Source: Eledone cirrhosa (lineage: Eukaryota). From it: a stretch of 64,000 bases of DNA. The notes beneath the pieces are model-generated. The model ran no database searches. It worked only from the letters and a program-made list of their open reading frames with translations, and was not told where the DNA came from. Shown in pieces: positions 1-64,000 of this stretch; the first letter of the stretch is position 1; each line of letters begins with the position of its first letter. The DNA lies in NCBI GenBank assembly GCA_964016885.1, contig OZ024743.1, positions 10,974,001 through 11,038,000 on the forward strand. Direction: 5' to 3'. The translations under genes were made by a program, and so were the position numbers.

Positions 1-618
1 TACATACATACATACATACATACGATAAAGATAAGCATTTCAGGTCGTAACTTGCTTTTACACGAATCGTATGCGTCATTTTTCTATTGTTATTTCGAGA
101 TAAGCCTGAAGTCTTAAATCTTCTGCTTTGAGTTATAGTAGTGAGGAATAATCATAGACTGTCAGGGAAGTGAAATGACTCTAAAATAAAGATAGTACCG
201 AAAGACTCCCTCACTGAACGGAGTCTATGACCATTTTTTATAAAATATTTCTACACACTACACCGTGTGTAAAAGGTGCCATCGTAAGAAAACAACGATT
301 TTAAACGGTAAAAAAGGAGAAAAAATATGAAAATTTATGAAGATAACACAATTTCATATATACATAATATAAGCTACGTAATAATGGTTTCTCATTTTGC
401 CACATTGTCAGCAGTTTTCAGGAGAATAGAAAGCCGATTATATCGATCCCAATACTTGACCAGTAAATTATTTTAGCGGCATCGGAAAGATGACAAATTA
501 ACTTAAGCGTGGCGTGATTTGAACTTAGAACATAAAGGACACAACTGAATACTGCAGAGCATTTTATTCGACACTTCAACAATTCTGTCAATCCACAACC
601 CATAGAAGCTATTTAATA

Positions 619-1240
619 TTTGTTTCTACTTTTGGCACAAGGCCAGCAATTATCCCAGTGCACTACTGGTGCTTTATTTTATCGATCTCGTAAGGATGAA
701 ATGCAAAGTTAACCTCGGCGGGATTTGAACTCAGACCGTAAAGGTCTGTAACTCTATACTGCAGAGCATGGCGTCCGACTCTCTACCGATACTGTCACAC
801 CACTTTAAAAATGTTCTACTTTTGGCACAAGGCCAGCAATTATCCTAGTACATTACTGGTACTTTATTTTATTGACCTCATAAGGATGAAAGGCAAAGTT
901 AACCTCGGCGGGATTTGGACTGAGACCGTAAAGGGCCGTAACTATGCTGCAAAGCATGGCGTCCGACTCTCTACCGATACTGCCAATCCACCTTTAATAA
1001 TGAAGAAATATCGGTTTTTTATATAGGCACAAGGCCAGTGATTTGGGGGAGGAAAAGTCTATTAAATCGACCCCAGTGCGTGACTGGTACTTTATTTTAT
1101 CGACCCCGTGAGGATGAAAGGCAAAGTTAACCTCGGCGGGATTTGAAATCATGGCGTCCGACTCTCTACCGATACTGCCAATCCACCTTTAATAATTGTT
1201 TCTACGTTAGGCACAAGGCCAGCAATTACCCAGTGCATTT
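619..1240 (-). mobile_element. Tandem cluster of 3-4 tRNA-derived SINE copies (dominant family A)
   Basis: Repeated ~185-bp unit. The minus strand reads tggcagtatcgg (A box) ... gagttcaaatcc (B box) ... gcctttcatccttacggggtcgataaaataaagtaccag ... gaaacaa(tt). The same unit recurs more than 15 times in the window. Confidence 0.85.
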
Positions 1241-1584
1241 AATAATGAAGAAATATCACGATCAAATGTTATTGAAATAATGTTTCAACTATTAACGAAT
1301 CTCATGGCAAGCATGAGCCAAATATGCATTACCCACAGAATAAACTTAAGTTGTTTTTGGAATTGACGATCAAGCAGATACGAAAGATATACATATTTCC
1401 AATATGTTAATACATATAGTTTTATTTATGTTACCCTTTTCTTTAGTCATGGATTTAGATTATGCTATTGTATAATTAGTTGATGTAGCATATGTTACTT
1501 ACAACCTGTTGAATATATAGCAGATTTATTTATATAAAACTTAATGACAAACTTTGAACGGTTTATCAAATTTCCATTATACCA

Positions 1585-2880
1585 GGTCCTGACTTCCTAC
1601 TCCGCCAATCATTCCTACTTTATCATGTAGGTCGAACTGGACCTGCCATTTTGTGGGCTTCTTTGGCTTCAGGTAGTCTCAATTTGCAGATAACTAGATG
1701 GTGATCAGTTGGCAGCTTAGCCCCTCTCTAATACAAACCTCCAGCACAGAATCGAAGAGATCGGAAATAATAACAAAACCAATTATTCATCTCTGTCACA
1801 GTTTCCCCTTATACCATGTATATCTATAGATATATTTGTGCTGGAAGACGGTGTTCATATTAGAGTACGTCCATTACTAGAACAGAAGTCTAATAAGACT
1901 TCTCCATTCGTAATTGGACTGGGTCGCCGCTCCTTCCAATCACTCCTGTAGTCAGTGCCAACATGTGCATTGAAATCTCCCATGGTGGATTGGCAGTATC
2001 GGTAAAGAGTCGGACACCATGCTTTGAAGCATAGAGTTACGTCCCTTTATGATCTGAGTTCAAATCCCGCCGAGGTTAACTTTGCCTTTCATCCTTACGG
2101 GGTCGATAAAATAAAGTACCAGTAATGTACTGGGTAATTGCTGGCCTTGTGCCTAAAATAGAAACAATTATGATAAATGACTGTCTTAACTACATCTAAC
2201 GCTGCAGTGACTTCATCAAGGAAGGACCTGTATTTGGACTCCTTGTTTGGCGTATAAATTTCCACCACCCACAGACCTTTCTATTAGCCATAACTTGATA
2301 AGGAAAATCATACCTCCTAATCGGATCCATTCCATAACACACGGGGACTCGTGAATATTTTCACTCCAACCTGTGCAGTCTTTTCTGCTGCCACACCTCA
2401 ATTATGTAGTTTCCACCCTCCGTCCAAATCTACAATAACAAAGCCATGGAAATTTGTTGAGGAAACCTTGACTATATCTAGCCGGTAGCATATGTCTTAC
2501 TCCACTAGTTCCTGCTCCTTACCTGTAAGGGTTGTAATGTTCCAGCTACCAATTGTCAAGGATTGCATTCTTCCGAACAAACTCTGGGGTTTCGGGATAA
2601 GAAGCCTTTGTGTTTCCACTCCACGCCTGTCAGGACAGGTCGCAAACCTATCGTCAGTTCTTGCAGCGTTGAATAGAGAATACCTACGGCTTGAAAGCGT
2701 CACTTTTTATCCCCCGCGAAGGATGGTGCGGTATGGATGCCTTTTCTGTTTCCCACTATATTGCAATGCTTTGGTGGTCTCATTCGTGCTAGTCACCAAT
2801 TTCGTCCTTTCCTTAGACCTGCAAAGAGTAGGCTTTTTAGAGGCAGCCTTTACTCGCCTCGTCATCGCTACATCACTGGG
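1585..2880 (-). mobile_element. Degraded RTE-type LINE 5' part (APE endonuclease remnant), interrupted by a SINE
   Basis: Minus-strand peptides LTIGSWNITTL..EQELVE (2497-2560), MGDFNAHVGTD (~1950-1983) and TDHHLV (~1695-1712) are APE motifs. Many stops and frameshifts. Confidence 0.75.
1984..2170 (+). mobile_element. SINE family A copy inserted in the RTE remnant
   Basis: Full unit ggtggattggcagtatcgg...gagttcaaatcc...gaaacaatta splits the APE coding remnant. Confidence 0.85.
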
Positions 2881-3935
2881 CTGTGAGTGTCTTCTTGGAA
2901 GCTAACATTATTACCCATGGCTCCATCACTCCTAGTAGTTTACTTCTGTTTGTCCGGTGTTGCTTATTCGTCCAACAGGAGACCACATATATCACAACTA
3001 GCCATCATATCTGGTGGCCTTATCATTATTCGCCACCTGCAAACCATTCGCTAGCTGACAGCTCTCAGCACCATACATTATAATATGAGCAAAGAGCCGA
3101 AAATTAGTGGGAGCGTTACAGTTAATTATATTGACTCCAGGAGCTGAGTGCTAGTTTCTCATCGATCCGAAGGTAAGTCAGACCTCGGTGATATTTGACC
3201 ACAGAACGTAAGAAAGGGAACAGATAACGCAAGGTGTTTTGTTCGACACTCTACCGATTCTGCTAGTCCACATAAGTTGTTTGCTATTAGATTAGTGATA
3301 TTTAAATATTCATTACTTTTCCTAGCTCAGGTGAGTTTCCAGGGGTTCTTACTCACTTGAAATTCGCCTCTGGCCCTAAAAAAGATTCCTTACACCTGGT
3401 ATGGCGGCTTCCTTAGTTAGTTCTTCATAAAACCATTTCCACAACATTTTTCCTCGAAAATAAGTTTGGAAAAAACAGAAAGAACGTTGCTATTGATTTC
3501 TCTATGCATTAACATCACCTTCGTCCTCTTTTTAACCCCCACTTAATCTTATATCATTTTCCGTCGTTTAAACAGATTTATGTGTTATTCCCGTCTCCAA
3601 CACCGTGCTTCTTACTCTCACTAACGTAGTCGATATTTTTCGATGGGAACCGTCTCAGACAAGTTCCCAGACTCCACTACAGAGCCAAGCTTTTCCAGAT
3701 CAGTGAGCAGCAGCCTTATCTGCTCAACACTGCCTAATATCTGATTACAATCACCAAACATTAACTAGATTGAGAAATTTACCGAAAAGATACACGCACA
3801 CGCAAAGTGACATATACATAAATACACACGCGTATGTATGTGTGCATGTTGGTATTTTTACATACACGCACGCGAAAACATATATATCTATATATCTATA
3901 CACACACACACATATATATATATATGTGTATGTAA

Positions 3936-3967
<32 letters not shown>

Positions 3968-4020
3968 GCGTGTGTGTGTGTGTATGTGTGTGTGTGTGTA
4001 TGTGTCTGTTTCTCTGTGTG

Positions 4021-4059
<39 letters not shown>

Positions 4060-4443
4060 ACTTCTACATACATACAAACATACTTGCGCACACACACAAA
4101 CACACACATACATACATAAACATATGCAATATCTATACAGAAATACACACATACATACACATACACACACGCATACACAAATGCCAAAATTCCTCCTTTC
4201 CAGTGATAAGATATTTCAGCAAGTTGTTTGCTTCATTTTTTTTAAACCAAGCTATCGTCTGCCACCTTATTGGCGTCTTGCTGTCCCCCGTATCGGGGTA
4301 AAGTCTACACATAACATGAAACGAAGATGAGGAAAGTTATTGTAAAACAGAAAAGAAAAAAAAATGAGAAAAGGTAAATGGAAGTAAAATGATTGGAAAA
4401 GAATGAGAAATGAATTAAAGATATGAATAAAATACGTCCAGAC

Positions 4444-4484
<41 letters not shown>

Positions 4485-4789
4485 GCGCGCACACATATAT
4501 GAATATATTATTACAACAATAGGACTGTCCCCAAGTATAACAATATATATATATATATATATTTAATAAGTATAACCGAAGTTACAGCCGCACTGTATAC
4601 ATGTATACACACACACACCTATATATATATATACATATATACATGCATGTAATTTTTATTAAAAACATGTAAACCTGGGCTTACATGTCTTTAAATATGT
4701 AAACTGTACTTTCTTTAATGTATGGAGTATTAAGTCGAATAATCGTCTTACTAGTTTCAATTAGTAGCACCTTATCTATTTCTCCCCCT

Positions 4790-4829
<40 letters not shown>

Positions 4830-5010
4830 ACTCTCTCTCTCTCTACACACACACACACACACAAACACGCACGTGCATATATATATATATATATACACAC
4901 AAACATGTACATATGTACGTGTTTATATTTATATATTGGCAACATGACCCTCCCAAAGCATAACAATATATATATATAGATATATATATAAAGTATATAT
5001 ATATATATAT

Positions 5011-5660
5011 GTAGAGAATGTTGAGAAGCCAGAGGGGATCACTAATGTAGGCGGGAAGCCGCTGGAATTGGTTGAGGACTTCCTGTATTTGGGAGCAAAG
5101 ATTGGGAATACGGAAGATGATGTGGTTGAGAGGAAGAGCAAGGCCTGGGCAGCGTGCCACAGCTTGAGATCGGTGTGGAAGTCGGACCTTCGTAGAGACC
5201 TGAAAGTCCGCCTCTTCATTGCTGTAGTGGAGTCTGTGCTGCTGTATGGGTCTGAGACTTGGACACTGACCAAGAGACTCACTCAGATGGTGGATGGGTG
5301 CTACACGAGAATGCTGAGGATGGCTCTGAACATTAATCAGTATACACTGAGGATGAAAAACTCAGAGCTGTATGGGAGCCTCCCAAAAGTCAGCTCAAAA
5401 GTGACACAGAGGAGACTGAGGTTGGCTGGACATGCTCACCGACATCCAGAGTTGACATTGCACTCCGTGCTCCTTTGGGAGCCCCTACATGGACACACTG
5501 GAAGAGGAAGACCAAGGTTAACATATGTTGATGCCCTAAGGACAGACACTGGTCTGTTGGAGACGCAGGACATGGCAGCGATAATGAGGGACAGAGACCG
5601 CTGGAGAGAACTCGTCCATGGATCTCGGGAATTTTACCCGCCTTAGATAGATAGATATAT
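5011..5660 (+). mobile_element. 5'-truncated RTE-type LINE 3' end (RT thumb and C-terminus) with (TAGA)n tail
   Basis: ORF 5068-5646 has FLYLG, LLYGSETWTL, LRLAGH, GRPRLTY and DRDRWR. It starts abruptly after (TA)n and ends in tagatagatagata. Confidence 0.85.
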
Positions 5661-5717
5661 ACATATTTTTATTTGAATGTGGCAAAGCCGGCCAGTCAAT
5701 CGTTCATATACAGGAAA

Positions 5718-5826
5718 CTGATTGGCCAGTCTGCTGATATGCAAATCTGGCTGATCAGTGGATCTGTTAATATGCAGATCTGACTGATCAGCCAGTCTGC
5801 TAATATGCAAATCAGGCCAATCAGTC
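5718..5826. repeat. Degenerate 33-bp tandem repeat (~3.3 units) containing ATGCAAAT
   Basis: ctgattggccagtctgctgatatgcaaatctgg / ctgatcagtggatctgttaatatgcagatctga / ctgatcagccagtctgctaatatgcaaatcagg. Confidence 0.7.
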
Positions 5827-5888
5827 ACTGTATACTTTCGAAAATAGCATATATTTTCACTAGCTCTGACAGTTGGCAGGTGAACAGT

Positions 5889-5938
5889 GAGCTGTACTGA
5901 TGAAGGGTGATACCCAGAAACATTAGTGTCTGCAGTTC
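5889..5938 (+). ncRNA. Type I hammerhead ribozyme (canonical core, GUC site)
   Basis: GAGCTGTA-CTGATGA-A GGGT gat ACCC A-GAAA-CA ttag TG-TC-TGCAGTTC: 8-bp stem I with two GU pairs, 4-bp stem II, 3-bp stem III. Confidence 0.8.
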
Positions 5939-6996
5939 TGTTTACATGCCAACATAAGAGAAAGAATGAGGGGCTCATTCTACTGACATGACTTTAAAAA
6001 TGAGGTTTGTTTGCATAATTGCAAACGAATCCAATATTATTATTATTATTCGAAAACCTCAGATTACATTTATTGTATTCAACCATGTAGAGCGAAATAA
6101 ACATTTTTTTAAATTATATATATATATATATGCGCCCGAGCATTCACACACATACGGGCGCTAATACGCTTCATGATAGCCTTTTGACAGTAACATGAGC
6201 TCTACCCATTAAAATTACTGCAGAAAGTTAAGGGTTTAAATGCGAAATACATCACGTCGATATGCTAAATAGCGAGATATAGGTGAAGAATCATTTTGAT
6301 TTCATGTTAGTTGGAATCATATGTATAGCTATTGTTGTTTAGACTCATGTGAGTTCTGGTTGTCACTGCGACTGTATGATTCTGAGTGTGTGTATGAATT
6401 TTTAATTGTATATGTAAAGGTGAATCTGCGTTTGAATGTGTAAATGCATAGTTAAATGTGTGCGTGTTTGTGTTCATGTGTGTGTGAGCGTGCGTGTATG
6501 TGCATGTATGTGCATGTGTGTGTTTCTGTGTGTGTATATGTGTTTGTGCGTAAATGATTGTTTGTGTATTAGTAGGAGCTTGTGTTTATAAGTATGTGCA
6601 TGTAGTAGTGTTTTGTTTATGTATATGAATTATCCTATATGTGATAGTAGGTATATGTCTGCATAGGTGTGTAAGTGTATTCTTAAATGTATATTTAAAT
6701 TTGTTAATGTCTGTATATGTTTGAGAGTACGAAAGATTGTGTTATTGTGTGATGGTATTTTTAAGTGTCTTTCAGTTTGTAAGTGCATATGTTAACTTTT
6801 TACGGGAAATATCTCCCCCCCCCCCCCATCTCTCTCTACCCCCTCTTTCTATCTCTCTCTGTCTCTGAATGCGTAAGCTCATAAGTAATGCTTAAATAAG
6901 TTTTCACCACAAAATCTTTGGTGGTGGTGGTGGTGGTGGTTGCTATGGATTTCCCCCGCGAATCTCTCTTTACTCGCTAAACGTATTTCCTAAAAG

Positions 6997-7027
<31 letters not shown>

Positions 7028-7160
7028 AATGAGTTATATGGTTTGTTGATTATTCAACAAAGTTAATTTTACAACAGATTAAAAGCACTCTACAGTTTTA
7101 TCTGGAGTATCATTAATATTAAGAATATTAATAAATGGAATATCTTTATAAAACCATATT

Positions 7161-7212
7161 TATCTTATTAGGGTACTACTAATATTTAAGTACGGTTTCG
7201 TCAGATAAAATA
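7161..7212 (-). ncRNA. Decayed hammerhead at the PLE-1 3' end (GAAA and stem III missing)
   Basis: Minus: TATTTTAT-CTGACGA-aaccGTACT..AGTACcc-TA-ATAAGATA. Stem I and the downstream ataaatatggttttataaa match the HHR at 24986-25050. Confidence 0.5.
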
Positions 7213-7670
7213 AAATATTTGGTGTTAAGATAATGACATATCTTCATGTGAACTTAATGGTATAAGCCCAATTAAGATAGTGATTGAAAAATTCAAAACT
7301 CAAGGGATATATGTTAATGAGGATACGTTAAACCTGAAAAAAGCCGTTAAATTTAGACGCTTGATAAATAAAAAAAAATCCTTATTTATATTGTTTATGA
7401 GTTTGTTATTATAGGGTGAAAAATTATTGTAGACTTATTTTAGAGATAGTTATAGATATATACACCCAAAGATATATACATGAGTTTAGAAGGAATCACA
7501 TAATTATACTTACTTATTTTTTATATATATTTTAAGAATATAGATGTATTTATAATATTTAGATGAGAATTATAATGTATTGTAGTAAATTATAAGCTAT
7601 TCTTTTAAACATTTACAATATAATATTTATGTGGTTCAGTGATTGAATATACATCGTATTTACACCTATA

Positions 7671-7960
7671 TCATCATCATCATCATCATCATCATCATCG
7701 TTTAACGTTCATCTTCCACGCTAGCATGGGTTTGGACGGGAATTTTACCACTTGAGGCAAGATTGGTTGTCTTGCTCGTATAGGACTGTCTGGCGGGTTT
7801 TCTACGGCTGGATGCCCTTCCTAACACCAACCACGTTTACAGTGTGGACTGGGAGGTTTTTACCGTGTTACCTACACGGCCACATTACAGCGTGGACTGT
7901 GTGTTTTTTGTCGTGACACCTACACGACCTCATTTGTTTCGGACTGGATATTGTGGTACC
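7671..7960 (-). mobile_element. RTE-like 3'-tail / SINE fragment with (GAT)n tail
   Basis: (CAT)n run then gtttaacgttcatcttccacgctagcatggg...tacggctggatgcccttcctaacaccaacc. A short piece of the same end occurs at ~20606-20640. Confidence 0.55.
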
Positions 7961-8147
7961 AACATAACTTTACATTGGAAGGGGTGGTGTGGATGGGATA
8001 CGAGTGTATTTATTTTTTAGCATATATTTTAATACTATGAATGTAATTATAAATATAATGTATTGTAGTATATTATAAGACATTACTATATAATAAATAA
8101 TTATTTAGTACATAAATGATTATGCGTGAATATACATCGTATTTAAG

Positions 8148-8219
<72 letters not shown>

Positions 8220-9249
8220 TTTATAAATGAGCGTAAGAGAGATCAAGTAACTATAGATATGTATTTTATACATATATTTTAAGAATGTGAAACTAATTAT
8301 ATTTTTTTAAGTAAAAATGTACAGTATTGTGGTATAATCTATTATTGTATATGGTTAGTATTATAATATTTAAAAAGTTATGCAAGTTGAAATATATCGT
8401 ATATATAAATTTTGATTGTAAACAAAACATTTTGGGGGAGAGATAACTCTAAGAATTTTAAGGAATATGTTAAATGTATGCTTACAATAAACATTTAATA
8501 ATATATTGTTTCATCTAATGTTTACCATAATTATTAATTATAATTTATATTATAAGTAAATAATTTATATAAGATTTCAGAGCACCATATAGTAAATATG
8601 GTTTTGATAATAGTTTTTACAGTGTATAAGAAATGTTTCTATGTATTAAATTTTAAAAGTATTTGTATTTATATTGTAAATAGGCAACTTATATATACCA
8701 TAATATAGTAGATTCTATAAATTATAAACATTGTGAAATGTCTTGGAGAAACGATGCAAACAAGAATTAAATATTTCCTTTTTTTTTTAATAATATTATC
8801 AGGATTAGTAATTATATGAAATATTTCTTCAATACAAAGATGACAAATTTTTGAGTGCCGAGTTTTGGTAAACCGGCGCGTTCTTAATTTTTCTCCAAGC
8901 GATTGAATAGTCAGTGTTATTGTCTTTTAAAGACTAAATTAGTTGTGATTGTGAGGTTGAGAATGTTTTATCCGATCGTTTAAAAGTATGTTTATGATTA
9001 TACCAACGCTCCTTAAATTTTGAAGAAGCTGCTCCTATATAGTTATACAGCCTATCCTTTGTTTTTATGGTGCATTTGTATACTAAATTTCTATGTAGGC
9101 AATTATTCTGTAGTGGGCATAAGATGTTATTCCTGCAATTACGTTTTCTTATATTGTTATTTGAAGATACCCTATTATTATTCATGTACTCGCTATTTTT
9201 ATTATTCCTAATGCTATTGATTACATTGTTATTATTATTTGGGTTTACT

Positions 9250-9435
9250 AGGGTGGTGGATTGGCAGTATCGGTAGAGGGTCGGACGCCATGTTTTCCAG
9301 CATAGTTACGTCCCTTTACGATCTGAGTTCAAATCCCGCCGAGGTTGACTTTGCCTTTCATCCTTACGGGGTCGATAAAATAAAGTACCAGTAATGCACT
9401 GGGTAATTGCTGGCCTTGTGCCTAAAGTAGAAACA
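9250..9435 (+). mobile_element. SINE family A inserted in PLE-1 with 16-bp TSD
   Basis: TSD attatttgggtttact at 9234-9249 and 9436-9451. Confidence 0.9.
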
Positions 9436-12394
9436 ATTATTTGGGTTTACTTCAGTTAGATTTAATTTTAAATTCCTATTATTAATTTTTGCTATATTCT
9501 GGGCTACATTCATAGTTGAATAGTAAGAGAGCTTGACTGTATGTCTGTTAAAAATGGAGTGATACTTGTGGGACTTAGGAAAACATTTATCTAGAGCTTT
9601 AAAGAATTGGTGTGCTAAAGGTGTCTTAATTCCTAATGATATTGGAGGTGAATACTAAATTATTTTTTAGTTCTTGTTTTTCTATTTGATTTATTATTTT
9701 TGTTAAGTTGTTTAAATTCATTATTATTATTATTATATATTATATTATATTATTTAGGAGGTTGATTTATACTATTCTTATCTATGTAATTAATTTTATT
9801 AGTGTATTCAGCTCTGTGTAGAGCCTCATTGTAATATTCTACTTTGTTATCAAATATATATTTATTAGCTGAGAGTCTAGATATTCTTTGCTGGACACTA
9901 TTGACTATAGTTTTTTTAACGTTTCTAGGGTGATTTGAGTAGAAGCTGACATAATTTAGGTTTTCATTAATTTTATGGAATGGGTAATATAGGCCAGAGT
10001 TAAGGTTTAGTATAACATCTAAGAAATTAACAATTTTATTATCGTTTTCTATTTCTAACTGCAATTTCGTATGTAAGGCGTTAAGAATGAAGATGCCAAC
10101 GAGATCTGCAACTTGAGCTGAGTCCGAAGAACTCATCGTAATATCAAAATTCTTCGGTCTTTCTGCTCTAGTCCAGAGATCGTTGTTAAATTCAATAAGG
10201 GTTTTTCGTGCAGTTAATATAATTTTTATTTCTTCGCTAGATACGTCAGTATCTTAGAGCTTTATTAAGTAAATTAGGAGTTATTGAAGAATAATAATTA
10301 GCTATATCCATTTGTATAAATTTAGTATTATTTTTAGATTTAATGTTTACAAACCAATCTATTACTTCATTTATACCGTTCCAAAGCTCGAGATAGGATT
10401 TTTGTTTGAGTATTGGTATAATTTTGTCAAGTATATTTTTACTAATAATTCCTAGATCAGATTTAGACGGTGCTATAAGCCTGACTGGTAGGTCTGCTTC
10501 AAAATTTATTTTATGGTCTTTCATATTTATTTTCGGTTGCCTTGGTATGAAGGGTTCGGTCCTACGCTCAATTCCTAATTTGGAGATAATTTCAAAAGCT
10601 TCTTTTTTAAGGTTGTTGGATCTTCTTTACAGGTTTTTTTTAATAATTTTTTCTAAGTTCTTTCAGTATTAAATTATTGTAGTCTTCCTTTTCAATTCCA
10701 TATAAATTGTCAATTTTGTCAGATTTAACGAGGATCTTAGTTGGTTTTTTTTAAGTTATTAATTTTATTTTTGAGGCCTTTGACGTATTCCTGGCTATGG
10801 TAAGGGTATTTTTTTTAAATTTAATACTTATTATACTTATTAGTTCATTTTCGAACTCAGCTAAAAGTTTATTGAATGGTGGATTCTTCCTGGATTTAAA
10901 TATAAGGTTGAAGTTATATTTAGAATTGGTCTTTTCAGCACTTGATTTCTTTTCAAAGTGGAAAGCACGCCAGCGGAGTCTTCTTATGAAAGAATCAGAT
11001 TTTTCAATTAGCTGCTTCATGTATTCCTTATTAGTTGGTAAATGTGCATGCTTGAGAGATGAGGAGATCTTAAAGTATTCTATCATTTATTAGTGGTTAG
11101 AATTTGTGAAAGCAGAAGCTTCAAGAACTGTGAAATAATTGAAAGATCATGTCCAAATTTTCACCAGTAAATGTATGTATGTGTATTTATGCAAGTATAT
11201 ATGTAAGTATGTAAATATATTTTGACCAACGGTAACATCAAACCAGACAATGAAAGATTGTCATGCTCTTTCGTTCTGCCTTTCTGGCGTTTAGAACCTC
11301 AGAGGCATGTTAACACATGATCCCAGCGAACATGTGTAACCCCAGAAGATAGCAAGGGAAAAGCATTGAAAGAACCATACCAACTTGTGGTGCCCATTCT
11401 TGAGGGTGACTATCTTCTTCCCAATAGCAGTGTTTAGAGTAGTTTAAGAACCCAAGACATCAGAAGTTTCCCTGCTATCGGTTCAATGATAAATATAACG
11501 GAAAGTGGCCATCACTTCAATAGCTCGTTATCTTCAGCTTGTTGGGCCCCGAAACTTGGATTTGTCACTGAATTCACTGGGTGAAAGAATGTTTCACAGC
11601 ATGTTGTGACCTCTATGTTGGGCTTACCATCGCAGAACGGGGAAATATGTATGCCATCTTTCTTTTTGCTATCCCCTCGATCTAAAGCAATCGATATGAA
11701 GCCAGCAGCACCCAAGCTTCACTTAATGATCTCGTTAAGAGTGACATGCCGTGAGAGGGGACCGGCATCTAGGCGGCATATCAGTGGATGAAGACTGAAT
11801 GCGACTTCCTCTTTTACCCTTCTGATGACGAGGAATTGAATTAATATTTCTCTTTGAAGACGTTCAATCTGTGTTAATCTTTCATCTACAGCCATCCACT
11901 CACTCAGTATATTTGTCTCTCTGTCAATCTTATCTATTTGTCTATCTTTTTCATGCTCTTAACGATCTGTCTTTCTCTTTCATACTCGTAATCATCTGTC
12001 TATCTCATATTTTCAGCCGTCTATCTATTTTATACTCGTATCTATTTGTCTATCGATACATATATATGTGCACACACAAATATACACGCACACAGATATA
12101 CGTGTGTGTACGCGTATTTCTTTGTATATGTGAATATGTGTTAAAATGGAGTGGGGATAAGTTTCCATATCAAGTAATTGTAGAGGGTGTAGAGGAGAGA
12201 TTGACAATAGATATTTACATAATATCACGCGTATTTCAACCTCACGGTATCAAAATAATTTTTAGTATCAAAGTGAGTGTGTGTATGTGTGTATAGTTGT
12301 GTGTGTGGGTGCGCGCGCGCGCGCGCGCGTGTCTGTGTGTGTGTGTGTGTGTTTGTACGTGTGTGTATGCAACTGCGTGTAAATGTGTGTAGCT

Positions 12395-12680
12395 TAGATC
12401 ATGAATTCGATTCCCGGAGACATTTTTATGTCCTTGAACAAGACACTTTATTTCTCCTTGCTCCAACTCACTCAGCTGGAAAAAAAAAGAGTTGTACCTG
12501 TAATTCAAACGGCAAGACGTATCAAATGTTAAATTGCTCAATCTCCCTGAGAACTATTTTGAGAATGTCCTTGATTGAGAAATGTTCAGCCACTATCATG
12601 TTAATTTCATAAACAGACTGGTGCGCTGATCAAACTACTGGAACACTCGGTGTTGTTACCGACTGACATCCAACACCTGC
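12395..12680 (+). mobile_element. Second SINE-like family (CORE-like central domain); related copy at ~19610-19790 (-)
   Basis: gaattcgattccc (B-box-like), gtccttgaacaagacacttta, gtacctgtaattcaaa. The reverse complement tttgaattacaggtac is at ~19765-19780. Confidence 0.5.
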
Positions 12681-12986
12681 ATGTGCGTGTGCGCTCGAGC
12701 GTGACACTCAATAGTAGCGTCATTTTTTATAGTGACTGGCTGATGAAGTGATACAGTCAGAAAAAAAGATCAAATGATGAGACAAGAGATGAGAGACAGT
12801 GACAAGATATAAACAAGCACCGGTAAGTATGTTGCTTACGTGACCACTCATGCATATCAATCATTTCACCATAACAGTTTGGTATACTGAAAAACTGTCT
12901 CACTACTATCTAACACAGGTCTGACAAGGTTATCAAAACTTGTGTTTTCCCTAGAGTGGTGTGCCCCCACTATCAACAAATGTCAA

Positions 12987-13022
<36 letters not shown>

Positions 13023-13025
13023 TAT

Positions 13026-13210
13026 ATATAGATGAGATTCTACAGGACTAGAACTGTTTCATTCATTAGAAATCATCAGGAATCCCTGATGATTTCTAAT
13101 GAATGAAACAGTTCTAGTCCTGTAGAATCTCATCTATATTAAAACTGTTATACTCTGCTATGTATTGAGTACCTTACTTACTGTGGTTACCTCCGACTCA
13201 ACCCGGAATA
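13026..13210. mobile_element. Fold-back HHR element in (TA)n: perfect 55-bp-arm palindrome carrying hammerheads on both strands
   Basis: Arms 13026-13080 and 13085-13139 with spacer aatc. Same family as 25553-26025. Confidence 0.8.
13036..13084 (-). ncRNA. Type I hammerhead ribozyme (GUA site), 243-nt-unit family
   Basis: Minus: GATTC-CTGATGA-T TTC taat GAA T-GAAA-CAG ttctagtc CTG-TA-GAATC. Confidence 0.7.
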
Positions 13211-13796
13211 ATATATATTATATATATATATATATATATAAATATATATATACGCATACATGCGTGCATATACTAACGTACACATACACATGTGTATCCT
13301 GACGTACACAAAACAAGACTCACAAACACTCCCATACATACACACACACGTACATACGAATAGAATTATTTTTTATTTTAATATAACGTATTTCTCTATC
13401 CTTCACTCCTTCCCTGATTTTTTTTCTTTTTTACTTTGACCCCATCATTGCTTACTTTTTTTGCGTGTTTTTTTTTATTTACTTTTTCTTATTATTGATG
13501 GAATATATCATGAAAATACAGTTTAATAGAAAAACAAAAAATAAAATTTCGATTGAGAAAAATGAAATATAAATAAAAAGAAGAAAAATGACATGTACAC
13601 AAAAAAGAATACTTTTTTGTTTTGTTTATTATTATTGTTGTTGTTATTATTGTTATTACTTTATCCTGTCTGCTCTGCATTACGTCACTCTGATCAATAC
13701 TGTCTTCATTTCAAGATGTATTGTCAAGTTAACAATTCTTTCGATCTATCATTCTACACTGCTTGCTTACTAATTTCTGAATCTCTCTCTCTCTCT

Positions 13797-13843
<47 letters not shown>

Positions 13844-13872
13844 CAGGCGAACATTATCTCCCTCATCCCTTC

Positions 13873-13953
13873 CATCCCTTTCTTTCCCATCCCTTTCTTT
13901 CCCATCCCTTTCTTTCCCATCCCTTTCTTTCCCATCCCTTTCTTTCCCATCCC
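13873..13953. repeat. 15-bp minisatellite (ccatccctttctttc)x5
   Basis: Direct reading. Confidence 0.9.
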
Positions 13954-14684
13954 TCACTGTCTCATACAGTTAGTCACTCACTTTGACAAGTACACCACTG
14001 ACGCAATTTGAAGCGGTTGGGAATGTCCATTAAATCGATCCCAGTGCGTTACTGGTACTTTATTTTATCGATCTCGTATGGATGAAAGGCAAATCTAACC
14101 TCGGCGGGATTTGAAATCAGTTCAAATCCCGCCGAGGTTAGCTTTGCTTTCCATCCTTATTTAACATGTACACGCGACCTTACGTTTCGGGGTCCAGTTA
14201 TGGCCACCACTGAAGAGTGGAGGAGCCGTTCTAAAACTAGCCTCAATCGTCAAGCACAAGGATACAATTTCATATATCAACATGCAAAAATACAAACGCA
14301 AATGTTTAGATTAATAATGGTTTCAATTTGGGGGGAGGGGAAAGTGAATTACATCGACTCCAGTGCGTTACTGGTACATTATTTTATCGACCCAATAAGA
14401 TAAAGTACCAATAAATCACTGGGGTCATATGAAATAAATCATATATGTACGAGCCATTATAAATGAACATTTAACAAAATTTACACATGCGGAATTTGAA
14501 TTCAACTCAATTTAATTCCGTACACATCATTTTCTTTCTATTCCCTTTTACAACAAAGAAAGTTGTAATATTAGTTAATGACACAACCAAGTTAAGGAGT
14601 TTATACATACTCGTCCAAGTTTCTAGATTTAACAGCCAAATCGCTCTTAAAACTTTTAAGACAGGAAGCGGTATTGGATAATGA

Positions 14685-14881
14685 CAGACCTGCCCGCCTC
14701 TAAAATCACAAATGGGGTGTACTATGAAAAAAAGTACATCAAAACGGGTAGAAATGAGGCAAAATGGGGAGATTTTACATAATGGAAGCTATACCCATTT
14801 TAACAAGAGAAGATATCTCTCACTCACCCCAACGTGGGTGGGAGATCTCCCCCGTCGGATGGGGAGAGTTTGACAGGTCTG
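14685..14881. mobile_element. ~200-bp MITE with CAGACCTG termini; partial relatives at ~49040-49176 (-) and ~58199-58380 (+)
   Basis: Ends cagacctgcc / gacaggtctg, flanked by taatga on both sides. The internal agaaatgaggcaaaatg..gagattttacataatg is shared by three loci. Confidence 0.7.
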
Positions 14882-17800
14882 TAATGAAGTCATAAAAATT
14901 CATGAAAAAGAACCGGATTGCCACACTCGAAAGTCTTTTATCATTGATTTGGCCAATTAGAGTTAACAAAACATTTACTATAAAACATAAAATAATATTA
15001 GTCATTGCAGGATTTCTGTTATTTGCTTCTGCCAATGTTTTTCTTTTGCGGTTATCTAGCTACGAGAAAAAAGGAAGAAAGTATCAAATAAAAAGACAAC
15101 TTCCAGATTAATATGTATCATAACATCCAGCATAGCAGTTTTATTTTATTTTGAGTTACCCCTCTTTCTTTTCCATTTTCCTCTCTAACTGGAATTTCCT
15201 ATCAATCTTGTTTCTTTCTTTTCTCTTCTCTTCAACTATCCTTGCGAACATTTTAATCTTTAAATGTTCTGCTGACTCTGTGTTGAAGACCACTGATTGA
15301 ATTATCGATATCCACAGATGGACTGCGTAATATATATAAATTCATTGGATTTAATTATTACTTTTGTTAATAATTTATTTTGTTAAAAATATCATGAAGA
15401 CACCACAATTATGTATTGTTATTGCTGTTCAAACGTCCCCCCCCCCCTCTCTCTCTCTATATATCCTTCGAATATGTTCACCACTTAGCCATTCGCTACA
15501 TAACTGACAATGAATTTTCTGAAATGTTCGCCTTTCAAGCGCCTTATAAATTAATTTCCTATCAAATTCTTGTCTAATCATGTGTATTAATAACCCCGTA
15601 ACCTTCTTCCTACAAACTCCTCGCAGAACCGAGAAGAATAAAATATGTATACACCTCGAAGTCAGTCTGAATTAGCTCTCTGTAGTAAACTTAGCCATGC
15701 TGACGACCATTACATCGATATTAAGTGACCTTACGCCATGTAATTGTTTACGGTGCTCCCAGAAACCATCAACACACACATATCATATTTAAATATCTAA
15801 ATCTCAGCAGATGTATACTAGGAGCTACGAGGTATAGAAGGGGGGGATTGAACGGCATATACGATTTTATATCCTTGTCACAACATCCACAGGAAAGAAT
15901 TATTTTAGTTTATTATCCTGTTTTCGTTTTGTTGTGTTACTTATAGAACGGAGAGTTCGGTTTTATATTGTTCTACTTATTATATTTTTGATTAGTAAAA
16001 TTTGCATAAGATCACACCTTTGAGGAAGAGTATTCGACCATAAAAAGATAAAAGGGAAAGTGTTACCCATCGAGGTTATGGAGATTCCATAGATCAAAGA
16101 TTGCTTAGCTGTTCATCTGATATTGACAAAAATTAAACAAAAATTAGATTATTTCATTTTTAATAATAATTTGTTTACTACTAAAAAACACAAATGTAAA
16201 AGAAAAAAGAAATGAGAGCTACTGATTTTGTAATGTAAAAGTTCAATTATTTTGGAGGTGGCACTATTTGGACACTTCGTTTTCACCTATTGTTTTTTAT
16301 CGCTCGTCAGATTGGTAGACCCTACTCTCTCTAAGTAGCATACACGAGAAGCTTTGAACGCATAATTGCTAACTAGAGTAGCACTGACTTGCTGCCTCGC
16401 TTGGTCAACTCAAATTATGTCTATTCAGTCTTTCTTTTAATCAACGTGTCATATTTAACTACGGTATGTTGTGAGTTGAGCTGGATTAGGCCAGTATTTC
16501 TAAGTAGACGCCTTCTCGTTGGCTCTGAGCGCGTTGATAATGATGGGCATAGTCAGAAATACTACGTAACGTTCAAGTTCAGACATAAACCATGAATACT
16601 TCACTTACACAAATTAGCCTTTAACATGAAACTAATTTCATGATTATTGATCTGTATGCAGATGTATACAGATGTAAATTTCGGCAGATTTAAATGGTTT
16701 ATAATCTAAGTCTTATTTAAATGTGAGCATCTTGCATATGCAAGCTTTTTCCACGAGATCACTACGCTGTCCATTGTTCAAAGAAATACCATACGACATT
16801 GAAAATCTGTTTTTTTTTTTCATTTTGACTTTTATCAATGTTGCTGTTGATTTGAATTTTATTTTGTTGAAAGAAGTTTCCAACATTTATATCTATGTCT
16901 CAGATCAGTTTAAATGCCTAATCAATATTCCAAATATCCGAACTTGTGGTGAAAAAGGAAATATAACGGGCAAATGATGTATTTACTATGAGAGCTTTAG
17001 ACGTCCTTGATGCTCACAAGGGGCAAATTTATTAATCTAAATAATAATTTTGAATATCACCAATCTCTGATGCAGACCAACTCTTCTTTTATTTTCAATA
17101 TTTGTTTTTGAAACATTTTTAATGTAATTCACACAAATTTTAAATTCTTTCACACGTTTTCTCCCTCTCAACAAGTTTAGCGTTGTGATTTCCTCATCCC
17201 ACATGCCAGCATAGAATGGTACAAACTGTTTAATGTTTGGTCTGGAGCTACTTAACTGCTTGGTAACATTTATTTTGCAGTAGATAGCACATTAATTTTG
17301 AATAAACAAGTCTAAGGTGTAAATAGGTGAAGGCTATTAATTTAGTAACAACCATAATAATGTATGCGAGAGCAGAATTAACCAGTATGTGGATATTGCT
17401 TCATACTCCCGGTGGGCAGTATTGCGAATGCGTTACTCCAGAGAATAGTGAATAACATGCGTTGAAAGTGCCAGTTCAACTCGCAGCTCTCATTCTTGCG
17501 GATGATCATCACTGCCTCGATCACAGTAAGTATGGGGGTGATTCGCGGACCCGGGACGAAAAATGTTTCCACCATTATGTATTCAGCGATAAACCTATTG
17601 GAGAGGGGAATGTATTTTGAAAGAGAAGTCGCTCTTGATATTATTTTCTTTCTGTTGCTGATATTTTCTCTAAAATAATTTTACTACTCTTTATTTTATC
17701 TAATCACTTCTTGTTCATTTGTAATATCGTAACTATATCTAATTTACAGCGTCCAGCTTCCCGTCACAATTGGAGCCGATTGGTCTCGACTGCGGAAATA

Positions 17801-18814
17801 GTAGACGTCTAGATGAGATAATCGAGAGGGATAAAATACTAATCTGAGATGTTTCATGTTACGTTACGTTCTCTGGTGCCACAAACCTGAACACCGCCAC
17901 CCGTAACTCAGAGAAGCGGAGGATAACCAAATAACGGGCTTTGACCAACCGCTTCATTTCCGTGCCTGTTGCCATGGAGATCCCTGTTGTACTTGATTCC
18001 CGGACTGTTTTTTTACTCGGCAAAATCGAGTGGAGTTTATATCGCCCGAGGAGAGATCCCCGGAAAGTGTAATAGCTAATGCAACATGTGTCACAAACTG
18101 TTCTCCATAGTAATATCTTTGCTATCTTGTCTGAAAGACACAGATGAGATATATAACCACGATTCTTTTTCTTTTTAAATTTTTCTTTTTGTATCACTTT
18201 TTCTCTTCATAATAATTTTTTAAATACTGCCCATATTATATACGTTTGTTCACTAACACTTACACTAACATATTTCCCTCGGCTATTCTATTTCCATTTT
18301 ATTTGGCCAGCGATGGGTGCGGAATTTACATCCTGGCTATGAACCGCGAGACTGTTTTCTTTTCTTTCTGAAATGTGTGCTTATAAAGAATAATATCATT
18401 TTATGTAATCTGATTTATGGTGCTATCTCTCATTGTAAACATTTAAATCGTGATAAGATGATTTTCAATGTTGAACATTGTTATATAAAATATATACAGA
18501 TAACTACAGGAATACAATATACTTTAGATAGCTGGCTTTAAAGGGGTGAAATTTCAGAAAGAAGTTTCGTAGCCCATGAACTTCTTGAAAAGCTGTGTTT
18601 CTCTGCAGAATCTCAGTTGCTTACTTGCAAAATTGTGGCGAACAACTTGGAACATACATGTATGCCTATCTACATACACACACGCGCATAGATAACACAC
18701 ACATACGTAACACACACATATGTGCATAAGTATATGCATTCATATATAAACACACCCATCCATACATGCATGCATCCAGCCATCTATACATGTATACATT
18801 CATTCATATATATA

Positions 18815-18894
<80 letters not shown>

Positions 18895-18974
18895 CCGGCG
18901 ATTTAGTTAGGATCTAGCTCTGTCGAAACGGCCGGAGGTCAGCCATCGGGTTCCTGAATCATTTCATATATATA

Positions 18975-19386
18975 TATGGATATGCGATGGCTGGAGAGAA
19001 ATGAAGCAAGCATGCTCCGTTGGAGGTGCAGTGTCAATGTGCGTGAACGACCAAGGATAGATGAGTTGAGAAAGAAACTGGGTATAATAGGGATAAGTTG
19101 TGATGTGCAGGAGAGAAGACTGAGATGGTATGGATATGTGATGCGCATGGAGGATAACCGCTAGGTAAAGAAGTGCCAAGAAATCCCAGTAGAAGGAAGA
19201 CGCGGTAGAGGTAGTCCACGAAAAACATGGGCGGAGGTGGTGAGAACAGACCTCAGATCGCTGAAACTCACAGAGGAGATGACGAAGGACCGTGACAAGT
19301 GGAGAGATGTTGTGCTGAATAGGACCCGTCCAACCCTTACAAACAGGGAAAAGCGGACGTAAAATGACGATGATGATGATGATGAT
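18975..19386 (+). mobile_element. RTE LINE 3' end with (GAT)n tail
   Basis: RRLRWYGYVMRMED, GRRGRGSPRKTW and DRDKWR motifs. Ends in gatgatgatgat. Confidence 0.8.
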
Positions 19387-19849
19387 TAAGATTTATATTA
19401 AGCGTTTTAATCTCCACTGCTATAGGGAGAAACTGGCTGATTAATTATCTTACAGAGATAAAAAAGAAGACGGATAAAATAAAGTTAAAATTAAAATTAA
19501 AATAAAAACATAGCAAAAATATTGACTTCCCGTTTTTTTAGAGAGAGGGGCTCTCTATAATGTAATCGGTTATGTAGTCAATCGATAAACCATGGATGGA
19601 ATGAAATGGATCTCCGTCAGTTTTGACGAGTATTCCAGTTGTTCAATCAACGGTATAGCCTGCATATGAAATTACCTTGTAAATTACTGGGCATTCCACA
19701 AACGAGCAGTCTTAACATAACTATGAGGGATGTTCAATGTGACACTGTGTGACACGGTCGACACTTTGAATTACAGGTACAGTCGACCCGATGGACTTCT
19801 AAACAGTTTCCTTCTACCCAATTTTACTCACATACTGGAAGGCAATATT

Positions 19850-20605
19850 TAAGTAAAGATACATCATCCATATCTCTTCATTCAACAAACTATCCAGCTA
19901 CATTTAGAATTTCGAAGAATATCTAACTGTATGCAACATCAAATGGAAAATCCTTGCCAGATACAGATCATACAGAAATGATAGAAACATTGAGATCTAT
20001 TCATAGCTAAATAGAACCCCAAAATCAACAATTGTAATAAATATGCAGGTTTCCTAGATATCAATCGAAAGATCTGCCCGTATTTCTGTGATTTTACCTC
20101 CACACGATTGAATTGATCAATGTTTACCTATTTACTAAGGACAACCAAATTCACTGTTTATCTTTCCTCTGATTAAAATGCTATGAGGGGCACACAGTAG
20201 CCATGTAGTCCTTGGTATTTATACCACCAGGCCCAGCTAGTAACCCACTAAATTATATAATTATACATTTATTGAAACTTTATAATTTAAAATCGTTAAC
20301 CTTCCAGACTTGTTACCTCAAAACAATTGATTTATCAGCCTACTAATATTGTCATACTTTATGAGTTTTTCCTCTTCTTAATTTTTAATTAACTCACCGA
20401 AAAACTCAAGTCAACATAATATATTCATAAGTAATGCGTTATATCCCTTACCATATTTTCAGAGCTTTCATATGAAAAAAAAAAAGATTCAGCTCAACAG
20501 AAATAAAGAAACATACATGCACATTAGATTTTGTGTTTCTATCGACTGATGATTATTCAACACTCCTGGATATGAAACTTTGTCATGGACTTTATTATTC
20601 TATAC
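19850..20605 (+). mobile_element. Highly decayed Penelope-like 3' fragment (PLE-3)
   Basis: KLSSYI*N..IKWKILARYRSY at ~19887-19975 parallels the post-GIY-YIG segment of the other two PLEs. An HHR-like fold lies at its 3' end. Confidence 0.55.
20538..20589 (+). ncRNA. Hammerhead-like fold at the PLE-3 3' end (stem I displaced by 3 nt)
   Basis: TCTAT cga CTGATGA-T TATTCA acactcc TGGATA T-GAAA-C ttt G-TC-ATGGA. Confidence 0.55.
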
Positions 20606-20646
20606 CGTTTAACGTCCATTTTTCCACGCTAGCATGGGTTATATAC

Positions 20647-20724
<78 letters not shown>

Positions 20725-20733
<9 letters not shown>

Positions 20734-21370
20734 CAGAGGATGTCTGTCTGTCTGTGTAAATCCCTAAAACTCCAGAAGTACCCAACCGATTTTTTCAAAC
20801 TTTACACATGCGTTACTTATATTTCATGAAGTGCAATTGGCTAACATTTTAACTTTTTCCGCATTAGGCGAAAAACCGCATTTTTTAGGCATTTTTAGGC
20901 TTTTTTGAGGCGAACTTTGTTGCTGTGTAAACGCAGTGCAACCAATGCCACCCAGCGTTTGTGCTAATTGCACTATGACCCCCTTCTGCTGCAGCTGCGT
21001 TGCCACGCTGATTTCGTCATCTCAATATCCCTACTTAAATATACATCCCTACTTGGTTTCCACACAATTGACTACGTCGCTCCTTCAGACTAACGTGTGT
21101 TCCCCATCCGTGACGTAATTCGGAATCAGACTTACGACATACATCGCCCCACAACACTTACTCCTTTCGCATACAGGATTCCCGCAATCAGCCCACTGAC
21201 ACTGTTACTACTGGATTCGGCCTGCTGGTGTTCTACGTTTCCACTAGATAAGCAATCATTCCCTGAGAATAGAGAATTCAAAAAGTAAACAGCTACATTC
21301 CTAAGTCTTTGCATATGCGTGTTGCTATTTCACGTTTCCTACCCCACACAACGTGGGGTCCTGCTGCTAG
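20725..21370 (+). mobile_element. Non-autonomous Helitron in (TA)n
   Basis: 3' hairpin accccac-acaac-gtggggt followed by CTAG at 21367-21370. The 5' end agaggatgtctgtctgt...aaccgatt resembles the 5' end of the Helitron at 46500 (-). Confidence 0.75.
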
Positions 21371-21475
21371 TATATATATTTATATATATATATATATATA
21401 TAACGTTTAGACATTATATTTACTTCATCGGCGAATAATCCCTATGATTTCATGCGAGTAGTAATATTGTTATAA

Positions 21476-21581
21476 CTGTTTCTACTTTAGGCACAAGGCC
21501 AGCAATTACCCAGTGCATTACTGGTACTTTATTTTATCGACCCCGTAAGGATGAAAGGCAAAGTCAACCTCGGCGGGATTT
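21476..21581 (-). mobile_element. 5'-truncated SINE family A
   Basis: Matches the 3' half of the family A unit. Confidence 0.85.
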
Positions 21582-21768
21582 AACAATATAATATGTGTAA
21601 CAAAATATAGAAAATATTTGAAATAAACAGCTTAATTTGCGTGACGTGGTGTTGTGGAATCAGTGCAGCTGCGTGACACTATGGCACAAGTGATTTTTTT
21701 ACTAAGGCCTTAAGTTGATGAATAACTTGTGAGTGGAATACAGTAGAGGAAAACTACAGAGTCCCTTC

Positions 21769-21837
<69 letters not shown>

Positions 21838-22385
21838 TATATACACACATATATATACACACTTATATATATACACACACTTATATATATGTGTGTATAT
21901 ATATATATATAATATATATACACATATATATACACATATATATATGTGTGTGTATGTATATATATATGTATGTGTCTATATGTATGTGTATGTGTGTATG
22001 TGTGTATGCCTGTGTGTCTCTGTGTGTGTGTGTGTTTGTGAATGTGTGTGTGAATGTGTTTGCTCCTCTCCGTGTTAATGTGTCTGTGTCGCTGTTTATG
22101 TCCTGTAACCATAAAACAAGTGCTGGGGTCGATATGATCGACGAAATCCATTAAGATTTGGGCTCCATCATGACCGCAATTAATGATTGAATCTAGTAAA
22201 AGGATAAAGCAAGTTAACGAATAAATGTATTATGACAGATAGATACGCATAAACACAAACACTCATATACATACCCACATACATACACACATATTTATGT
22301 ATGTATGAATGTATGTATCATGTACGTTAGTATATATGTATCTATGTAAGAATCTCATCGACTTTTTATCTATAGACAAATAGCC

Positions 22386-22486
<101 letters not shown>

Positions 22487-22552
22487 ACTTTCTCTCGCAC
22501 TCTCTCTCTCTTTATATATATATATCAAATACGTGTGCGCGCACGCACACAG

Positions 22553-22590
<38 letters not shown>

Positions 22591-24660
22591 AAATATGGTC
22601 ATTAAATTATGGGGAAGCTGTGTAAAGTTACTAAGATTGAATTAAGATATATTTACTTTCCATAAATTTCTGCTGGAAACTCTGACATATTAAAATATAA
22701 TTAACATTAATATCTTCAAATTTCCATAAACTGCATTCTGCTGTCTTCATACTTATCATAGTTGTTTATGTTTTGTGTGATCTGCGTAGGTAAATGGGAG
22801 TCTATATCTGTATGTGTTTGTGTGCGCCTTTAAGTGTATGTTTTTGTTTGTGTGTGTGCATACATATGTGTGTAGATATATTTGATTATGTACGTGTGTA
22901 TGTATGTACGTGTGTATGTATGTATATATGTATGTACGTGTGTATGTGCGTGTGTATGTATGTATGCATGTATGAATGTATTTATGTATGGCAGTATGTA
23001 TGTATATATGCATGTATGTATGTTTTTATGTATTTATTTATGTTTGAATCTATGTGTGTGTGTGTATGTGTGTGTGTATATATATATATATGTGTGTGTG
23101 TGTATATATACATGTATGTATGTGTGTATGTATGTATAGACTAGATAACTAAACTGTTCGGTAATTTCTTGGCCGGGTTGTTAAAAATGATTACCCTTTA
23201 GAATAATCCGAAAAACTTTCAATGAAATGTTTTTTAATCTCTGCTTAATGCTCAGACCGGTCGCCATCGTTATTGTTGAATGATATGCCGCTTGAAGTAT
23301 ATACTTACATCGCATTAACATCTTTTGGGTTATTTCCAACATTATCCGCCGGGCTGGCCCCTCTCCGTGGGCGAAGTGAAAGCGACGAGTCCGTAGCCGA
23401 TTTCCTTCTAACGCCCTGATACGAGGCGCCAGTCTGTATCGTCTGCCCCACTGAAATCGAATCTAGACGGCGCGAAAAATTATTGAACAAAATACTTGAA
23501 AAGTTTCCAAATCATTTTCACCTGCACATTTGCCAGTGTAAAGCAAACATTCTAACAAATTTTAGGTTGGCCGGCGTCTGTTTTATAATCAGGCGCACTC
23601 ATTCCATCTGCTTAGACACTAGGCCTCCATTTGACTTGTACAGTTAACACACGGCCAATTCACTGTCTCTATCCCATTCTTTCTTTTAGACATAGCATTG
23701 CTCACTCCCCCACCATCTCCGCATCTCTCGTTATCTCTCTTTCTTACCTTCTCTTTTTCTACATCTACATCTCCTTCTGTCTAGTTTACTCATTTTACAA
23801 TCTATCTCTCTTTTACTCTCTTTATCTATATATCTTGTTTTTGTTTTTATTCATATTGCGTCAATTCGAAATTTTCTATTTTCTTAGATTTTCCTATGTT
23901 CGGCTTTCTCTGAATCACTTTCATTAAAATATATTTTTATTTACATGTTCACTTGTTGAATTTTGTATAAACACCTTCTTTCTTTTACTTCCAATTTAAG
24001 TTGTTCATTTTCTTTCTGACGTCATTTAAGTCGAACATTATTTACTTCTTACAACTTTTCTAAAATTTCACATTCTTTTTCATTTTTATTTTGTGCAAAT
24101 AACTTTCTATTATCCAGTTCGGATTATCGTGATTTGATTCTAAACTGTTAGAGCGTCTGATTAAATGTCTCGTATTTGTTATGGGTCACCATGATCTGCG
24201 TGAAAATCTAGCTGATGTCAACTTTGATTTTCATCCTTTCGGGGTCGATAAATAAAGTACCAATCCAGTGGGTGTAAGGGAAAAACTGACTCCACAAATT
24301 TAACAAGATGTAAAAATAACAGCTAATTATTGTTAATGGCACTGTTTCCATGTATATATATTGTTATACTTCTTCGGGAAGGTCATGCTGCAAATAGAAA
24401 CACACGCACTAGTTTTATTAATAGTCAGATAACTAATCCATTCCACGGTTAGTTTGTAATCTTGATGTTTATTTAATTATCAAACCACTTTCGACACGCA
24501 TGTTGAGACTTTCTAAAGGCCTACAACCTTCTGTGTTTCCGCGTATTTCATTTTGTTATATTTACTCATTTTTGTCTTTCTGTGGTGCGTGTATTTTTAT
24601 TAGTAGCAAAGTATACCAATTCCTGATTCAACAAATAAAGAATCTCGCCAAACAAAAGCG

Positions 24661-24745
<85 letters not shown>

Positions 24746-24985
24746 AAAGTTTTATTTAAATTGTTGGGATACAAGAAGCAAATATTTTTATAACTGATAT
24801 AAAGCACTCGACAAATATTTGGAGTAGATATACGATATTAATAAATGGAAACTATATTTATTTCATTATATATATTTCAAGGATACCAAGTTACAATTGA
24901 CCGTTGTTTTTGGAGGCCTCCCAAAACAACGGTCAATTTTTAAAAGGGGTACGTCAATGTCTATTTATAAAACTGTTATATATTG

Positions 24986-25050
24986 TATTTTGTCTGATGA
25001 AGGCATACCATAATGTAACTTGGTATCCTTGAAATATATATAATGAAATA
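24986..25050 (+). ncRNA. Minimal type I hammerhead with palindromic stem III (ATATATAT), in element 24745-25092
   Basis: TATTTTGT-CTGATGA-AGGcATACCA..TGGTATCCTT-GAAA-TATATA-TA-ATGAAATA. A partial inverted copy lies at 24831-24895 and a hairpin at 24895-24938. Confidence 0.75.
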
Positions 25051-25089
25051 AATATGGTTTTATAAATATAGTTTCCATTTATTAATATC

Positions 25090-25138
<49 letters not shown>

Positions 25139-25192
25139 TCCAGAATTAGCCGTCGAAACGGCTTGAGCTCAGCTGTCGGGGTCTTACTGGTT

Positions 25193-25240
<48 letters not shown>

Positions 25241-25250
25241 TGTATATATA

Positions 25251-25299
<49 letters not shown>

Positions 25300-25466
25300 T
25301 TATTAAAATAACTTAGAAGATCCCGTTAAGGGTGAAAGCAGCGATTCTTTGCTTAACCTTTAATCTGTTATTTAAATAAATATTTGCTCTACGGTTCTTA
25401 TATATTTGATATATATTTATCCTTATCGAGCCCTCTTTGGATTTTAGTCTTCAAATTTATTATTAT

Positions 25467-25552
<86 letters not shown>

Positions 25553-25555
<3 letters not shown>

Positions 25556-26025
25556 TGTTTCATTCTTTAGAAATCATCAGGAATCTGGCGTTCCAAAATA
25601 AATGTTGTGGTATTTTATGGAGACATGAAGGTCGAGTTTGGTCAGCATAGTTTCTTGGTGATGGTTATAAGGGGCCCAAAGAGTGCCAAAAGGTAAGTTA
25701 TTCCGGGTTGAATCGGAGGTAACCACAGTAAGTAAAGTACTCAATAAATAGCAGAGTATAATCAATCCGGAATAACTTACCTTTTAGCACTCTTTGGGCC
25801 CCTTATAACCATCACCAAGAAACTATGCTGACCAAACTCGACCTTCATGTCTCCATGAAATACCACAACATTTATTTTGGAAAGCCAGATTCCTGATGAT
25901 TTCTAAAGAATGAAACAGTTCTAGTCCTGTAGAATCTCATCTATATTAAAACTGTTATACTCTGCTATGTATTGAGTACCTTACTTACTGTGGTTACCTC
26001 CGATTCAACCCGGAATAACTTACCT
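25553..26025. mobile_element. Head-to-head retrozyme-like element with 243-nt circularly permuted unit
   Basis: The plus unit 25767-26009 is followed by a repeat of its start (ccggaataacttacct, 26010-26025). The minus copy 25553-25761 reads through that junction. Confidence 0.8.
25887..25937 (+). ncRNA. Type I hammerhead ribozyme (GUA site)
   Basis: AGATTC-CTGATGA-T TTC taaa GAA T-GAAA-CAG ttctagtc CTG-TA-GAATCT. Confidence 0.75.
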
Positions 26026-26073
26026 ACATATATATATATATATATATCCAGCAGTCGCAAAGCAGTAGGAGGG

Positions 26074-26117
26074 ATCGTCCTGAGGATGGCCAGCCAAGCC
26101 TCAAATGCATAGACGGT
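26074..26117 (+). ncRNA. Minimal hammerhead with G12C substitution (probably inactive)
   Basis: ATCGTC-CTGAGGA-T GGC cagccaa GCC T-CAAA-TGCA-TA-GACGGT: all three stems present, GAAA changed to CAAA. Confidence 0.65.
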
Positions 26118-26216
26118 TGTCCCCCTTGCTTCTGCTGGACAACACCAGAGGGCGTTAGACCCCCCCCCTCCCACGGTGTTCGCATAGCTACGGCTTCCTA
26201 AAATTGTATTTCTTTC

Positions 26217-26861
<645 letters not shown>

Positions 26862-26984
26862 GGAGGTGAGTTTTATTGTAGTACAATAAAGCAATGCAGA
26901 TATCGGATAAGAAGCACTCTACAGTTTGTAGGACTGGAGTATACATAATATATAAGATCAAAAGATGGTTAAAAGAGTACCATG

Positions 26985-27055
26985 TATTTTATTATGCGCA
27001 TTTCAAAAACAAACATCATCATGCAATAATATTTGTGTTTTCATCAGATAAAATA
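26985..27055 (-). ncRNA. Minimal type I hammerhead, palindromic stem III ATGCGCAT, long stem II
   Basis: Minus: TATTTTAT-CTGATGA-AAAc ACAAATATTAT tgcatg ATGATGTTTGT tTTT-GAAA-TGCGCA-TA-ATAAAATA. Confidence 0.8.
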
Positions 27056-27492
27056 GGAAGACAGGATATGAAGGTTAAAAAACACTTGTGAATAGTGCAG
27101 TTTTAAATCAACATATCATATTAAATCAACATATCATATATGTATATATATATACATATATATATATATACATATATATATGTATATATATATATACATA
27201 GAGATGACCCCTTATCCTTTGTCAAGGCAGAATTCTAGGAGAAGGAAAACTCTGATATAACACCTGCAACCCTGATGGTATCCAATGATGTTGACTTGTT
27301 CTTCTTTTTGGTACCATGGGCCCAGCACTATGTGTCAATAATTGTCACAGGTGTAGTGTTTGTACCAGAGTTTTCAAGTCGCTGGCTGGACTAAAAAGTC
27401 ACACTCGTTCAGCGCATCGGTAGGGGTTCTCCTACATGAATATAAAGTAGTGGCCGTACTCGAAAACGAGTTGGCATCCACCATATATATAC

Positions 27493-27527
<35 letters not shown>

Positions 27528-27618
27528 CATATATATACATATATATATATGTATATATATGTATATATATGTATACATATATATATGTTTATATATATAT
27601 ATATATATAGATATATAT

Positions 27619-27670
<52 letters not shown>

Positions 27671-27836
27671 AATTTATATCTAGTAACATTTATATACATA
27701 CAGATGCATATCAATGCTAGCAAATATATAGGTTTTGTCTTAATAACATTGTGGTTCAATGCATGGGGTTGCAGAACAATAATACAAGAGACGTAAAATA
27801 AGAAAATTATAAAATTAACTTACTTACTAAAATATC

Positions 27837-27918
27837 ACTTCCAACTAATTAGTTTCTGGAATGGAGTAAATATATTTTCCGAAGAATATATCGAAAAGCA
27901 TTCCGTCGTCAGGGAAGT
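27837..27918 (-). ncRNA. Type I hammerhead (CUGACGA core, palindromic stem III, GUU site) in element ~27670-28132
   Basis: Minus: ACTTCC-CTGACGA-C GGAATG..CATTCC A-GAAA-CTAATTAG-TT-GGAAGT. 27803-27854 is inverted-repeated at 28081-28132. Confidence 0.75.
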
Positions 27919-28614
27919 CTATTTTCGTGTAAGTTTCCAGGCATAGCGAGGACTCTGGAAACTTATTAAAAAAATAATTCAGTGGAGAGGAAATAGCGAA
28001 GCGTGGACTGAATTCCTAGCCATTGAGAAAATCACTGCCTCTACGTCTGTGGCAAATTCAAAAAGAATCAATCACGTGACAACTAATTAGTTGGAAGTGA
28101 TATTTTAGTAAGTAAGTTAATTTTATAATTTTTATATATATATATATATATATATATTTATTTATACAGTAAAGTATGTCCATAGAATCATTTGATAAGA
28201 TATATTCAACATCTCCTCTCCCAATCAGCATAATGAACCACACAAAAAACCAATTAAACCAGGCTATAAGATTAAAAGGCACCTATTAAGAAATAATAGA
28301 TAAATAAACGACAGCCATCTATTCGCGATCAACAGCTATAGAATATTTACCCAGCATTTCGATAGCACGTGGAAATCGATTAAATATATCGTTAACCATA
28401 CACAATTAGGTATAAAATTAAAGTTAGAAGAAAAAATGTATATAAACATACCAAGATATATATATATATATATATATATAAGAATATTTTCGAAACAGCG
28501 AGCGGGTTTGAAATTATTATAAATGTAAGCTATCGCCGTATTTTGACTAAAGAAATTATTTAGCCTGATAGTTGGGTTAAGAACCCTCGGAGAAATGGAA
28601 AAAGATGAGTATTC

Positions 28615-28685
28615 ACGTACTTGGGAGTCGAACCCACATCTTTGGTTATCCAGACCACTGTGGTACCATTTACACCAACACATCA
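28615..28685 (-). pseudogene. tRNA-like sequence (tRNA pseudogene or SINE head)
   Basis: Minus: tggtgtaaatgg (A box), tggt-ctggata-acca (anticodon-like arm), gggttcgactccc (T arm / B box). The acceptor stem is poor. Confidence 0.5.
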
Positions 28686-28761
28686 CCCGTCTTTTTCCAT
28701 TCAAATTAGAAGCTATAAACTTAGCGACTGTAATGTAAAGTAAGAATATTTTCGAAACATC

Positions 28762-29280
<519 letters not shown>

Positions 29281-29281
<1 letters not shown>

Positions 29282-30571
29282 AACTTTGAATAACTTTGAA
29301 ATGTTTTGGCCAGTATTGGCCCAGGCCATGTCTAACTTAATAGCACCACCTGGCGAAGTCTTTCAATTCAGGATTTGGGCACCATGGCCCATTCGAGAAG
29401 AGAATTACTGTTTGCGGAGACATATCCGGGTGTGGGTGGTTTGTCCGGGATTACTTGGAGGAATTTGTCCAAAGACTTCTTGAATTTTGTGTGGTCAGTT
29501 TCTGTTTTGACGTGTCCTGGTGTGATGTTGAAGAGAGCAGGGCCGATTGAGGTGAAATAATTGTGCCGTATTGTTGTTATGAGTTGCGATTTAGATTTTT
29601 GAATGGGACGGATAGCACGGGGCCCAAGCCTTGGGTGTATCTTGAAGGCGATGCCAACATCATTTGGGCAGTGATGATGGAACATTTTCCACATCATGCA
29701 GATAATATAACGCTCACGGCGACGTTGGAGTGAGTAAAGTTTCAGGTTTTCCAATCGACCCCAGTAGTCAAGGTCTGACATGCCATCTATCTTTTTCGTG
29801 ATTGCCCTTTGAGGAGCTTCAAGTTTCATGATACTTTGTTTCGTGTGGGGAGACCACAGTGGACAACAGTATTCAAGGTGTGGTCGGGCGAAAGTAGAGA
29901 AGAGAAGGATAATGGTGCGGGAATCTCTCGACTGGAAGGTTCTGAGGATCCAGGAACACATTCTGCGGGCCATGTCAACTTTGCTGCTTATATGCGTGGT
30001 CCAGCTTATGTTGCTGTCCACGGTTACTCCCAAGTCTCTGATGTTGTTAGATGCCACGAGAGTTTCCCCGGAGGGAAGGGAGTACGGGAGTTTCAGAGCA
30101 TCCTCTTTTCCAAAGTGGATCAGTTCGAATTTGTCTTCGTTCAGTAACATGTTGTTCTTTTCTGCCCATTGGGTAACAGCCAGTAGGTCTGACTGAAGGC
30201 TTATCCGGTCATCCACGCCATTGATGACCTTTTGGAGCTTGGAATCATCAGCGAAAATTTTAATGTTGCTGTGTTTGATGATGTCAGTGATGTCATTAAT
30301 ATAGATGATGAAGAGAAGTGGGCCCAACACAGTGCCTTGTGGGACTCCACTACTGACTTTGGCTGGGCTTGATTTGACTCCCTCAACTACAACATGTTGG
30401 GTTCTGTTTGACAGGAAGCTCTTGATCCACTGCAGCAGCTTTCCAGTGACACCAATATTGGACAGCTTTCTCAGTAGAATGTTATGATCAACCCTGTCAA
30501 AGGCCTTGCTGAAATCAAGGTAGATAACATCAGTGTTGGAACCCTCTCCCAAGGCTCTCAAAATGTCATCA
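29281..30571 (-). mobile_element. 5'-truncated CR1-clade LINE with an uninterrupted RT reading frame (~400 codons)
   Basis: YLDFSKAFDRVDH, GVPQGTVLGPLLF, FADD, RDLGV, RPHLEYC, SLQRRR. 3' tail (ttcaaagtta)x2 abuts (TA)n. Confidence 0.92.
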
Positions 30572-30818
30572 AATATATATATGTATATATAACTTGAAAC
30601 AAAATGAAAACGAAATTTCATTTCTCACTCTTAGTATGGGACAGCTTTCTCAGTAGAATGTTATGATCAACCCTGTCAAAGGCCTTGCTGAAATCAAGGT
30701 AGATAACATCAGTGTTGGAACCCTCTCCCAAGGCTCTCAAAATGTCATCAAATATATATATGTATATATAACTTGAAACAAAATGAAAACGAAATTTCAT
30801 TTCTCACTCTTAGTATGG
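30461..30818. repeat. 179-bp tandem duplication spanning the CR1 5' truncation and the edge of the HHR array
   Basis: 30461-30639 equals 30640-30818. Confidence 0.9.
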
Positions 30819-30886
30819 CACTTACTTAAATGTAAGTATGCATGTATACGTACATACATATATGTATACAGACGTACAGTAGCATG

Positions 30887-30926
<40 letters not shown>

Positions 30927-31085
30927 TATATACATATGCATACAGGTACACATACATATATGCACGTATCAGTTTAGCGGCGCTAACGTCGCTTTGTTCG
31001 TTTGTAAACAAACTGAACAGCCTGAATTTATGCCATACGGTGTTAAGGCAACCACGTCACCTTTTTGTTCAACACTGACACAGGA

Positions 31086-31128
31086 ACGATGTACTAGTTT
31101 CAAGCTTGTTAGCTATCATCAGCACCGT
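31086..31128 (-). ncRNA. Minimal type I hammerhead (array copy 1)
   Basis: Minus: ACGGTG-CTGATGA-T AGC taacaa GCT T-GAAA-CTAG-TA-CATCGT. Confidence 0.85.
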
Positions 31129-31553
31129 TTACCCATCTGCCAGATAGTTGAACGTTCGAAAGTATATACTTTCCTTATGAAAATTAACGGCTGAGCAGCC
31201 TAATTTGCATATTGAGTGAGTTAAATCGGTCAGGCATACCGAAAACGATAAATTGAAACAAAAAGAAAACGAAATTTCATTTCTCACTCTTAGTATGGCA
31301 CTTACTTAAATGTAAGTATGCATGTATACGTACATACATATATGTATACAGACGTACAGTAGCATGCACATATATATATATATATATACATATATATATA
31401 CATATGCATACAGGTACACATACATATATGCACGTATCAGTTTAGCGGCGCTAACGTCGCTTTGTTCGTTTGTAAACAAACTGAACAGCCTGAATTTATG
31501 CCATACGGTGTTAAGGCAACCACGTCACCTTTTTGTTCAACACTGACACAGGA

Positions 31554-31596
31554 ACGATGTACTAGTTTCAAGCTTGTTAGCTATCATCAGCACCGT
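31554..31596 (-). ncRNA. Minimal type I hammerhead (array copy 2)
   Basis: Identical to copy 1, 468 bp away. Confidence 0.85.
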
Positions 31597-31797
31597 TTAC
31601 CCATCTGCCAGATAGTTGAAAGTTCGAAAGTATATACTTTCCTTATGAAAATTAACGGCTGAGCAGCCTAATTTGCATATTGAGTGAGTTAAATCGGTCA
31701 GGCATACCGAAAACGATAAATTGAAACAAAATGAAAACGAAATTTTCATAAGGAAAGTATATACTTTCGAACGTTCAACTATCTGGCAGATGGGTAA

Positions 31798-31840
31798 ACG
31801 GTGCTGATGATAGCTAACAAGCTTGAAACTAGTACATCGT
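31798..31840 (+). ncRNA. Minimal type I hammerhead (array copy 3)
   Basis: acggtg ctgatga tagctaacaagctt gaaa ctag ta catcgt. Confidence 0.85.
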
Positions 31841-32263
31841 TCCTGTGTCAGTGTTGAACAAAAAGGTGACGTGGTTGCCTTAACACCGTATGGCATAAAT
31901 TCAGGCTGTTCAGTTTGTTTACAAACGAACAAAGCGACGTTAGCGCCGCTAAACTGATACGTGCATATATGTATGTGTACCTGTATGCATATGTATATAT
32001 ATATGTATATATATATATATATGTGCATGCTACTGTACGTCTGTATACATATATGTATGTACGTATACATGCATACTTACATTTAAGTAAGTGCCATACT
32101 AAGAGTGAGAAATGAAATTTCGTTTTCATTTTGTTTCAATTTATCGTTTTCGGTATGCCTGACCGATTTAACTCACTCAATATGCAAATTAGGCTGCTCA
32201 GCCGTTAATTTTCATAAGGAAAGTATATACTTTCGAACGTTCAACTATCTGGCAGATGGGTAA

Positions 32264-32306
32264 ACGGTGCTGATGATAGCTAACAAGCTTGAAACTAGTA
32301 CATCGT
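32264..32306 (+). ncRNA. Minimal type I hammerhead (array copy 4)
   Basis: Identical, 466 bp after copy 3. Confidence 0.85.
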
Positions 32307-32729
32307 TCCTGTGTCAGTGTTGAACAAAAAGGTGACGTGGTTGCCTTAACACCGTATGGCATAAATTCAGGCTGTTCAGTTTGTTTACAAACGAACAAAG
32401 CGACGTTAGCGCCGCTAAACTGATACGTGCATATATGTATGTGTACCTGTATGCATATGTATATATATATGTATATATATATATATATGTGCATGCTACT
32501 GTACGTCTGTATACATATATGTATGTACGTATACATGCATAGTTACATTTAAGTAAGTGCCATACTAAGAGTGAGAAATGAAATTTCGTTTTCATTTTGT
32601 TTCAATTTATCGTTTTCGGTATGCCTGACCGATTTAACTCACTCAATATGCAAATTAGGCTGCTCAGCCGTTAATTTTCATAAGGAAAGTATATACTTTC
32701 GAACGTTCAACTATCTGGCAGATGGGTAA

Positions 32730-32772
32730 ACGGTGCTGATGATAGCTAACAAGCTTGAAACTAGTACATCGT
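32730..32772 (+). ncRNA. Minimal type I hammerhead (array copy 5)
   Basis: Identical, 466 bp after copy 4. Confidence 0.85.
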
Positions 32773-33019
32773 TCCTGTGTCAGTGTTGAACAAAAAGGTG
32801 ACGTGGTTGCCTTAACACCGTATGGCATAAATTCAGGCTGTTCAGTTTGTTTACAAACGAACAAAGCGACGTTAGCGCCGCTAAACTGATACGTGCATAT
32901 ATGTATGTGTACCTGTATGCATATGTATATATATATGTATATATATATATATATGTGCATGCTACTGTACGTCTGTATACATATATGTATGTACGTATAC
33001 ATGCATACTTACATTTATG

Positions 33020-33155
<136 letters not shown>

Positions 33156-33169
33156 TGTGTGTGTTTCCT

Positions 33170-33950
33170 TGGCATTTAAAACCTGGCGGACCTCATCCAT
33201 TCACCAGGACTGAACACAACTGATTTCTTTAAGTAAAGGGGAGAGAGAGGGGAATATGAAAGAGATATAGAGCAAAAATCAACTCAGGAACTGGACTGGA
33301 ACATTGTGACGACCTGCAATGCATGAATGCAAAGGTAACTTCGGTGGGTTTGAACACAGAACGCAGAAAGCCTGAATGTATACCGCAAAACATTCTAATC
33401 GGATACCATAGCGACTCTGCCAATTCCCCTTTGAATCAGAGCCAGCGGCAACTGATGCACCATTCCCTGTCTGTGAGGACCAAATAATTGAACAGGAAAC
33501 AAGAGATGTGATGAAGGCTCTGAAGAACCACACGACCGGAGTTTTCGACAAGATCTTGACAGATGCTGAAGTGAGGTAAGGACAACACTGTCACAGCACT
33601 GATCAGACTAATGAACAACTGCTGGCAGGATGGGCAAATACCCTTTGGATGGCAACATGAAGTCAACGTTAAACTGCAGAGGAAGGGGAATCTAACAGAT
33701 TGTAACAACTGGTGTGGCATCACACTGCTGGTGGTCTCGGGCAAAGTATTCAGGAGAGTGTTGCTAGGATGGCTACGATAAGATGTGAATAAGCGGGATT
33801 CTGAAGCAAATTCTCGTGCGCTGAACAGATCTTTACACTGCGCAACATCACTGAGCAGTGCATCGAGCTACAAATGCCGCTGGCTGGCCGTCAACTTCAT
33901 TGATTTTAGAAAGCATTTGAAAACATGTAAAGGGAGTAGCTGTGGAACGG
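33170..33950 (+). mobile_element. Degraded RTE LINE RT N-terminal fragment, with a SINE piece at ~33310-33425
   Basis: KGNLTDCNNWCGITLL (~33684-33730) and NFIDFRK (~33893-33913). Multiple stops. Confidence 0.7.
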
Positions 33951-34085
33951 TACGCGCTTGTATGACATTCCACATATTTCTTCATTTTACTGTCATTTGC
34001 TTTGTTATTTCTGTTTGCCTACACACAGATATATATATATATGTAGTTATATATATATATATATCTGTGCGTATGTCTGTATGAG

Positions 34086-34125
<40 letters not shown>

Positions 34126-34207
34126 TATACACTTACATACATGTGCTCGTCACTCTGTATATATATAATATAATTAAGAGACATTCAAGCATATATATAC
34201 ATACGCT

Positions 34208-34302
<95 letters not shown>

Positions 34303-34932
34303 TGTGCCTCATAGGCAGCACAAGTTAAAATTTAATTTGTGTTGTTTCCAGAATTGAAAATTATTTGATGTTATTTCTTATAATGTATTTTAGGTTTTTT
34401 ATATATACATCTTAATCAACTTCGTTTGAATAGCCAGCTGTAATTACAATTTTGCACCGGATGACCTACTGAAATGTGTTGTACGTAATAGAAAATTGTT
34501 TCGTTTGCCATTGAAGAATTCTAACAAATTACAGTACGACTTAATGGTTGAGACAACTGTAATAAGGACGTGACCAAGGTAAGAAATATGGAGAGTGATC
34601 AACATGAACTTGAAAGACTGAAACTAATAGGAATTAATAAAAAATGACAACTGAATCTAATACTTCAAAAGAAAGTATCACGGATCATTTAGAATTTAAT
34701 GCATTACACATGTAATCAAGATAATTTTTCCTTTCAATAAGATTTCCTGAAGAAAACTAGCTTGCAAGCTACGATAGTTTTTATGTGTATAGCCTTATGT
34801 CATAGTAACTTTTTCCTCTTGCTGCTATGCTATTCTGACCTTCTAAACGCAGTACTCATTTTAACCTTTGCCCCACTTTGCACTACATTCAGTCTGTTTT
34901 AGTCATTTAGCTAGCTAGATAGATAGATAGAT

Positions 34933-35212
34933 ATCTTTATTTGCCACAAGGGCGTACAAGAAATGGGACATTACAAGACGTGACAGATGGGGTTTTACAT
35001 AAAAATTGTGTAAACTTTAACATTAGTAAATTAAAATAAACTATATATTAAAATAAAATAACAATCGAAGTTCCCAATAGCGGGGAACGTTACTGCGTAG
35101 ATAGAACAACCCTCAACACCAGGTGCACGTTTTGTAGGTGTTCCCGTCTTCCCTCTTTTGTCTTCCCTAGCCTACAGTTTTATATAGATAGATATGTTTC
35201 TTTATTAGCTAC
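34933..35212 (-). mobile_element. Two short 3'-end copies of Tx1-related LINEs, each abutting (GATA)n
   Basis: atatctttatttgccacaaggg..gggaca.tacaa (34931-) and atatgtttctttattagctaca (35192-) parallel atatgtttcttttatttgccactaggg..gggacaagtacaa at 35275-. Confidence 0.65.
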
Positions 35213-35277
<65 letters not shown>

Positions 35278-38200
35278 TGTTTCTTTTATTTGCCACTAGG
35301 GCATCAAAAGTGGGACAAGTACAAAGGGGGGAGTTTACACAAAAAGGCGTCCTCAATAAGGAGGAGGCAATAACAAAATATAAAAATAAAATAAGATATA
35401 ACAAAAAATAAAATTTTTAACAAAATCCTCAATAGAGAGGAGGCGCCTTGGGGGGTCGCACACACCCCCGAAAAAAGTGTGCAACCCTTCTCCTCAGGAG
35501 CACAGAGAAGGGGTGCTCCCTTGGTCTTTCATCTTCCTCACCTATAGTCTGATGTAGAGTGAAGGCCCATTCACACGGGCCATTCTCGCCACTTTCACCC
35601 ATCTTTCATAGAAACGGCTGGGGTGCAGCACCTCTCTCTCCATCCTGATCCTTCTTCCGAAATGATATCGGAAGAAACGGACCAGTTGTTGGCCAGAGAG
35701 AAAGGTGCCTGACCTCAGTCCTTTCAGACGCGTCCACCATACAACCTCTTTCGCCATGGCTATTACGCACAGAAACACCGCCTCTGCTTCATCTTTGAAG
35801 GGGGGAGGCGGCTTGATCATTACAATAGACTCGGTGGTCAACCGGATCGGTCCCACCCTTGACAGCAGTTGTTCGACATAGCCCCACAGATCGGCTACGC
35901 CCGAGCAGTGTACCAATGCGTGTGCAACGGTTTCCTCGTCGCACACGCATCTGGGACAGATCTTTTTGGCGGGGTCCCTACCCGGGCGCCCGTGTCTGTA
36001 GAGCCTTTCTCGAACGGGTAAAGCCCCTCGGTAGCACTGCCAGGCCAGGGACTTCTGGAAGTTGTCCATAGGTCCCGGGCTGAATGTCCTACCGAACAGG
36101 CTGGCCAGTTCGTCCTCCTCCATGTCTAGGGCTTCTCCGAGGGCGTCGTCGCACCTGCTGCGTACCAGCCCTCTATAGAATGTTGCGGTGGAGTCTCCAC
36201 TGATAACCGGATCCGCCTGCCAGAGGGCGGTGAGCGCCTGGGCACACTCAGTGTGCCAGGCGCCCAGTTTTCTCGGTCTTTGCTTGACCCAGGATTGCAG
36301 CTCGGTGAGTGAGACGAGTCTGGGAAAGGTTCGTCTTACAAACGAGGCCCACACCGGTTGTCCGGTGAGGAATACGTAGAGGTGCCGTAGCCTTAATGCG
36401 TGTTTACGCATCATTAGCCACGGCATCCCCAGCCCTCCTTTCGAAGGGTGTTGACAGCAGATGGATCTCCTCACCATAGGAGCCCGCCTCTTCCAAAGGA
36501 ATTGGAAGAGCGCGCGCTCCATCTTGGTGAGGGTTTCCCTTGGGCAGGGCACTACGGTCAGGCGGTAGTAGATGACGGACGCTATGTAGGTGTTCGCCAC
36601 CTCCGCCCGACCTTTCAGGGATAGTTTGCAACTGGCCCACTTCTGGGTCAGTGCAAACACCCTGTTCGTAACCTCCGCCCAGTTTTTCTCCACCTGGAGG
36701 TCCGGTCCGAACCAGACCCCGAGCAACTTCACCGGGCCCTCCGTCCAGCGTCCGACGACGCCATCGGAGGGCATCGGTCTGCCCCTCCACGTGCCGAGTT
36801 GCAAACCGATCGACTTGTCCCGGTTCAGCTTAGCCCCTGTGAACTTTTCGTACTCCTCCAGTAAGGTGCCGACCGCCTCGATTTCGGAGGCCGTCGACAC
36901 CATTACTGTCACGTCATCGGCGTAGGCCGACACCGCTTTCCGCAATCCCGGTTCCAAAGGGATGCCCTGCAACAACTCCAACTTCCGCAGTAGTGGCTCT
37001 AGAGTCAACACATACAGAAGGGAGGAGAGAGGGCACCCTTGTCGGATGGACCGCGCGATTTTGAACGGCTCCGAGAGGTAGCCGTTCACCTTGACCCTAG
37101 AGCAGATGCGGCTGCTGTGCATAGCAGTGATCCAGCCCCTGAAAACGGGTCCGAAGCCTGCCGCCGCTAGCACCGCATCCAGGTAACCATGGTCGACCCT
37201 ATCGAACGCCTTAGATTGATCCAAGTTGATCAGAGCCCCACCAAAGCCGGGTTCGTTCCCAACCCTCTCTATGATGTATCGCATGAGGTGGAGGTTGTCA
37301 TGGATGGACCTGGACGGGATAGCGCATGTCTGCGCATCTCCCACCAGGTTGCCCACGACAAGCGCCAACCTCTTTGCTAGCACCTTGGCCAAAATCTGTA
37401 ACTCTGTATTTAGCAGTGTTATGGGCCTGAAGTTACTTATTTCGTCCCCCTTGTTCTCGTCCTTCCTCACTAGCGTGACTACGCCCTTGGTCACAGTACA
37501 GGGAATTCTCCCGTTCTGTTGCCAGTTGCAGTAGACCACCTCGAGGAGATCGGGGAACAAGTCCGGCATAGCTAGATATAATTCGTAAGGAAGACCATCG
37601 AGACCCGGGGATTTGCGTTTGCCGCATTGGCTCAGCACGTCCTCTATCTCAGCGGCCGAAATCGGCTCCCTGTCCGAGAGGCGCGGCAGGCCGTCGAGGT
37701 ATGGACCGAAGTCCACGTTCCCAACCGGCTCCCCGCCCCTCCCGAACAGTCGGGCAAAGTGCCTTTGAAAGGCCTCACACATCTGCTTAGGCTCAAGAAT
37801 CGCTCGTCCATCCAGGTCTCGCAAAGACCGGATGGTGGATTTAGTTCCACTGTTGGCCTCTGTCACGCGGGCCCAGCTAACAGCTTTGGTCCCCTCGTTC
37901 CCTAGAGCACGTATTTTACTTCGGACAACGCAGCCTTCGTGCTTCGCGTCGAAAAACTGGCTCAAAGCCGTTCTCGACGCTAGCACTCTGGCCACGTCGC
38001 CGCTTCTAATTGCCTCTTCTACTCTATCTATTAGCTCCCTTTCCTTCCTATTCCTATCCGCAGCTAGAACCTTACTAAATTCTATCGAGACTACTCTAAT
38101 CTCTCTCTTTAGAGATACCCACCACCTGCTGTTGACGATCGCTCCAGTCAACCGTTCCTTAACTAACGTACTAATCCGATTCCTGTAGGCTCTACTTGCC

Positions 38201-39742
38201 GGCAAGGACAAGTTGAGCTTCCAGTAACCGGGGCCCTGTCTATGAGTTCTGTCAAGGTTGACCATGCAGGTCACTAATTTGTGGTCTGAATAGCCAACCA
38301 TGCGCATTTTTGGACAACTTAAAAAGTCCTTATCCTTAATTCTAACTAAGAACCTATCTAGGTACGACCTAGATGATCCGCTACGATTTGCCCAAGTCCA
38401 GGTTGGCGCAGTCGGAAAATCTAGTCGATATCTATCGGCCAGGTCAAATCGACCGATTAACCCTTTGAGGCTATTACACCCCTCTCTATCGGGGCAGACC
38501 CTACGTAGTCCCAGCGTGCATCTAGGATACCATTCCAGTCCCCCACTAATAGCAAGGAGCGGGACGTCCCTAGAAAAGTCTCCAGACGATGGAAGAAGTC
38601 CGGCCGCATTGACCCGAAAGGGCCGTAGGCGGCTACCAACCTAAACGCTCCGCCTTTACCACTGCCAAGGTCCAGAACCACTAGTCGACCCTCCGGGTCC
38701 AAATGTACCATCTGTGTTGCGAGACCCAGATGTTTTTGCAGCAGAACGACAACTCCACCCCCGCCTCCGGGCTGACAGAGAGATGCGTGCATCTCAAAGT
38801 CATCAAAGGTGGGGGCCAGCTGTCGCACGTTGCTGATCCGGGCCTCGCAAATAACCATCACATCTATACGTTGTGACCTGAGGTCATTTAGAAGCATTGC
38901 TTGCTTCCAAGTTGAGCCCAGGCCACGCGCATTTAAACAGCCTACTCTTAGCATAGCCATGTTGGTAGTGAAGAGAAAAGGCACTTACCTCTCTGCGTCC
39001 CGGGTATCGGGCTGCACAATTTCCATTAGGGTGGGGGATGGGTTGTTGGGTGGGGTGGTGGTTTGTGGAAGTGTGGGGGCATCAGTGTGATGTGTGGTTG
39101 GGGAGCTTGGAGTTGTGTGGGTGTTTGGGGAGGGGGTGGGATAGTTTTTTAGGAGGACGCGGTTAATGGGCCCGACGCAGGGGGGACCCACGTCCTCTTT
39201 AAAATTGTTTTTTAAAGTTTTATAGGTGTCCTGTGGGGCCTTAATCATTTTGAGGTGGGGGAAATCCCCTGCCTGGGTGAAGTTAGGCCCTTGTGTTTTT
39301 ATTAGATTGTTGTTGTACACAATGTTTAACAGTTTTTTTGTTTCTTGTGTTTATGTATGTGTATGCATGTTTTTGTTTTTGTGTGGTGTTTTTTGTTTGC
39401 TGTTGTTGTGAGCTCTTTTGTGTTGGTGTCAGTGTTATGTTTTGGGGAGGGGTTGTTTTCATTTGTGTGTCTGAGGTGTGTTTTCTTTTTTTTCTTTTGA
39501 TTGTGTGGAAGTGCTCCTCCTCGTCTGACGACGAACTAGGGTCATCTTCCGCGTTGAAGGGGAGGGGTATATTTTCGGGTTGTGTTTGCGGTGCCGGGTG
39601 TTTTGGAAATTGTTTTTGTTTTTTGAGTGGAGGGGATGGGTTGGACATTGTTTTGTTTTGGTTTGAGCTGTGGTGGTTGTTTTTGTAGTGGTTGGCCAGT
39701 TCGTCTTCCTCCATGCTTAGGGCTTCTCCGAGGGCGTCGTCG
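35278..39742 (-). mobile_element. Tx1-clade (L1 group) LINE, 5'-truncated in ORF1, embedded in (GATA)n
   Basis: Nearly complete ORF2 plus a low-complexity ORF1 tail (38985-39690). (GATA)n at 35213-35277 and 39743-39800. Confidence 0.9.
35542..38960 (-). pseudogene. Tx1-like ORF2 (APE - RT - CCHC zinc knuckle), broken near 38460
   Basis: LNARGL, VGDWN, YLDRF, SDHK (APE); GYWKLN; KSPGLDGLPYE, FRPITLLN, LDQSKAFDRVDH, IRQGCPLS, AYADD (RT); CPRC..ETVAHALVHC. Confidence 0.9.
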
Positions 39743-39793
<51 letters not shown>

Positions 39794-40454
39794 CGATAGA
39801 TATTGTATAAGCGAGAAAAACCATGAATCATTTTACTCAAATACGGAGGGATCGAATTCATTTATATATATATATAGTAATAATTGTTTCTACTTTAGGC
39901 ACAAGGCCAGCAATTACCCAGTGCATTACTGAATAAATATGAAGACTAAAATCCAAAGAGGGCTCGATAAGGATAAATATAGATATCAAATATATAAGAA
40001 TCCTAGAGCAAATATTTATTAAAATAACAGATTAAAGTTTAAGCAAAGAATCGCTGCTTTCACCCTTAACGGGATCTTCTGAAACTAAAAAAATCAATCT
40101 GTGAACGCAGAAGTAAATATTTCGAAAAACGTTGCAATCGAAGGAAAACAGGAAGACGATACTTTGGTTCGTGAAGACGTTCTCTGGCAATGAACGGAAA
40201 AAAGCGAGGATAATACGTCGTTATTCGGTTTCCTAAATAGAATATTAGTCTACGACTCCATTTATACCATGAACGTGGTTTTGTCTTTGCGTGTATTTGT
40301 TCTCATCGATCCACATAACAGCGTATTATCATCGCTTTTTTTTTCGTTCATTACCAGGGAACGTCTTCACGAACCGAAGTATCGTATTCCTGTTTTCCTT
40401 CGGTTGCAACGTTTTTCGAAATATTTACTTCTGCGTTCCCAGATTGATTTTTTT

Positions 40455-40505
40455 AGTTTCAGAAGATCCTGTTAAGGGTGAAAGCAGCGATTCTTTGCTT
40501 AAACT
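40455..40505 (+). ncRNA. Hammerhead-like fold with non-canonical CAGAAGA core; also 40036-40086 (-) and 40815-40865 (-)
   Basis: AGTTT-CAGAAGA-T CC(C/T) gttaa GGG T-GAAA-GCAG cgattct TTGC-TT-AAACT. Confidence 0.6.
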
Positions 40506-40554
40506 TTAATCTGTTATTTTAATAAATTAATATATATATATATATATATATATA

Positions 40555-40799
<245 letters not shown>

Positions 40800-41879
40800 A
40801 AAATAACAGATTAAAGTTTAAGCAAAGAATCGCTGGTTTCACCCGTAACGGGATCTTCTGAAACTAACAAAGTCAATCTGTGAACGCAGAAGTGAATATT
40901 TCAAAAAAAGTTGCAACCGGAGGAAGACAGGAAGACGATACTTTGGTTCGTGGAAACATTCCCTGGCAAAGAACGGGAAAAAACGAATATAATACGTCAT
41001 TATTTGGAGCGGTGAAAAACAATTACACGCAAAGACAAAACCACGTTTATGGTATAAAAGAAGTCGTAGACTAATATTCTACTAGGTGGTTCATAGAGAC
41101 GTTATCTGGCAATGAACGGAAAAAACGAAGATAATACGTCATATGTGGAGCGGGGAGAACAATTGCACGCAAAGACAAAACCGCGTAAACGGTATAACTG
41201 AAGTCGTAGACTAAAATTCTAACTAGGAAACCGAATGATTCTCGGCTTCAGAGTTAAAAATAAAGTAAATAAAATACAGAGGTAATTGAAAAATACATAC
41301 ACGCATCCATATAAATACATACACGCATCCATATACGTACATACACAAGCATACGCGAAAACACTCGCCATAGGTATACAAATACACGCACGTACACGAA
41401 AAAAAGAAAGAAAAACCCGCACGCACATACAGAACCCACGCACATCTGTACCCGCACGCATACGAATGTATACACCAAATACACATACAAATATATATTA
41501 AAAAAATATATATATGTGTGTGTGTGTGTCTGCGTGTATACATATAATTAAATAAACGTATATAAATAAATAAATACGTATATAACAAGCGCACACACAT
41601 ACCTACATGTAAATACACATATGTTCGGAGACGTACGTCAACCAAAACACAAAGTACACATATACACACACCCTACATACGTACGAACCCGCATACTCAC
41701 ACAGACGCAAAACTCACGTATACACATAACCAAAAGCATATGTACCAGAATATATAATATATACGCCATAACATATACAATCAAATATACGTACGAGAAA
41801 GTATACGTACCTTCACAAAACATACAGGTAATATATACTTACCTATACAAATAAGTAATGGTATAAACATAACATATAC

Positions 41880-42562
41880 TTAGCTACCACATCAAGACGT
41901 AAAATATCCGCGTATAGTTCGTACTATCCGTTTGGGTATAATGTGAGGCTGTAATACAAGAAAGTTTTGTGCAATTTATGTTTACAAGCCGAAATTGCCT
42001 CAGATTGTTTGTTTAAGATGTGGTCTTTAGAGTAGAGTATTTCCAGGGCCTCAGCGGCGCAGAGGTCACATGGTCTTTTATTTCCGTTATACGATCTAGC
42101 CCCAGCTAGGATCTCTCAGTGTAACTTATATTGGGTGTGGTTGTCTTTTAGACACCAGATATAAGGTGATAGTGACGTCATATTCCTTCTTAAAGGGTTA
42201 CGAAAAGAATGGGTATGCATGTAAAGACGCTGCTTGAATCTATTGGCGGTTAACCCTATGTAGGCCCTACGGGTCGTGGGTGTTTCAACCTTACATTTGT
42301 AGACAATGTTACTAGAGAGGCATTTCCCGGTTAGGGGGCAGTCAACCCGATTCCTACAAATTCAGTTAGTACTAACTACAGGGTTGCACGTGTTCCTACG
42401 GCTAGGTAGTTTAGCTAAATTTGAAGCTGTGATGTTATGTGCAAGGTTAGGAGTCGTAGAGTAAAAAAATTTAATAGTATTTCTATTAAAAATTTTACTA
42501 TATTTATGTGTAGGGGGAAAATGCTTCGTAATAAGGGAAAGAAAGATCTTAGCTAATGACAT
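41880..42562 (-). mobile_element. Penelope-like element 2, 3' fragment (GIY-YIG)
   Basis: FLSLITKHFPPTHKYSKIFNRNTIKFFYS; GKCLSSNIVYKC..AYIGLTANRFKQR; SLSPYIWCLKDN. Confidence 0.8.
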
Positions 42563-43238
42563 TTGTATATATACATGCATTCATATTTAAGTGTGTAAGG
42601 ATGTTGATATGATCTATGTCTTCTTTTTTTGGTAAGGAGAACATTTTTGTCGCCAGATTTTATTACCTAGGGAGATTAAATACCACACTTCTGGCTGAAA
42701 GCTGACCAGGTTCTCAACTTCATCAAACACTAACGCCGGCCTGTGTGTGTACATATATATGTATGTGTATATACGTGTGTGTGTATGTATGTGTGTGTAT
42801 GTTCACCACCATTGCTTCTTCTTGTCATTTCTGTTGAAGTAGTCCTTCCTTTCATTCGCTTTGATTTCTTTTGATTTTCTTTTATCTCCCTAGGGAATTC
42901 GTTGATAAGCTTCTTTAATTTATTTTCTTTGTTTTCTTCATTCAAATCACTGACTGTCTAAGAGACGTACAAATATGACTTATAAAACTTACCAAACTAA
43001 AGGGGCCTCTAGCGCCCTCAAAGTTTCAAACGCTCCCTTACTGCAAAGCGCCCCCTAACCCACTCTTACTGTACAATGATGGGTTAATAATCTTCCAATA
43101 GAGAATTTAGTAGACCAAAGTTGCAAGATGGTGGCTCTGATGTCGCTGGGTGTCAGATCTGTTCGCCATGGGTGACCCTACCAGGAAATACTTTTCCAGA
43201 CGGCATAGCTCCAACACCTCCAACACCTGCACCAACAT

Positions 43239-46200
43239 CTATAGCACCTCTTTGTAGACGATACTGCGTGTCATCCCTTGAGGAGTGTAAGCAAAAAGTC
43301 CATTCCTGCTCCCTACGCGGGAACAGGCAACATAAAGTTGGCCATGGAAGAACCATGGCTCCCTCAAATGGATGCCCGCCACCGACAATGTTTGCCCTTC
43401 TGAGTTGTTAATGGACATGGCAAAACATGGTCTCACCGGGAATTGGGAACGCCGGAAATCGGACGGGATATCTGACACCGAGGGGAAAAGGTTCATCCTT
43501 GGAATGAAAACATTCTCCCCTCTCCCGCACCCCGTTACAGTGGTGGCCTCAATCAAGTGGGGTGTCAGTGACTTGACGACCATGCGAGTACCGTTGCACT
43601 GCTTTGGTGGACGCAAGTTCCTTATTAGCATAATGGGACAGCCAACCCTAAGCTTAAGAATGTGAGGTGGGACCCCTGGGGGCTCAAGGGAATTTAATAA
43701 CTCAACCGGATAATTAAGATATCGTCGGGGTCTGACGTCCGGTCGATAGATTTGAAGATGTGCTCTTTACCGGGAATCTTCTCAATCAGCTGCTCGTTAA
43801 TAAAATTAACCATCGTATTTCTTGGAGCAAGGATGGCTCTTTCACTGAGCTAATCGAGGTTTTTAAAGTTAGATGAGACATTAGAAAAACTGCTTCCCAA
43901 AGGTCAGAAGGGCTGCTGACAATGTTGCACAGGGAGTCGATTGCTATGCCGACCTTGCCCTCACCAAGTGCTAAAATGTTCTGAGCAAATTCTGCAGACA
44001 TTTTGTCACCATGCAAATGAGCACGCATATTTGTGCTCAGGTACAAACTCTTCACTTGGAGCCACAACATGGACGACTTAAGGTAGGCACGCACTTCATC
44101 AACTCTTGTCCCTTTGAGGATGACAGGCAGCGTTTGCCGAAAATCCCCTGATAGCAGAAGGGTTACGCCACCCATAGGAGCCGTAGAATCCCTAATGTCT
44201 TTCAGGGTCCTGTCCAATGCCTCAAGGGCACCCTTGTGTGCCATTGTGCACTCATCCCAAACAATGAGGCAACATGTTTTGAGAACCAGAGCTTCGTTTG
44301 AACTCTTGCTGATATTGCATGTTGGTGTCTCAGTTTTTACTAAATCCAAGGGGAGTTTAAAGGTTGTATATGCTGTACTGCCTCTCGGCAGCAAAGTAGC
44401 AGCGATCCCGGACGATGCAACGGCCAACGCAATTTTTTTCTCCTGACGAATCTTAGCAAGAATCAATTTCATTACAAAAGTTTTTCCAGTACCTCCAGGA
44501 GCATCGAGAAAGTAAATACCCCCAGTCTGATTTTGAACCGCGTCAATGATAGTTAAATAGGCCAACCTTTGGTCCGACAGAAGTTTGGGCTCATTTCCCT
44601 CTAAGTATTGGGAAAGAGATTCGATGTCATATGCTGTTTCCCGCAACAAATCCGGGGCCAACGTGTTAGCGTCTTCTCTGATGGTTGACGGCAAGCCATA
44701 CGTCGCCAACTCACTCTCACCCATGTCAAGGAGGGCGTCCTCGATATCAATGAGTGCCCTGTTGTACATAATATCGCTGTAACCAACTTCCACTGAAGGA
44801 TACTGCAGATGAGCCAGGCGCAGGAAGTCCTCAGACATGAAGTCTCTGTACTTGACCTATAAAGATTTGGGATCACCCAATTCACACTTCTGAAGCAAAA
44901 TGGCAAAGAGTTCCCGTAGACTTTTAGGTGATTTCAACAAAGCACCCTCTGCTAAAGTGGAATCCCATTGCGAATCATCTTCCAAAAGACCACGCTTAAA
45001 GCAGGCTTCCCGGTACGTATCACATATTTCTCCATCAACAGTTTTGAGGTGCTGAAAACTTTGTGGGCCTACAACTTCATGCAGAAGAAGGCGGAGATGA
45101 AAGCACTCATGCTGTTTGGGGGAACAGTGTAAACCCTTCCAAGACAGCTGTCAAATTTTACACCAGGGTGTCTTTCAACAGCCTGACCTGACTTTCTTCG
45201 CACCCAAGTATTTTTCGACCATATAAAGTAGGATGGAACCTGGGGGTACACAATTGTTTGCGCAAATGTATCAAACTGGCAAAGTTTGAAGAAACCCGTC
45301 AGAGTGGTCTCTTTCGGATCGGCGGCCAACTTGGCGGCGGTTTGGTCTGTAAAGTAAACCCTTTTCCCATTTCCCAAATGTACCGCAAGCTGTACGATGG
45401 CGGGGTGCCGTTGGTGTAGGGGTAAACCAAATAGGCGCCAAAAAGCTTCATTGCTACTGATGTACCGCCCCGCCAAGTATTCTGTGACCTCGTCCCTGCT
45501 ATTTTCAGCTTGAAATGCGAACATTGCGGCATCAAAGCCCTTATTTACATATTTGCATATGTACTTTATCAACTTGACGGAGTTGCAAAACTCAACGTTG
45601 ATTTGGGCGTTGAACATCTTCAAGAGAAGCGGGCAGTAAGGGACCACCCATCTATTGTCGATTTGACCTCCCTTTATTGTTGTGGTGAAGCCACCGTTCT
45701 CGGACCGTCTCCGCCAGTACAGGGGGTACCCGTCGCCACCAGTCTGAGTCTGGTCAACAAATTTTTTGGGGTATCCCTTACTGCACGACCCCCCTTTCAG
45801 ACACGTGTGATGCTCATTAGGACCCGACGCACACGGACCATGTTAGCTTTGACGATGTCATCTAATTCCTGGTCAGTTGCTGAGATTTCAGCCGAAATGA
45901 AGCTGTCTATGGCATTTGAATTGATTTTATCAGCTAACCAAATCAAAATGTGAGCATGTGGCAGCCCTCGTTTTTGCCATTCGACGGTGAACATGTCACA
46001 TTTTACAGCCCCAAATACCTGACCCTTTTTGATTAAAGCCATGAGTTTAGCCAGTTTCAGTCTGAACACTCTGGCAATGAGGTCATGTCTGTTCGAATAA
46101 TTTTGCCCAGGAAAATGTTCACAGGTTACATTCCGATTCATATGTCTATAGCATTAATCTGTTATATGAAATATTATTTTGCGGGTTGTTATTTGCAATA

Positions 46201-46495
46201 AGCCGATTGAAAATGCCCAGATAAGCCGTAAGTCAATACGGAATGCTCAATACGGAACGCTCCACTGCAGTGTTGTCATATAGGGAGTGAAGAGCGACAG
46301 AGAGAGTAAAGCAGTTAAATTATAGAGAGGGGGAATGATCATGATCGATTTTTGCCCTTATTGTTGATGGATTTAAATTTTTTTTTCTTCATGACCTTTT
46401 CCTGACCAAAAGCAATAATTGTCCCGATTTTGAATAGAATCCGTTGGAAATTGTGGACGTGAATACATTACAAACCTTAACACACACATCCTCAG

Positions 46496-46500
<5 letters not shown>
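43239..46500 (-). mobile_element. Decayed autonomous Helitron (HUH Rep + Pif1-like helicase), internally deleted
   Basis: DLIARVF, VEWQKRGLPHAHILIWL, KYICKYVNKG (Rep); [47 protein letters not shown] (helicase). Frameshifts. The 5' end is in (TA)n; no 3' CTAG was found. Confidence 0.92.
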
Positions 46501-46541
<41 letters not shown>

Positions 46542-48625
46542 AGTATTTTTCCCATATCTGTTTTATTTATTTATTTATCTTTCTTTATAATATCTATACA
46601 TTTTTATTTGTTTTATCTTTAAATCAGTTCTTTCCGCAGGTTTGCTCTCAATAACAAGACCGGTCAACTGATTTTGTTTCTCTTGCATCAATGTGCTCTT
46701 CATGAAGCACTTGATTCGCTACCGTACCTAATTAGGTAAAAATATTCACAATAAAATACATACACTTGGCAAACGTATCATCTAACAATTAATTAACAAT
46801 GTTTTCTGTTTCATTTATTATTATTTTAATCATATTAATAAACAATGTACCTTTATAAGTAAAATAATAAACCTGTTTACATTTATTTTAAGTTTGATTA
46901 CTGTCCATCTCTTTATTACACAAGGAAAAAATTCGTGGGAGGGTCTTTTGTACCCAAGTTTTTAAGGTGTCGTTCGTCAAAATACATTTGGAAACACTTT
47001 TTTAATGTATATATATTTATATAAAGTTCGATATATAATATATAACGACCATATGACGCTATGATAGCTCGATAGGAGAATTAAGGTTTTCCGACTTTTG
47101 CATCCTGCGAATATAATAGGAAACCATATCACTAATATTTTGCATAGAATATTCTAATTACGTTAAAAATTCGCAGAAACGGAATAAATATTATACTTAC
47201 ACAGCCACTAATGTTTTACGGGGCTTATATTGTACCAGTTCATACAGCATAATCTATCAACATTAATCGTTGATAAACAATGTTAAATGGTGAAGCTAAG
47301 AGCTGCAATCATCAGTAGACATTTTGAAATACTAGAAAAATATTAGTTCTTAAAGAATGAGAGACCGACCATTGCTCAGGCCACGTGTAGAATAAAAATA
47401 AAATTATAACATTCGACAGAATGTAAGTGGTAAGTTGTAACGAGAGGTGTAGCTCACACTAATACACAAAGCACTGCTTGACCTTGGTATTGAGTACTCA
47501 TTCTTACGTCCGTCAATTTCACACGTATATATATATATAATTTCCTTTTTCTACATTCTACTTTCTGATTAGTTCTAATGCATAATACTAACGTTCAACT
47601 AAGCCAACCTCTGCAACAAGTTCTCGGAAAATAATAATAATGATAATGATAATAATAATATTAAGAGTCGTTTTACATCTATCTGAAACTGATAATGTTA
47701 CATTCTGATTTCTATACTAGCATGGTTTGTATGTTTATACAGTCTCGGCAACACGTCCAGTGTTATTGCCTCTAGCTGCTTACATTTCTATAAAATCTAA
47801 TACTAGTCATTGAATCAAGTAAGTAAAACTTTGACTTAACACCAATAGACTAACCACTAATTGAATTATAAAACCATTTATATATTGCAATTGATATGTT
47901 TATATACCCAAACTTGTAGAGGTTAGTTTCTGTTCAGAATGTTTACATAATTTACATAACATGTGAATTCTTTGTTAATTACTTGAGCTTTTGAAACAAT
48001 TTATAATGAATGTATTTATATATCCAATTAGAACGACTGGAGCCACGAATTGTGTTGAACATTTTCATATTTTATCTGAGAAAGACAGATAGCTAGAATA
48101 GCGACTAGTGTATCGGGATAGAAGAATTTCAACTAGCGATGTTTTTCTTACAATTTGTATAGTTTTTATACTAAGCGATAATATAGTGTTTATGTTCAAG
48201 ATTTTATCCACTTAAAAATAATATTATTAAAGACAATCACGAAAATATTTTAGCTTAATATGCTAGAAATAAGAACCAAATTCAGTTAGTATCACACCCT
48301 AAATTCAATTAAATATTTTAACCGAAATTTAAATACATCTACACATATATACTTTATATTCTTATATCAAAGGTTGAAATTTTACATAACTTAATATTTC
48401 AATTTTCTAACTTTTTTTCACTGTGCAAATACAGTCAATATTGTTAGATACGAAAACGGAATTTTACATTTAAAGAAAAACAACTTCAATATATATGTAA
48501 CATATATATTGAAGTTGCCAGACGTCACAGTTTTGTTACTACATGGAAAACCACCTACAAAAACATCGATACATATGTATACAATATATCGAAACATTAC
48601 TATAACGGCATCATTAAAACATTAT

Positions 48626-48802
48626 TGGCAGTATCGGTAGAGGGTCGGATGCCATGCTTTCCAGCATAGTTACGTCCCTTTACAATCTGAGTTCAAATCC
48701 CGCCGAGGTTGACTTTACCTTTCATCCTTACAGGGTCGATAAAATAAAGTACCAGTAATGCACTGAGTAATTGCTGGCCTTGTGCCTAAAGTAGAAACAA
48801 TT
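48626..48802 (+). mobile_element. SINE family A copy
   Basis: Full A-box/B-box unit ending gaaacaatta. Confidence 0.85.
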
Positions 48803-49757
48803 ATCTTTCCTACTCAGCTCAGACAAGCAAAACCATACACACAAAGAAACAGTCACTTCTTGGACCCTTCGTTGCGACGATCGGAGTACAATGCATGTCT
48901 TCGACAATGGAATACTGTCACTTCTGTAATTTTATCATTCAGCAGGTGTAGTATAGGTGGAAGCTGTCGTAATTCTTCGGTTACTAATTCTACTGTATCC
49001 TAGATTAAGGTACTGTCAGTACCTAGGTAGTTGAGGTGGGTGAGAGACCTCTTCTTCTGTGAAAATGGGTATAGCTTTCATTATGTAAAATCTCACCATT
49101 CTGCCTAATTTCCCTCCGTTTTGAGGCACTCTTTTTCATGGTAGTCCCCATTTCGGTTCTTAGAGGTTGCAGGTCTGTTATCTATCCACCGGGCTTCTAC
49201 ATAATTTTGGTCTACCCACTTTCCCTCACTTGGCTTGGGTCAACACGAGCCAATGGTAAAGTCACCTACCCAATAAGCAGTGGTATCGATCACCAAACTT
49301 CATGATTGCAAAGTAATCTTCATAACCACTCACTCAAGCTTGTCTGTCCACAATTTTATACTATACAGCTTCCAAATTAACAAGATCACAACCACGCAGT
49401 AGTTTGATGTAATAATAGCAATTATATTTTCCTCTAATAACACTTCACCGTTTTAAACAAGGAAGTTCATATTAACTTATAAACAAGGAAGTTCATATGT
49501 AACTCTACACACGGCTGGCTTTAACCTGAGGATAAATATCAAAGACAAATAAAGAACATGGGAATTATCTGTTGCCTCAATAATATAAATCATATTACGA
49601 CTGGTGAAGTGAAAAATACATTGCGTTGAGAATTGAAAACATGTCACAGGTTCAATTACCTACCATGCTACAGTACATTTAGGCAATTTGATTGATAAAG
49701 AACACACACACACATACATACATACCCCCCCTCCCCATATATATATATATATATATA

Positions 49758-50402
49758 GGAAAAGGTTCAGGACCCCGACGGCAGAACTCAAGCCGTTTCG
49801 ACGGCTATTTCTGGACTAAATTAGATTTTTAGCGTGGTAATGATATAGTCGAACTTTTCAAGGAGTAATCCCATATATGGGCATGCGATAATCATGCATT
49901 TCTGAAGGTTGTAGTTGTCAAAAGGATTGGTCGAAGTTTCTTGTAAACACAGTTAAATCTTTCATGGCGGTGGGTAGGAGGTGGGGGTGGCTGAACTTGT
50001 CTGTAGAACAATGAGGGAGTGGGTTAAGCCGGTCAAGCGTTGAAAGTAAGTTCTATACAGCAAATTCTAATTTAGTCCAGAAATAGCCGTCTAAACGGCT
50101 TGAGCTCTGCCGTCGGGGTCCTGAACCTTTTCCTATTACTCACTCTACTACCCAAAGTAGCGAGTACTCTGGTACGTTATGGTCCACCTGGTTCTTTACC
50201 ACACTTCCTTCGTTATATATATATATATATATAGGAAAAAGTATGACCCCGACGGCAGAGCTCAAGCAGAAATAGCCGTCGAAACGGCTGGAGCTCTGCC
50301 GTCGGGGTCATACTTTTTCCTATTAACCACTCTACTACCCTAAGTATTGAGTACTCTGGTGCGTTATGGTCCATCCGGTTCCTTACCACACTTCCTTCGT
50401 TT
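49758..50402. mobile_element. Two fold-back elements in (TA)n carrying the GAAA-stem III-GUC half of a hammerhead
   Basis: 49758-49825 is inverted at 50067-50133, and 50234-50266 at ~50290-50320. Motif GAAA-CGGC-ttgagctct-GCCG-TC-GGGGTC, with relatives at ~18915-18965 and 25137-25195. Confidence 0.6.
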
Positions 50403-50420
50403 TATATATATATATATATA

Positions 50421-51695
50421 TAATTGTTTCTACTTTTGGCACAATGCTAGCAATTAATCCGGTGTATTACTGGTACTTTATTTTATCGACCCCGTATACA
50501 GTACCAGTAATACACTGGGATAATTGCTGGCCTTATATAAATATATATAATTGTTTCTACTTTTGGCACAATACTAGCAATTATTCCAGTGCATTACTGG
50601 TACTTTATTTTATCGACCCCGTAAGGATGAAAGGCAAAGTTAACCTCGGCGGGATTTGAACTCAGACCATAAAGGGACATAACTATGCTAGAAAGCATGG
50701 CGTCTGACCCTCTACCGATACTGCCAATTCACAATAAACATGGATGAGGTGTCAAATTTTCATTATGTTTATTCTCGTGTGATGCGTATTTCGCGATTGA
50801 TCAGCTCAAGTTCAAAGCTATATATATATATTCATATAGTAATATTTCACATGCGTGTGTGTGCTTAGTCAAATGTGCGTAACTGAGTGATCCCATGCTT
50901 ATGTGTGTGTACGTATACAGGCCTGCTTGCCTTGAACCTTTAGCTCCTGATGGAGTTTCAAAGGCGCTGTAGGAACATGGAGTGCATTGGGCATTTAAAC
51001 GTTTGATCACTGCAGTTTCTTCGAGAGAAAGGGAAGAGGGAAAGGGGGAGAAGAAGAAGAAGAAGAAGAAGAAGAAGAAGAAGAAGAAGAAGAAGAAGAA
51101 GAAGAAGAAGAACAACAACAACAACAACAACAATAATAATAATTGTTTCTACTTTTGGCACAAGGCCAGCAATTACTCCAGTATAATACTGGTACTTTAT
51201 TTTATCGACTCCGAAAGGATGAAAGGCAAAGTTAACCTCGGCGGGATTTGAACTCAGACCATAAAGGGCCGTAACTCTTTGCTGCAAAGCATGGCGTCCG
51301 ACCTTGTAGCGATAGTGCCAATTCACAATAATAATTGTTTCTACTTTTGGCACAAGGCCAGCAATTATCCCAGTGTATTACTGGTACTTTATTTTATCGA
51401 CCCCGTAAGGATGAAAGGCAAAGTTAACCTCGGTGGGATTTGAACTCAGAATGGCAAGGGCCGTAACTCTATGCGCCAAAGCATGGCGTCCGACCCTCTA
51501 CCGATACTGCCAATCCACAATAATAATATTAACCATTAATCCCAATACTGAACAGGCAGATTCTTTATATCAACTCCGAAAGTTCGAAAGGCAAACTTTA
51601 CGGTGGTGTATTTGAACTCAGCGTGAAGGGATGCAGAACATACCTCACAAAACATCGCTCTAAACAAGGCTCTAATAACTCTACCAACTCGCCGC
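50421..51695 (-). mobile_element. Cluster of SINE family A copies with (AAG)n/(AAC)n/(AAT)n runs
   Basis: Units at ~50549-50733, 51141-51328 and 51333-51518, a diverged unit at ~51540-51695, and a fold-back fragment at 50421-50534. Confidence 0.85.
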
Positions 51696-52890
51696 CGTAC
51701 ATACAAGTGTATAAATGTATCAATGTTTGTTGGCACGTATGCTGTTTACTGGCTATCAATTATCTCTCGTGTACGGAATTCGGTAAACAAGTGTGTATGT
51801 TAAGTACTTAGTTTCCAGTGTGCTGTAGGTGTGCGCACCAGTACTTTCATAGTATGTAGATAGGTAGGTAGATAGGTGGGATTGTGTGTCGATATCAAAC
51901 GACATTTGCTTACTACAGCTTACATCAGAAGTAATTCAGAGGCCACCACCGCATTATCACAACCACCACTTCCGTACGCACGCGCTTATGTGTCTCTATG
52001 TATGTATGTATGTAAGTATATGTGTGTGTATTTTTGTGTGTTAATAGATACGCGCGTGTCTCTGAATGTATTTGTGTATTTAGCACATCCTTTCAGCCCA
52101 TTAAATCTCATACTGATCTCAATCACACTATATTACATAGACCCTCAATCAAGCGCTACCTCATGATGAGAAGCTGACGCCAAACTGATGATCAGGCCGA
52201 ATCCAGCTTCCGTCAGTTTATGTGTTCTCCGCAGGCAGAAATTGTATGATGAGTTTTCCTAGAGCGGCTTACATTAGTCAGACGAGAATCTCCTTCTAAA
52301 TGGGAAAGTTTGGTCCCGCCATTCGTCTGCCAGCTTCTTTACTTACCAGATGAGAAGGAAAAAAAATGAATGAACAAATAAATAAAGAAATGAAAATAAT
52401 AACCTCACCTATTCCTCGCATCACCCAAACCATCAAAATAGGCTTGTTAATTATCTCTCAGCGTACATTTAATTGAAATATTTCGTTCGAATTGTTTTCT
52501 ACATTTCTTTTCACTACAGTTGACATCATTGATTATTGTGTATTTTTTAAATATTTATATATAAATATACATACTCACAGATACACATATGTATGTATGT
52601 GTGTATGTATGTATATATGTATGTATGTTTGTATGTATGTTTGTATTGTTTTACTAGTTTCTCTACATCTCTCTCCCACCCCTCTTTACCTCCATCTCCT
52701 TTGCCTGTCCCCCCTCACTTTCAATGTTTCTCTTTCTGTTTGCATTTGTCTGTCTTTCTTATCTCTCTTTCTGAAGTTCTCTATCTATTTATCTATCTAT
52801 CTTTCTTTCTACACACACATACACGCGCGCGCGTACACACACACTCATATATATATATACATATATACATATATATTATGTATATATATA

Positions 52891-52947
<57 letters not shown>

Positions 52948-53022
52948 ATATATATGTATATATGTATATATATATATATGAGTGTGTGTGTGCGCGTGTA
53001 TGTGTGTGTGTGTATATGTATG

Positions 53023-53059
<37 letters not shown>

Positions 53060-53383
53060 ATATATATATATATATACCCTTTTATTTATCTAACTAGTCT
53101 GTCTATCTAATTAACTACATATCTTTCACTCCTTACTTTCTCTCCTCCTTTTTATTTTAATGATTTGTTTTTCTTTGGTTTCCTTTTTTTTTTTTACCAT
53201 CATTAGCTAAATATTATTTTTTACCATATTTCTGGATATTACTGTGATTACTTTAATATTTGAGTTCTGTTTCAACATTTACGTATTACCCAGGAAATAA
53301 AAGGTTATTCCACACCTATTTGTTCTTATTTAGCTACAAATCAACTTTAATAGAAAAGAAAAGTTTCATTAATCACAATAGAT

Positions 53384-53905
53384 CAGGGTTTCCCATCCTG
53401 GGCGATATCGCCCCCCGGTGGGCGATTTCAACTATCGGGTGGGCGATGAACGAAGTTTTAGGAAATGGTGGGCGATCTAAAATGTTGGTGGGCGACAAAG
53501 GATTTTCGGTAATTAAGTATGTTATTGATCATATAATGGCTGGTATGCTGTAATGACAGAGCTCGGATTCGCTCTTCCCTAGTGTGTCTGCACTAGCTGC
53601 GTCGCATCAGCCACAAGGATCACACTGAAAACTAAACATGGTGAGTTTGTTGAACATTTAATACATGTATCATTTTTCAATTTTGTTTCATTGAGAAACA
53701 TTTAGCAATCAAAAACTTCCTTCTTCTGAATAACGTTTCAACTCCGAACGCCCATTTTTTCATCTCAATAAATATTTCATTTTTTAAGCAACCGTTCTGA
53801 ATAATGCTTTATTTTTACGTCCTTAAAATTACTGCACAGGTGGGCGATGGGAATTTTTATGTGTGGAAAAGTGGGCGATAACGACAAAAAGGTTGGGAAC
53901 CCCTG
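53384..53905 (+). mobile_element. hAT (Charlie/Buster-type) non-autonomous DNA transposon with 8-bp TSD
   Basis: TIRs cagggtttccca / tgggaacccctg. TSD caatagat at 53376-53383 and 53906-53913. Internal VSALAASHQPQGSH* resembles a Charlie-type transposase C-terminus. Confidence 0.9.
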
Positions 53906-55310
53906 CAATAGATCATCCATTCTCTTTAGAGGTATCATGAAATCATGAACTACATTATCCAACATACCTTTTCATATTTAAGACTTTGGGATATGGTTTC
54001 AAAGATCTTGGCTACTGTTTCTGACAGGTCAAGTGCTTGAATTGAAAGTTCTGTCTTTGTTGATATCTAATCCAAGTAAGCACTGATCTAGAAGACCTTT
54101 CAATAAATACGAATCAACCGTGATTAGGCAATCTTTTATGAAACATTATAAACTCACGTTATCGAATGTATCTTTTTCTTTTGTAATACGGTGATGTCTG
54201 ATTTGAGGGAAATTTGGCTGCTATTTTTAGCTTGTTGACTAAAAAGTGTAAAGACTCATCCGTTTGCTCAAAGTAAGTTGTTTGAAAACAACACTGAAAA
54301 AAGGATCAGTCAAAATGGAACGGTAACTGTCAAGGTAACCCCACGCGGTAGTATAAATCTGCTTTTGGGTCACTACTGAAGAGGAAGGAGTTCCTCTCAA
54401 AATTCAATGATATTGAGTGATTTCTTTAGAGGTGGAAGTAGCATCAGATATTCAGGCATTCTCCTTCGATGTTCAGGGTGTAACGGTGTTAACTTGTCAA
54501 GTTAACATAATGCAGTAGAGCTTCGCCCAAAAGTGAGGCCTCGATGACAAGTGGTGTGACACGGTTGGAGTAAACAGCCGTCACATCACTATTATATTTT
54601 TGTAATACCCTATAAAACATGCGCAGGCATATCCACACACACACACACACACACACACACAAATAAAGACGTATGTAAAAGCATACAAACATTCTATCAT
54701 TCACTCACGGATACAAACACACTCTATCACTCCATCTCTCTAAAAGCGGACCCTATTAAAAAGGGATAATGTAAAAGAAAAAGATATTTACAAATTTAGT
54801 GAATCAGATATAGCATTAATTATGAATTAATTTAAAATTACGAGGCAGGCATTTCGGTCTAGACCAACATACCACAATGACGTCACTGTCATTGACGTAA
54901 AGGTGAGATCTCAAGACTAGCTGGGGCCGTCTTGCTTCATTAATACTTTTCCATCAAATATTAAATTGGCGCCAGACGTTAGGGTATGCTGAATTGGCAA
55001 CTAGCTGAGTTTTGAGAAAAATCTACAAGCTTCTTAAAATGAAGATATGATTTATGTAAATGAAAGACGACTGCTGCTTATAAAGATGATTTAGCAACTA
55101 TACTTCTCTCGTAGCATTACAGAAAATGTTCCCTCCCTATCAAGACCCTAATATAAATGACTAGCTGTTTAATCACCCTGACAAATTTCAACTAGAATCT
55201 ATTGGATAACTAAACTCAGAATTTTGCCCGTGTTTTACTTATATACTTTAGTATAAAGGGTAGTTTAATCAAGGATTTCCTCCACAAACATGCTGTCCCA
55301 CATCTCTACA

Positions 55311-55341
<31 letters not shown>

Positions 55342-55504
55342 CTTCTTCTTCTTCTTCTATTAATGATGATGATGATGATGATGATGATGTAGCTGATGCT
55401 GATGTTGCTGCTTCTACTACTACTACTACTGCAGGTACTGCTGTTGCTGATGATGATGATGGTGGTGATGATGATGATGATGATGATGTTGCTGCTGCTT
55501 CTTG

Positions 55505-55558
<54 letters not shown>
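55311..55558. repeat. Compound trinucleotide microsatellite (TTC/GAT/TAC)
   Basis: Direct reading. Confidence 0.9.
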
Positions 55559-56449
55559 CAAGGTGACCACTTTTCTTCTGCCACATTTCTTCAGATACTC
55601 CCGATTCCAGTCTCAACAACATGGAGGTCTTACAACATGGAGGAAAATACTATTGTTATATTACAGTGTAAACTTTTTCTCACATTTGTTATATTAAGTA
55701 CTTCGTAATTAGACGATCGATAATTCGACAATCTATGGCTTCTAGCATGGATTTGCATATATGGATTGTTGTTGGCTATCAGTATTTGCAGTGAAGCTAT
55801 AGAACCCAAATGTTAAATGTAGCGTAACAAACACTTCAGCAGAATCAAGCTAATGGTTTATAACAGCTTGACTATGATATAAGGAAATTCATTGTGAGGA
55901 CAGTCAGTGTGTCTACTGCTATAAACCATCTAGTCGTGTATTGCGTCAATTGATAGTGTCTGTTGAACTGACCACATTTTTACCTTCGTATATACATAAG
56001 AGATAATAAGCCCTAATGTTTGAATATTTCAAGGGAGATAAATTGGGTTGGTTAGAGAGACGTAAAATAAATTAGCCCTATTTATTTTTAAATCGTTAAT
56101 TTCATATAGTTAGATGAAATGGTTGCAACTGAGAATCTGAACTGGCTGGCACCACCGGATCTCTGAAAACTTCACGCAACACAGTAGCACACTTTTGCTT
56201 GTAAAATAATGCTATGTCCAAGAGAGAAGTTATATTTCTGAAATATATCTAATGACATATAACTTAATTACATACTCTAATTTAGTATGCCACAACATTG
56301 AAATGAGGGTAGGAATCAACATGACAAAACTTTGCCCATATATTCATTTATGTCTGCAGTAGAATTCTTCTGTTCAACGGATACTTAATGCTCGATCGAA
56401 CATCATTGAGAAAGTGGCTTATTTATTGTGTGTACAGAGCAGTATAATC

Positions 56450-56630
56450 CTCCTCCACCACATCATCATCATCATCATCATCATCATCACCATCATCACC
56501 ATCATCACCATCATCATCATCATCATCACCATCACCATCACTATCACCACCATCGTCATCATCGTCATCATTATCATCGTCATCACCACCATCAATATCA
56601 CCACCAATATCCTCCTCCTCCTCCTCCTCC

Positions 56631-56670
<40 letters not shown>

Positions 56671-56700
56671 TATCATCATCATCATCAGTAGTAGTAGTAT
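56450..56700. repeat. Compound (CAT)/(CAC)/(CCT) microsatellite
   Basis: Direct reading. Confidence 0.9.
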
Positions 56701-59700
56701 TGGCAGTATTAGTAGATGAATTCCTCGATGGGGTTGATATCTGACTAGCTTTGGTGTTATTTTGAAGCTCTTTTTTTAAACCGTAAAACAGGATTGTGAC
56801 CTCAACATTTATATAGATGCCCTCATGGTTATGTAATAGAGTTTTGTTTTTACACTATTAATATTCACCTGTAATTTAGTTACTGTCAAATATCACACAT
56901 TATCTAGATAATCTGTTCTGTTAGTTAGGTCATAAATTCCTGATGAAGTTTAAATTAATAACCTCTTGTTTATATATATAAGCCAAAGGACGTTGCCTCT
57001 GGTGTATGATTTATGAACTATCTCTTTTTCTTCAGTAAAATTATATGTTTTGGGATTCAAAATCTAATATAGTTTTATTAGATGATTGAGCATTTATATA
57101 AACTAGCACATAATTTTATACTATATTTCTTCAAAATGGTTTCTATGAGAAATAATTAGTCGAAAACGTAGATTCATACTAATAACATGTTATTTCATAA
57201 TAAGTAAGGATTTATGAGGAGCGGATTAAAGTTCGGTGAGATATCTGATTTCTAGAAATACTAATGATGATATTGGTGGCGATGGTGTTTGCTCTTCATG
57301 TTATTTTTATTAATATTGGGCTGATATTACGTTTGATGCTACAGATCAACCTCATAGCTAACCAACACCAACTTTCGTTTTGGCAATTCGCGATTTATAT
57401 TCATCTGTACAGAACTAATTTATTTTGTTAGTTAATCAGAAGGGGTAGGTTGGCTAAGGTTCAAGACATTGGCAGAATCTACTAGATTGCTAAGATCGTG
57501 ATGGTTGATGTTCAGGTTGAATCGCTGTAGGCCAATGTCTACAGGAAAAGTTTCAGTTATTTAAATGGTGATACAAAGGATTGCTGAACTGGGTAGAAAA
57601 ATGCGTAGTGAGTGCTTAGGAGATTTTACACAGTAGCGATAGAAAGAAGAGAAACGGCTGGCCTAGGGCTGAAGGGAGATGTTAGTTTTGAAAGAGTGAG
57701 TGTTGCGGATAATTGAAGAGCTGTTGGTTTAATTCAATAAGAAATTCATTTTCAAGTCAAAGGGTCCTCGGTTCTAATCCTGTTGATAGTTATTGCTCTA
57801 AAGTTACTCATACATTAAATCTTGTATATTATTTGCACATCTATCTGGTTATTGCAGTAGTTATATTCTAGAAATATTATTCTTATTTTTAATCACTTCC
57901 ACTTGTCAATAATCAACATAACTATAGGGTCTCTCTTATTTCAACCATCAAAACACAAATTTCACAGTTGGTATGCTTGTTTTATCATTATTGACGGCGT
58001 GGGTCCAATAGAAATATATAATACTTAATTAAAATAACTAAAGCCTTTGAAAAGACGTAGAAATAGATCGGTAATTGGAGTACGACCATCGGTTGATTCT
58101 ATTCCACTTACTACGTGAAATACCATTGAAAGAAAACAATGTGGGTATTATGTGTGTATACACAACTTATAAACAAAACATTTAAAATGTCATATTGACA
58201 GACCTGCTGACCTCTAAACAACCAAACGGGGACTACCATGAAAAAAAGTACTCCAAAATGGGGAGAAATGAGGCAAAATGAAGAGATTTTACATAATGAA
58301 AGCTTTACCCTTTTTCACAAAAACGGGGAGAAATGAGCCAAAACGGAGAGAACTCCTCGCTGGACGGGGAGAGCGTTAGTATTTAGTTGATCTTTAGTAT
58401 TTGGCAGTTGTTTCTAATTAAATATTAATATGGACATATAAAACATTGTAGTGACATCTGATTATGTTTTTTAGTATTAATTGTAATTGTCTGTAAATTT
58501 TACAGATATTTTCAAAACACTTAAATATGCAACAGACTGAAAACTAGTGTTTTAGAAATTTCCAATATACATAATATATACATAATACATTATAAAAGGT
58601 ATAATAGGTTGTTTGAGTCACGAGCCAAATGGGTCACCCGAAATGCGATAAGTAGTAACCAAATTCCCTAAAATCACATTGTAATCCTAGATATACATAA
58701 ATATGTCATGGTGATAGGTGGAATATATTTAATCATTGTTCAACACAATAAGAGTTAACTTGAGGTTAAACCAGAAGCACAGCAGCTATTAGCATATATT
58801 CCCACGAATGTAAGTAACTGAATTTGTATGTTGTGTGTAAAAACTTGTCTTCAATTCCTAAATTACCGCTCATTAAACGTAATTAATTATAATAATTCCA
58901 CTAAATTTAATGTATAAAAACAACAATTCACTACAGAAGACGTATTATGTAAGTAACATAAAGTGGATGTGGGAAGAGGGGAAAATTAGGTAGATTAGTG
59001 ATATACGTAGCAGGGAAATTCTACTCGTATATCGTAGTATACAATGACGTTAGAACATAACTTGCTTGAGACATATAAGAAAGTGAGTGACACAAGGTTC
59101 ATAGATGAGATGCAAATCATACTGGTAGATACAATGCATACGTAATAGTGTTTCTCTTATTACTTAAACCCAGGTCAGCCCTGATTGAGCAGTTCTATGA
59201 TCATAAATGTCCAGCTATGACCATCCTCTATTTAAAAATATTGTCCAAAAAATGTTAAACAATCTTTTCAAACTGCATCAACGAATTGAAACTTTGGTGC
59301 TATGTTTGAGCTGTCCTCTTTAGCTTGTAGAATTATGGAATAAAGCAATAAATTCAGGAAATAACAGCACGTCAAGCAAATGTTTTATGGTCCCAGCAGA
59401 TAAAATGGTGAATGAGTTACCCTGATGGGAAGATGCGATGAAAGTGTCAATCCACCTCTCGGGGATCATTTTGGGGATGGCCATGCCGTTTGAAAAATCA
59501 TGTAGGAATGGACAAGATAGAAACCATGAAATGATGCTCATAAAATGTTGCTCATAAAATGTTGATAAAGACTAAACAACAGAATAAATATGAAATTATA
59601 CAACAACAAAAAAAGATTATTACAAGATTTAATTTAAACAAATAAAACATCCATACACAGATGAGAACTTGCTGGACAGTTCGATTCACAGCAACCCATA

Positions 59701-60840
59701 ATTTTGTTGGCCTTCCCCCTTATATATTAAAATTAGTTACACCTAAAGACGTCCAAAAGCATTTTTATTCTATGTTGGCAAAAGCATCCAGCGTGTTCTG
59801 GATGTCTCTATACGATGCTAGGGTAAATTATTTGCGTGGTCTTCATCATTAACCTATTTTTTTTTGCTTGTGTTCTAGGCCCTAAGTTTTCCTCTTCAGA
59901 AAGTACATCTTCATGTTTGTCGGTTTTATAGAAGCCGAGAAGCTCAATCTGACGATTGTGAACTCCATGTCATCTTACAATAAAAGAACTGGAACGGCAG
60001 ATAGTGGCAAACAGCAGCTAAACAAGCAACAATAGCAGCAGTTTCACGAGGTTGCCATTCTAATAGCCTCTTCAGTCAAAGTTCTGGAAATAGTATAGGA
60101 GATTGTTTTCCTCACTATCCCTGAATTAGATGATACCAAAACCTTTTCGAAGCAATACTACACTATCCACGCGATGATAGAGAGAAAATGGAGCCTGGAG
60201 AGGAGTGGCAGACTGTTGCGGTGAAAAAGTAAAAATGTAGAAGAAACTGAAGAAAGTTGACGTGAGAAAGCAAAATGTGTTTCCTGTGCAGTTATCAAAG
60301 CTTTTGTTTGTTTCGAAAGGGTTCTCGTTGATATTTTAAAATAAATATCAACTAACAAAAGAAATGTTTCAAATGTCTTCCTTATCTCCCAAAACTCAGC
60401 GGAAATTAACAAGAAAAAACTGTGCAGCTCTGTTTGAACCAACTCAAACGAACTGACACGCAAAGTTGTCAAACGATTATACAAATTTATCTCAAACGAA
60501 AGCGTGGCTAAACGCGACTTAATACGGCACTTTACTTGAATAATGAAATAATGTTTCCCCGTTTATTTGTCATCAAGTTTCCATTAACACATACAACAGA
60601 AAAAAAAAAGCGTATTACATCGTTTAAATGGCAATGTTTGGGATTCTTTAATGCAAATTAATTTCTCAGAAATTTCTTCTAGCATACGATTGATATTTGT
60701 ATGATTTGGAACCGGTCGGTGTTACCGACTCGCACACACGCCCTGAACCACATCCAAAAGAAGAGTTTATGGCAAACTGGCAGAGTTTCGTTCACCAACA
60801 TGCTTTCTTTAGTCTAGAATTTCTATTATTATACTGATTC

Positions 60841-61550
60841 TAGGGCGGTGAATTGGCAGTATCGGTGGAGCGTCGGACAACAAGCTTTATGACATAGAGT
60901 TATGGCCCTTTATGATCTTAGTTTAAATCCTGCCAAGGTTAGCTTTGACTTTACTCCTTACGGGGTCAATTAAATAAAGTACCGGTAATGCACTGGGGTC
61001 TATTTAATCGACTTCGCTCTTCCGTAAAATAGTTTGTCTTGTGCCTGAATCAGAAACCATTATTACTACTGGTTCTGGGCGGTGGATTGGTAGTGTCGGT
61101 AGAGGGTCGGACGCCATGATAGGGCGGTGGATTGGCAGTATCGGTAGAGGGTCGGACGCCATGATAGGGCGGTGGATTGGTAGTGTCGGTAGAGAGTCGG
61201 ACGCCATGCTTTCCAGCATAGTTACGTCCCTTTACGATCTGAGTTCAAATCCCGCCGAGGTTAACTTTGCCTTTCATCCTTACGGAGTCGATAAAATAAA
61301 GTACCAGTAATGTACTGGGTTATTGCTGGCCTTACTACTGGTTCTGCATGGTGGTGGATTCGCAGTATCGGTAGAGCGTCGGATAATAGGATTTGCGGCT
61401 GTTTACATTCTGAGTTCAAATGCCACCAAGGTTAACTTTGCCTTTCATCCATTACGAGATCGATAAAATAAAACACCAGTAACTTTGTTGGCCTTGTGCC
61501 GAAATCAAAAGCAATTTGGTACTGAGGGCGGTGTATTGGCAAAGACGTTA
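60841..61550 (+). mobile_element. Head-to-tail SINE family A cluster; the middle copy has a triplicated 45-bp head and a 15-bp TSD
   Basis: 45-bp unit at 61077, 61122 and 61167. ttactactggttctg at 61063-61077 and 61332-61346. Confidence 0.85.
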
Positions 61551-62904
61551 GAACAGGTATCGGGAACAGGTAGAGAAATATTAGTGACGTCTCTTTACAT
61601 TCCGAGAACTAAATATTGAATATGTAAATATTTTGCTTGAATAGTTTACTGTGAGTGAGCTGGAGGATTGTTTATGACAAACATTTGGTAAAACAGCTGT
61701 CATATCCTCTTCTTCCTATCTTTTATATAGGCAAGGGTATGCGAAAGTGAAAAGTTGGAATAAACGAAGCGATCGCCAAATGAAAAGAAGTACAGGTAAG
61801 AGTACAAATATTCTCACTCCCCTTTTCCCACTCTATCTCTCTCTTTTTTCACTTTGTTATATAAAACGGACAATGGCAAGAAGGACAATGACAACTACAA
61901 GGATATCTCATGTTGAACAAAATTGCTGATGTCATCTTTGAACGGTCAGACTAATTACCAAAAAATTTCAACCGTGACCAACCCATTGACTAAGAACTAA
62001 TAAGAATTAGGACTAAATTATCCAATGTTTTTTTTTTTTATTCAACCCTTTTGATACTCAACCGCATGAGACTACCTCTGATCCTACAATCCAAAACTAT
62101 TTGTTTTAATGTTTTTTATATTTATCTGAAAACATTTATGATTTTATGTAAGGAACTTTAAGTTATATTCCAAGCACCAGCTTAATAATAAGGATGTTTG
62201 TTATATAATCAAATTATTCATTATTTTCGAAATCATTTGAAAATTATAGACAGTTTCTTTCAATAGTTATGGATGAAATTTAGGAGATATTCGGTTGCTA
62301 TTTCTAGCAGATTAATTGACCACGTAGACACTTCCATGGTGGCTCAGTGCGATGATGATTGTTTAACGTTGTTATGTGTTGCAGTGATTGCATTCTGTAT
62401 ATAGTTGACGGTAGGCAGTGTCGCTTAATGTCCGACGCACCACTGACAACTTACAAAGACGTGGCCTGTATGTGAAATGCTTGTTTGTCTGCAACATCTA
62501 AAACAGTTGGTAGTTTCTACGGCGCCTTACAGGACACTGTGAAATGCAGAGAGCAATATAAACTGACGCCATATCCAGTAATTAGAAGCAACAACCAAAG
62601 GCGCGACCAAAGTTTTTTCACATCCCCCGTTCACCTTATTTATGGCTATCACCGGCAGTGAATGTTCATAAAGTGAATTTATGAAAATGCACAGCAAACA
62701 AATCTCAGATTGCAAAGTTTCACCCTCTCTTTCAATCTCTTTCTGTCAATCCTTCTTTCTTGCTCTCCATCTCTCTAGCATCTCTCTCTCACTTTCTCTG
62801 TCTGACTCGACTCTCTTTCCCCCCTTCCACTCTCTTTTTTCCTGTTTCACAGAGTATATATATATATATATACACACATACGCACACGCACACACACGCA
62901 TACA

Positions 62905-62966
<62 letters not shown>

Positions 62967-63046
62967 GTCAGGGAGTGTGCTGCATGAGACACATTGAAAG
63001 ACAGATGAGTAATAGAAAATAAAATGAAGCTAAAAGGTAACCCATG

Positions 63047-63089
<43 letters not shown>

Positions 63090-63108
63090 TATATACATAT
63101 ATATATAC

Positions 63109-63165
<57 letters not shown>

Positions 63166-63514
63166 GAATAAATAGATACATAAATGAATATATAAATAAA
63201 TAAAATAAAATAAGAAAATACGGGCCCCCGAACCGTATACAGCCTGTCTATTTCTAACGTCAGTATTCACCTATAGGGAGACGGCTCGGCGTCCCGATAA
63301 AATAGTTTTGACTCTGATATTCGACAGTGGTCAAACTATGGCCTTTGTTTCGTGTGTCAAAAGTGGCGCGGGAATTCCTGGAGCGTCGTTTGTTTATAGT
63401 TATTAAATCATTGTGATATATCACTCTTTCTTCCCTCATGGTTTATGGTCTGTTATTTTAGACGTATGTGGATTCCTTGACAAATGCTTGCTTGTAAAGG
63501 TATATGTATATATG

Positions 63515-63545
<31 letters not shown>

Positions 63546-63594
63546 CTATAGTTTGTGTATTTATGTGTTTGTTTGTATCGAAGTATATAGAAAA

Positions 63595-63845
63595 ATATGT
63601 GTATAGATATGTGTATGCGTATAGATATGTGTGTGTATTTGTATAGATATGTATGTATGTGTATAGATATGTGTGTATGTGTATAGATATGTGTATAGAT
63701 ATGTGTATGTGTGTGTATGTGTATATAAATGTGTATGTGTATAGATATACGTGTATGTGTATAGATATGTGTGTATGTGTATAGATATGTGTGTATGTGT
63801 ATAGATATGTGTGTATGTGTATAGATATGTGTGTATGTGCATAGG
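63595..63845. repeat. ~20-bp minisatellite (gtgtatagatatgtgtgtat)n
   Basis: Direct reading. Confidence 0.85.
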
Positions 63846-64000
63846 ATTGTGCATATGAGCCTTTGCCTATACTTCAATATGTATGCGTTTGTGTGAGTGG
63901 GTATGTGCCCATGTATGTGTGTACCTGAATATATGTATAAATGTGTATGCATGAGTGAGTGAGCGTGTGCGTACGCGCGTGTGTGTTGTATGTGTGTGTG

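Follow-up and report, generated by a model that had tools for sequence, protein, structure and literature searches.

Metazoan non-LTR retrozymes are described in the accessible text of PMC7229834 and of a 2026 preprint (bioRxiv 10.64898/2026.07.22.740005) as non-coding tandem units that measure a few hundred bp (170–400 nt), each with one canonical type I hammerhead ribozyme (HHR), present as thousands of dispersed copies with a GC content below 50% and a strongly self-paired predicted RNA. In the canonical metazoan type I HHR, helix I has 6–7 bp, helix II 4 bp and helix III 1–2 bp with a palindromic loop; the min-HHR of the same work lacks helix III and has a long helix II, a short helix I and a bulged base ahead of stem II (Cervera and de la Pena 2014, PMC4209133). 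Axolotl HHRs with a weak palindromic helix III and a U.U pair cut well only as dimers, and circularised monomers have been shown for the coral, mussel and axolotl retrozymes (PMC7229834). Eight of nine Xenopus dimers did not cleave (bioRxiv 10.64898/2026.07.22.740005).

The unit described here shares all of the general features of these retrozymes, and is slightly longer. It differs in being targeted to (TA)n, in having head-to-head arms and two fixed 3' ends, and in a candidate promoter, none of which is described in the accessible parts of those sources, and whilst circles have been demonstrated there, the circle here is predicted. Insertions of the endonuclease-bearing Penelope-like elements (PLEs; Neptune, Hydra and Poseidon clades; PMC8557442, PMC3846280, PMC11167929) resemble those of our unit: the partner is inverted and 5'-truncated, only one end has a tail, the targets are AT-rich or (TA)n, reverse transcription has two internal starts, and HHRs lie near the ends. 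Inverted pLTRs with a tail at one of their ends are known from PLEs (PMC8557442, PMC3846280), and in PMC11167929 both DNA strands are cut and extended, the tail is tied to two internal start sites, both sites are used by both strands, and the HHR is dispensable for insertion in vitro. Unlike these elements, the unit family has no ORF, forms multi-unit arms, carries a canonical rather than a min-HHR, has a tail of ~59 nt instead of 30–40 and uses its two sites strictly one of each.

Two further systems bear comparison. The Chlamys elements, for example MRC1, are likewise non-autonomous PLE dependants with multicopy head-to-tail insertions, but they resemble their autonomous partner at the 3' end (PMC8557442), and no such partner was found for our unit. 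Newt satellite 2, likewise built of tandem HHR repeats, has a weak palindromic helix III and requires dimers (PMC7229834). It differs in being a vertebrate repeat of ~330 bp. By the title of a 1994 paper by Coats, it is reportedly driven by an snRNA-type promoter.

Results

Two divergent arms of a dispersed, non-coding HHR unit

The window, a 64,000-nt stretch of Eledone cirrhosa DNA, contains an insertion made of two tandem arms that diverge from a common junction (Table 1). As the original prediction held, there are five identical type I HHRs, a 44-nt string recurring exactly five times (minus strand at 31085 and 31553, plus strand at 31798, 32264 and 32730), with periods of 468 in the minus arm and 466 in the plus arm, and the switch of orientation is indeed head-to-head. 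The limits given for the array, 30775..33015, have to be moved to 30768 and ~33017, and the five HHR copies do not amount to five full units: the array holds 4.8 units, with just three complete cut-to-cut monomers. The near-identity of the units is borne out, the full ones being 99.4–100% identical to the first plus-strand unit; the outermost left piece, with a TA tract 14 nt longer and one substitution, is 95.4% identical to it. The array is non-coding (the longest ORFs, 112 aa antisense and 48 aa sense, are of low complexity), and its description as retrozyme-like and young is upheld: it is one insertion of a dispersed HHR family.

Table 1. Features of the insertion in window coordinates; in the unit numbering, u1 is the first base 3' of the predicted cut
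Feature	Position	Strand	Remarks
Whole insertion	30768..33017	.	two divergent tandem arms of a 466–468 bp unit
Left arm	30768..31745	-	2.1 units (u281 to u310), with the long (tailed) site at its end
Right arm	31741..33017	+	2.7 units, u373 to ~u251; ends at the short site
5'-5' junction of the arms	31741..31745	.	AATTT overlap, 5 nt
Tail, ~59 nt	30768..30826	-	u252–310; left end of the insertion only
Left target tract	30750..30767	.	(TA)n
Right tract	33018..33164	.	(TA)n then (TG)n
Tandem duplication, 179 bp	30456..30813	.	LINE end, TA tract and 51 nt of unit end
Predicted long TA-rich hairpin	31952..32077	+	~u118–243; 3' base abuts the short end site; in every unit
Type I HHR	31085..31129	-	predicted cut after 31092
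Type I HHR	31553..31597	-	predicted cut after 31560
Type I HHR	31797..31841	+	predicted cut after 31834; upstream promoter-like block 5'-truncated
Type I HHR	32263..32307	+	predicted cut after 32300
Type I HHR	32729..32773	+	predicted cut after 32766
snRNA-type promoter-like block	32181..32229	+	octamer-like u347, TCAG u364, TATA u390; inferred start near 32254
Second promoter-like block	32647..32695	+	
Promoter-like block, left arm	31631..31679	-	
Promoter-like block, left arm	31163..31211	-	

Since both outer ends of the insertion merge into (TA)n, a target-site duplication cannot be read. The 179-bp duplication at the left junction probably postdates the insertion. An RT fragment (Pfam RVT_1; window 29368-30590, minus strand), which we take to be CR1-like, abuts the left TA tract, and a 98% identical copy of it also lies beside a unit array in locus L031.

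In a pattern search of the 3.0-Gb genome, the exact 36-nt HHR core gave 10,391 matches (control 0), and 4,373 were obtained with a marker of the young subfamily to which the window copy belongs. A sister core pattern gave 15,705 matches, and an octamer-plus-HHR pattern that excludes the window's family 10,796 (control 1). The locus is an ordinary copy among more than 10,000 family cores and is not special in itself. The family loci studied below are the matches listed first, on one contig (C1), and not a random sample; among the first 100 cores listed, a head-to-head switch was present in 17 of 53 clusters and a tail-to-tail switch in none of the 53.

It is most improbable that such an array is a local satellite arising from unequal crossing-over, or an artefact of assembly. 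The 179-bp duplication would suit such an origin, as would a likely block duplication in locus L071, and none of the contigs listed bridges the inversion junction, which is no real test. Against it stand thousands of dispersed loci with distinct junctions and the same two ends, units bearing their own substitutions, and the presence of the unit in contigs of other public runs (4,658 in X2), with the join of u310 to TA in X4 and X13. Parts of the unit occur in 20 public runs with many organism labels, and may there be diet or environmental DNA, as the raw reads of one such label gave no match. In run X23 no read and in run X1 no contig matched the unit, which is likewise no real test.

Several relatives were also seen. 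The sister family (C1 5.738-5.752 Mb, L126-L146, and many other loci) has a 466-bp period, arrays of ~30 units, a canonical G10.1-C11.1 pair and loop II as in the window's family. At window 5730-6120 (plus strand) lies a single copy of a distant octamer-plus-HHR family, with three repeats that resemble the octamer and, in exact form, a U1/U2-like ATCAGTCA element. Further HHR motifs in the window lie at 13034 (minus), 25887 (plus), 24986 (plus) and 26985 (minus), the last matching the 3'-end HHR of a coding PLE in L045. Among the papers listed in literature searches on octopus hammerhead ribozymes and cephalopod PLEs, none describes the family; the supplements of PMC7229834 and of the 2026 preprint may list cephalopod retrozymes. 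The word 'ribozyme' does not occur in the accessible text of the O. vulgaris repeat paper, and molluscs are not among the animals sampled in that of Li, Clavereau and Pollet 2026 (bioRxiv 10.64898/2026.07.22.740005).

Two fixed 3' ends and one arm for each

The 3' ends of the unit fall into two classes ~60 nt apart, at u~248–251 (46 calls) and u~305–310 (59 calls), these calls including one short-end internal deletion variant and counting the window's duplicated end twice. TA adjoins the 3' end in 45 of the 46 short-class and 56 of the 59 long-class calls. Every one of 37 head-to-head insertions has one short and one long end. These come from 44 adjacent minus/plus end pairs, four of which were dropped (<85% unit sequence between the ends; all four were one of each), whilst three 'both long' pairs were excluded as false calls on a palindromic hairpin.

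One arm per end class in 37/37 insertions suggests that two cDNAs were probably primed, each on TA at its own fixed site. The original prediction had proposed one cDNA with a PLE-style inversion; the inversion stands, but a single flipped cDNA is the less probable account. The arms overlap at their junction by 1–7 nt in 25 of the 37 insertions and by 16–34 nt in three; two junctions are blunt and seven gapped. Self-priming fold-back (PMC3846280) was considered and rejected, as it covers at most the three junctions with 16–34 nt overlaps. A literature search on PLE twin priming with inversion and a tail listed a single paper, which concerns human elements. Coding PLEs in the same TA tracts have one tailed and one short end in two intact cases. 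The inverted 5'-truncated partner, the tail at one end and the (TA)n target are features of a PLE-mobilised element, and we hold with high confidence that the unit is a non-autonomous HHR repeat mobilised by PLEs.

Relation to coding PLEs

A closer relation to PLEs is conceivable, in which an autonomous PLE has the unit as its own pLTR and the arrays are what is left of truncated PLEs. The tail, the inversion and the TA targeting are all PLE features (PMC8557442, PMC3846280), the 2026 preprint derives retrozymes from pLTRs (bioRxiv 10.64898/2026.07.22.740005), and our sample of the genome comes largely from one contig. Yet in 20 ten-kb loci, in 20 sister-family loci as far as these were listed, and in 56 more, no unit stood directly after a reading frame in the place of a terminal repeat, so that in the loci examined the unit is not a plain pLTR, in line with the original prediction. 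No junction was common to the 26 non-inverted 5' flanks, and no ORF with RT plus GIY-YIG lay between the repeats in the loci examined; moreover, the coding PLEs seen have pLTRs that bear no sequence relation to the unit and HHR motifs that are built differently. We therefore regard a pLTR origin of this kind as very unlikely. Widely spaced HHR pairs were examined as candidates for pLTR-ORF-pLTR elements; between them lay LINE-type ORFs or separate PLE fragments, or there was no ORF. As to a partner for mobilisation in trans, no PLE sharing sequence with the unit was found in ~0.64 Mb of sequence or in 56 further loci.

The PLE fragments near units are mostly separate insertions in the same TA tracts. 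In a single case (L040:3381-3600) a 5'-truncated PLE directly adjoins the unit at u214, no TA spacer lying between them, and the remainder of the unit is not seen beyond the 3' end of that PLE; it is possible that this fusion is a template-switch chimera that points to the partner enzyme. A young coding PLE family with copies 96–99% alike lies in the same TA tracts (L033, L034, L049, L050, L183) and has short and tailed ends of its own. Pfam named none of the PLE-like ORFs, and Atlas clusters gave HTH_animal, RVT_1 and GIY-YIG for them; by their motifs they are presumably Neptune-like and Hydra-like. The window also holds a 1032-aa RT reading frame (35542-38640, minus strand), PIF1 helicase (Helitron-like) fragments (43239-45842) and a decayed PLE RT fragment (9750-10253, minus strand).

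The hammerhead ribozyme

The predicted cut site of all five HHRs lies directly 3' of GUA. Helix I comprises 6–7 bp and a predicted extension. The 4 bp of helix II stand on a U.U pair and are capped by a four-base loop, and helix III consists of a single pair that closes a palindromic CUAG loop. The original prediction had called the ribozyme minimal, but by the layout in PMC4209133 it is a canonical type I HHR without the min-HHR features. It deviates from the canonical form in that U.U replaces G10.1-C11.1; among axolotl ribozymes, its helix III is like that of HHR_Amex1 and the U.U base of helix II like that of HHR_Amex2 (PMC7229834). An Rfam scan did not call the motif at the gathering score, and a loose HHR descriptor had 1 match in 20 shuffles of the window. 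The predicted energy of the core helices is -22.2 kcal/mol for the dimer versus -5.4 for two closed monomers; on paper, a dimer fold is favourable.

Across 31 distinct HHR rows, 97.7% of cells are paired, and one stem I position varies between G.U, U.G, A-U and C-G. Across subfamilies, covariation is seen in stem I and in the hairpin downstream. The invariance of the core is no evidence, because the rows are related and were chosen by a core pattern. In a diverged family stem II has been replaced, with loop II and the flanks of stem I kept; the retention of loop II despite a new stem II suggests loop-loop contacts. The monomer RNA is predicted to be strongly self-paired: the complete unit has a z of -8.75, and with the TA-rich part left out z is -4.1.

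The template of reverse transcription

The 5' ends of the arms are evenly spread over the unit; of 92, just one is found 6 nt or less from the cut, where we estimate that ~3 would be expected by chance. Run-off at the cut site was rejected on this count; the lack of a pile-up indicates that the enzyme is not running off the end of a linear monomer produced by cleavage. Rare variants were followed in 61 multi-piece insertions (61 of 69, the overlapping L011 and L034 being removed). Fifteen such variants, in 10 insertions, are fixed in all the units that cover them, and six of these span both arms. Partial variants number four and singletons 193. Fixed private variants and the absence of a 5' pile-up would both fit a circular monomer as template. 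The fixed variants show that the family has repeatedly passed through a single-unit template, as expected of a circle, but they place this bottleneck no more closely than at some recent point, and copies of an already homogeneous multimer would be indistinguishable.

The template could alternatively be an uncut linear multimer read through a genomic array, the same twin priming by a PLE following and HHR cleavage being rare or late. It too predicts no run-off at the cut, the unprocessed RNA is the main substrate in PMC11167929, and the unit HHR has a weak helix III and a U.U pair. Locus L071, where both arms carry the same ordered run of unit variants, is better accounted for by a heterogeneous multimer as template, or by recombination at a later time, than by a single monomer circle. 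However, private variants are fixed rather than partial by 15 to 4, and the L071 marker variant, with 37 copies genome-wide that are mostly singletons, shows no daughter set in which its order is repeated. Arms of up to 15 units would also require uncut RNAs of 7 kb, and the HHR structure is maintained by covariation. A linear multimer therefore seems to us an unlikely template, though one of some weight, and the circular monomer is preferred.

A candidate internal promoter

Each unit has, ~45–120 nt upstream of the cut, a block that resembles the genome's own U6 and U1/U2 promoters. Its octamer, 119 nt upstream of the cut, is retained in diverged families. In host U6 genes, a matching element at ~-78 together with a TATA at -30 is found in 3/5 distinct loci (20 of 48 loci were fetched), and the -78 element with TATA at -30 recurs in the best of the eight U6atac loci fetched. 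A matrix built from four U6/U6atac upstream regions scores the unit at 17.3, a value reached by 1 of 1000 shuffles, with U1/U2 upstream regions at 4.7 or less. TCAGT is present at -56 to -58 in all eight U1/U2 upstream regions examined, and the TCAG of the unit, 26 nt before its TATA, has the U1/U2 spacing. The octamer-to-TATA distance is 43 nt in the unit versus 47–49 nt in the host U6-type genes, and is thus 4–6 nt short. The host U1/U2 genes share TCAGT at ~-57 and a TATA-like box (host snRNA loci L147-L149, L199, L167-L169, L207-L212).

Judged by this likeness, the block is a likely candidate for an snRNA-type promoter internal to the unit. The inferred start, at ~u420, falls just before stem I, so that each arm could yield one full monomer from its own promoter. 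Pol III is doubtful as the polymerase and Pol II is favoured, as sense-strand T runs of 5–8 occur in 37 of 82 distinct internal monomers. The blocks of the two arms point away from each other, and the ~900-bp dsRNA that had been suggested is set aside for this reason, since it would need a read-through transcript from outside. Among the papers listed in a literature search on retrozymes with snRNA or octamer promoters, none contains the word 'retrozyme'.

Discussion

The reading we prefer, with a probability of roughly 0.6, is that the insertion is a young non-coding retrozyme in (TA)n, moved in trans by an endonuclease-bearing PLE that copies a predicted circular monomer from both nicked strands. 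Transcription, probably by Pol II, would start from the candidate internal snRNA-type promoter at ~46 nt upstream of the cut and read into the next unit. Two HHRs would then pair via the palindromic helix III and release a monomer of 466–468 nt, which a host ligase would circularise. The PLE protein would nick (TA)n on both strands, and the two 3' ends would prime at different sites, one at u~250, the second at u~310; each cDNA would go round the template over a length that varies, and the ends at which the two stop would be joined through a few shared bases. Against this reading stand the variant order in L071, the lack of a PLE with shared sequence in the loci covered, the dispensable HHR and the use of both sites by both strands in PMC11167929, the uncleaved Xenopus dimers, the U.U pair, and the short octamer-to-TATA distance together with a matrix of only four loci.

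More tentatively, and with the odds somewhat against it, the superfamily as a whole, with its tens of thousands of cores, may be a self-contained snRNA-type unit with captured U6/U1-like elements. Its circle would be copied by a dimeric PLE RT whose active sites stand at two registers 60 nt apart and are primed by the two nicked strands, giving one tail per insertion. If true, this dimeric-RT reading would explain the PLE tail, the inversion and the tandem structure by one mechanism.

The transcription of animal retrozymes and the enzyme that moves them are open questions in the field, and the published case for PLEs as the movers, in the accessible parts of the sources cited here, consists of co-occurrence and pLTR homology only. 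The host snRNA promoter layout may help the design of expression tools in this animal group. The family offers insertion footprints of PLE machinery, a one-tail rule that holds in 37 insertions, evidence for a single-unit template and a candidate promoter, and its PLE footprint is unusually clean for an animal non-LTR retrozyme.
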